From Selaginella moellendorffii (lineage: Eukaryota; Plantae; Lycopodiophyta), in NCBI RefSeq assembly GCF_000143415.4, contig NW_003314324.1, forward strand, positions 1,005,379-1,069,378: 64,000 nt of DNA, written 5' to 3'. Positions 1-64,000 of the stretch are shown here, piece after piece. The stretch's first letter is position 1. Every line of letters begins with the position of its first letter. The position numbers and the translations under genes were made by a program. The notes under the pieces were generated by a model. It worked only from the letters and a program-made list of their open reading frames with translations. It was not told the origin of the DNA and did not search any database.

Positions 1-1649
1 CACATGGACGACTACATCAAAGCTTTTGTTACCTCCTGTGACACTTGCACCCAGAATAAGGTACCTCGCCACCTTCTTTCAGGTTTGCTTCATTCCCTCC
101 CGGTCCCTTCAGGTCCTTGGGAATCCATCTCCATGGATTTCTTGAGTGATCTTCTGAGTTCTAGAGGCTTCAACAGCATTTTAGTTGTGGTGGATCGCTT
201 CACAAAGATGGCGCACTTCTTGCTGTGTACCAAGGAGTTTTCGGGTGAGGACATGGCAAAATTGGTATTCAGGGAAATTTTCCGACTTCATGGGATTCCT
301 ACAGATGTGGTTTCAGATTAGGGGCCTCAGTTCATCTCTCATTTCTAGCAATGGTTTTTGCAGCTGCTTGGAGTGAAGGCCAACCTCTCTTCGGCATATC
401 ATCCTCAAACTAATGGACAGTCCGAGCGAACGATTCAGATGTTGGAACAATTCTTGAGATGCTTCATCAACTATCATCAGGATAACTGGTTCAATATCTT
501 TCCCCTTGTTAAGTTCTTCTATAACAACTCTGTTCACTCCTCTCTTAGAATTTCCCCCTTCTTTGCGAACTCTAGCCGAAATCCCCGATTCAATCTCTCA
601 CTTCCTTCTCCATCTGAATCTTCTCGTTCAAATCCCTACTCTGAGGCATTTGTCTCCAACCTCTAGGAAATCCACAACTCCATCTCCTTGCACCTCCATA
701 GTGCTCAAGAATCTCACAAAACATTTGCCAATGTCCATCGTCAGGATTGTCCCCCTTACAATATCGGGGATAAAGTCTGGCTCCTCAGGTGAAATATCTC
801 CACCACCAGGCCCTGTCCAAAACTCGATTTCAAACGCCTCAATCCTTTCCCTATCATTGCCATCATTAATCCTGTCACTATTCACCTTGCACTTCCTTCC
901 TCATATCAAATTCACCCTGTTTTTCACTCCTCTCTCCTTAAGCCTTATATTCCCAGTCCTATTCCAAATCGGGTCATTCCTCCGCCTCCACCAGTGCAGC
1001 TCAAGGATGGGTCTGAGTACGAGGTTCAAGACATCCTTGATTCCAAGATTTCACGGTCTAAACTCTACTATCTAGTCGACTGGAAGGGTTACGGACCTGA
1101 GGAACGCACTTGGGAACCTGCGGACAACCTGATTCATTCTCCTGACCTTGTTCAGGACTTCCACCGCTGCTATCCTTCACGTCCCAGTCCTCATTCTTTT
1201 TCTCCATCTCCCATCCCTCGCCGCTCATCTCATCCTCCTCTTCATTCTCGTTCACATCCTCGTTCCACTCATTCTTGAGGAGGGGGTGTTGTCAGGAATC
1301 CCCCAATTCTTGCCACATTCCTGACTCTTGCCAGATTCCTGACCTACAGACCACATTCCTGACTCTCGAAACACTTCCCTATTCCTGACTCTCTGATTTC
1401 CTGTACGATTCCTGAGTCTCGAGCCACATTCTTGATGATGATGTGGGGCCTCCTCAACCTCAGCTATATTTAGGCCATCTTCGATCCAAGAGTGGTGGAG
1501 CTTCATCAACCTATAGTATATATAGGTTAGCTTTGTTCCATTTCTCCACAATCTGAATCAACGCCAGTCTAAGGCCTCTTTTTTGTTTCCACTAGCTTTT
1601 CTCTTTGTCTTTTACATTTTTCAGTCTTGATCTTGTTGGGGTCTTGACA
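1..1649 (+). mobile_element. 3' part of a Ty3/Gypsy chromovirus (Tcn1-like): degenerate integrase, chromodomain, PPT and 3' LTR
   Basis: Integrase motifs CDTC, PWESISMDF, VVVDRFTKMAHF and SAYHPQTNGQSER are broken by stops. Chromodomain EYEVQDILDS..YYLVDWKGYGPEERTWEP at about 1015-1170. PPT GAGGAGGGGGTGT precedes an LTR at 1290-1649 bounded by TGTCAGGA...TCTTGACA. Confidence 0.92.
1290..1649 (+). repeat. 3' LTR of the chromovirus, with clustered TTCCTGAC-type motif repeats at about 1318-1420
   Basis: TG...CA termini with an imperfect terminal inverted repeat, immediately after the PPT. Confidence 0.85.
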
Positions 1650-2200
1650 TTCATGAGCCCTTTAACCAATTGGAAAAGGGGGTGCACTTTTATTCATGGC
1701 CCTTTTCTTCTATATTTGAACATCATGGATCATTTCTTAAGTTGCTTTGTTTGGTTTTTTACAATTTATCACACTTCCCTGCAAATTCATGCCCTCATGA
1801 ACGGAAGTTGAGAGCCGCAACTCTCCCGAGAGCCCCACTCTCTTGACACCCTACCCCTCGGGTCGAGCTTAGTGGGAGCAAATTAAACTAGCCAGATGTC
1901 AATCAACATGTGTTGTGATTTCTTTAGCCAACTAACACACCCTACCCCTCGGGTCGAGCCCAGTGGGAGCAAATTGAACTAGCCAGATGTCAATCAACAT
2001 GTGTTGTGGTTTCTTTAGCCAACCAACAGAGTCAAATGCAAGACTCCTTTGATACCAAATATAAGCTTCTAAATTTGGACTTCCCAGGAGGTCACCCAAC
2101 CCAGTATTATTCAAACCCAAGGATGCTTAACTCTAAGTATCCTAAGACCCTTAACCGATTGGAAAAGGGGGTGCACTCTTATTCATGGGCCCTTTCTCTT
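1650..2200 (-). mobile_element. Degenerate, truncated Cassandra TRIM copy
   Basis: Reverse complement aligns with the intact element at 5731-6536: partial LTRs at about 1650-1763 and 2060-2200, PBS (GATACCAAA at about 2051-2059), two internal repeat units, and a 5S-derived segment at 2077-2131. Confidence 0.88.
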
Positions 2201-3461
2201 AGATGAGTTGCCGGCATTCATGTTGTGTGACATGAGAACAAGTGTCTTGTTGGAGTAGAACAATAATGTCCAATCTAAATAAGAAAGTCAAATACTTGGA
2301 GTTAAAGAACCCCATAAGCATGTTGTCCCCATAAGACTAGCTAGTTGAGCAAATAGGAGAGAGGATTGACCAACATATGAACAATTGTTAGAGGATGTTC
2401 GGCCACTAAGCCTTCTAGAAGTTTTTGAAATGCAAATACAATTGTAGCATAGTACTCCATTTGAGATTTTGAAGTTTTTTTTGCTCCATATTACACCCAG
2501 TGAAATAAATCACAGAAAATGGTGGTTTTCTTTTCTTTCTGATCACTAAGAAAACACCATAACTAATGAATAGTAGAAGGTATGGCAATGTGAGACAGCT
2601 GCTCAACTTTTGGCCTGTATACTTCAATACCTTTATTGCTCACAAGGTGGCCTAGCAACTTCCCTTCTTGGACAAAGAACTGTCACTTACATCTAGATTC
2701 AGAGTGCAAAGTTAAATCATGGAACATGAATATCATGAGGCTTTGAAATGTGGTGGGAGCATTAACTAGGCCAAAAGGGAGGATGCAATATGCAAAGCTT
2801 CCCCAAGGAGTACAGAAACATGTCTTTAACTAATCCTCTGTAGTGATTTGAATATATTTGTAACTAGAAAACCCATCTATAGAGCTATATATATGTTTGT
2901 TAACAACCACATCCAAAATAGCATCAATGGAGTAGAACAGTAATCATAAATAGTAGCTTTGTTCAGTGCTCTAGAATCAACACAAACACATAAGTTTCTA
3001 TTAGCTTTACATACCAGAATTATAGAAGAAATCCAATCAATGACCTCCATAGGATATGTAAAATTTGACTGTAGGAGTTGTTGGATTTGCTACTTGATGA
3101 GAGGTTCCAGGACCAGATTCAATCAACTACCAGACTGCTATACTAGTATAGCTTCTGGCTTAAGAAAAATATGATGCATTTTGACTGTTGGATTAACTCC
3201 CTTTCAATCCTTATAACTACAAGTGAAAACATTTGACCACTTGCAAAATAACACCTTAGCACCTACTGTTCACTGTTTGTAAGAGTGTTGCCAATAAAGA
3301 TTGGCTGAGGCTCTAAGGTATTATCAGCTAGATCCAATTGAAGTAACTCTAGATGATCTGTTACGCCATCTGCTTGTACTTGAAGAATATCCATGAGAGA
3401 GATATTATCTAAGGGAGTAAGTTGTTCCTCTTCCAAAACCAAGTCTTGAACTAACATCTAG

Positions 3462-3850
3462 AGGCCCTGCTTTGTTAGTGCATTTGCCATTGCATTAGAC
3501 TCCCTAGGTCTAGTGACAATATCCTAGCAATCCAACTCAGTGAGGAGTGATATCAGACTCCCATACAAATGTTGTAAGCAGTGATTAAGGACTTTATATG
3601 TGCCTAGTACTTATCAAACCAACAGCTGAGAATCTGATCTAGGGCTCAGCCAATGAACTGGATATTGTAAGGCTCTTTGAACCACCAACAACATTGCCTA
3701 ATACTCCACATTGTTGGAGGAAGATGTAGAAACTACCATTGATATGGAGAAGAGTATGTCTCCAATAGGTGATACAAGGAAATCACAAATACCACCACAG
3801 TTCAATAATCAAGAAAACACCCCATTAGAAAATAATCTATATACTAGTGG
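3462..3850 (-). pseudogene. Additional archaeal-type RNase HI (aRH) domain of the Tat element, degenerate
   Basis: One frame reads YRLFSNG..GGICDFLVSPIG..SNNVEY*A..DSQLLV**VLGTYKV..PRESNAMANALTKQG, matching the aRH motifs (FDG, NNxAEY, DSQLVV, RExNxxADxLA). Confidence 0.85.
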
Positions 3851-5851
3851 CTCATTTGTATTTGAAACACTAGAAACAGTTGTATTAATGTAACTTGCAA
3901 CTGTACTTGAGATTAGAGTGTCATTGGAGGCAACACAGCTATGAGAAACATCCACGACACTCGAAGTTGGTACGCTGGCTCCATATTGCACCTTCTCATC
4001 CTTGAAGTATTGTATCTTTCATCTCTTGAGTCTCATCAACCAGCAAAACTGACACCATTGTTGAACTGAAAATATCATTGTCAATTGGAACTAGTTTTGA
4101 TGTCTGAAATCAACCCTTCCTATTATATAAGGTGGTGGTTATATTTCCTATTGAACTGCACATCAAACCTTGATCCCAAAACATGTGAGCTGAAACTCTA
4201 TCCAACCACTGTTGTCCCAAGAGCAATGAAAATGACTGAACCGAATCTGCCCAGCCATCTTGTGGAAATTCAACTACCAAAAATATTGAGTTGAACCTGC
4301 ACCACGTGCACATCAATCGTCACAGCCTTAATCAATCCAATGGGTTTCACCTAATGTTAAGCACACATCTTAAGAATAATTGAGGTCTGGGTGTTGGAAT
4401 CAATTTGCAACTACCAACAGATGTGTGCTGGCATGATACTTGTTCCTAAGTAAGAGTCTGTGATTGCTTTAGGCATGCATTTGCCATTGACTAGAGGATT
4501 GTAATAGAAAGCCCCTAGATCAACTGAGTGAGTGATCCACCACATGGATTCCCACTTAGTGTAGATTACACATCAAATTCTTAGTTACCTATGGATCTAC
4601 TCTAGAGAAAGAAAGATTGTCCAAAAGGCATGGAGCAACATGAAGTTATGCCATGGTAATTTTCAACCTTAGTAGCTGTAAATCCTCAAGCAAGGAGTAT
4701 GGTGGGGAAGTGGTTACAAGGAATGCAACCTGAACCATGACCTGATGAGTTGGCAGCATTCCTGAAAAGGTTCTCAAGCAGCTGCCCATTGAGATTTTGT
4801 AGCCATGAGAATGTCAATGGATTCTTTATTTGGTTCTCAAAATAAATCCACTAGTGAGATTTGCTCATCTTCCAACATATGACCCTTGACAAATTTCACT
4901 AGAAGTAGAGCATTATCTTACTGTTTGCATCATCCCATTGGAGGCCCTCCTAAACAGGGTGCCATGGTTGGATCCAAAGCATTTGGCTGCTCAAAATCTT
5001 TCTCTTCATATTGATATTTACCCAAGCCTATGCCAGGTAACCATCATTGTTTTTGCAACAACTGATACCCCATGTTATCCTTAGAGATTCTTGCTCTTCA
5101 CATTAGATTAGGCTTTACCAAATAGACAGAGTTCTCCACTTATACATGGTTGACTGCTAAAGATGGTGAGCTTCTGGTAGCCATAGCTGTTTGTGGCATT
5201 ATTTTTGTGTGATCTGGTAGTGGCCTTGGGGCATACACTTGAGTTGGCGGAGGAGGAGAAAGCACCAAGGGCATTGGAGGTGTAGGAAGTAAATGTTGCT
5301 GCTACAATTGGAATGCTCGTTGCTTGATGAAGCATCAATCTTGGTATGATCTGGCTTACTGAAGTAGAAATCGAGAATTGATAAAAAGTTGGTGCAACTG
5401 GCACTTGTGAATCCGGTTGAGCTGATGAAGACCACTAAGCTAGAGCGGACCACTGAGGGAAGCATACCTTGGAGAGACTGCATTGTGATTGTGTGGATGA
5501 TAAAAACTTAATGCATAATGCAGCACTTGATACAAATAGATCACAGTGGATGAGAAAAACTCCCTATTTGGTAAATTGGAGCAAATGTAGACAATGTCAT
5601 CTGTTTAGTGTAGTTAGGCATCATTGCTAGAGTTTCCAAGGGTGTAGCAATGACAATAATTATAGGAACAAAATCCCATCTTGCTTGTGTAGCCCCCAGC
5701 TTTGCAAGGAACTTCTCCTAACTATTAGTGTGTAAGCAACCAAAGAGAACGACTCGAGAGACGGTCCATGGGGTTTAAATATAGAGGGAAAGGGCCCATG
5801 AATAAGAGTGCACCCCCTTTTCCAATTGGTTAAGGGTCTTGGGATATTTGG

Positions 5852-5907
5852 GGTTAAGCGTCCTTGGGTTTGAATAGTACTGGGTTGGGTGACCTCCCGA
5901 GAAGTCC
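5852..5907 (+). promoter_or_regulatory. 5S rRNA-derived Pol III internal control region (A box, IE, C box) in the Cassandra 5' LTR; second copy at 6464-6519
   Basis: GGTTAAGCGTCCTTGGGTTTGAATAGTACTGGGTTGGGTGACCTCCCGAGAAGTCC aligns with plant 5S GTTAAGCGTGCTTGGGCGAGAGTAGTACTAGGATGGGTGACCTCCTGGGAAGTCC. Confidence 0.9.
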
Positions 5908-5959
5908 AAACTCAGGAGCTTACATTTGGTATCAGAGGGGTCTCGGGTCCGACTCTATT

Positions 5960-6273
5960 GGTTGGCTAAGGGAATCACACCACATGTTGATTGACATTTG
6001 GCTGGTCCAGTTTGCTCCCGCTGGGCTTGACCCGAGGGGTAGGGTGTCAAGAGAGCGGGGTTGGCTAAGGGAATCACACCACATGTTGATTGACATTTGG
6101 CTGGTCCAGTTTGCTCCTGCTGGGTTTGCTCCCGCTGGGCTTGACTCGAGGGGTAGGGTGTCAAGAGAGCGGGGTTGGCTAAGGGAATCACACCACATGT
6201 TAATTGACATTTGGCTGGTCCAGTTTGCTCCTGCTGGGCTTGACCCGAGGGGTAGGGTGTCAAGAGAGCGGGG
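5960..6273 (+). repeat. Three tandem copies of a ~100-bp unit in the Cassandra internal domain
   Basis: The unit GTTGGCTAAGGGAATCACACCACATG...GTCAAGAGAGCGGG occurs three times. The second copy carries an extra 15-bp internal duplication. Confidence 0.95.
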
Positions 6274-7260
6274 CTCTCGAGAGAGCTGCGGCTCTCAGCT
6301 TTCGTTCACGAGGGCGTGAACTTGCAGGAAAGCGTGGTGGATTGTAAGCAACCAAAGAGAACGACTCGAGAGACGGTCCATGGGGTTCAAATATAGAGGG
6401 AAAGGGCCCATGAATAAGAGTGCACCCCCTTTTCCAATTGGTTAAGGGTCTTGGGATATTTGGGGTTAAGCGTCCTTGGGTTTGAATAGTACTGGGCTGG
6501 GTGACCTCCCGAGAAGTCCAAACTCAGGAGCTTACATAGTGATCATTGTTAAGACTGTGGTCATCATTTTGTAATATCCAACATGCAGGATTCCAAAGAG
6601 ACAAACATGTCTCATTGGACATTAAAAGTGGACATTAAAAGTGGATGCAGAGGAAGTGGATCCCATCTAGATGAGATATTTGCATTCTTGTGTCTCTGTT
6701 TATAGTATTGCCACTTCAATTGTCATTGGTTCCTTGTAGTGCACTTTCCTAGCTAAGTCAGGATGTAGAGCATCAATATATGCCTGGACAACACTCAAAC
6801 TTTAGCATTGACTCCTTTGTTATTACACTTCTGGATATAAGTTTGGAAACACTGATTGAATTTGATGAAGGAGGTCCAATTTTGCCATGATACTATCCTT
6901 GCTTTCCAGGTATCAAATTGCATCAAGAAAAACTTCATGAGGGTGTCAAAGTCTACTGCTTGCTATTGCAACATATTCAACTACCATGATAATGCTTGCC
7001 CCAAGAGAGACAATGAGAAATAAGTTATTTGTGCCTCTTTCTAGATTGCTATTGCCATAAAGAATGATTTGATGCTCTCTATATACAACTAAGGATCTTT
7101 TTTGACATCTCCTTTGCATTTCGGCAAGATGGTGACTATATGAACATCAAGACATTCCACNNNNNNNNNNNNNNNNNNNNNNNNNNNNNNNNNNNNNNNN
7201 NNNNNNNNNNNNNNNNNNNNNNNNNNNNNNNNNNNNNNNNNNNNNNNNNNNNNNNNNNNN

Positions 7261-8400
<1,140 letters not shown>

Positions 8401-11260
8401 ATTATCTAATAAAAAATAAAATGACATATTTATATTATAAAAATCAAAGATCTAGTTTTATAAAACTAACTTATATTAATAACAAAATTAATGAGGATAA
8501 AACTATATAAAGGATTAATAAACCTATATATTAATACTTATAAATACTGAATGTTAAGTTTAATTATAATGTCATCTTCTAATAAAATTTATAATTTTAA
8601 TGGATTAAAACCAATCCATATTAAAATGTCACAAACTTTACATATTGAAGAAGTTTAACTGATAATAAGAGTATTGATCTTTCATTTTTACTTTCTTTCC
8701 CTTGAAATTAGGGTATTTCAACTATATACATATTTACTTAGGTATTATCATATATTTATCATAAAAAATTACTATTTAGACTTGATGACTGCTATATAAA
8801 TAGTTTCATATCCACTTTAGTGATATAGTCAAGGTTCGGTTACCAAATTTTTATTTATTTCTTCTGATCAGAAATGTTTATCTTAAATTCCAAAATCATA
8901 AATGATTATATTTGGATAATTATTTTCATAGATTTTACATTTAATATGTCAATTTCTAATGATCCTTGTGGTGGGTGGCTTAATAGTTGTAAAATTACAT
9001 CATTTCAATATAATGAATTAAAGATTTTTATAAATTGCAAGAAAATCAATGGTGATTGGCATAGATCTTCTTTTATAATTGGCACTTGTAATTAAGAAAT
9101 TTTAGATTGCACTTTTTATCCAACAACAAATAATTTAATTTGTAATCTTCATGGTGAAGAACTTAATCTGAATACTCTTGCAGGCAATGATATGGGCATC
9201 TTGTTTGTTGCTCGCTTCCAATATTTTAATCTATAATTCTCATTTATTTATCAAGTAAAATGTCTAGAAAGTAAAATTAATATTAATTTTTTTAATACTT
9301 CTTTATATCATTCTTAACATTACATTTTACTAAATTGCATTAAATTGAAACTTTATTTAAAAAATTAAAATTTATTTCATAATTTCATACCATAGTTTAT
9401 TAACTGTATATACTATATATCATTTCATAGAATATAGTTAGATTATCTTGTATTTAGCTTCAGAAACTAACTAACAGAAATATTTATCTAATAGACCCTG
9501 AATCTTAACAACTATAAGTTTTAATCATGAAAAACTTTAAGTTACTACAAATTTCACTATTGTTTTTAGTATTTTTACTTTATAGTAATTTTCACATATT
9601 GATATCTAAATCAAAATTAAATTACAAAGATAAGTTTTAATAATAAAACTATTTTTATTAAAATGAATGAGATCCTATCTTCTAATAAACGGCATTACAA
9701 AGATGTTTTTTCTATAAATTTATTAATATAAATCAAATAAATGCACTATCATGCAAGATCGTTATTTACATAATAAAACAGGGCCATAATAAATAGATTC
9801 AGATATATATATTGTATGTTTTTACTCAAATATAAAAAATGCTTTCTATTTTAATTTCTTNNNNNNNNNNNNNNNNNNNNNNNNNNNNNNNNNNNNNNNN
9901 NNNNNNNNNNNNNNNNNNNNNNNNNNNNNNNNNNNNNNNNNNNNNNNNNNNNNNNNNNNNTTTTTTAACAGTATTTGTTACTGAATATATCACCATTTAA
10001 ATGTATATAATAAATCTTGTTTCTTATTAAATACATCACCACATTTAAAATTGCCATGTGGAGCTATATCTTGTTACAGGATCATATAATCTTAACATCT
10101 GGAGGTTTAACATCATGGTAAAATTAACTAATAGTTATTAAATATATCACCACATGTTAGTATTGATATCTAAAGGTCTAGCTAAATTAACTATAAGTGA
10201 CATTTGGAGGTTTCAGATCTAGATAAAATAAAGAGCTCAATGTTAAAGAGGACAAAAACAAAAAGGCAAAATGTTAATATTTAATTGTATAAAGTCATAT
10301 ATATTATATTAGTACATTTTTTTGGGGGGTCATGGGCATCTAGCTAGAGGCATGAGACAGGGAAAACCTTTCTCCTACTGCCTCCATAGCCTTTACTTGA
10401 GTTTCTGCTCTTGACCCTCCTTCAAGTGACTCATAAAAGTCCCAAGTGGCATGCTGGGAGGAGGATAACTAGGTCAAGCTTTTGCCAAGAATTGAGCATG
10501 CAAATCACAATTTCCATGTTGTGGTATATGTCTTCCACCTGGTCCACATCACACAGTCAGAGGTGGCACAGGAGCTGCAAGTGAATTCAACTGCCAGTCT
10601 TTACCTAGAGGCTATGATTCCTACATCTATATGTGCCTAGAGTGTGCCACACCCAAGGTGGGGTTCATGCCCATAGGATTCACTGTTCCATATTATAGTT
10701 TACCACTTCCTATCTAAGCCATCTCCCAAGAGTACTTGTCAAGAGGGTGTTGGAGGGCAGACTCCAAGTCAAGGCCTAGATGCATGGTCCATTTCTTAAG
10801 GTCAAACCAGTAGCCACTATCTCTCTTATACATAAGACTTATGATTGAGTGCTTGCATAGATAGTTTCATTTGAAGCTGGCTCAACCTTCTTTGTGATAT
10901 GATGTATGTGACTACTTGCTTCAATGCCAAGGGGATGGGTAGCTTTTGAGTTGAGCTCACGAGCTAAACTTAAGTCAATACAATCCTCTAACTAGTAAAA
11001 GTTTAATGGCACTACCTTAGTTTGTCCTGAACCAAGAATTTTTAACTTGAAATTTAATTGCTTCGACACTAATTAATATTTTAGTCTATAAAGAAAGAAA
11101 ATTATCTATTAAACAACATAATTAATATTAAAATCAGAACATATTCAATCTTCTTCTATGTCTAAAAAAGTAGAAATGGGTATAGTGGAATGCTCCTTCA
11201 TTATAGGCTTGTGTTGCATGTAATGTTATGCTATGCATTCAGCATAAACAGGTAAGTGAA

Positions 11261-11432
11261 TGTGAGACAAATCCCTAAACTCCAAAGTGGAGCCGAAAGG
11301 GTGTTATGTGGTAGTGGCCAAAGTGAAAGCCAAACGAGTGTAACACGTTTGGACTAAAAACTCAAACTTAAAAAGTCGAAAGTGGGAGTGGACTCTCAAC
11401 AAAATACTCAAGGAACGAGCACAAAATGAGAA
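11261..11432 (+). mobile_element. Start of a family-B LTR, cut by an assembly gap (N at 11433-11898)
   Basis: TGTGAGACAAATCCCTA..AAAGTGGAGCCG..GTAACACGTTTGGAC..GGAACGAGCAC matches the LTR start at 46886 and 52618. Confidence 0.88.
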
Positions 11433-12139
11433 NNNNNNNNNNNNNNNNNNNNNNNNNNNNNNNNNNNNNNNNNNNNNNNNNNNNNNNNNNNNNNNNNNNN
11501 NNNNNNNNNNNNNNNNNNNNNNNNNNNNNNNNNNNNNNNNNNNNNNNNNNNNNNNNNNNNNNNNNNNNNNNNNNNNNNNNNNNNNNNNNNNNNNNNNNNN
11601 NNNNNNNNNNNNNNNNNNNNNNNNNNNNNNNNNNNNNNNNNNNNNNNNNNNNNNNNNNNNNNNNNNNNNNNNNNNNNNNNNNNNNNNNNNNNNNNNNNNN
11701 NNNNNNNNNNNNNNNNNNNNNNNNNNNNNNNNNNNNNNNNNNNNNNNNNNNNNNNNNNNNNNNNNNNNNNNNNNNNNNNNNNNNNNNNNNNNNNNNNNNN
11801 NNNNNNNNNNNNNNNNNNNNNNNNNNNNNNNNNNNNNNNNNNNNNNNNNNNNNNNNNNNNNNNNNNNNNNNNNNNNNNNNNNNNNNNNNNNNNNNNNNGT
11901 GTGGTACTCGACAGATTAGCATGGAGCACATAAGTGGGAGAGATCGAGTGTGGGAGAGTGTAGGAGATGGAGCGCTCCAGTGTGAACACGAGTTGAGATT
12001 GAGAGTGAGAGAGTGAGATAGTGCGAGAAATCTAGCATGATTGAGAGATCGGGAAGGAAAGATGCCACCAAGGGTGAGTCCAAGGGTGATTGCTTCCACT
12101 TCTATTTTTTTTTCTTGCTTCTTTCTTGATTGCTTTTTC

Positions 12140-12945
12140 AAGGCTGGCCACCTTAGGCACTTTGGCTGCCCGAGGGGCCAAGGTTATTCAAATCTTGAGC
12201 TTGGGGTGGGTTGCCCAAGCTTGACATTGGGCAGCTTGAGGTGGCCTGCCTTGACATCGGCCTTCCTCGATGCAGCTTGAGGTGGCCTGCCCAAGCTCAA
12301 TATTGGGCAGCCTCGAGCTTGGGCAGGCCACCTCAAGCTCAACATTGGGCAAGCCAATGCTTGGGCAGGCCACCTCAAGCTTGCATTGAGGTAGGCCTGC
12401 CCAAGCTCAACATTGGGCAGCCTCGAGCTTGGGCAGGCCACCCCAAGCTCGACATTGGGCAGCCTCAAGTTTGGGCAAGCCACCTCAAACATTTTAGCCG
12501 CCCAAGGGGTTGAGGTTATTTGACTAACCTTGGCCCCTTGGGCAGCCAAAGTGCTCGAGGTTGACTTGGGCTGGCCACCTCAAGCACTTTGGCTGCTCGA
12601 ATAACATTGGCCCCTCGGGCAACCAAAGTGCCCAAGCTCGAATTCGAGCTTGAGCGGGCCACCTCGGGCACTTTGGCCGCCCGAGGGGCTGAGATTATTT
12701 GAATAACCTCAACCCCTCGGGCAACCAAAGTGCCTGAGGTTGAGCTTGGGCCAGCCACCTCGTGCACTTTGGCTACCCGAGGGGCCGAGGTTATTCAAAT
12801 AACCTCAGCCCCTTGAGCAGCCAAAGTGCTCGAGGTCGAGCTCAAGAAGGCCACCTCAGGCACTTTGGCCACCTGAGGGGCCCAGGTTATTTGAATAACC
12901 TTGGCCCCCTGGGTAGCCAAAGTGCCTGAGGTGGAGTTTGGGCCC
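12140..12945. repeat. GC-rich array of tandem palindromic units
   Basis: ~96-bp units, each holding an ~80-bp imperfect palindrome centred on consensus GGTTATTCGAATAACC (for example 12661-12740, 12757-12836, 12853-12932). These follow shorter GCCCAAGCTC/GAGCTTGGGC inverted units. Confidence 0.9.
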
Positions 12946-13164
12946 ACTTGATTTTTTTTTTCTCTTTGACTATTTGAATTTCTTATTATCTTTATTTAGT
13001 TTGACTAAAAAAAAAATTCTCTTGCAGAAAAGGAAAATTGTACCACATAAAAAGGTTGTTAGAGCTAAGAAGACATAAGAAGTTCATTTTGGCACTGATG
13101 ACGATATCACAATCAACATATCTATTAGCACATCAACAAAGACGCATTTACTTAAAGATCCATT

Positions 13165-13390
13165 GCCTCTACCACCATCACCTCCACCACTGCCACCATC
13201 ACCTCCACCACTGCCATCACACCTCCACCACCCTCATCACCACCTCCACTACCCCCATCACCACCTCCACCACCACCACCACCGCCATCGCCACCACTGC
13301 CATTACCACCGCCACCACCATTGCCACTATTGCCTCTGCCCCAGCTGCCACCACCACCACCCCCACCATTACCATTGCCACCTCTACCTT
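13165..13390. repeat. Degenerate (CCA)n low-complexity tract
   Basis: Imperfect CCA/CCT trinucleotide run giving poly-Pro, poly-His or poly-Thr in the three plus frames. Confidence 0.9.
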
Positions 13391-13849
13391 TACTCCTCAC
13401 TGGCCCACCACTAATATAAATCCCTGAAGTTGGGCAATCTAGTGGTGTTCACGATAGGGAATTTAAGGAATAGCTTGGAGTTGAAAGAATTGCAGACTTT
13501 TTCCACAATGTGGTGGACAAGCACTTCCAAGAGACTATTATGTGGACAAGGGAAAAAGTAGTTCACCAAACACTTGAGGTGCTCAAGTGGCTAGGCTCTT
13601 ATGACTTGATCAAAGAAATTTCCCTTTGCTGTTTGCAGCAGACAAACCTTGTTCGCACAGCATCCAAATATATCAACCCAAACATATATAGCTTGTTCAA
13701 ACAAAATGGCCTTGCAATGAATATCGGTATGTTTCTAGTCTCTTTTTGCAAGCCAGAAAGAATGGAGATCATTACCGTCACACTCGAGATTGTGAATAGC
13801 TAGGATCTTATTTGGAGGAAGTCCAATTAAAGATCATGTTCAACATCAG

Positions 13850-15560
13850 TCACAAAAGGAGATTAAAATTTTATGCACAAATATCAATGAGATGTTAGAG
13901 AAAGGTGTTATTTGCAAGTCTTAAAATCTTTGGGTATGTGAACTATCTTGTGATAATCTTCATAGGAATATTCAATATTGTATTGACTATTATCTATTAA
14001 ATGATGTGACTATCCTATATATGTACCTATTCCACACACTATCAATCTTTTAGATCATGTAAGGAGAAGTCATTTATTCATCAAGTTAGATCTTTCTTTT
14101 AGATACTAGCAAATGCTAATAGCAAAGGAGGATATTCTTAAAATTGTTTTTTATACACAATTTAGTATTTGTACGAGTTTTAGTGATGCCATTTAATTTG
14201 AAAATGCTTTAATGACTTTCTAGCATATGATGAATGAGGTTCTTTTTGATATGCTGAAAGTGACTGCTAACTTTATTAATGATGACATGATCCACTCAAA
14301 AGGGACATTTATGAAAAGTTGGTTTTAAGCTAAAGTGGTCAAAGTGTGATAAAGAGTGAAGATTGTTGAAGTAAGAGTGAAATATATTCTAGATGAATTG
14401 ATGTTAAATGAACCCTCTGATAGTACTCTGAAAGAAGGATAAAAGGGTCACTAGTTTATTCACATAAAGACTCTTCATTATTTATACAACTTCTTATTTC
14501 TTGAAAGAACTATCTATCAAGACCTTCCATTGTAATAGCACTAACAGAATATTATTAATGCTAAGGCCTTCACATAGAAAATAGAGCATACAAATTTAGA
14601 AGATGTCAACAACATTAATATATATGGCAAATCTCATCACATACCCAACAATAAATATTATGGCTATAACCATGTCTTTGCCTTTATTTTTGGGCAACAC
14701 CAGTGTCTATCTCTATCAAAACAAGAGCATGTGGAGTTGAAACACATATAATTATAAATGGGAAAAGTGGTATTTTATAATATTGTGCTAATCAAAGAGT
14801 ATTGTCAAGAGTGGTAAGGGCAACTGCATTCATAAGTGCTAATCACAATATGCTCAACTTAATGATATATTTAGCTTTGCATAAAGTAAAAGGTTTCAAA
14901 AGCAAATATCAAATTGCATACTTGACATAGACAGCCCCTAATAAAAATGATGCAATTGCTAAAATGCATCATTAGAGTTGTTAGCATGCCTAAATACATA
15001 CTTGAAGACTTCTAAAAGAAAACTTCAATTCACATAAATGGCTATATTTAAACTATTCTACCACTCTAGTGTTGTCCTTTAAGACATGTGGGAAATTCAT
15101 GCAAATACTGGGCATCATCCCAAGAATAATAAATGGCAATTATTATAAAGTGATAGAATTAATAATATACATTCCTAAGGAAGAAATTTGGCCAAACATG
15201 AGGATTAATAATAGAAGCTAAACCATGTGTCATGAATACCACTATCAATTAAGCTTAAGTATTCAATTGCAACTATATAACATCAAATAACTACACCTAT
15301 TGTTACTCCAGAGTCAAAGGAAGAGAAGAGATTGCAAATGAGTATATTACTTTGCTACTAGATTTAAATTGAAAACACAAATCCAAACACTCCTTAAGGA
15401 TAATCAAAGTTGCCCCCTCACTTCTATCAATGTCAATATATGAAATATAAAAATGTGTATATTTAATTAGCCCAAAAACCTTAACTTATATATAGGAGTG
15501 AGTGTTCTAAATTGAAATCAATCTAATAGCTATCAAAATTCTATTACACTAATAAATACA
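13850..15560. mobile_element. Rearranged, AT-eroded remnant of the short-LTR Gypsy family (RT on plus strand, gag and LTR on minus strand)
   Basis: 13850-14345 is collinear with RT at about 22480-23020. About 14400-14480 is the reverse complement of 21750-21840. 15460-15550 is the reverse complement of the LTR core. Confidence 0.78.
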
Positions 15561-16100
15561 CATAATTTACCTTATTATTAGTTCTCTCAATAAAATAAAA
15601 TAAAGAAAAAATACTATTGTGAGTATAATCTACATATTCCAATTTAGCTATAATACTAAAGAGAATGAATAAAACAAGAAAGAAAATATAAGAAGGAACA
15701 TAAAGATAAAAAATACAATGAGGAAAAACTTAAACCAATCCTAGGTTATATACTTATAAATTATAGCCATTGCTAATTATAAAATTATAGACAACATCTA
15801 CTATGGGGTAGCCACGTAAGTGCTGGTTCTCCTAGTCTTTTCGAATTCCATGCTTGCCTATTACAACAAGAATAATGAATTTGGACAAGCTATATAACTG
15901 TTTAATTTGGTGCCCAGCAGAGATCTGCAACCTGGAACTCTGTGCTTATGTAAGTGGAGATCACCACTAAAAGTGGCATCGGCCCAAGAAGCTCGACCTG
16001 GTGAAGAAGTAGAAAGCTTTCCTTCCTGGAGTCCACCGGCAATTCCTTCTTCGAGACCATGGCGTTGTTGATCAAAACAAGCTTGACGTCGGCCATAAGA

Positions 16101-19100
16101 CTAAGATGGTTGAGGAGATTTTACCTTTGAGCACTCAACGGCCTCAAGCGCAAGCTTCCACTGCTTGTCCACAAGCTTCCACCGCGCCACGTCCTTGATG
16201 TCACAGCGTCCCACAACTTGCTCAAAGAACAGACCCTTAGGAAGCTCGTAAGGTAGCTTTTCCATTAGACTGCGGATGGTTGCATCCCTGTTCTGCATCT
16301 CTTCTTGCAACCTGGTTACCTTTGCCTCAAAGGCACCTCGTGCGGCGTTGTTGTTGTTTACCGCCATCTTCTCTGCAAGAGCTTCCACTTTCCTGTCAAA
16401 AACACAGTGTCATAATCAAGTTGTGGAGTTCACGCGAGTGTATCACCTGCGATCGTCTTCCTGTTGCGTGACGAGCTTGTCCAGCTCACGACGGACAATT
16501 GATAAGCCTTCAAACACGAGGCAGACAGACAGTTTCCCATCGATAACACTTATGCCACAGGCGGGAGGAACTTCAAAGATTCTTTTCACAACCTGCAAAT
16601 CACAGTGAGAACACCGACCAGAAAACAGGAGCTTACTTGCCTTCACAGAAGAAAGCTTCGCCAGCGTTAAAACTTCCAAAACTTTGGAGTTGAAGAGCCC
16701 CGCCCGGTCCTCGTCTTCAGTAACAAGGTAACACTCTGGCCTGGCATCCGCATAGCGCGTCAAGAATACAATGGGCTACAAAGGACGACGAATGCAAACC
16801 TTTGCCTTGGCTTCAGCTCTGCAGCTGCATGAAGACTCCGTGCTGTCTTTACGACGGAGCTTATAAGCTCCATCTCCTTCTCAACTTCGTGATTGCTCCA
16901 CCCCTGAAGACAAAGGAAAAGAACAACGTTAGGTAGTGTCAAAAGAATCATGGTTTTTACCGGCTTCTCTGTGGGATAGCTTGCGGTCATAATCGAAGAC
17001 CGCTCTTCACTCTTTTTCTTGTGAGGTAGCCTCTGCCACAGCTCTTCGGTAATGAACGGCATAAACGGGTGCAGCATGCGTAATCCCGAATCCAGACAAA
17101 TATATAGAGTGGACCTCGTAGCAGCTTTACCATCCTCCCCCAGCTCCTCGGAAGATAGAAGCGGCTTCACTAGCTCGATAAAGACGTCGCACAGAGAGTA
17201 TTGCCACCACGAATAAACTGCGCTTGAGGCTCCAGATAAATCATATCTAGCAAAACTCTTGTTGATCTTGCAGACTATGTCGTTCAAGGAGGACAAAATC
17301 CATTTGCAGGACCAGGGAAGCGAGGATATGTCGAGATCTTCCTCTGGCTCAAAGCCGTCATGAAAGTTGAGTCTCACAAAACGGACAGCATTCCACAACT
17401 TGTTGCACCACTGGCGGTAGCCAAGAAACCGCTGGATGTTCAAGTTCATGTTCTCGGCCTGCAAAACAGGATGGCGTCAAACAACAAGATGCAAGAAAAC
17501 CATACCTGTGCTGTATAGGCGATAAGTCCAAACCGCAGAGCGTCGACTCCACACTCGGGGATCCCTCGAGGAAAATCTTTGTGGAGCCCCTCAGTGGCTT
17601 GTTTGAGCTCTGACGGTTGCAGGTTGAGCAGAGCTAACTTGGCCACTAAATCATCCAAAGATATCCCGGATATCACGTCAAGAGGATCAATCACGTTTCC
17701 CAGGGACTTGGACATCTTGCGCTTGTGAGCATCCCTCACCATCCCGTGCAGCAAAACCTGCATACCAACGTTTCCCATTTGTCCAACGAAAACTGCTAAA
17801 ACATACCGTTTTGAAAGGAAGCTGGCCGGTCAGCTGTGTCCCCAGCATCACCATCCGCGCCACCCAGAAAAACAATATATCATGTCCCGTCTCCAAAACT
17901 GTTGTGGGATAAAAGGCAGCGTAGTCGGCTGTAGAATCAGGCCATCCAAGCGAGGAGAATGGGAAAAGTCCCGATGAAAACCACGTATCAAGAACATCGG
18001 GGTCATGCTGCAACTTGAACGTAGCACCCGGAAATCTTTGCTTGATCTCTGCATCTGCAGCCTGTTCGGAGTCTGCAACCGCCCAGTGATCATCGTAGAT
18101 TCCAAACGTCTGATCTTCGTTCGCGTCCAATACGGCATACCAGGCGGGTATCCTGTGTCCCCACCAAAGCTGGCGAGATACACACCAGTCTTCAATATTT
18201 TCCAGCCACCTTCACAACAAAACATGACAAATAAGAACGCGCAAAAAGAGAAGGAACTTGCCTGAACCAGATGTCTGCAAAAGACGACGGAACAATCTGA
18301 AGCTCGTTGTTTCTCAAGGCCTCACAGGCTCGCGCAGCCATTTCCTTGCAATCCACGTACCACTGAGGCTTCATCATCGGCTCCAGCACATCGCTTGACC
18401 TTGAACAAATGGCAAGAGGCTTCTTGTGAGGAAACTTCCCTCGGAAAAGTTTCTGGAGTTACCAATCCTTAGAGTTCATTAAAGTTACCAAAACCAAGCT
18501 TTCTTTTACCTTGCGTTCTAAAGCTTCCAAAACTCGTTCCCGAGCAATGTAGCGCTTGAGGCCCTCAAATTCATGGCCGCCATTCTCGTTGATCCTTCCA
18601 TCGTCCGTGAGGATGTTGATAAACTCAAGACCGTGCCTCTTTCCTCTTTCGAAATCCTTTTCATCGTGTGCCGGAGTAATCTGCAAAAAGAGAATGGCAT
18701 CACGTAGTATAAGAAAGAAAAAACCACATACCTTTACAGCTCCAGTACCTTCATTTATCTTCACTGTCGAGTCCTTTATGACGGGAATCCTTCTCCCGTT
18801 GAACGGATGAACGAGGAACTTCCCGTGAAGATGTGCAAATCTCGGATCGTCTGGGTGAACAGCAACAGCGGTGTCTCCAAACATGGTTTCCGGTCGCGTG
18901 GTGGCAACCACAATCTCTTCAGAGCTGCCCTCCACCGGATACGCAAAATGAAACATCCAACCAAATGGGACTTTCTTGTCATAGCCGGGTACCGACAGCG
19001 ATGTAGCCTCAACGTCTCCTGTGTGCTCAACTTCAATGTCCGAGATGGCAGTCTTGAGAGAGCAGTCCCACTTGACCATGCGGTTGGCCCTAAGACAAGA

Positions 19101-19902
19101 AAAACGTAGTCAATCACTCACGTTGATGTACACATACCTGTAAATCAGTCCCGCTTTATATAACCGCACAAAAGCTTCAGTTACAGCGCGTGACCTCTGC
19201 AGATCCATTGTGAAGCACTGTCCGGAAGAACAATTAATTGCGAGATGGTAAAAAAGGGAGGGGAAAAAAAGCTTGTAAACCTCTCGAGACCAATCTAGCG
19301 ATGCTCCCATTGTCCGGAGTTGAGAACAAATGGCTCCTCCATACTCTGTCTTCCACTCCCAAACTTTCTCGACAAACGCATCTCTCCCGAGATCATGCCG
19401 GGTAAGATTCTGCGTGGATGCGAGCTTCTTCTCGACCACCACCTGCGTAGCAATCCCTGCATGATCGACTCCAGGCAACCACAAAGTCACGCGGCCGCTC
19501 ATTCGGGAATGCCGGACAAGAGCATCCTAAATCACACACCAACACAAGAGTTACAAAAAATCGATGTTACACCAAAACCGGCTATACCTGCACAGACACG
19601 GTAAGAGCATGGCCGAGGTGCAAATGCCCCGTCACGTTTGGTGGTGGCAACACCTTCGCCACGAAGAAGGATGAGAGTTCACTACGAAGTAAAAACGTTT
19701 ACATTTCTTCTACCATAACGAATTTTGGTTCAGTACTGGCCGCATCCGCTCCAAAGAATCCACACGCCTCCCACCAAGAATACCAGCTAAAGAAGAAGCG
19801 GATGAGATTGCTAAATGACCGAGACACTTACCCAGCCTGAACGTCCGCAGGATTGTAGCCCGGCTCCATTGTTGGATCCAGGCGCTTTTTTTCCGCCGCC
19901 AT
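16101..19902 (-). CDS. VARS: Valine--tRNA ligase (cytosolic type, divergent), multi-exon, with an in-frame C-terminal F-box-like extension
   Basis: ATG at 19902 ([18 protein letters not shown]). Motifs [13 protein letters not shown] (HIGH), [11 protein letters not shown], editing domain ATTRPET and [45 protein letters not shown], anticodon domain [16 protein letters not shown] and a coiled-coil arm. Short GT-AG introns. Confidence 0.93.
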
Positions 19903-19981
19903 TACCCAAAAGGGTATCGATTGATTCCAATGCGGCTGCTGCTGGTGGACGCGAAAGTCGCACGGCGCCACCCCACACAAA

Positions 19982-20009
19982 GAACCCTAATTTCAGGGTT
20001 TTAGGGTTT
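19982..20009 (-). promoter_or_regulatory. Telo-box (AAACCCTA) cluster upstream of ValRS
   Basis: AAACCCTAAAACCCTG on the minus strand plus an opposite AACCCTAA, about 80-105 bp upstream of the ATG. Telo-boxes are typical of plant translation-machinery genes. Confidence 0.6.
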
Positions 20010-20427
20010 GTTGGAGTGTAATTTTATTTTTCCTTTATTTTTTTAAAAACAACCTACACTAAAGCCATGGCATTGGAAGCCTCGTGGAACTCCCAGGATT
20101 TCTCTAGTATCTTGGCAATAAATAAGCTGTAATGATCAATTAAATCAATGGAGTTATGTGATTTTCTATTACCTTGGCTCCTTTGTTTTCAGCAAATGCC
20201 CTTTGAAACTTGTCATTTTTCTAATAGTATTTCTCAATTAAAATATCACTAATATTTTCATACATTATTGTCTTTTACAAGTGACTAGCATTGATATATT
20301 AAATTTTTAAATTCTGAATTAAGAAATATATCAAGATAAATATATACTTTAACATTTTTTGGTTGAGAAATAAATCACTATCATAAACTGAATCAAGGTG
20401 AAAAAAAATTACTTTGATATATTGGTT

Positions 20428-23400
20428 CGTGAGGGCCAAGTGTACAGCTACAATGCCCTATACTAATATTAGCATAGTGGGATTTTGGTAGCCGTCGGAT
20501 TGGTTTTAATCCGGACCACTCGCTTCTATATATAAACTAAAGTTTTTGGGTTAATTGATATGCACATTTTTTGTATTCCCTTTTCATATTCCAAACACTC
20601 ACATTGGTGGAGGTGAAGGGCACCTTTGATTGTCCCTGAGGAGTGCTTAGATTTGGGAATTTGGTTTAAATGTAGCTTTTGCATCGTTTAAATCTAGCTT
20701 TTTCCATTTCCTTTCTTTTGTTATTTCTTTTTAGGATTTTGGTTTAAATCTAGCTTTTTGCATTGTCTAAATTTACCATTTCTTTCTAGCTTTTTGTCAT
20801 TTCTCTTTTTTTGCTCTTTCTTTATTCGTCTTCATGGTAGATCAGCAATCTCCTCCTTTGACTTAGGAGTAGCAGTTGGTACAATTGCTTGATGCTATGT
20901 GCTTGCAATTGAACAATCAAACTTAGTTGATGGCGGTGTTCATGGCATGTGGTATAACTCTTCATACTCTTGGTGCGAATCTTCACATTCGGCTGGAGTT
21001 CTTTTGCATGAATCCTGGGGATGATGTGTACCATTGGTTCAATCACTTCATAGTGATTGCCATATATCATTTTTGGGATGATGCTCGACGTTTGTATGAG
21101 TTTCCCACGTGTCTCCAAGGGATGGTGTTGTAGTGGTACAATAGTTTGTGCGTAGCCACTCGTGGGGATTGGAGTGTTCTCCTGGACGTTTTTAAACGTG
21201 TCTTCGGACATGCCGACAACTGTGATGATGCCTTCCAACAATTGCATCATCTTCGCTAAGGGCCATCTGAGTCAATGATACAATTTGGCGTTCGTTTCCA
21301 AAATCTTTTGCTTCGTGCAGAGCCAAATATGTTGGAGCGGATCAAGTTAGGAATGTTGTGGCCAATACTTCATCACGATCTTGTCAGACTTGTGCATGCA
21401 CTTACTCCCGCCACCCTTGACGATGCTCTTCGCTTGGCACAACATTATGAGATATCGCCTCTTCCACTTCTTACTGCACGTCCTTCAGCTTTCACTTCTT
21501 ATGGGTGATGGTCTTGTTCCAATAGAGGTTGATGCTATTGCTGCTTAAGTCCAAGAACAAGGGCGAGGACGTGGTCGTGGCTGTGATGTTCGATATTAGG
21601 CGTGTGATGAAGTTGGTCATATTTATAGGTATTGTCGGCGTTTTCCGGATTGGTGACTTCCATTTCCTAGGTGGAGACCTTAGTGTTAGCAATGTCCTGT
21701 TAGTGCTGCTGCAGTGGAAGGTTTGGACACTGAGATGCATCCGGGAAATGAGGAGTTGCGCAAGTAATGGAGGGACCTTGCGCGAATAAGCCAATGACCC
21801 CTCCATCTTTCTTTCGGGAGTATCATCAAGGGGTTCACTCGGCATCGGTTCATCCAGTGTTTACTTTCCAAGTTCGTTTACATAACAAGAGGTCTTCTAT
21901 TCTCTCCGTGTTGGTTGATATAGGTTCAAGTTTATCTTCTATTGCTCAACTTATTGCCACTTGTGTCGTGTGACGGAACCAATTTTCATTCTTTATGGCA
22001 ATAGCAATACACATGCATGTGCACAGGATGAGGTAGACCTAGTTGTGCATATGGGTGATCTCGAGCTTGAGTTGCAGTTATTGCGAGTGGTGCCTAATTA
22101 AGCTTTTGACCTCATTCTTGGTATAGATTAGTTGCAGCACAATCATGCCAAATGTGATTTTGAGGCTTCTCCCCCTTGTCTCATACTTCCTTATGTTTCA
22201 TCCATTTCTTTCACTTCCGTACTTTTTTGTCCCTTTACTTTTACCTCTGCTTCCATTACTTTTGTTCCCCCACTATTTCCTCCTATATTTCTGTCTTGTT
22301 CTGCTTTTCCCTTTTCCGATCCCTCCGACGATCTTTGTGTTGCAGCAGTTGACTAACTCATGAAGGAGTATTCTGATTTATTTGAATTTGACTAATCATC
22401 TGGGGCCAAGATTGCCACACGTCATCCGATTCCAACCGGGGATGCTCGTCCAATCAATGTTCCTGTTCGTCATTAGTCACCCAAGGAAATCAAGATTTTA
22501 CATGCAAATGTCAAGAAGATGTTAGACAAGGGTGTTATTCAGAAGTCGCGGAGTCCTTGGGCATGTGAACCTCATCTTGTGACGAAGCCTAATGGGAGTA
22601 TTCATTTCTACATTGACTATTATCCGTTAAATGAAGTGATGATCCCAGATGTGTACCCTCTTCCTCACACTATTGATCTCTTGGATCGTCTGAGGCGAAG
22701 TCGTTGGTTCACCAAGCTAGATCTTACTTCTAGATACTGGCAAATACCCATGGCCGAAGAAGATATTCCTAAGATTGCTTTTTGTACACCATTTGGTTTG
22801 TACGAGTTTTTAGTGATACCGTTTAGTTTGAATAATGTTCCAACAACTTTCCAGTGGATGATGGATGAGGTTATTTGCGATATGCCGAAGGTGACTGCTA
22901 ACTTCATTGATGATGTCTTGATCCACTCGAAGGGGATGTGGAAGGAGCACGTTCGTGATGTTTGTAAAGTGTTGAATCAACTACGCAACGTTGGTTTAAA
23001 GTTGAAATGGTCGAAGTGCATGTTTGGGTCTAAGGACACACTTATCTTGGGTACCATATTTCTCAAAAGGATTTGCAAGTTGATCCTGACAAACTTATGG
23101 CTATTCTAAAGTTCCTTACTTCAAAGTGTGTGAATGATGTGCAGTGCTTCCTTGGCAAGGTGTAGTATCTCGGTCATTTTGTGGATCATCTTTCTGATTG
23201 CACTACACCATTGTGAGCATTGTTGAAGTCATTAATGTCATCTTTCATCTAGTCTCCGGATTGTGAGTGGGCGTTCGTGGATCTCAAAGAGTTATTGATG
23301 ACTCCTCTGGTTTTGGCATATCCTGACTACACTCGATCTTTTATTTTGCGTGTGGATGCTTCTGACATTGGTCTTGGAGGTGTGTTGATGCAAGAGAGCT

Positions 23401-24983
23401 CGAGTGTGTCTGGTTAGTGCCATCCCATTGCGTATATAAGCCATACATTACAGCCAGCGGAGATGAATTACTCCACGACAGAGAAGGAGTGTTTAGCAGC
23501 AGTCTAGGGTTTCTACTTCATGCATATCTACATGGTTCTCGGACGCTACTTGAAGGTGACCATGTTGTTGTTACTTCATTATAGAAGCGGAAGAACCTGA
23601 TTGGTTGTACTGCTCGATGGGCTTTGAAGCTCTAGATATATGATTTTGATGTTGTTCATCGCCCAGAGAGTTCTATGGCTGATGTTGATGCCCTTTCTTG
23701 AGCTCCTCTTCCTTCTCCACTCTCTTCTCATGTTTTTGACAAGCCTGTTATTCCAGTATCTGTGAATTTTCTAGACAAGGATTCTATATCATTGGCAATT
23801 GTTGTACTTGATGTTCAATGTCCACAAGGCACAGAGCAAGATCTCCCTTCTCTTGATGAGGTTTGCAAGGCTCAAAAGATTGAGCCGTGGATTCGAAAGC
23901 TTTGAGATGGGTTTGAGAATCCTGCATCACTTGCTGTTGGGTGGAAGTTGGTGCTCTTGCTAGTGCCTTTGGAACTACTGTTGGATACTTCCTCCTCAAT
24001 CAATTGGTGTTCCAGCATTTTTGTCCAGAGCGGATTCTTTCGGATAATGGTCCCATATTTATGGCTGAGGCATTTCATGTTTTAACGTCTCGGTTGGGGA
24101 AACACCACACTTTCACGAGTGCTTATCATCCACAATCAAATGGTCTGGTGGAACGGCTCGTTCGGACATTCAAAGGGATGATTACAAAGTATGTGAACTT
24201 TCAGCATTTGGATTGAGATGGTTATTTGCCATCTGTTCGGTATGCATATGTCACAGGAGTGCAAAGTTCTATTGGTGCTTCACTATATAAACTCATGATC
24301 CAATATTACCAACAAAGCTGGGTTTACCTTTGCGATTGCCACAAGCTGCAAATGCTAAGTCGTGGGATTAGTATTTGACAAGCATTCTTCCACTTGTCTG
24401 AGTAGAGTCTGCTAAACATTTAGGCCGTGTATAAGTGGAACAACAACGGCACTACAACTCCCATCATTGTCCACCTGTGAAGGACAAAGTAGATGATTTA
24501 GTGTTAGTCAATTTTCCCCATTTTACAGCACGTGGTTTATCTAAGGGGCTCTTTGCACAGTGGAAAGGACCGTATCAGGTGTTGTGGCAAGTTGGACCGC
24601 AAGTTTATGAGGTTCGGCATGACGTCCAGTAGGCTAATCCTCCAGAGATTGTGCATGTGCAGCAGTTAAAATATTTCATACAAAGGGATTATGAGCAATT
24701 AATACCATCTACAGATCTATCGATGCCTTCTCCTAACGTTCCTTTAGATCCCAACCATTTACAAGAGAACCCTAATGGTCTTTCATTATTCCGAAAGGAG
24801 GGGATGATGTGAAGGCCAAGTGTACAGCTATGATGCCATATACTAATATTAGCATAATGGAATTTTGGTAACTGTTAGATTGGTTTCAATTTGGACCACT
24901 CGCTCCTGTATATAAGCTAGGGTTTTTGGGTTAATTGATATGCATATTTTTTGTATTCCCTTTCCATATTCCAAGCACTCATA
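20428..24983 (+). mobile_element. Two-LTR degenerate Ty3/Gypsy non-chromovirus with 176-bp LTRs and a tRNA-Ala-like PBS
   Basis: LTRs at 20428-20603 and 24808-24983. PBS TGGTGGAGGTG. PPT AAAGGAGGGG. RT SPWACEPHLVTKPNG..FIDDVLIHS, RNase H, integrase ILSDNG..AYHPQSNGLVER and WKGPY. No chromodomain seen. Stops and an internal integrase deletion near 23925. Confidence 0.9.
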
Positions 24984-25975
24984 GTTTGAATTTTTATAAT
25001 TTAACTATTTGCATTTAAAGATTATAGGTAAGAATTATTTTATACATCAATATTCATACTTAAAAAAATATAAAACTTTAATCATTATTAAATTAAATTC
25101 TTTAAAAAATAAATAATTTAAATAAAATAATTTATAAACATTTTTAAAAATTAATATAATTTATTTATTTATTATTTGTAGGTTATATGTAAAAGATACT
25201 AAAATTAAAGCCTACTTAGATAAAAGATCATAATAAAAAACATAATAAATTTTATATTGATTTATGCTAACATTTGAATTTTAACAAAATTAATATTAAG
25301 CGGCAGTACTACAATATTTTAAATCTTTTGAAATAAAAGTTAAATTTAAAGTTTAAGACACTTTTACTTTACTTTAAAATTTCTTTCAACAATATGTTTT
25401 TGAATTTGGTAGTCTAAATAATTAAAATATTTTAATCACATTTTATTTAAATTTAACCTATTTATTATATTTAAATTATTTACTTCCCTCTTTCTTTTTT
25501 CACTGAGTATCTCTAGGAATATAACATTTAATTCTAAAGTAGTTAAATTTATTGAAATAACTATATTATAAAATTTATTTATTTAAAGCCTAAAATAAAT
25601 AATATTTTTTGATATACTAAAAAATATATGTTTAATAATAATGAAATAATTAATTTGAAATTTTATTTATAAAATTATTTAAGTCCATCGTATATGATCA
25701 TATTTATTTTTTTCATCAAATTTGCTGGATCCTCCACTATATTTTTAGATCTAAGTTTTAACATATATTTAATTGAAAATTTGAACATGTTTGTTTTATT
25801 ATTTAGATTCAAAAAATGATAAGGAAAACATAATATTTTATACTTAACATCCTATAAAGCTTATCAATAAGTTGATATATATATAACTTGTCTATGCTAT
25901 TTTAACACGTAATGATTATTTGGTCATTAATTACTATGTGTTATTTTTTCTCTTTTTTTTCAAAACTTTTTATGC

Positions 25976-28900
25976 TGTCATGAACATTTATTTACTTGTG
26001 TAAAGTTTAGAAATGTATATGTGTATGTACATGTATTACCTTGACTAGGTAATACATCAATTATAATACTATAGCATATGAATTTCCCATTTATGATTGA
26101 ATATAGTCCATCTATTTTTGTATACAAGCAATATCTTGAACACACACATTGATGGAAGTGAGGGGTATTACAATTTATCCCTGAAAGACAAAGTTTTTTG
26201 GTTTTATTGCTTTAGTGTTTGGGATCATGTCTTTTTTATTTATTTTTCATTCTTTTTGAAATCGAGATCTATATTAGCTTTTTGCAAGATCTAGAATTTT
26301 AGCTATCATTGTGCTTAGATATGCTATTTCTTCTGAGCTTTGTTGCATTCTTTTCTTCTACTATGCCATGCTATTAGCAATCAAAGAGTATGTCATTTAA
26401 GGCTATTAATACTACTTCATTAGACTGAGCTTTTGGTGTTATGGGGTGTGATCATAATAGTATTGCACCCATTGTTATTTCCAACTTTTATAAGATGTGA
26501 TTATATAACTTGTGTTATTTTCGGTGTTTTGCTATCTCCTATTAATATGGGGTGTGATTGTGATATTGATTAGTGAGATATGAATAATGCAATCCAATTT
26601 TTGGAGAATGTTTGAAGATTGAGTTTATGAGAAGACAATGTTTACTAGCTCAAAAAAATTCCAAATTATGACAAAGAACTTGATGTAGCACACTTGAATT
26701 TAGAGCCGAATTCCAAGCCCGTTGCGCTACGAAACGAGGGTCCAGTACAATCCTATGAGCACCAGCTCCCCGTATCCAGCACTTGCACGCAAAATGGTGT
26801 CAGACGGAGTCTGGCACAATTTTCGCATACCGGTGGCCTAACGCGAAGAGGAGGGTACCCCACTGACTAGAGTAGCATGGAGCTTGGGCTTAAACCTAAC
26901 CCAGACGCAGAACAAAAAGCAACACAGCCCAACGGGAGCCAAACTAATGTCTTAGGTGGTCAAATATACATTCCAACCATTATCCCTATTATACATTTGG
27001 AACCCCACCCCACCCCCCCCCCCCTGAGGAACATATGCTTTGGGCTTTCACCCCAAGCCACCTTTAGTACCAAGAGTTAGTCTCTAAGACAAGCTCAAAA
27101 CTTACTAAATATGGAATGATCTTAGATTGCGAATTTGGATACGGGACGAACAACATTGTGTTCAGGCCAACCTCTACATTCCGTAGACATGCCAAATGAG
27201 CGAATCTAGACACTTTCTATATTTAGCATTTGGGACTGAAATGAGGCTAACACACAGGGTGTGATAGCGAAGGTGTTTGGCAAACACGGTAAGCTATCAT
27301 CTAGCGATATTGAAGGACTAGTCTCAATATGCGAGAGTTCTTGCCAAGCTAGTGCAAGACAAAGTAAAAGAGAACTAAAATGCTGAGCCAAATAGACACT
27401 TTAAGAATTCCATCCTTATGCTCATCCGGCCAAGTATAGATGCTAGGTCTAATTTACTAACACTTGGACAAAAGAGGCTAATAAAGGGAATCAGTAGTAC
27501 CAACCTCCTGCTGTCATGACAATAAGGAAAGAGTGTGGCTATTTTATCCCCATTTATCCCCCAAAGTTCCTATGATCACATACGCACACCTCCACTTCTG
27601 CACTCTCACCCTGCCCCCCCCCCCCCCCCCCCTTAAAAAATATCAATGTCCTCATGGACTATTAACACTAACACTTCCATTTCCCCCCTTCCCCCCCCCC
27701 CTCCCCCTTCAGAAATGTCAATGTTCTTATTGACTAACAACCCCTACTAAGCCAAGGGGAACCAACACTTTTGCAATTATTTTGCAATTATTTTTTCTCC
27801 TAATCATTTCTGATTCTTATGATCCTCATTCTTAGTCTGGTGTTGAGTTAAGTGTTTTCTATCATTCTCATACTAATTTGGATGTTAAGTATATGCTAAA
27901 AATCTTAATTTTATTTCATTGGCAGGGCTTTTAATCAATTTTAATATTGAGTATTCCCCTATTCCAATAATCGAGTCACTTTGGCCAAAGTTTTAGATTG
28001 AGTGCTCCTTAGTTGTAAGTATTATTGAAAACCTTTGTTTTATTATTGTTATTTGAAAGGTTTTATATGTTCCTTTAAAAGTGTGGACTTTTCTATTGAT
28101 TGTTTTGTCGTAAGTGTTAAATTGTGTCTTGAGAAGGTTGAAGAGATTGAGTGGTGTGAATCCTTTGTTTATCTTATGTTAACTAAAGTATTTTATCACA
28201 ATATATTTTTTGTTCTCCAAGTTTTGAACATATTTCTTTCTTTCCTTCTATTTTAACAATTGTTGAAAATTCCTTTTTTTATGCTTTTTTATCCACTTTT
28301 TCTTCTTTTATAATGTTTCTTCTTCCCTTTTTCTTGCGACACTTCAAATATATATTTGTTTTTTTTGGAGGAGGGGTTAGAGGGGATGGAAAGAAGTCCA
28401 ACCCTAACAATAAAGTGAGGATGAATGAATACAATAGTGGAGTAAAAAATGAATGATATAAATTGTGGAGTGAGGATAAACATAACAAGTTTGAATAGAA
28501 CATTTAACCCCAACGTAATGAAGTTAAATGGATGCAATACTAGAGTAAGGTTAAATATAAATGGTAAAATGAGGACAAATGCAATGAGTCCAAATAGAGC
28601 AGTGCTTTAGAACTTTCTTTCTTCTAAAGAAGGGATTACGAGGATGTGAAAAATGAATGAAAGGAGTTTAACCTCCCATATATAATGTTGGACAAGGATG
28701 ACAATTGTGAGTTTAAGTTAACATAGGTCTCAAATGTTAACTGAAGCGAAGATGCAAAAGCAAGTTTTACTTATAGTCATGAGTTCAAGTTAATGTTGGT
28801 CTTGGAGGATCGTTGACAAATAGACTTAGAAATGGGATATATTATTTGTTTCAAAGGTGCCTTATGGAATATAGTGGCTCTTAAAGTCTTATTTTGGTTC

Positions 28901-29327
28901 AAAATTATAACTTTGTGGTTGATTTGAACATTTGGCAGTTGTATACAAAATTATAATTGATTCATTGTTTATGCTATAGCTTTGAATTTTGTTTCAGTCA
29001 TGGTTGTTAACAATTTTGTTGGTGGTTTTATTGGAGATTTAGATTCTTGTAATAGTTTATAATCACACAATAAAAGCTTCAAATATTCCACCTAACTTAT
29101 TGTCATCACCTTTTTATCTTTCGGAGGGGGAGATATATAATGTTTGTAAATATATATCTGTATGTACATGTATTACTTTGGTTAGATAATACACTAATTA
29201 TACTACTATAATATATGGACTGTTTATTTGGGATTGAATCTAATCCATTCATTCTTCTATATAAGCAGGGGTCTAAATATATCTATTCTTATATCTTGAG
29301 CGCCCATACTTGTAATATATAGAAACA
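25976..29327 (+). mobile_element. Heavily decayed relative of the short-LTR Gypsy family, with nested fragments
   Basis: 26015-26140 and 29150-29300 are similar LTR-like copies. PBS-like TTGATGGAAGTGAGGGG at about 26149. PPT GGAGGGGGAG at about 29123. Boundaries are approximate. Confidence 0.55.
26684..27178. mobile_element. Putative solo or partial LTR related to families A and B
   Basis: TGTAG...CTACA ends. Contains the shared motif CCCTA(T/C)TATAC..TTGGAACC-poly(C)-CTTTGGGCTTTCACCC, also present at about 34860, 40870 and 54575. No matching TSD found. Confidence 0.45.
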
Positions 29328-29475
29328 GTTGATTTAATTGCAATATAAATTGATTTAGCAACAATATAGTAATACAAATAGTATACTACTTCATCATATT
29401 CAAAATTGTACAGTCATCCTTGTATAGATAATCATCCACGACATGCATATATCCCACACCCATTTTACTTCAGTT

Positions 29476-29608
29476 CTCATAAATAACTAAAACGAACAAA
29501 GAAAAGGATTAATGTGAGGCTGGAAAGGTGTTTAAAACATTGGCTCTCATGGATAACTAAAATGAACAAAGAAGAGAATTAATGTGAGGCTGGAAAGGTA
29601 TTTAAAAC
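29476..29608. repeat. Tandem duplication of a ~70-bp unit
   Basis: CTCAT..ATAACTAAAA(C/T)GAACAAAGAA..ATTAATGTGAGGCTGGAAAGGT(G/A)TTTAAAAC occurs twice. Confidence 0.85.
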
Positions 29609-29614
29609 GTAGTT

Positions 29615-30211
29615 TATGTTTATCATTCCCCATACAAGATGTTGCAGCTGGCAAGTCTCTGGGAGCTCCACAAAATCCATGAGGTTGTCATCGAGAACCA
29701 AGCTGCACTCAGTGAAATTGGCATTTCAGTTAGAGACAGTGGCAATCACTCCCAAGAACATCCTAGATCTGATCTGTGCACAAAAAAAAAAACATTAGAG
29801 TTCAGCGATCAAAGTTTCAAGAGCAACATCATGAACTGACATCTGTGGTCTGTGAAACTCTGACTTTGGAAGTTGTCGATCAAGCAAATTCCAATGTTAT
29901 ATCCCCTGATAGAGAGAAAGAAACACACAGAAATTCTTATGAATGCTAAGAAGGGATGAAATTAAAGAGAAATGCTCAGGGCTTACATCACTTCCTCCAT
30001 GTCTTTGAAGTCTGCTGGACCATAGGTGAGAGTGAAAAGTTCTGCATTCTTGATTCAGGATGGACAGAATCGAGAAAAACCACAAAGACACAGTGAGCGC
30101 TCCACGAATCTCTAGATCCAGGACGGGATTTAGCAGCTCTCCGCATCCATGACCTTCTCATTCGGCATATTCGATGGCATCATTTGTCCTTCGTATTTCG
30201 TATTTTGACAT
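29615..30211 (-). pseudogene. BET3: BET3/TRAPPC3 (TRAPP complex subunit) unprocessed pseudogene
   Basis: Spliced minus-strand fragments read NAELFTLTYG..DMEEV / GYNIGICLIDNF / RMFLGVIATVSN*NANFTECSLVLDDNLMDFVELPETCQ, matching plant BET3. Contains in-frame stops, several short deletions and retained introns. Confidence 0.85.
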
Positions 30212-30257
30212 ATTCTCTGATTCTCTAAAGCCCTAAAAGCTTTCTTTCTCTCTCGCG

Positions 30258-31089
30258 ATGGAGGAGGAGGCGTCGCGGCACAGCGTAGCGCTGGTGCTGG
30301 ATTTTGGCTCCCAGTACACGCATCTCATCACGCGCCGCATCCGGCAGCTCGGCGTCTGCTCCTTCTGCCTCTCCGCCGCCGAGGCATCGCTCGACGCCGT
30401 CGCCAAGCTCGCGCCGTCGCTCATCCTCCTCTCCGGCGGCCCCCATTCCGTCTACGAGCCCGGCGCCCCCAGCGTCCCTCCCGGATTCTTCGATTACGTC
30501 CGCGATCGCGGCGTCCCAGTGGTGGGCATTTGCTATGGGCTGCAGCTCATCGTTGCGCAGATGGGCGGCAGTGTCGAGCCGGCCGCCAATCGCGAGTATG
30601 GGAGCATGGATGTCGTGCCAGTGGCGGGATCGGTGTTGTATGGCGACGACGATTCTACGCAGTCTGTGTGGATGAGCCATGGGGACGAAGTTGTGGAAAT
30701 GCCGCGCGGATTTGTCGTTGTGGCGAGGAGTGTTCAAGGCAGCATTGCGGCGATCGAGAATCCAGACTTGGGAATCTATGCATTGCAATATCATCCAGAG
30801 GTACTCGTGATTCTTTCCTTGTGCAATGCCTTGCGTGATCTTCTTCGATCTTCACTGATTGTTTTTTGTGTTTGTTTGAATTTGAAAGCTTGCATTTGAT
30901 TTGTTCTTTAGAAAACTTTTGGTCTAGTGCAATGCTTTGTGTGTTCTACTTTGATGTGGTTGATTTTCTTTGAAAGGGTGTGTTGTTTGAATTCATTTGA
31001 AAGTTTGCATTTCATTTGTTCTCTCTTTCTTGCTCTTGGTTTTTTACAATAACTTTCAAGGATTTTTTTGCTGTGATTGATCTTCTTCT

Positions 31090-31133
<44 letters not shown>

Positions 31134-32473
31134 CCCTAAACTTTTGATCTTGTCAGGTTAGTCATTCGCCTAAAGGCATTGACACACTAAAGCGCTTGTT
31201 GTTCGAAGTTGGCGGCCTTACAGACGATTGGAAGGTGCAAGACGTTTTGCAAGAGCAGATTGATCTGATCGCAACTACAGTCGGACCTGACGATCATGCC
31301 ATTTGTGCGCTGTCTGGAGGAGTCGATTCCACCGTTGCGGCAACCATCGTTCACAAAGTTATGGGCGATCGTCTACACTGCGTCTTCGTTGATAATGGAC
31401 TCTTGAGGTAGGTTCTTTTTTTTTTTTGGCTTCTCCGATTTCTTGAGCTTGTTCTCTCTTTCGTCTCGAAGTAGCTTTGATTTGATCCATCTTCTTTCCA
31501 GGTACAAGGAGCGAGAGCGCGTCATGGAAACTTTCAAGCGTGACTTGCACCTCCCGGTTGTCTGCGTGGATGCGGGCTCCCAGTTCCTGGCGAAGCTCGA
31601 GGGAGTTGTGGATCCAGAGCGCAAGCGGAAGATAATCGGCGCGGAGTTCATTGCCGTCTTTGATGAGTTCTCCAGAAAGCTCGAACAAGAGCTTGGCAAG
31701 AAGCCCAAGTACCTGGTGCAAGGGACGCTCTATCCCGACGTGATCGAGTCGTGTCCTCCTCCTGGAGTCGTGGGACACTCTCACACTATCAAAAGCCACC
31801 ACAACGTTGGGGGACTTCCACCATCGATGAAACTTTTGCTCTTGGAACCTTTGAAGTGGCTTTTCAAGGACGAGGTGAGTGTAGTACGTTGAATCAGATC
31901 TTTCTTCCATGCATTGCTTCTTTTCTTCTCCAGGTAAGAAAGCTCGGAAAACTTCTTGGCATTCCCGAAGGATTTCTCAAAAGGCATCCATTTCCTGGTC
32001 CCGGTTTGGCTGTTCGTGTGATCGGTGGCGACGTTACTGAGGAAAACCTTGAAACTTTGAGATTGGTAAGCACACACCCTGTGCTTTTTGTGTTCTATCA
32101 CTTCCACTGGTTCTTGTTTGTAGGTGGACGAGGTTTTCACAGCTTCGATCAAAGAGGCTGGTCTCTACGACGAGATGTGGCAAGCTTTCGCTGGCATTCT
32201 CCCCGTCAAGACTGTGGGAGTCCAAGGAGACAAAAGGACTCACTCCGGCAGCGTTGTTCTTCGTGCGGTCACCAGCGAAGATGGCATGACTGCCGAGAGG
32301 TTCTCTCGTTTAACTTTTCCTTTTTCTTTGCTTACACTGTTTGTGCTAGGTATACATTCAAAAGGGAGTTTCTCGACCAGGTGACGAGAGAAATCTGTAA
32401 TACGGTGGTGGACGTGAACAGGGTCTTTTATGACTTGACTTCGAAGCCCCCCGCAACGATAGAGTGGGAGTGA
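30258..32473 (+). CDS. GMPS: GMP synthase (glutamine-hydrolysing), 6 exons: 30258-30800, 31157-31407, 31502-31874, 31934-32065, 32124-32299, 32350-32473
   Basis: GATase motifs [13 protein letters not shown] (catalytic Cys) and QYHPE. PP-loop [41 protein letters not shown] and C-terminal [14 protein letters not shown] introns join the exons in frame. Confidence 0.96.
31095..31131. repeat. (CT)n microsatellite in GMPS intron 1
   Basis: Perfect CT run just upstream of the acceptor site. Confidence 0.9.
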
Positions 32474-32520
32474 ATTGCTCGAATTTGATTTGTTTTACTA
32501 CACTGACTTTTGCTGACAAC

Positions 32521-32887
32521 TCAAAGGCAACGCACATTCTTTTCTTCGTCTAGACCAGTTCTTAGCAAAGGATCATGTAACCTTCCCCAAACAACTTTTT
32601 CTTTAGGGTTTTGCAGAGCAAACCCAATATGTATATACGGATTTTTATTAAATTTTCTCCTCAAGCCATTGAATATTCTCGGTATATGCGCGTAATACTT
32701 TATTTGATCAAGCAAATCATCAAATGTCATGAAGAAACAATGTGTTGCAATCCTTGGGTTTTGGTAGTAACTTTCATGCTGCTGGGGCAAAGACCAAATG
32801 CCATGCAACTCTCCAGTAGCTTGCAACTGAGAAAAAATGTGTTTCATTGCAAGCCCAGATGGATGGTATGGTGGACTACCCTCACAG
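32521..32887 (-). other. Possible terminal exon of an unidentified gene convergent on GMPS
   Basis: About 120 open codons after a TAG acceptor-like site, with the stop about 48 bp from the GMPS stop. No recognisable family. Confidence 0.3.
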
Positions 32888-35800
32888 CTACATGTGAGTA
32901 AAACCAATTAAAAAAAGCCTGCATTTCAAAAGTATCAAATAGTCATCATGCATAGCATATATACTGTACATAATTTTAAAGTTTAGCTGCCAAAATATTG
33001 TCCACATAAATGGAGAGTGGAAAATCAAACTTCCCCTTTTAAACAGCTTATAATTTCTCCAGATATGTAGAGGCAATACTTGTTCTTACTTTATTACCTC
33101 TCTCTGTGTAGTACATCAATCATAAAACAAATATTAAATAATGGAACGATAAAAACTCAAAAATACATCATAAATTCATATGAACAATTTAATATTTCGT
33201 CTTTAATAATAATAGAGCTGTTTTCAGTTTTAATCTCTTTTAGTATAAAAATCACTGAAGTACTTAAAATAATTATTTAAGTCTCAATTTTAAAAGGAAA
33301 AGAAAAATGCTTAAATTTTAAATTTTATAAAATGTATATCCAATTATTAGAGTTGAGATGTTTAAATGTAAAGTAAAAATATTTGCTTACTCAACTATGA
33401 TTGTTAAAATGTTTATTCAATTTCCTTAAAAATATGAAACCATTAAAAATAATAAAAGTAAGTTCTAATTCAAGGAAATTAATGATTCAATATAAACACC
33501 AGAGTAAATTTTAATTAAATATGATTTCATTAAATTTAAAACCCAATATAAAAGCTAAAACAATAACAAATCAAACTTTAATTAGTGATTTTACTTTTTC
33601 CAATACAAATTGGGTAAGTATAGTGCTAAAAGAACTATATAAATTATTTAAATTCAAAGAGTAGTTAAAAGTATTTAAGGTAATTAATTTAAATTTTATT
33701 AATATAAATTTTATTTAATTTTCTTCATTTTGGATAATTTTAACAAGTTAACTATCTTATCAAATAAATTTTGTAATGTAATTAAAAATTTTAGTACCAC
33801 TAATTTTGAGACCTTTATTATACCTATTGAATTTTTCATACTTAATTACAATATGGAATTGCTAATACAACTCTATTATCTGGTGTGAGATAATAGATTT
33901 TGCATTTAGGATGTTAGATATGGTGATTAAATCGTTCTCAAGCATTTGTAAGTGACTAAATTTTCCATTCTACTTAAGTCATTTAACCACACAGAGGAGT
34001 CTCACTCATAATCTCTATAAGTCTTATTTTGGACTTAGGGACTTGCTAGCCCCAAGAATGGCATCCATGCCACTCAACCATTGCACTTGGTCCAAGTGCT
34101 CCACATGTCCGATCCCATGACTGACACCCTAAGGTACCACCGACATATCAGTCCATTACGCTAAGGCCTTGCCCATTCACCTTGGTCATACCGGTGGTCT
34201 GACACCACTTACATCATAATTCCGTCTCTCAAAGACTGAGCCATCTGTTCATGAGTGATCATCTCAGATCCACTCCTTAGCATCCTTAGGATGCCCGCAG
34301 ACGTGGGGAATAGCCTTCCCCAATATCCTTTTTCCAGTCCCCACCAAGTCCCTTTCTGCCCATGGCCATATTCACCAACACTGCCACTGGATCGAGGCCC
34401 ATAAGCCCAACCACTAAGTCCTATGGTCCTCTAGGACTTTCTCACCACATGACTGTATCCTTGGTCACTACACCAGAGGACTACTCCTCTTCCTTTCCAC
34501 ATTCTGGGTTTTTGGGACAACATTTTGGAACACCATGGCCCTACGTGAGCCTCATAGGTACCACATTTGGGTGCTCTAGCCATGGGCTTAGAGCGAGGTT
34601 CCATTGAGCCACGCTAGGTATCCAAGTAAATAATGCCACCCACACTTGGATTAGGAGCATTGACCATTCGATCTCCCGGGGGAACTAAAGCAGACTCTTG
34701 AACACTTTACCAAGCTACCTCGCTTGTCAGTCCGTATTCATTCTAGTCTTGGACTTCCCAGTGGTCAGCTCATCACCCAACACCTGGGTATAACCTTCCT
34801 GGGCCAAACTGGCCTTTCCTGGCCAAACTAGCTCCACTAGGCTCCAACCCCCACACTCTCCCTACTATACTTTTGGAACCCTCTGCAGCCGCCCCCCCCC
34901 CCCCCCCCCCAGGGGACAATCACTTTGGGCTTTCACCCAACAGTCTGTATTACTATTCGAACTTGGACTCGGACTCGGTCTCGGTCCTGGTTGCGAACTC
35001 GGACTCGGTCTCGGTTTCATCTCGGACTCCATCTCGGACTCCATCTCGGGTCCATCTCAGACTCCATCTCAGGTCCATCTCGGACTCCATCTCAGGTCCA
35101 TCTCAGACTCCATCTCGGGTCCATCTCGGACTCCATCTCAAACTCCATCTCGGACTCCATCTTGGACTCCATCTCGGGTCCATCTCGGGTTCATCTCGGA
35201 CTCTATCTCGAGTCCATCTTGGACTCTATCTTGGGTCCCTTTTCTAGAGACTCACTTATTGCTTTCTTTGTGCTTGTTCCTCGAGCACTTCGTTGGGAGT
35301 TCCACTCCCACTCTCGACCTCTCAAGTCGGAGCTTTTAGTCCAAACGTGTTACGTTCGTTTGGCTTTCATTTCGGCCACTACCACATAGCACCCTTTCGG
35401 CTCCACTTTAAGGCCTAGGGATTTTGTGTCTCACAACTCCACCACCTATAGACAAAGTTTGATGTCTTCATTGAACGATAAATTATTTTATAAGGTAATA
35501 CCAATATATATTACCCTTTCCATTCTTGGCACCTCGCTAATATTCGTCAATGGTTTGATATTGAAGGCTCACTATGCCTTGCCCATCCTCTAAGGAGGAT
35601 AGTCTCTCCAACTTAGAGACTGATTGGACCACTTGTGGTGGTTCTTTCCTTTTATTGGTTTAGTTTTCACTAAACCTGTTAAAGACACTATCTCTATCTC
35701 AATCCCACTACTCCTTCTTGAGTAGTCTCAGTTTCCATCGATATAACCTTTGCACTTTAGAACTTTTACTTTTGACTTCTTGAAGTCAATTTTCTAGGTG

Positions 35801-38800
35801 TCTCCGACACCTTGCATTGCATATATTGTGCAACTCCACTTCCCCATCCTAGGAAGTTCTCTACTTGAGGGAACCATCATCCTCTCTTCTATTTTGTGCC
35901 ACCTTAAGCACTAAGTTTCAGTTATCATAATTTGTGTTAGGGCTATCCATGGCCCTATTATTTGGTTACTTTACCGCTCCCTCCTTTGGAGCTTCCACTT
36001 TTGCCAAATCGGAGCAATTGGGAATCCATCCTTGGAAACACATTGCCTTTCCCACAATTCGTTAACACCCAACACATTAGTGTTTTTGGCCTAACTTTGC
36101 TTTTTGGATTCTTTCCCATGATTCCCATGGCTTTTTTCTTAGCCACTAGTCTTTTGCTCCTATCCTTGATTGTTGCACCTAGCAACATCGGATCGCTACC
36201 TCCATTCTCAAGGTATCTTTTCGGTTCCATAGCAAAGACTTTGCTTTGCCAAGTCTAGAGGGTGTTCACCTCTAGTACGTCTTTTTAGCATTTTCTATTG
36301 TGGGCTTTATCCTTGGCCCAACTTTGTGACCCTCCTGTGGGTCTCTTATAGAGACTAGTTTCCTTAGACTCACTATACCATCACATTGTCAAAGATCATT
36401 TCCCTTAGGTGTTCTTCCCACTTGGTCACCTTGACCAAGCCACACCATCATCAGTAGTTCAAATCAACACTTTGAACTAAGAACTTTATCCTTTAACCTC
36501 ACAAGAACTTTGTCTTTGTTTTAACCATAAGATCATCTAGTGATCTAACCTTGGCACCTTAACAGGTTTGCCAATAGGTATTAAGTCCTCCAGACTTTTA
36601 AGTTGTTCACCATAACCCCGGGGGCATCCCCCACACTTGGCAGTGCACCCAAGCCAGCCCTTCCAACTAAGGGTCCATAGCAACTGAGACTGGGTGTCCC
36701 CATCTCATTCACCACGTCCTTGTTGCCACTCGCACCAAAGTGTTCAAGTTAGATTGCTAAGTCACACTAAGCAATCTAACCGTTCATCACAACTTTGAGG
36801 CATCCTCTACTTGGTGGTGTGCCTAAGCCAGTCTCCTTATTGAGAGTCTATGACCACCAAAAAATGAATGTCCTCATATTTCAAACTATCACCATGCCGT
36901 AGTGAGTTGGGATTCAAACCCAAGCACCAGAGGGTCGGGACTCGAATCCAACCTCCGTATATGCATTTACGGAAGGCATCATCCAAGATGCTTGGTGTGA
37001 CTCCCCACGCCGGTGCACCAACTTATAGTTAAAGCACACTACAAATCACAGTTTAGGAACTTAGTTCTTCTACACTACCAAGTCCTCTCACTTGACAAAT
37101 CTATGATCATGCATAGACTCCTCCATGCTTCGCCCCATGGGCCACCCCTTTTGAAGTTGGCACCTTCAACTAGAGGATTTGTTCCCCTGACTTGCCAATC
37201 TCACTTAGCAAGTCATCCGACCAACGTAATATGGTTTCATGCACAAGCGTGAAAGTCCTTGACTATCGACTTTCATTCAAAGTCATCCCTTTGAGCACTT
37301 GGGAACTGCTTCCCCAACCTTGATAGTATTGCGTTATAGCAAATTTCAAGGCCACGCTTCTGCTATGCCACTTTGATTTCACGTGTTTTATGAACCATTT
37401 ACACTTGGCTTTCTAGGTACTAAGTTACCTAGAATTGTCTTTGGGAACCTTTGAAGGAACTCTGTCCCTTAGCTTGTTAAGGCCTCTCCTTTCACAAGCT
37501 TTGTAATTGCCATATGGTTTAATATGGACAATTCCATGCTTTAGACTTTCCATGGCATTGCGGTTGCTAGTAACAACATGCATGAGCACCCACTTGATTC
37601 TCCACTTCTAACTGACATAACCACTCTTGGTTATGCAATTCAATTCTTATGGTTTGGTTCTATCCCTTTACTACTTGTTTTTGGCCTCACACCTTTCCTT
37701 CAGTTATTTTCCTCCAGACTAGGAGGATAGCTTTGCACTTTCTACCATGCCGTAGCAAGTATTCTTAGGGATGAACCTACTCAATAGCTTAGGGAGTGGT
37801 TCCTCAATCCGAATATGCTCACACACCGGGATTAATATTGCTACTTATGGGCTTTTATATGCCCATCACTAGCCTTGCTAAAATTCCATTTTGGCTTTGA
37901 ATTCGGATAGATAGTCTTCTTCTGTTTCCGCAATCTTGAACATTTTGATAACACCTTCTATTCATCATTTGCTAGGGACTTAGTCCCATAAGCTTTATCT
38001 ATTACCCTCGCGACACTAAACACCACCTCCTGGTGTTCTAGAGTGTTTGGGTGTTCTAATGATGGCCTCCTTGACAATGAGCATTTCCCTTTACAACATT
38101 GACTCACTATATCGCAACATAAATAATTTATTCCCTGTAAGGGTATATCTAACTTTTTTAAGCTTAAGGCATCACACCTTAGCACATTCTGTGTCTCTAC
38201 ATTATCGACCCCACAAGCCTACCTTTATGACACTTTTTACTTGTGTCTAGGTCTTTGCCAAGACCAATATGGTCCTTTCTCATGCCAACTATTCGTTACC
38301 ACTGCACTATAGAATTTACACACAACTTTGTGTCAAAGTTGTTTTTTTTCTAGGAACACCTTTCCCACAACTTTAGTATTGCACCTTCTACCATCAATGA
38401 GATGCCCACTGTTCTCATGCTTAGATATTATGATCCTCCTCATCTTTCATAGTAGTCCAAATGCTTTTTATCAATCCCTTAGGACCATTCCTTGACTTTA
38501 CTTGAGTTATTCAGCATTTTTGGACTTTGTTAATCTACTGGCCTGTAAGGTTTTATTTTTGAGGTGCTAGCTCATTAGAATACAACTGCATGTATTCATG
38601 TCCTACTTAGAAGGACCATTTTTGCAAGTGTTACTCTGACACTTGATTTTGTTCTCTAAAGGTAACTTTTGCCCCTTATGACTACTTGTCCATATGATGA
38701 GAATACCAACTCATCTCTAAGTACACCCCCAAGTCCTTGGGTTGTTCTAGCATTTATTAAAGATAGCCCCGGCTACCATTTCAAGGGCTCGTGTCTTCTT

Positions 38801-41726
38801 CTGTATTTGACCTCCCGCAGTCATTATTTTTGGTCTCACATTCATGAGCACCAACCTCAACTATATAAGGATAATCTTGTGACTCCTTTATTGTTTTGGA
38901 GTCTTTATCTTTCCCGTGATCCCAACTATAGTTGTTTACCACAACTACATTATCCAGTTTGCTAAGTCAAGTGCTCATTTGGATCACATCCTCAACTCTC
39001 TGAGGAAACCTTTATATTATTCCCAAGATCCCAAAATCATTCCATTATTGGCCCTTTTCTATCCACCATCTCGCCTACAAGTTCACACATGAATTGTAGT
39101 GGAGAGCCATGTCTTCCCGACCTGCTACTCCTCAAGGATAGACCCACTCCTAGGACCTTTTGATGCCAACACCAGTGGTGATATACTTGAGCACCAATAA
39201 AAGTTGGACTAAGGAATAGCTTCGATACCAAATTGTAAGCAATTAAATTTTCCATTCTACTTTAATCATTTAACCACACCTCCGACCACTTGGAGGAGTC
39301 TCACTAACAATCTCCGTAAGTCCTATTTTAGACTTAGGGACTTGCTAGCCCCAAGAATGGCATCCATGCCACTCAACTATTGCACTTGGTCCAAGTGCTC
39401 CACGTCTAATCCCATGACCGACACCCCAAGGTACCACCGACATATCAACCCGTTATGCTAAGGCCTTGCCCATTCATCTTGGTCACACCGATGGTCTGAT
39501 ACCACTTACATCACAGTCCCGTCTCTCAAAGACTGGGTCATCCATTCATGAGTGATCATCCCAGATCCACTCTTTAGCATCTTTAGGATGCCCGTAGACA
39601 TGGGGAATAGCCTTCCCTAATATCCCTTTTCCGGTCCCTACTAAGTCCCTTTCTACCCATGGCCGTGTTTGCCAACACTGCCATTGGATCGAGGCTCGAC
39701 CACTAAGTTCTACGGTCCTCTAGAACTTCCTCACCACATGACTATATCCTTGGTCACTACACCAAAGGACTACTCCTTTTCCTTTCCACAGTCTGGGCTT
39801 TTGGGACAACATTTCGGAACACCATGGCCCTACGCGAGCCTCATGGGTACTCTCCCCACCTTCCACCTTTGGGTGCTCTAGCCATGGGCTTAGAGCGAGG
39901 TTACATTGAGCCACACCAGATATCCAAGTAAGTAGTGCCACCCACACTTGGACTGGGAGCATCGACCATTCGATCTCCCAGGGGAACTAGAGCCAGCTCT
40001 TGAACACTTTACCAAGTTACCCCACTTGTCGGTCCGTATTCACTCTAGTCTTGGACTTCCCAGTGGTCAGCTCATCACCCAACACCTAGGTATAGCCTTC
40101 CTGGGCCAAACTAGCCTTTTCTGGCCAAACTGGCTTCACTGGGCTCCAACCCTCACACTCTCTTGTAAGCCACAAATTTTTCCTTTCCAATTTGCTAGTT
40201 TACCTCATCTATCCGACCAACTCTACCTTGGCTTGTGCTAAGTTCCCTCGCCAAAGTTCTTGCCTATGGTACTAGCTCCTACTTGGTCCTACTTGGTTTC
40301 AGTTACTCACTGCACGAGCAACGGAGTGTTAGCCATCCATCTACGGATTCCCAAATCTCTCCCAATCCCCCTCCCCGGATTAGACTGGACTTAAGGTTCG
40401 GCTACACTCCCCACAGGCACAAGCAGCCAAGCACACCAAGCCTCCAAATTCCTAACACCCCTTGGTACCACAAGACTTGATCATGGGACCCTCTAAATCC
40501 CAAGCCTTGGGCGCAGCACTTTCTTCGGGACGTCGGGGCGAAACACCGTGGCCTAACGGCCCGGTATGGGTACCTCTACCCCCCCACTTCCATCCCGAAG
40601 GGAAGGCCCAAGCCCCTAGGAAGGGCGAGGACCAATGAGCCACAAGGTACTCAAATGGGGCACCACTCCACATGAGCCAGGAGCACCGCAGTCGGTTTCC
40701 CTTTTGGGAGTGGGAGCTGCTCTTGAGCACTTCCCTGGGTGGCCCCTCCGGCTCCACCCAAGCCCATGCTCACTCCCACCCAAGGCCCCTCGGCCCCAGT
40801 CTCAACCTCAAGTCAGTTTGGAAGCACCACTGGAGAGTTCTTTCAGGACTGGTTCCTGGACCTCACTATCCCTACTATACTTTTGGAACCCCCTGCAGCC
40901 CCCCCTTGGGAGACACACACTTTGGGCTTTCACCCCTTGAGCTGTATTAGTATGTGGACTTAGTCTCAAAATCGATCTCGGACTTGATCTCGGACCCGAC
41001 TTCGGACTCGGTCTCGGACTCTATCTCGGACTCAATCTCGGACCCGATCTCGGACTCGACTTCGGACTCGACCTCAGACTCGGTCTCGGACCCGATTTGG
41101 ATCTCGGACTCCGTCTCGAACTCGGTCTCGAACTCGATCTCGATCTTGGTCTCCGATTCGGCCTCGGCTCGATCCCGGACTCTATCTCGAACTCGGTCTC
41201 AGAGTCGGTCTTGGACTTGATCTTCGACTCGGTCCCATCCGATGAACTCTTTGTCATTTCGGTCAAGCTTTCGGGGATCCTTTAGCCTACAACATCTCGG
41301 GGAGTTGGTTCCTTACAACTCCACCACCCATAGAAGAAGTTCGATGCCCACATCGAACGTCTCTTTTTATCCTACAACTTGTTGACCATGTCTCCGGGGG
41401 CATCCCCCCACTTAGCGGTGTGCCTAAGTTAGCCTCCCTGGCCAAGAGCCCATGACAACGGAATATAGGTGTCCCTATACCCCTCACCTCACCACGCCCT
41501 AGTATGGGGTCGGGACTGGAACCCAGCCTTGCTTTACTAGGGGGTTGGGACTCGAACCCAACCTCCGTAGAATACATCTACGGATTTGACATCCCCGCGG
41601 GGAGTCGGGCGTAGTGCCCTACGCCTGGTCGACCTATCCAACCCATGCTAATTAGCTTATCTTCGGCGCGGCTTCGGATCCCAACATATGCCACTTGCTC
41701 AACTTTGCAAATTGATATTTTTAATT

Positions 41727-44700
41727 GAACTTTGCATAAGTACATAGAGTTCTGCTTTGCAGAAATTCCTCCACTAAATCTCGCACGTTTGCTAGGTTCT
41801 CCTCCGGTTCCCATGTTTCTTCGCAGTGTGGAAATCCTTTCCACTTCACATGGAACTCTCTCACCTCGTGTCCTTGTCGCTTGCTCTTGCGCGCATTGAG
41901 GATAGCCTCGACTTTGTATTCACGTGGAACACTGGGTGCATCTTCCCCATCTCTCGAGGAAGTCGGAGACGGTAAGCCACTTTACCGATTCGTGCCTCAA
42001 TCTCGTAAGGCCCCGCGAACCTGCTTAAGGAACTCAAGATCAATTCATTTACAGAAATACATGCATCTTTACCTTTGGGTCAACTTTTGGCTGATCCCAC
42101 TTGGTAGTCTGAGGTTCTTGGTGTTCAGCCACACCTTCTCCCCAGCTTGGAACTCTACATCCCGACGCTTCCAGTTCGCGTATTTGGTTTGCCTTTGTTG
42201 AGCCCGTTCCAAGGAATCCCTCACTAGATTCCAAATGCTGAGTCTTTCCGCCGTGAATGCCTCCATTGCGAGCAACTCTCCATGATACTCGGCCACACCG
42301 AGTTCCACAGGGCCTTCAATAGCTCGCCCATTGATGACTTCCCATGGACTCACCCCGATACACGAATGTGGTGAGTTGTTATAACACATTTCCGCAAGTC
42401 ACAAATGACTTACCCAATCGGTCTGGTCTCCCGAGACATAGCATCGCAAATAATCCTCCAGCTGCCTATTCACCCTTTCCGTTTGTCCGTCTGTCAAGAA
42501 GTGTTAGTGCTAACAACTTGACTTAATACCCCATACCTGTCTGTGGGTGATAGACTGTGCTGAATTTCAATTTGGTGCGATACTGTTCTAGGAGAGTCCT
42601 CCAGAACCTACTGGTGAAGATCTTATCTCGATCTAAGATGATCTCTTCCGGTCTTCCTCGCACTCGAACCACTTGTTCGAAGAACAGCTTCGCCACACCT
42701 TCCACATCCACCTTCATTGTGGTGGGTATGAAATGTGCCATTTTCAAGAATCGGTCCACCACCACGAATATCGCATCAAACCCCTCGCTTGGGGGAAGTC
42801 CCGTGATGAAGTCCATCGTAAGACACTTCCATGGACGATTTGGAATTGGGATGCTTTGCAACAAGCCCCCACTAGCCTTAGTCACGGCTTTGACCTGCTG
42901 ATATGTTGGACATATCTTTACATAGTCTTGGACGTCCTTAGCCATATCTGGCCAATGGTACTTCCTCTTGAGTAAGCCCATCATCTTGGGCACTCCGCCG
43001 TGTCCCGCAAGAGGTCCGTCATAACACTCTTCTAAGGCTACCTTCCTTAGTTCCCATTCTGGAACATACACCCTTATTTGCTTGTAATAAATGAGTCTGT
43101 TGCGTTTCGCATAGCCTATTTTCTCTTCCGTTGGCAGCTCACCTCTCTGGTGAGCTTCCCGTGCCTCTAGATTCCTCAGCAACACTTCTTGTGCTAGACC
43201 ATCGTTCTCATATGCTGTCCGCACATCGTCCCAGAAGGTTGCTGTTGCGCTGGATATCGCCAACCTCAAGCTCGCTTTTCGACTTAGTGCATCCGCCACG
43301 ATGTTGCTCTTCCCAGGCTTGTATAGAATCTCGCAATCAAACTCGGCCAAGGCATTGGCCCACCGACCTTGTTTCCCTCTTAGGTCGGGCTGTGACAAGA
43401 AATGTTTTGTTGCCACATTATCCGTATAAACCTTGAAGTGTCTCCCAAGGTAGTGTCGCCACTCCTTGAGCGCCTTGATCACCGCAAACAATTCTTTCTC
43501 GTGGGCAAGCCACTTCCTTTGAGCCTTGTCCAACTTCTTCGAGAAGAACGCTACTGGATGGTTGTCTTGCTTCAAAACTGCGCCCAACGCAAAGTCCAAA
43601 GCATCTGTTTCTACTTCAAAGTCCTTACCAAAGTCTGGTAATGTCAATACAGGAGCCTTCCTCAACTTCCCTTTGAGGTGGACAAATGCCGCCTCGCATT
43701 CTTCTGTCCATACCATCTTCCCTTTTCCTGTTTGGTCTGTTAAGGGCAGGGCTACTCTCGAATAGTGTCTGATAAACTTTCAATAGTAGTTGCATAGCCC
43801 CAAGAACGCCCTCAACTCATGTACATTTGATGGTCGCTCCCATTCCTGGATCGCTTGGACCTTCTCCGGGTCCACCTTGAGCCCGTCCTGGCCCACTACA
43901 TGCCCGAGAAACTTTACCTTTTGTTGAGCAAAGTCACATTTGCTCTCTTTAGTATACAGTTTGTGTTCCCTTAGTTTCTCAAACACCTTCGCTAAGTGTT
44001 CGGCATGCTCCTCTAGCGTCTCGCTATAAATCAGGATGTCGTCAATATAGACGACCACGAAGTGATCCAGATAGGGTACAAAGATATGGTTCATCAGCGC
44101 CGAAAATGTTGCCGGTGCATTGCATAACCCGAAGGGCATCACCAGAAACTCAAAGCTCCCATACCTCGTTCGACAGGTTGTCTTCTCGACATCCTCCTCG
44201 GCTACCCTGATCTGGTAGTATCCTGACCTTAGGTCAATCCTCGAGAAGTATTTTGCCTTTCCCAACCTATCGAACAGGTCCTCAATCCTGGGCAAAGGGT
44301 ACTTGTTCTTCTTTGTATACTTGTTGAGCAACTGGTAGTCTATGCACATGCGCATAGATCCATCTTTCTTTTTCACAAATAACACCGGCGCCCCATACAG
44401 CAATTTGCTCAACCTAATATACCCTTTGTCCACCAACTCCTTTAGTTGGCGCTTGAGCTCCTCGAGTTCTTTCTCATTCAAACGATAGGGGGGACGAACC
44501 ACCGCCTCAGCACCCTCGACCAGCTCAATCTTATGTTCTATCGGTTGTGCGGGGGGCAACCCCGCCAGTAACTCCTTCGGCATGGTATCCTGGAATTAGT
44601 CCAACACCCATTGGATCACTAAAGGTACTTCTTCTGTTCCTGTCTTTTTGTCACTCTTCACTGAGAGTAAGCACAAAAATGCTGCCTTAGTTCCTTTAGT

Positions 44701-46408
44701 GAGTTGTCCTCTCGTGGACACCAGGTTTAAGCAGGATTCTTTGGCCTTGCTTTGCCCTACCTTTAGATCCTGGGCCTCCACCCTAGATCTTCTTCCTTGG
44801 GCATTTGCCAGTACCACAAGGTTTCTACCTTGTCCATGCAGGGCTACCACAAACCGATTGAACCAGTCCATTCCGAAGATCACGTCAAATCCCGCCATGT
44901 CTAACACGGTGAAATCCATGTCCACTTTCCATGTCCTTACTTCGACTCTTGCTTGCGAAGTATCTCATTGGTGCTTTGGCTACCTTGAACAAACTCTATA
45001 TTCCTTGGTTTGCCTAGCTGCTGCACCGTTAGTTCGGCTTGCCGGACTATGTCTGCAGCCACAAAATTATCCGAAGCACCCGTGTCAATAAGGATCTTAA
45101 CAAAGCTACCTCCGAGCTTTCCTCGGAGGGCTAGTAGATGTCGCGAACGACTCTCTACCAAAGTTGCTCGTGTAATGAGTAACTTTGAGTTAGGGACTAG
45201 ATCACATACCTCAGTTTGGACTTCACCCGATTTGATGGCCATATTGGCTCTGGCCTTCTTCGGGTAGGGACATTCCCTCGAAAAGTGTCCCGCTTCACCG
45301 CAGTTATAGCATATGTTGTTTCCCACGCTGCTATACGACTTGACCTTCTTATCCGTGGGTTTGTCTCTTTTCGCTTGACTCCTCCACGTACTCGTTTGCT
45401 GGCCACCGGATTTGCCTTTTCGGAACCCCAAGGACTCATTCTTAGAGAAACTCTTCTTGAATTTCCCTCTACTAAACGTTCCCCTTGGTTTGGCCCCTTT
45501 GCTAAACGTGGATCCCAACCCTGTCATGTTCCCCTTTCACAGGTTATCATTGAAATGCACCTTGATGGCCGCATCCAATGCTTCCTTGTAGTTGGTCGGG
45601 TTCCACCACATCACTTCACGGCGAGCCCAGGTTTGCAAACCTAATATGAAGGCATGGAACGCATCCATATCCCCCATGTCTGTGACAAGTATCCTCTTTG
45701 CCATAAACCCATTCACATACTCTTGAATGGTTCCGGTCTGCTTCAGCCTACTCAGCTTGTCCCTTAGATGCAAAGTAGCATTCGGAGGAATGTAAGTTGC
45801 GCGGATCCTTGCCTTCATCATTTCCCAAGTGGCCACCGGTCCTTCGTTGGCCTCTGTCGTTCTCCACCAAGACTTGGCATTATCTGCCAAGTATGGCTTT
45901 GCACATGGGACCTTCTCCGAGCTCGGTAATCGCAACGCTCCGAAGTAGTCCTCCATATCGTAAAACCAATCCTCCACCACCTTATAGTCGTTCACTCCCT
46001 TGAAGACCGGTGGGGGCTTTGGTTTGTACTTGGGAACTGCTTGAGGGACTGATTCCACTTTGGTCTGTTCGACCTTGTCTGGTTTACCTTAGTCCCTGCC
46101 GAAGGGTCTGCACCTTCTGCGCTGCCAGCATCCGCAGTCTTTCGCTTTTTCTTCCGCTTCTCATCACGCTTTAGCTTGCATACGAGAGTCTCTAGCAAAG
46201 CATTGGTCTATGCCAATTGTCCTTCTAGAACGTTCAATCGAGCCTTGGATGACCAAACCTCGCCACCGGACTCCTGTTTGGAAGTTTCCTCACTAGAGTC
46301 CTCCTCATGCAAGGATTCCTCATCCATAGCCTCTTGTTCGATCGGAGGCTCCAGCTCTGGCGGAGGTTCTGTCTCCGCCTGGGTTCGCTTACGCCCTGCC
46401 TTTGCCAT
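41727..46408 (-). pseudogene. gag-pol polyprotein of family A (Gag, zinc knuckle, PR, RT, RH, INT, chromodomain), disrupted
   Basis: [44 protein letters not shown] and TMDFITGLP..DRD, GPY, and chromodomain EYKVEAIL..VKWKGFPHCEETWEPEENL. Premature stops and frameshifts. Confidence 0.93.
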
Positions 46409-46885
46409 CTCCCAACAATCCGCCTCTATCCTTCGCTAGAACTAAGGAAAAGGCTCCGATACCAAATTGTAAGCCACAAATTTTTCCTTTCCAATTTGCC
46501 AGCTTACCTTGTCTATCCGACCAACTCTGCCTTGGCTTGTGCTAAGTTCCCTCGCTAAGGTTCTCACCTATGGTACCAGCTTCTACTTGGTCCTACTTGG
46601 TTTCAGCTACTCACTGCACGAGCAACGGAGTGTTAGCCATCCATCTACGGATTCCCAAATCTCTCCCAATCCCCCTCCCCAGGTTAGACTGGACTTAAGG
46701 TTCGGCTACATTCCCCGCAGGCACAAGCAGCCAAGCACACCAAGCCTCCAGATTCCTAACACCCCTTGGTACCACAAGACTTGATCATGGGACCCTCTAA
46801 ATCCCAAGCCTTGGGTGTAGCACTTGCTTAGGAGACACATGCTTTGGGCTTTCACCCCTTGAGCTGTATTAGTATGTGGACTTAG

Positions 46886-49800
46886 TGTGAGACACAAAAT
46901 CCCTAGGCCCCAAAGTGGAGCCGGAAAGGGTGCCACGTGGTAGTGGCTGAAGCGAGAGCCAAACGAGCGTAACACGTTTGGACCAAAAGCTCCGACTTGA
47001 AAAGTCAAGAGCGGGAGTGGAACTCCCAAAGAAGTGCTCGAGGAACGAGCACGAAGCGAGCAAAAGGCGAGGCTCCAAAAAGGGACCCAAAAGGACCAAC
47101 ACATGACACGTGGGAGTGTCCGAGATGGACTCGAGTTGGAGTCCGAAGTGGAGTCCGAGATGGACCCGAGTTGGAGTCCGAAGTGGAGTCCGAGATGGAC
47201 CCGAGTTAAAGTCCGAAGTGGAGTCCGAGATGGACCTGAGATGGAGTCCGAGATGGACCCAAGATGGAGTCCGAGATGGAGTCCGAGATGGACCCGAGAT
47301 GGACCCGAGATGGAGTCCGAGATGGAGTCTGAGATGGAGTCCGAAGTCGAGACCGAGACCGGGACCGAGACCGAGACCGAGACCGAGATCGGGACCGAGA
47401 CCGAGACCGAGGCCGAGGCCGAGACCGAGCCCGAGCCCGAGTCCGAGTCCGAATCCGAGTCCGAGTCCGAGTCCGAGTCCGAGTCCGAGTCCGAGTCTGG
47501 AGCCTGAGAGGGTGAAAGCCCAAAGCGTTCGTCTCCCAGACCCTGGGGGGTTTGGTGAGCTCCAAAAGTATAGTAGGGGGAGGACTGCAGTGGAGCCAGT
47601 TTGGCCAGGAAAGGCTAGTTTGGCCCAGGAAGGCCAGACCCAGTGTTGGGTGATGAGCTGCCCACTGGGAAGTCCAAGACTAGAGTGAACACAGACCGAC
47701 AAGCGGGGTAGCTTGGTGAAGTGTTCAAGAGCCGGCTCTAGTTCCCCCGGGAGATCGACTGGCCGATGCTCCCAGTCCAAGTGTGGGTGGCACTACCTAC
47801 TTGGATACCAGGTGTGGCTCAATGGAACCTCGCTCTAAGCCCATGGCTAGAGCACCTAAAGGCGAAAGGCGGGGAGAGTACCCAGGTGGCTCGCGTAAGG
47901 CCACGGTGTTCCGAAATGTTGTCCCAAAGGCCTAGACTGTGGAAAGGAAGAGGAGCAGTCCTCTGGGGTAGTGACCAAGGACACAGTCGTGTGGTGAGGA
48001 AGTCCCAGAGGACCATGGGTCTTAGTGGTCGGGCCTGTGGGCCTCGATCCAGTGGCAGTGTTGGCAAACACGGCCAGGGGCAAAAAGGGACTTGGTAGGA
48101 ATTGACAAAGGGACTTTGGGGAAGGCGACTCCCCAGGTCTGTGGGCATCCTAAGGATGCTAAGGAGTGGATCTAGGATGACCACTCGTGGACCGATGGCC
48201 CGGTCTTGGAGAGACGGGATGGTGATGCAAGTGGTATTGGACCACTAGTGCAGCAAAGGTGAATGGGCATGGCCTTAGCGTAACGGGCCGAGATGTCAGT
48301 GGTACCTTTGGGTGTCGGTCTTGGGACCGGACACGTGGAGCACTTGGACCAGGTGCAAGTGTTGAGTGGCATGGATGCCATTCTTGGGGCTAGCAAGTCC
48401 CAAGTCCTGAATTGGACTTAAGGAAGTTGTGAGTGAGACTCCTCCAAGTGGTCGAAGGTGTGGTTAAGTGACTAAAGTAGAATGGAAAAATTAGTCGCTT
48501 ACAATTTGGTATCGGAGCTGTTCCTTAGTCCGACTTTTATTGGTGCTCAAGTATATCACCACTAGTGTTGGCATCGGAAGGTCCTAGGAGTGGGCCTATC
48601 CTTGAGGAGTAGCAAGTCGGGAAGACATGGCTCTCCATTACAGTTCATGTGTGAACTTGTAGACGAGGTGGTGGATAGAAAAGGGCCAATAATGGAACGA
48701 CTTTGGGATCTTGGGAACAGTGCAAGGTTTTCCTCATTGAGTTGAGGATGTGATCCGGATGAGCATTTGTCTCAGCAAATTGGCTAAGGTTGTTGTGGTA
48801 AACAACTAAAGTTGGGATCACGGGAAAGATAAAGACTCCAAAGCAATAAAGGAGTCACAAAATTATCCTCATATAGTTGAGGTTGGTGCTCATGAATGTG
48901 AGACCAAAGGTAATGACCGTGGAAGGTCAAATACGGAAGAGGACTCAAGTCCTTGAAATGGTAGCCGGGGCTACCTTTAATAAATGCTAGAACAACTCAA
49001 GGAGTTGGGGGGTGTACTTAGAGATGAGTGGTATTCTCATCACATGGACAAGTAGTCCTAAGGGGCAAAAGTTGCCCCCAGAGAACAAAATCAAGTGTCG
49101 GAGTAACACTTGTGAAAATAGTCTTTTTGAGTAGGACAGGAATGCAAGAAGTGTATTCCAGTGAGCTAGTGCCTCACAAGTAGGACCTTACGGGTCTGTG
49201 GATTAACCAAGTCCAAAACTGCTGGATGACTCAAGTAGAGTCAAGGGATGGTCCTAAAAGGACTGATGGAAGCATTTGGACTGAGGTGTGTTGTACCCCA
49301 CAAAGGATGGGGGGGGGGGGATCATAGGATCCAAGGATGAGAACAGAGGGTATCTCATCGATGGCAAAATGTGCCATGCTAAAGTTATGGGAAAGGTGTT
49401 CCCAGAAGAAAACAACTTTGACATAAAGTTGTGTGTGACCTCTATGGGGCAGTGCTAACGGATGGTTGGCATGAGAAAGAGCAGTGTTGGTCTTGGCAAA
49501 GACATAGACACGAAAGGGAAATGTCATAGAGGTAGGCTCGTGGAGCCAATGGTGTGGAGACACCAAATGTGCCAAGGTGTGATACCTTGAGGCTATGTTG
49601 GTGGGTTCATGAGAACCCCTTGCCAAAGGAATCCCAATGGAAATGGGAATGGCATAGCCTAAGCTGCAGAGCATGCAGTTGGAGTGTGGTGACCCAGATA
49701 ATGATGGAGGTGTGAAAGCACCAAGCAATGAGTTGTAGGACTTGACAACTATGAGGCAACTAAGCAAGAGGTGCAAAATAACTGGTTAAACGGGTAGAAG

Positions 49801-52800
49801 GTAGCTACCCAAGACTTCTTAATAGCATAAGGAAGTTGGATATACCCTTACGGGGGATAAGTTGCTTATGTTGCGATATAGTAAGTCAATGTCATAAAAG
49901 GAAATACTCATTGTCAAGAAAGCCATCATTGGGACACCCGGACACTCTAGAACACCAGAAGGTGGTGTTTGATGTCGCGATGGGCAATGGATAAAGCCCA
50001 AGGGACTAAGTCCCTAGCGAATGATGGATAGAAGGTGCTATCCAAATGTCCAAGGTTGCGGAGACAGGAGAGGACTGTCTACCCGAGTTGGACAAAGCCA
50101 AAAATGGAATTTTGGCAAGGCTAGTGATGGGCATGTAAAGGCCCATAAGCAACAATGTAATCCCAGTGTGTGGGATTATAAGGTGAGCACACCCGGATTG
50201 AGGAACCACTCCCTAGGCTATTGGGTAGGTTCATCCCTAAGAATACTTGCTAAAGCGTGATAGAAAGTGCAAAGCTATCCTCCTGGTCTGGAGGAGAATG
50301 ACCAAAGGAAAGGTGTGAAGCCAAAAAGCAAGTAGTAAGGGGATAGAACCAAACCATAGGAATCGAAGGGCATAACCAAGGTTGGTTATGCCAGCTGGGA
50401 GTGGAGAATCAAGTGGGGGCTCGAGGGTGTTGCCGCTAGCAATCGTGATGCCATGGAGAGTCTAAAATATGGAATTGTCCATGTTAGACTATGTGGCATT
50501 TTGAAGGCTTGCAAAAAGGGAGGCCTTAGCAAGCTGAGGGACAGAGTTCCTTCAAGGTTCCCAAAGACGATTCTAGGTAGCTTAGTACCTAGAAAGGCCA
50601 AGTGTAAATGGTTCATGCAACGCGCGAAATCAGAGTGGCGCAGTAGAAGCGTGGTCTTGAAGCTTGCCATGAGGCAAGGCTATCAAGGTTAGGGAAGTAG
50701 TTCCCGAGTGTTCAAAGAGAGGGCTTTGAACAAAAGTCGATGGTCAAGGACTTTCACGCCTATGCAGGAACCATGTTACAGTGGTCGGAGGACTTGCCAA
50801 GCGAGATTGGCACGTCGGGGGAACAAATACCCTAGTTGAAGGTGATAACTTCAAAAAGGGTGGGCCATGGGGCCGAGCATGGAGGAGTCCATGCATGATC
50901 ACAGACATGTCAAGTGAGAGGACTTGGCAGTGTGGAGGAACTAGGTTCCTAAGCTGTGATCTGTAGCGCGCTTTAAAAATAGGTTGGTGCACCGGCGTGG
51001 GGAGTCACGCCAGGCATCTAGTGTGATGCCGTCCGTAGATGCATATACGGAGGTTGGGTTCGAGTCCCGACCCTCTAGTGCTTGGGTTCGAGTCCCAAAT
51101 CACTAGGGCGTGGTGATGGTTTGGAATATAAGGACACTCATATTTCGGTGGTCATGGACTCTCAGTGGGGAGACTGGTTTGGGCACACCGCCAAGCGAGG
51201 GATGCCTCGGAGTCGTGATGCACGGTTAGATTGCTTAGTGTGAAAGCTCAGCATATCTAACTTGAACACTTTGGTGCAAGTGGCACCAAGGTCGTGGTGA
51301 GTGAGATGGGGACACCTAATCTCAGTTGCTATGAACCCTTGGCCGTAAGGGCTAGCTTGGGTGCACCGCCAAGTGTGGGGGATGCCCCCGGGGTTATAGT
51401 CAACAACTTAGAGGTCTAGAAAACCGAGTACCTCTTGGCAACTCTGTTAAGGTGCCAAGGTGAGATCACTAGGTGATCTTATGGCCAGATAAGGACAAGG
51501 TCCTTGGTTGGCTAAGGAATGAAGTTCCTAGTTCAAAATGTTGAAATTGAACTGTTTAAGGTGGTGTGGCTTGGTCATGATGACCAAGTGGGAAGAGCAC
51601 CTAAGGGAAATAAACTATGTCTGTGCGATGGCATAATGAGTCCGAGGAAAGTAGTCTCTAAAGAGACCCATGAGAGGGTCACAAAGTTGGGCCGAGGATA
51701 GAGCCCACAGCAGAAGATGCTAAAAGAGACTTACTAGGGGTGAACACCCTAGTCTTGGCAAAGCAGAGCCTTTGCTATGGAATCAAAAGAATACCTCAAG
51801 GAGGGAGGTAGAGATTCGATGTTGCTTGGTGCAACAATCAACGGATAGGAGCAAAAGATGAGTGGCCAAGATAGGGCCGTGGAATCCCTGGGAAGGAATC
51901 CAAGTGACAAAGTTAGGCAAGGAACACTAATGTGTTGGACGCTAACAAATTGCGGGAAAGGAAGTGTGTTTCCAAGGATGGATTCCGAATTGCTCCGATT
52001 TGGCGAAAGTGGAAGCTCCAAGGGAGGGAGCGGTAAGGTAGCCAAATGATAGGGCGATGGACAACCCTAGCACAAAGTGTGATAAATGGAACTTAGTGCC
52101 CAAGGTGGCACGAAATAGAAGAGAGGATGATGGTGTCCTCAAGTAATGAACTTCCTAGGATAGGGAAGTGGAGTTGCACAATCTGTGCAATGCAAGGTGT
52201 TGGAGACACCTAGGAAATTGACTTCCAAAAGTCAAAAGAGTAAAAGTTCCAAGGTGCAAACATTCAATAGATGGAAATTGAGACTACTCAAGAAGGAGTA
52301 GTGGGATTGACTTAGAGAAGGGTCTCTAAGAGGTTTAGCGAGAACTAAACCAATAAAAGGAGAGAACCACTACATGTGGTCCAATCAGTCTCTAAGTTGG
52401 AGAGACTACCCTCCTTAGAGGATAGGCAAGGCATGGTGAGCCTTTGGTGTCAAACCATTGAGGCATATGCAAAAGGCATGGTGAGCCTTCAATGTCAAAC
52501 CATTGACAAATATTGGCTAGGTGCCAAGGATGGAAATGGTAACACATGCGAGTGTTACTTTACAAAATGGTTTACCGTTCGATGAGGACATCAAACTTCG
52601 TCTATGGGTGGTGGAGTTGTGAGACACAAAATCCCTAGGCCCCAAAGTGGAGCCGGAAAGGGTGCCACGTGGTAGTGGCTGAAGCGAGAGCCAAACGAGC
52701 GTAACACGTTTGGACCAAAAGCTCCGACTTGAAAAGTCAAGAGCGGGAGTGGAACTCCCAAAGAAGTGCTCGAGGAACGAGCACGAAGCGAGCAAAAGGC

Positions 52801-53094
52801 GAGGCTCCAAAAAGGGACCCAAAAGGACCAACACATGACACGTGGGAGTGTCCGAGATGGACTCGAGTTGGAGTCCGAAGTGGAGTCCGAGATGGACCCG
52901 AGTTGGAGTCCGAAGTGGAGTCCGAGATGGACCCGAGTTGAAGTCCGAAGTGGAGTCCGAGATGGACCTGAGATGGAGTCCGAGATGGACCCAAGATGGA
53001 GTCCGAGATGGAGTCCGAGATGGACCCGAGATGGACCCGAGATGGAGTCCGAGATGGAGTCTGAGATGGAGTCCGAAGTCGAGACCGAGACCGG

Positions 53095-53126
<32 letters not shown>

Positions 53127-54235
53127 TCGGGACCGAGACCGAGACCGAGGCCGAGGCCGAGACCGAGCCCGAGCCCGAGTCCGAGTCCGAATCCGAGTCC
53201 GAGTCCGAGTCCGAGTCCGAGTCCGAGTCTGGAGCCTGAGAGGGTGAAAGCCCAAAGCGTTCGTCTCCCAGACCCTGGGGGGTTTGGTGAGCTCCAAAAG
53301 TATAGTAGGGGGAGGACTGCAGTGGAGCCAGTTTGGCCAGGAAAGGCCAGTTTGGCCCAGGAAGGCCAGACCCAGTGTTGGGTGATGAGCTGCCCACTGG
53401 GAAGTCCAAGACTAGAGTGAACACAGACCGACAAGCGGGGTAGCTTGGTGAAGTGTTCAAGAGCCGGCTCTAGTTCCCCCGGGAGATCGACTGGCCGATG
53501 CTCCCAGTCCAAGTGTGGGTGGCACTACCTACTTGGATACCAGGTGTGGCTCAATGGAACCTCGCTCTAAGCCCATGGCTAGAGCACCTAAAGGCGAAAG
53601 GCGGGGAGAGTACCCAGGTGGCTCGCGTAAGGCCACGGTGTTCCGAAATGTTGTCCCAAAGGCCTAGACTGTGGAAAGGAAGAGGAGCAGTCCTCTGGGG
53701 TAGTGACCAAGGACACAATCGTGTGGTGAGGAAGTCCCAGAGGACCATGGGTCTTAGTGGTCGGGCCTGTGGGCCTCGATCCAGTGGCAGTGTTGGCAAA
53801 CACGGCCAGGGGCAAAAAGGGACTTGGTAGGAATTGACAAAGGGACTTTGGGGAAGGCGACTCCCCAGGTCTGTGGGCATCCTAAGGATGCTAAGGAGTG
53901 GATCTAGGATGACCACTCGTGGACCGATGGCCCGGTCTTGGAGAGACGGGATGGTGATGCAAGTGGTATTGGACCACTAGTGCAGCAAAGGTGAATGGGC
54001 ATGGCCTTAGCGTAACGGGCCGAGATGTCAGTGGTACCTTTGGGTGTCGGTCTTGGGACCGGACACGTGGAGCACTTGGACCAGGTGCAAGTGTTGAGTG
54101 GCATGGATGCCATTCTTGGGGCTAGCAAGTCCCAAGTCCTGAATTGGACTTAAGGAAGTTGTGAGTGAGACTCCTCCAAGTGGTCGAAGGTGTGGTTAAG
54201 TGACTAAAGTAGAATGGAAAAATTAGTCGCTTACA
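46886..54235 (+). mobile_element. Young family-B non-autonomous LTR element, inserted in the 5' LTR of A
   Basis: 1618-bp LTRs at 46886-48503 and 52618-54235 with only about 3 substitutions seen plus a repeat-unit shift. TSD CTTAG. PBS ATTTGGTATCGGAGC. PPT TGGGTGGTGGAGT. 4.1-kb interior with no gag or pol ORF. Confidence 0.96.
47118..47498 (+). repeat. CpG-rich hexamer-based arrays (GAGTCC, GAGACC, GAGATG) in LTR U3; also at 52850-53230, 34960-35235, 40960-41235, 54240-54490 and 54674-54875
   Basis: Directly visible tandem 6- and 12-bp units in every A and B LTR that is fully sequenced. Confidence 0.95.
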
Positions 54236-55554
54236 CTTAGTCTCAGAATCGATCTTGGACTCGATCTCGGACCCGACTTCAGACTCGGTCTCGGACTCGA
54301 TCTTGGACTCGATCTCAGACCCGATCTCGGACTCGACTTCGGACTCGACCTCAGACTCGGTCTCGGACCCGATTTGGATCTTGGACTCCGCCTCGAACTC
54401 GGTCTCCAATTCGGCCTCGGCTCGATCCCGGACTCTATCTTGAACTCGGTCTCAGAGTCGGTCTTGGACTCGATCTTTGACTCGGTCCCATCCGATGAAC
54501 TCTTTGTCATTTTGATCAAGCTTTCGGGGATCCTTTAGCCTACGACATTTCGGGGAGTCGGTTCCTTACATCTCCCTACTATACTTTTGGAACCCCTTGC
54601 AGCGCCGCCCCCCCCCCCCCCCCCCCCAGGGGACGATCGCCTTGGGCTTTCACCCAACAGCCTGTATTAGTATTCGGACTCGGACTCGGACTCGAACTCG
54701 GACTTGGACTCGATCTCAGTCCCGATTTCAGACTTGGACTCGGTCTCGGTCCCGGTTTCAAATTGGGACTCGGTCTCGGTCTCGGTCTCAGTTTCATCTC
54801 GGCCTCCATCTCGGACTCCATCTTGTGTCCATCTCATACTCCATCTCGGGTCCATCTTGGACTCCATATCAGACTCTCTCTCAAGTCCCTTTTCTAGAGA
54901 CTCACTTATTGCTTGCTTTGTGCTTATTTCTCGAGCACTTCGTTGGGAGTTCCACTCCCACTCTTGACCTCTCAAGTCGAAGCTTTTAGTCCAAACGTGT
55001 TACACTCATTTGGCTTTCACTTCAGCTATTACCACGTGGCACCCTTTCGGCTCCACTTTGAGGCCTAGGGATTTTGTGTCTCACAGCATTGCATCAAAGG
55101 CAGATCTAGATTGGGCATGCCTGGCAATGATCAAGTGTCATAATGCTTGGGTATTCTCCAGTGGGGGACTATCACTGGCTGAATATAAAAAATCAACCCT
55201 CTAATACTAATGTTATAATCCGGCACAAAAAGAGTCACCCTAGACTATGCTACACCACCTCTTGAGGTTCAAGTTCAACAAATACTCTGGTTGTATCTGT
55301 GCAAAAAACATGGGAGCATGTGGAATGAGCAATCAGTGGTTACTATGAAATTTTGAACCACAGGCAATTGCTCATCAAGACTAACTCTCAACTCTCCTAG
55401 TCTGGTTGTGGTAACTTCTTGTTTTGCTCATGTCAAATTTAGAACATAGGTCGCAGTGTGAATCCTCAAACCCAATACCTCTGACTCAATTGCAATTCCA
55501 GAGTCCATGTTCTGGAATCTCACATTAATCCTTTGAGTCATATCTAAACCTTTG

Positions 55555-55670
55555 AACACAATGAACTAGCTCTGAAGTGTTGTGTACATGGTGTGAAAAT
55601 GTGAACCATATGCACGTTTTCACACTACTCACATCGTGTACACAACACTAATGAGCTTGTTCAATGTGTT
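55555..55670. repeat. Imperfect inverted repeat (hairpin or MITE-like remnant)
   Basis: AACACAATGAACTAGCTC..AGTGTTGTGTACA..GTGTGAAAATGTG pairs with CACGTTTTCACAC..TGTACACAACACT..GAGCTTGTTCAATGTGTT. Confidence 0.7.
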
Positions 55671-56739
55671 AAAATGTTTAGATATGAAAAGGATGCCGCA
55701 AAGGATACAGAACCATCACCATGTCGCCATGTATCCATAAAACACGAGAATGTTGCACCGCTGCCACACCTGCCGCCGGTGGTAAATACGGAAAACAATC
55801 GGCAATTAAAAACATTGACTGGAAGTGGTCACATCACATCCGATTGCTTCTTATCCGATTCTGCATGGTCGACTGGGGTAGGTAAAATTAGCCGAGGGAA
55901 GTGATGCTCGCTGGGCCTGGAAGAACGAGCTGGAAGTGGCTGGCTCGGAACCATTAGAGATGTCGAAATCGCGGAGGCTTGACGTCAACAAAGAGCTTGG
56001 AGTTGCCCCTAGAGCTGGTTGCGAGAGGCGTAGAAGATCTCCAGTTGTGTACAAGTTAGACAATGGAGATCTGGAACCCTGTAATTGCTTGAAGTGGTCA
56101 GGCACATAACTCTTCAAGCCTAGCTTTCTTCAAATACCCAATTTGAATGGCTATGGTGGATGGGTGTATTTCCCATCGGTGAACACATAGCATGGGGATG
56201 GGTCCTTATGGCCAGAGAAAATTTTACCAGCGCCGTTCGCGCATTGAAATCTCACGCGGGATAACCAATGGTTGAATGCACGTGGCTTTATTACGGGCTG
56301 GCAGTGGACCTGATTTACAAATAGTACGCCATAGCTTAAGTCGACCATGAAGAATCAAATCGGATGTACTTCCGGTCAATGTTTTTAATCGCCGATTGTT
56401 TTACTGGAGAGTTTTGACATGATTTCTCATTTCCCACCCACTTGCACTAATTCAAGGATGTGTTGAACTAGCACAAACGATGTTAGCAACTCACATTAGA
56501 GCTAAGCAGGTGATGGCGCGTTGGGGTGGTGCGGAGAAGCTTCTTCTTTTTCACTGTCCATCTAAAATAAATTGGAAGCCTTCCTCTTCTTCCATTTCAG
56601 CGTCTTTCTACTCTTGGTGTTCTCACTTCTTAGCGTCTTTCTCTCACGCGGCAAAGCAGCTATAGGAAATCTCCTTGTAGAGGAGGGTTTTCAACTGTGA
56701 CACAATTTACAGTTCCTCGCGATCGTCTCATTTTCAATC

Positions 56740-59700
56740 ATGGACAGCTTTTGTCTTCGGTAGAAGCAGCAGTCGTGTATCAGTTGAATACAAAGGATTT
56801 TTCTCTTCCTCTTCCCAGTATCTTGCTAATGCCTCGGGTCCTGCGACTCGCTGGAAGCCTGCTCGGTAACAACACCCCCTCCGATCAAATCGTCTATAAA
56901 GGTATTGTGGTTGTTCAGAAGCCCAGTTCACTGTGTGTCACCGATGTTGGAGCTTCCATGGTGGCTAATGCTGCAAATTTTCTTGGAATGGGTATTACTC
57001 TACAGCTCATCAGCAGCACGGCAATTGACTCGAGTCAGTACACGATCTGCTCAATAAAAATATCGCAAGAACTCACTCCCGTGTTTTTCGTTCCCCAGGT
57101 ACGAACACGGGGAAGCTCAGCAAGCCAGCGGCCTTGGAGAAGTGGCTGCTCTCTCCTGTTGTCTTGTTTGGAACGGATGAAGTCAAATATTCCGTCAAAT
57201 TCACGGTGGATCCCGACTTTGGCTTGCCTGGCGCATTCAGCATAAACAATGGCCATCTGAACGAGTTCTTCCTCGTCTCCCTCACGGTTGAGCTACCAGG
57301 CGGTGGTAAACACGTTGAATTCCCTTGCCATTCCTGGGTGTTCAACTCCAGAGCATACAAGACCAAACGCATCTTCTTTAGCAACGAGGTAACATCTACA
57401 ATACTAATACTCACTGGCTTCTTTGCTTTTAGTTTTATCTTCCAGCAGACACACCGAAAGGCCTAATCACTGCCCGATACAACGACCTGATAGCTTTGCG
57501 AGGTAATGGAAGCGGTACTAGAAAAGCCTGTGACCGCATTTACGACTACGACGTCTATAATGACTTGGGCAATCCCCTCCTGAATGCTGCAAAGAGACCT
57601 GTGATGGGAGGATCAAAAGAATATCCTTATCCACGAAGATGCAGAACTGGCAGAACCATTTTCATTGGAGGTATATGGTAACTCATCACCTCTTTGCATT
57701 TGAATAGCAACAGTCATATGGTATAAACAGTTGTTTTTGCTTGATTTCGCGTAAAAACATAGTCATGCTGAATGCATAGCATATAACCAAGAGTATGAAA
57801 AAAATCTCTCATTTTGATTTGATTTGTTTATTTTTTCAGTTGAAACGTCTGGCCTAAATTTACTGGCTGACTATTATATACCAAGTGATGAGAGGTTCAG
57901 CTCAGTCAAGGCGACTTCTTTCTTGGCCGATGGTCTCAAATCACTAACTCATGGCGTGCTTCCAATTCTAAAAACTGTGACTGGTTTTAAGCAGACCTTC
58001 GGCTCCTTTAAGGAGGTAAAAGATTTGTATGACCAGGGATTAGATCTGTCAAAAATAGTCACTGCTCCAATCAATGGCATCAAAACCCCATTTCAGCTCT
58101 TCAACCAGCTTAATGCCGACACTGGAAACACAAGCTTCATGAAGTTTCCGGTTCCACAAGTTTTCAAAGGTATCTGGTTACTCTTTTGACTCTCGAAATG
58201 TAAGACATTAAAATGCAGCTGATGAGAAAGGGTGGATGTTGGACTCTGAATTTGCTAGGGAAATGCTTAGTGGATTGAATCCCATGGTCATAGAAGCTCT
58301 GACAGTAAGTTATAAATTTTATGTAGGACTTACCTCTTGATGAATTAACTTCCTCCGTCCAAGGAATTCCCACCAATGAGCACACTGGACTCTGCTAAAT
58401 ACGGACCACAGAAGTCAGCTATTACCGAAAAACATATAGTGAATCTCCTGGAGGGACTGACTGTTCAAAAGGTACGCAACTCCATAACCTGTAAAACTAA
58501 TCTTTAAATGTCATGCAGGCATTGGATAAAAAAAAGCTGTTCATCGTCAACTATCACGACTCTTATATGCCATACCTCGACAAAATCAACTCAAGGCAAA
58601 AAATCTATGCTTATGCTTCCAGAACACTGCTATACTTGAAATCCGACGGAACTCTCCAGCCAGTAGCCATTGAGCTAAACACACCATACTCCCAAAGGGT
58701 GTTTGTTCCACCAGCAGCTGGACAGATCGACTGGCTCTGGGAGCTTGCAAAAGCACATGCTGCAGCAAACGACGCAGGATATCATCAGCTTGTAAGCCAC
58801 TGGTAAGAAAAATCTCACATACCTCCAATTGAGATGCTCGCTGGCTTGCTGTACAGGTTGAGAACTCACGCATGTGTGGAACCATTCATCATTGCGACCA
58901 ACCGGCAGCTGAGTAAACTCCATCCCCTGAACACATTCCTGCAACCACATTTCAAGAACACAATGGCGATTAACGCCAAAGCCCGTAAGTCACTCATCAA
59001 TGCGAAAGGCATCATTGAGAGAACATTCTCATTGAGACGCTACTCAGTCGAAATGAGTTCCTTGGCGTACAAAGGCTGGAGATTTGACCAAGAAGGCTTA
59101 CCAGCAGACCTCCTTAAAAGGTAAGAAATAGTTAAATGCGACACAGATGACAAAGCCCTTGCTGTTCCAGGGGCATGGCTGTGCCTGATGCAACATCTAA
59201 AGGTGGAGTCAAGCTAATCGTTGAGGACTATCCATATGCAGTCGACGGACTGGAAATCTGGACGGCGATTGAGAAGTGGGTCACAGACTACCTCGAAATT
59301 TACTACAAGAACGATGCATCAGTGACGAGCGATCCAGAACTTCAAGCATGGTGGAGCGAGCTCATCAACAAGGGACATGCTGATAAGAAGGATGAGAAAT
59401 GGTGGATCAAACTGGACAGCAAGAAGAGTCTGACATCAGTACTCACCACACTGATCTGGATCGCATCTGCTCACCATGCAGCAGTCAACTTTGGGCAATA
59501 CGCATATGCCGGCTACATGCCCAACCGTCCCACAACGACACACCGACCCATCCCGGAGAAAGATTCTGACGAACACAAGAAGCTGCTCGCGGATCCCGAA
59601 AGGTTCTTCCTGTCATGCGTGTCGAGCAAGATGGAAGCGATCTTATGCTTGCTCACAGTCGAGATTCTATCCAGCCACGCCGCGGAAGAAGAGTATCTCG

Positions 59701-59924
59701 GGCAGCGTGCCGTGGAGAACTGGACCGCGAACGCCAATGTGAAGGCCGCATTTGTGGCATTCGGCGAAGAGCTGAGGAAGGTGGAGCGATCAATCATCAA
59801 CAGGAACAATGATCCAGCACTGAAGAACAGAGTCGGAGCTGTGAACGTGCCCTACACGCTCCTGTATCCTTCCTCTGCGAACGGAATTACAGGCAAGGGA
59901 ATACCCAACAGCATCTCTATTTGA
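56740..59924 (+). CDS. LOX: Lipoxygenase, multi-exon (alternative start ATG at 56829)
   Basis: PLAT domain [56 protein letters not shown]. Iron ligands in HQLVSHWLRTHA and [10 protein letters not shown]-terminus GIPNSISI. The GT-AG junctions checked join in frame. Confidence 0.96.
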
Positions 59925-60559
59925 AGAACCGTATACCCTTCTTCCTTTAATTTCTTGAGCAGTTCCTTTCATCTTCATGCTCTAAGGTACCCCATATGGA
60001 TATTACAACAGGTACAACAAACATCACACAAATTGGCTTGTCTAGTTCTAGTATATTACTTTTGATTCATATCCAAGTATGTTGGTTGTGATTTTAGGGT
60101 TTCATGGCAAGTCCGCCTCTGATCTAGCTGCTAAATATTAGAGAAAATGCCGTCCACATTGAGTTAGAAAGCTAAAGTGGAAAAGAAAAATTTCACCTTT
60201 TCTAGATATAGATGAAGCATATGCAACAACAATCCCCCACAGCACTGTCTTCCACAACTTTGTGGTGGCAAGCATCCTCCTCAGGCAGGCTCCACCGTGA
60301 ACAACCATGTGGAGGTGGAGATTGTTAGTCCTAGGTGGCTGCCATTTGGTATTGACCCTTCCTGAACACCACCAATGTGACAATTTAATTTAAAAGTTTG
60401 GGCTTAGAATTTTTTTAGCATTAATCTAAATGGTAAAGTTATAGTGGACAAGGAAAGTACTATACCCTTTAAATGTTTTATATTATCATGAGTTTTTGAG
60501 CTAAACAAATAGTAATATTATAGATTGTGTCTATTAAATAATACAAGAAAACTATTATA

Positions 60560-60890
60560 TTTAACCTTTGAGTGCTCAAGATAGATTGAGGTTTAAACCC
60601 TACTTATACAAGAATGGATGGGCTAAATTCAGTCTACTATAGTACTATAATTAACATATTACCTAAGTAAGGTTTTATATATATATATATAGAGAGAAAA
60701 TGAATGTGCACTATAGATGTTGATCCCACCTCAATTGTACCAGTTCAAGATTCTAGTGGCTGTGTTAGTTATGGGAGTTATGAACATGGGTGTGGACAAG
60801 GTTATAAGGGTGGTTGTAGCCCACAATGTTACAACTGTGACATATTGCAGTGGAATATGGGAATCTGTTGTAACAATAGTGATGCTTAAA
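60560..60890. mobile_element. Decayed Gypsy LTR and gag fragments
   Basis: 60570-60690 is reverse-complementary to the LTR-like sequence at 29150-29300. A Gly-rich, CYNC gag-knuckle-like remnant follows. Confidence 0.45.
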
Positions 60891-62329
60891 TACTTCCTGT
60901 TAATCAATTAAAAAACTAATGGATGTGTTCAAAGTTTCATCTTGTCCTCCTTTGACATGCACAAATAATAGGAGGTGTCCTATCATTTCTCAACTGGAAT
61001 ATATGGAGCTTTTACTAGGCAATTATAAATTACAACAAGAATCTAAAGTTCCCATAGAACTATCAATGTAATTATTAATAACCATGATAGAAACAAAACT
61101 TAAAGCCATGGCATAAACATTAATCTACTATAAAATCCTAATAAATTAGATGTAATTTCATTGTAATTGCCAAATGCTCAAACTAATTTTGAAGCTATAA
61201 TTTTGAACTAAAGCAAAAGATTTCAAAAACCACTACAATCCACAAAATATGATTTTAGCAAACAATATATCTTTATCTCTAACTTTGCCCATCATTAATA
61301 CAAATTTATAGCCATCAGTTAATGTCAAATTTCTTTTAGGCTTTTGGCTGATATGGGTTAGGGCTGGTGATGGAGATATCCTTTTTTGAAGCTTCCTGGG
61401 CAGAGTCTCTTGAGAGCGAGATCTGTTTGCAAGGCTTGGAAAGAAGTAATTGATTCTCCATGGTCATGCCACTTGGTTCTGGGTACAAGGTATTGTCTCC
61501 TATCAACCACTTGATGGCATACTCCCCACCAAAGATCAATTGCCCATTGTTTCCGCCATCGCGCCCTGCCATCCATGCCATTGCAATGCCAATGGAGCTG
61601 AGTGGAGGTGAGCGCTCAAGAAAAGAAGAGAGCCTAGCAATGTGAGCGAGAGATATATATAGTATAGAGATGGTCTCATTGTGGAGTACGTTTTCTTTTC
61701 CTTGCCGATGTGGCAGATGTCTGCCAGGTGGGAAGCTGCGATTTGCTACTTGGGGCGAGGAGGGTATATATAGTATACATTGTGCCACATGGCAGGAGTA
61801 CCGTTGGTCGTGTAGAGCACATTTAGGTTAAAAGGAGATTGCCAATGTGGCAGATACTTTTAGGTTAACAGGAGCTTGCTGATTGTGGAGGTGGGACTGT
61901 TAACTTGATTCAACCGTTGGCAGCTGTCGGATCGAGTCAGGTTCTCTGCAAGAACATGGTTGACAATTGCCAGGTTCTCCAGAACCGCCAGGTTCTAGAG
62001 AACCTCCTCATCCTCCAATAACATTATTCCATATGTCTGTTAACAGTCTCGCCACAGCCCGTTAAGGCTGTTCTTGGGCACGGGCTCGCTCGTTCCTGCT
62101 CGGTAGGAACGTGCTCACCCTACCCAGGAACTGCCTCATTCTTTCTTTCAGACGTTTACTTCTTCATGCTTTTCAACGCCGCCCAGCAACTTTTGGTTCG
62201 ATCTGACAGTTGAAATCCGCAGATATGATCCGACAAAACGTGTTGCTGTCTGATCATACTGGCGTGCTCAGCCAGTATGATCAGAGCTGGAAACTATCAC
62301 AACTTAAAAGCAGTGTTACGCCACAGACT

Positions 62330-64000
62330 TTCACCTGAAGAAGACGGTTTCTTCCTCGCAGCGTACTAACCACGCTCCACTGCTTCCCTTGCTTCCTGAA
62401 AACGAGTACAGTGGGACTTAGGAAAATAAGGAGAGAGAGGAGCTCCGGCAACAAGTTCCATTACATGCCTTGTGACTGCTAGGCTCTCATAAACAACAGT
62501 TGAGCTACCGTGAGACACACATACCTGTGGTTGCTTTCATTATAGTAGCTCGATGCACATCTTTACCAGAGTATCCTGTCCAAAAAAGAAGGACAAGGAG
62601 ATGAACAAAGTCGCTCAGCTCAGACTCTGCGGTCATCGTTCCCCGTAGCGTTTTCATGCTATCCTGCCTGCAAAGCCGCCCCCATCCTTGAGAATCCCGG
62701 ACAGCAGCTTCCTGCCAAGCGAAAGAAAATGTTTGACGAATACCTGACGCTCTGCCAGCAGCTGGTCCTGCAAATCCTCCTCCACACGGAGCCGCGCCAG
62801 CGTGCGTGCGCAAGTCGTGAAGAAGTTACTGCACAGACCACAAACTGTCCTGCGCGACTCGCTCGGACCGCTCGACTCCTGTATCCAGGTCAAGCCGTGC
62901 TCGTTAGTAAGCTCGCTACTCGCTTGAGATGTGTATCGCTAACACCGCCCCGTGGACATCGTTGAGGGAATTGAGCTGGGGCAAAACTTCTGGCAGCAGA
63001 TGACACGAGCAGGACATCGTAAGAGAAGCAAGCCGATCATCACTTGAATGCTCTTACCATGTAGGCTGTGAGGTGACGTTCGTGCCAGAGGAGACTACAT
63101 GATCAAACCATCAGAGCAAGTTCCCCCCAAACTTCTCCAAATCAAGTCACCTGAATCCGGTAACATTCTACATTTGCCAACACCTGGAATCTTCATGATG
63201 AAAACGCGATAGCCACCGATTTACCGTGACAGCGAGCCTGGAGCCGAGAAGCATGAATCCCTGGAGGGACAAGTAGAGGCGGTGCTGCAGCTCCCGGACC
63301 TATCGCTTGCTGCTGCTGCTGCTGCTGCTGCTCTCGCCGCCAGCACGATTAGGCATCTGGAGACGAAGATCTCCAGAGACCAGGGAAGAAGTGGCATATT
63401 GTTTTGCAGCCGCCCAAATGCGAACACCAAGCAAGAATGTATGCTCGCAAACCTCCTTCTACACGTCTCAGCTATGGGGCTCTCACGAGCTTGTCATGTG
63501 ATTACGAAAAGCTTTTGGCGTTGACTTACAAGCAGAAAACACAATCGTTCCCGTCATGCTATAAATGAATAATCACCTATTTTATAGAGGATCATATTAT
63601 TTGCACAAGATAGTACTGCCCTCCAAGTTATCAATTTCAGAACTGAACAAACAAAGCGATAAGAAGCAACATTCCAGACTGGCAACAACATCAATGATAC
63701 TTCAGGGAGAATCAACTCACTCTGTCTCGTTTTTACCTGTTGAGGTTGCATTTCCTGCAAGATCATCATAGGGTTATCACTTTGTTCATTGTGCCCAATG
63801 TCTTAGTGGCTCCTTTCATTGCACCAGCAACAGAAAGGAAGGGAGCCAAAGAAAAATCTCTGTCGCACTTGAGCTCGACTGCCCTGGAACTTTTGAATGT
63901 GCTGCCACAATCTGATCAAATGCTGTCCGAAGTTCGTCGTTGCGCTGAAACTCGATTCCTGAAAAACAAAAAACAATTTTTCTGAGCACTGCCTTCTTTG
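62330..64000 (-). other. 3' part of an unidentified multi-exon gene (possibly a pseudogene), continuing beyond the window
   Basis: Series of short exon-like blocks with GT-AG boundaries and ~50-nt introns (IEFQRNDELRTAFDQIVAAH, VRELQHRLYLSLQGFMLLG, TLARLRVEEDLQDQLLAERQ). A possible in-frame TAG near 63300. Family not recognised. Confidence 0.45.

Follow-up and report, generated by a model that had tools for sequence, protein, structure and literature searches.

An F-box-like tail at the C-terminus of a transcribed valyl-tRNA synthetase in the spikemoss Selaginella moellendorffii

The valyl-tRNA synthetase gene

The window, a stretch of 64,000 nucleotides of Selaginella moellendorffii DNA, carries on its minus strand a gene for valyl-tRNA synthetase (ValRS). 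The coding region occupies positions 16101–19902, running from an ATG at 19902 to a TAG stop codon at 16101–16103, and is divided by many short introns. The family searches were carried out exon by exon, hence the valS figures apply to each exon ORF: in all four large exon ORFs, the top match is a valS equivalog model (E 1e-34 to 1e-51), with much weaker scores for the ileS and leuS models. Pfam recognizes tRNA-synt_1 and Anticodon_1 (PF08264, E = 7.6e-35) in the exons. The signature motifs HIGH—which reads HLGH here—and KMSKS are present, as are the motifs of the CP1 editing domain, including TPAHD. With every signature motif preserved, the enzyme is predicted to remain able to charge tRNA-Val. 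Only 14 residues separate the start from the conserved YNP..V...WY.WWE block, and the protein therefore has neither an N-terminal extension nor a transit peptide. The gene is an intact, expressed ValRS gene of the cytosolic type.

Four introns of the 3′ part of the gene, all on the minus strand, are located at 16904–16960 (57 nt, GT..AG), 16741–16799 (59 nt, GT..AG), 16593–16640 (48 nt, GC..AG), and 16393–16446 (54 nt, GT..AG). Introns of 48–59 nt would be in keeping with Selaginella moellendorffii. The 48-nt intron features the donor GCAAGT rather than GT; its joint is found in the RNA data sets X13, X1, and X7, and the three runs agree. This joint has an ambiguity of 3 nt, within which only the GC..AG placement corresponds to a recognized splice class. 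The 54-nt intron is the last one and cuts an Arg codon (AG|G): the preceding exon ends with ..CGC AG at 16447, and the last exon opens with G AAA GTG, in frame with it.

The last exon (16101–16392, minus strand) comprises the end of the coiled coil, an F-box-like tail, and the stop codon. Its ValRS-derived part, 16254–16392, encodes the loop and the second helix of the terminal coiled coil and ends with ..SLMEKL. It is followed by an extension of 50 codons past the canonical ValRS end (16104–16253; PYELPKG...SPQPS). The F-box-like core of the tail lies at about 16137–16259 and shows the pattern LP-x2-L ... R ... K-x-V-x-K-x-W.

The surroundings of the gene bear several further features. A telo-box-like motif, AAACCCTAA, is located at 20001–20009 (minus strand), approximately 100 nt upstream of the ValRS ATG, and is followed by AACCCT..AGGGTT. 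Motifs of this type are a typical feature of the promoters of translation-apparatus genes in plants; the window contains three copies, a number that does not exceed chance expectation (9 of 100 shuffles). Approximately 2.6 kb upstream of the ValRS start, a Ty3/gypsy-type retroelement occupies 22519–24216 (plus strand), with reverse-transcriptase and integrase ORFs that are interrupted by stops, as judged by eye from the translations. AT-rich blocks with a G+C of 0.21–0.30 lie on both sides of the ValRS gene. Roughly 45 kb from the tail, at 61350–61480 (plus strand), there is an F-box fragment, ..LKLPGQSLLRARSVCKAWKEVIDSP.., in which the frame covers just the latter half of the domain. What may be the first half (..GDGDILF) is one base out of frame across six T, and the reading frame stops soon after; probably, the fragment is either a pseudogene of F-box type or belongs to an unusually spliced gene.

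Transcript and reading frame of the fusion

The RNA data comprise raw reads of two RNA-seq runs (X12 and X13) together with contigs of two other runs (X1 and X7), stemming from three studies, at an overall depth of 1–5x obtained from 12% of each run. The joint of the last intron, 16392|16447, is seen in raw reads—three in X12 and one in X13—and in the spliced contigs X1 and X7. All read pairs have one orientation, as expected for minus-strand RNA. In the X1 contig, four introns are spliced out, and no joint follows from 16391 to 15900; therefore, the F-box-like stretch at approximately 16137–16259 is part of the mature mRNA, in frame. The in-frame fusion of ValRS with an F-box-like stretch, as read from the DNA in an earlier note, is thus borne out by RNA: the joint connects the two last exons, the exon is unbroken, and both raw reads and spliced contig cross the last intron and the F-box-like stretch and continue to about 15900. 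The transcript neither ends nor is spliced ahead of 16256.

The RNA depth over the tail amounts to 1–3 reads and is similar to that of the upstream exons. The 3′ UTR (15900–16100, minus strand) measures approximately 200 nt with a G+C of 0.49. Transcript contigs stop at 15900, right after the motif AATTAAA, and beyond this point the G+C is only 0.26. Such a fusion could be mimicked by misassembly, by intron retention, or by a transcript whose translation never reaches the end, and the low depth would favor a reading of this kind. However, the joint and the unbroken exon are seen consistently in the two raw runs and in the contigs of two runs, which together stem from three studies, and the RNA data contain no splice joint that leaves the last exon ahead of the stop. 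An artifact is, hence, extremely improbable.

The transcribed allele differs from the window at seven places. In the 3′ UTR, three SNPs and a 12-nt insertion are found (15995, 16021, 16033, and 16087); in the coding part (16707, 17015, and 17111), two changes are synonymous (D and S), and one, at 17015, turns K into N. It is probably the other haplotype or stems from another accession. Contig X7 is labeled as another organism and shows the same allele as X1; because of this identity, it does not inform on conservation. For the last exon, no difference between window and RNA is listed at a read depth of 1–3. The tail carries zero allelic changes compared with about 2.3 expected (P ~0.1), while the 200-nt UTR has three SNPs and the 12-nt indel. 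This lack of change and the conserved core residues described below are mild pointers to constraint—weak ones, with the allelic part at P ~0.1.

The canonical end of ValRS

A search with the anticodon-domain exon retrieved 120 partial ValRS proteins of 140–410 aa from many organisms. Nine other eukaryotic ValRS C-termini end with ..F.KLL, and MAFFT pairs this end with ..SLMEKL of the spikemoss protein. The 50-residue extension, therefore, starts where other ValRS proteins stop. Similarity to the tail was found in none of the 120 partial proteins. A search for homologues of the 96-aa last exon among proteins of 53–168 aa gave no match; longer relatives lie outside this range. Full-text literature searches on the topic yielded no tRNA synthetase described as bearing an F-box.

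The coiled coil itself deviates from the canonical form in its loop: the GY.EKVPE motif is lost, leaving a 5-residue gap in the MAFFT alignment. A truncated second helix had first been read off the 30–45 residues after the K-V/T-P motif. This idea was dropped because the alignment shows that the motif is lost and that the helix reaches the canonical end. The Pfam model of the C-terminal coiled coil, PF10458, has no match on the last exon, though the ValRS-derived part of the exon aligns with the coiled coils of the nine ValRS proteins, over roughly their last 50 residues. AF2 run on the single sequence of the last exon predicts a helix for residues 2–45 with a pLDDT of up to 93; the tail is predicted with low confidence.

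Likeness of the tail to F-boxes

The F-box match had been proposed from a consensus read by eye, and it stands at the level of profile comparison and shuffling and not at the level of Pfam. Neither PF00646 nor PF12937 gives a match at E ≤ 10, with either the 96-aa exon or the 51-aa tail as query. As a positive control, a 33-residue piece of the F-box fragment described above (61380–61478) reaches 28.2 bits on PF00646, where the cut-off is 20.5. Because this fragment passes and the tail fails, the tail has diverged further than an ordinary F-box piece in this genome.

A phmmer search of the tail against 1.84 billion representative proteins yielded six matches. Four are coiled-coil or repetitive proteins: a pair of the OmpA family, a chitin-binding-domain protein, and P0001, which is mucin-like by the name given in its source only. 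The other two are plant F-box proteins, P0003 (Nepenthes gracilis GMH22234.1) and P0004 (Penstemon), both aligned on their Pfam F-boxes. These two were chosen by their likeness to the tail as the best of 1.84 billion, and their scores stem partly from several F-box copies. A search with the F-box region of P0003 added only three proteins, the F-box/FBA proteins P0007–P0009, which were used as the test set because P0003 and P0004 had been selected by similarity to the tail. Against P0007–P0009, the tail obtains Smith–Waterman scores of 68–75, compared with 27 ± 4.4 and a maximum of 54 for 1,000 shuffles, that is, about 10 SD. An HMM built from the same three proteins gives the tail 22.6 bits, and the best of 20,000 shuffles reaches 17.6. 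With hhalign, the tail matches a seven-sequence F-box alignment at 96.6% (E = 6e-10) over 41 columns with an ungapped core. In a protein language-model search, the only named clusters near the tail are F-box families.

The landmarks LP-x2-L..R..K..R.K.V.K.W of the tail have the spacing of plant F-boxes, and all positions of the hydrophobic core are hydrophobic or cysteine. The RLP of the F-box consensus reads RCD. A phmmer search against PDB sequences returned no F-box protein; its sole row, an acyl-CoA-binding protein at E = 1.1, is a chance match.

The likeness to the F-box is more than chance. A read-through into the former 3′ UTR, giving a tail that never was an F-box, would agree with the blank Pfam and PDB sequence searches and with the selection of the first two matches from 1.84 billion proteins. 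In addition, 51 open codons at 50% G+C are estimated to arise by chance about 9% of the time. Yet such a tail would account neither for the distance from shuffles seen with F-box proteins chosen independently of it nor for their HMM ranking it above 20,000 of 20,000 shuffles, the gapless core in hhalign, and the exclusively F-box clusters of the language-model search. A chance likeness is accordingly very unlikely. From its sequence, the tail is very probably derived from an F-box without being a Pfam-grade member of the family.

Predicted structure and downstream sequence

AF2 with a shallow alignment of nine sequences places helices at residues 10–18, 23–28, and 34–47, the positions of H1–H3 of an F-box, with a mean pLDDT of only 56.5; this test is partly circular because the F-box alignment was its input. 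Foldseek of this model (pLDDT 56.5) against PDB structures gave no match.

F-box proteins need a recruiting domain behind the F-box, which normally precedes the substrate-binding domain. In the spikemoss protein, the stop codon follows 18 residues past the conserved W of the tail. No substrate-recruiting domain—FBA, Kelch, LRR, WD40, or other—was found after the tail: no downstream frame resembles FBA, and the downstream frames have no Pfam match. When F-box/FBA proteins are compared with 15001–16500 in all frames, the similarity ends at about 16119, and nothing is detected downstream. A frameshifted ORF at 15902–16096 had been taken as the trace of a dead F-box gene. This ORF of 64 codons exists, lies in the ValRS 3′ UTR, and has a different frame; it has no Pfam match and bears no likeness to the region that F-box proteins have behind their F-box, and because F-box-family similarity is lacking, a trailing dead F-box gene is not backed by the sequence. 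Language-model matches of the same ORF to the N-termini of short-chain dehydrogenases share few features and were taken as chance. Within 15863–16120 (minus strand), two overlapping frames of the 3′ UTR are open for 72 and 79 codons. Pfam has no match on these two long open frames, which may have arisen by chance or be left over from a decayed coding sequence. With its coding-like G+C (0.49), the 3′ UTR leaves room for a remnant decayed past recognition.

These findings bear on whether the tail works as an F-box. A working tail would dock ValRS onto SKP1 and CUL1, and the protein could then act as an SCF substrate receptor with a partner linked to tRNA or valine, sequester SKP1, or be regulated via SKP1. 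This would fit the significant F-box homology in the Smith–Waterman, HMM, and hhalign comparisons; the retention of LP, R, K-x-V-x-K-x-W, and all hydrophobic core positions; the three helices at H1–H3 positions in the shallow-alignment AF2 model; the RNA depth, which equals that of the rest of the mRNA; and the identity of the alleles in the tail. Set against this are the lack of a match to either Pfam F-box model, in contrast to the genuine F-box fragment of this window, the replacement of RLP by RCD, the pLDDT of 56 together with the blank Foldseek search, and the absence of the tail from the other ValRS sequences examined. Its extreme C-terminal place, with nothing behind it, is also at odds with the usual order of F-box proteins. 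A working F-box is thus rather unlikely, and it is doubtful that the tail, as a functional C-terminal F-box, makes ValRS the substrate-recognition arm of an SCF or puts it under SCF control.

Proposed origin of the tail

The explanation favored here, with modest confidence, is that the tail is a tolerated passenger, a piece of a diverged F-box that was captured where the ValRS frame used to stop. The 5′ part of an F-box gene, or a piece copied from such a gene, would have come to adjoin the stop codon. Upon loss of the stop, the frame would have been prolonged to an end inside the captured piece, such that only the F-box part is in frame. The F-box likeness appears to start four to five residues past the end of other ValRS proteins. 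The tail would most likely bind SKP1 weakly or not at all and would not be a working SCF receptor. This passenger reading is preferred because the tail fails the Pfam models and has no substrate-binding domain behind it. Two points speak against it: all core positions are hydrophobic or cysteine, a pattern also expected if a folded F-box were under selection, and, more weakly, the alleles do not differ in the tail. The account of the capture is unproven, since neither a donor gene nor a remnant of the rest of the F-box gene was found.

Both outcomes would be of interest. If working, an F-box on a synthetase would add a novel type to the known appendages and directly connect ubiquitin ligases with tRNA charging; such a link between aminoacylation and ubiquitination through a ValRS F-box, if true, is not known to have been described before. 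If the tail is inert, it would be a clean and datable case of a scrap of a fast-evolving family joining a housekeeping protein by stop loss.

Comparison with known systems

The spikemoss protein shares with eukaryotic cytosolic ValRS, including the plant proteins P0036, P0103, and P0121, the HIGH, KMSKS, and CP1 editing motifs, the anticodon-binding domain, and, judging by alignment and AF2, the terminal coiled coil. It features four differences compared with these proteins: 50 extra C-terminal residues; the loss of the GY-x-EKVPE motif in the coiled-coil loop; the lack of an N-terminal extension before WY-x-WWE; and an anticodon domain that is only 44–58% identical to those of other plants.

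Aminoacyl-tRNA synthetases have, time and again, acquired additional functions through small added domains; the known noncatalytic ones include the WHEP, EMAPII-like, GST-like, and UNE domains. The spikemoss fusion would follow the same plan: a housekeeping synthetase with a small interaction module at one end. In contrast to the tail, which is known from one species so far, those domains are long conserved and have shown partners.

The plant FBA-type F-boxes P0007–P0009 and P0003 are 23–36% identical to the tail over approximately 45 residues in the multiple alignment, and by BLASTP the identity to P0003 reaches 42% over 50 residues. The tail has LP-x2-L, R, K, R, and K-x-V-x-K-x-W in common with them at matching spacing, whereas it fails PF00646 and PF12937 and carries RCD in place of RLP. 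Plant F-box receptors bear their F-box N-terminally; the tail, in contrast, forms the C-terminus of an enzyme and is followed by no FBA, Kelch, or LRR domain.

Turnover is rapid among the F-box families of plants—a process termed genomic drift—and has left many pseudogenes and fragments (Hua et al. 2011, PMC3030570). Like the plant FBX pseudogenes and short-lived loci of that study (PMC3030570), the tail is a diverged F-box that lacks a functional recruitment module, and the window contains another F-box fragment, whose frame is broken. It differs from FBX pseudogenes in that it is kept in the ORF of an essential-type gene and is transcribed together with that gene.
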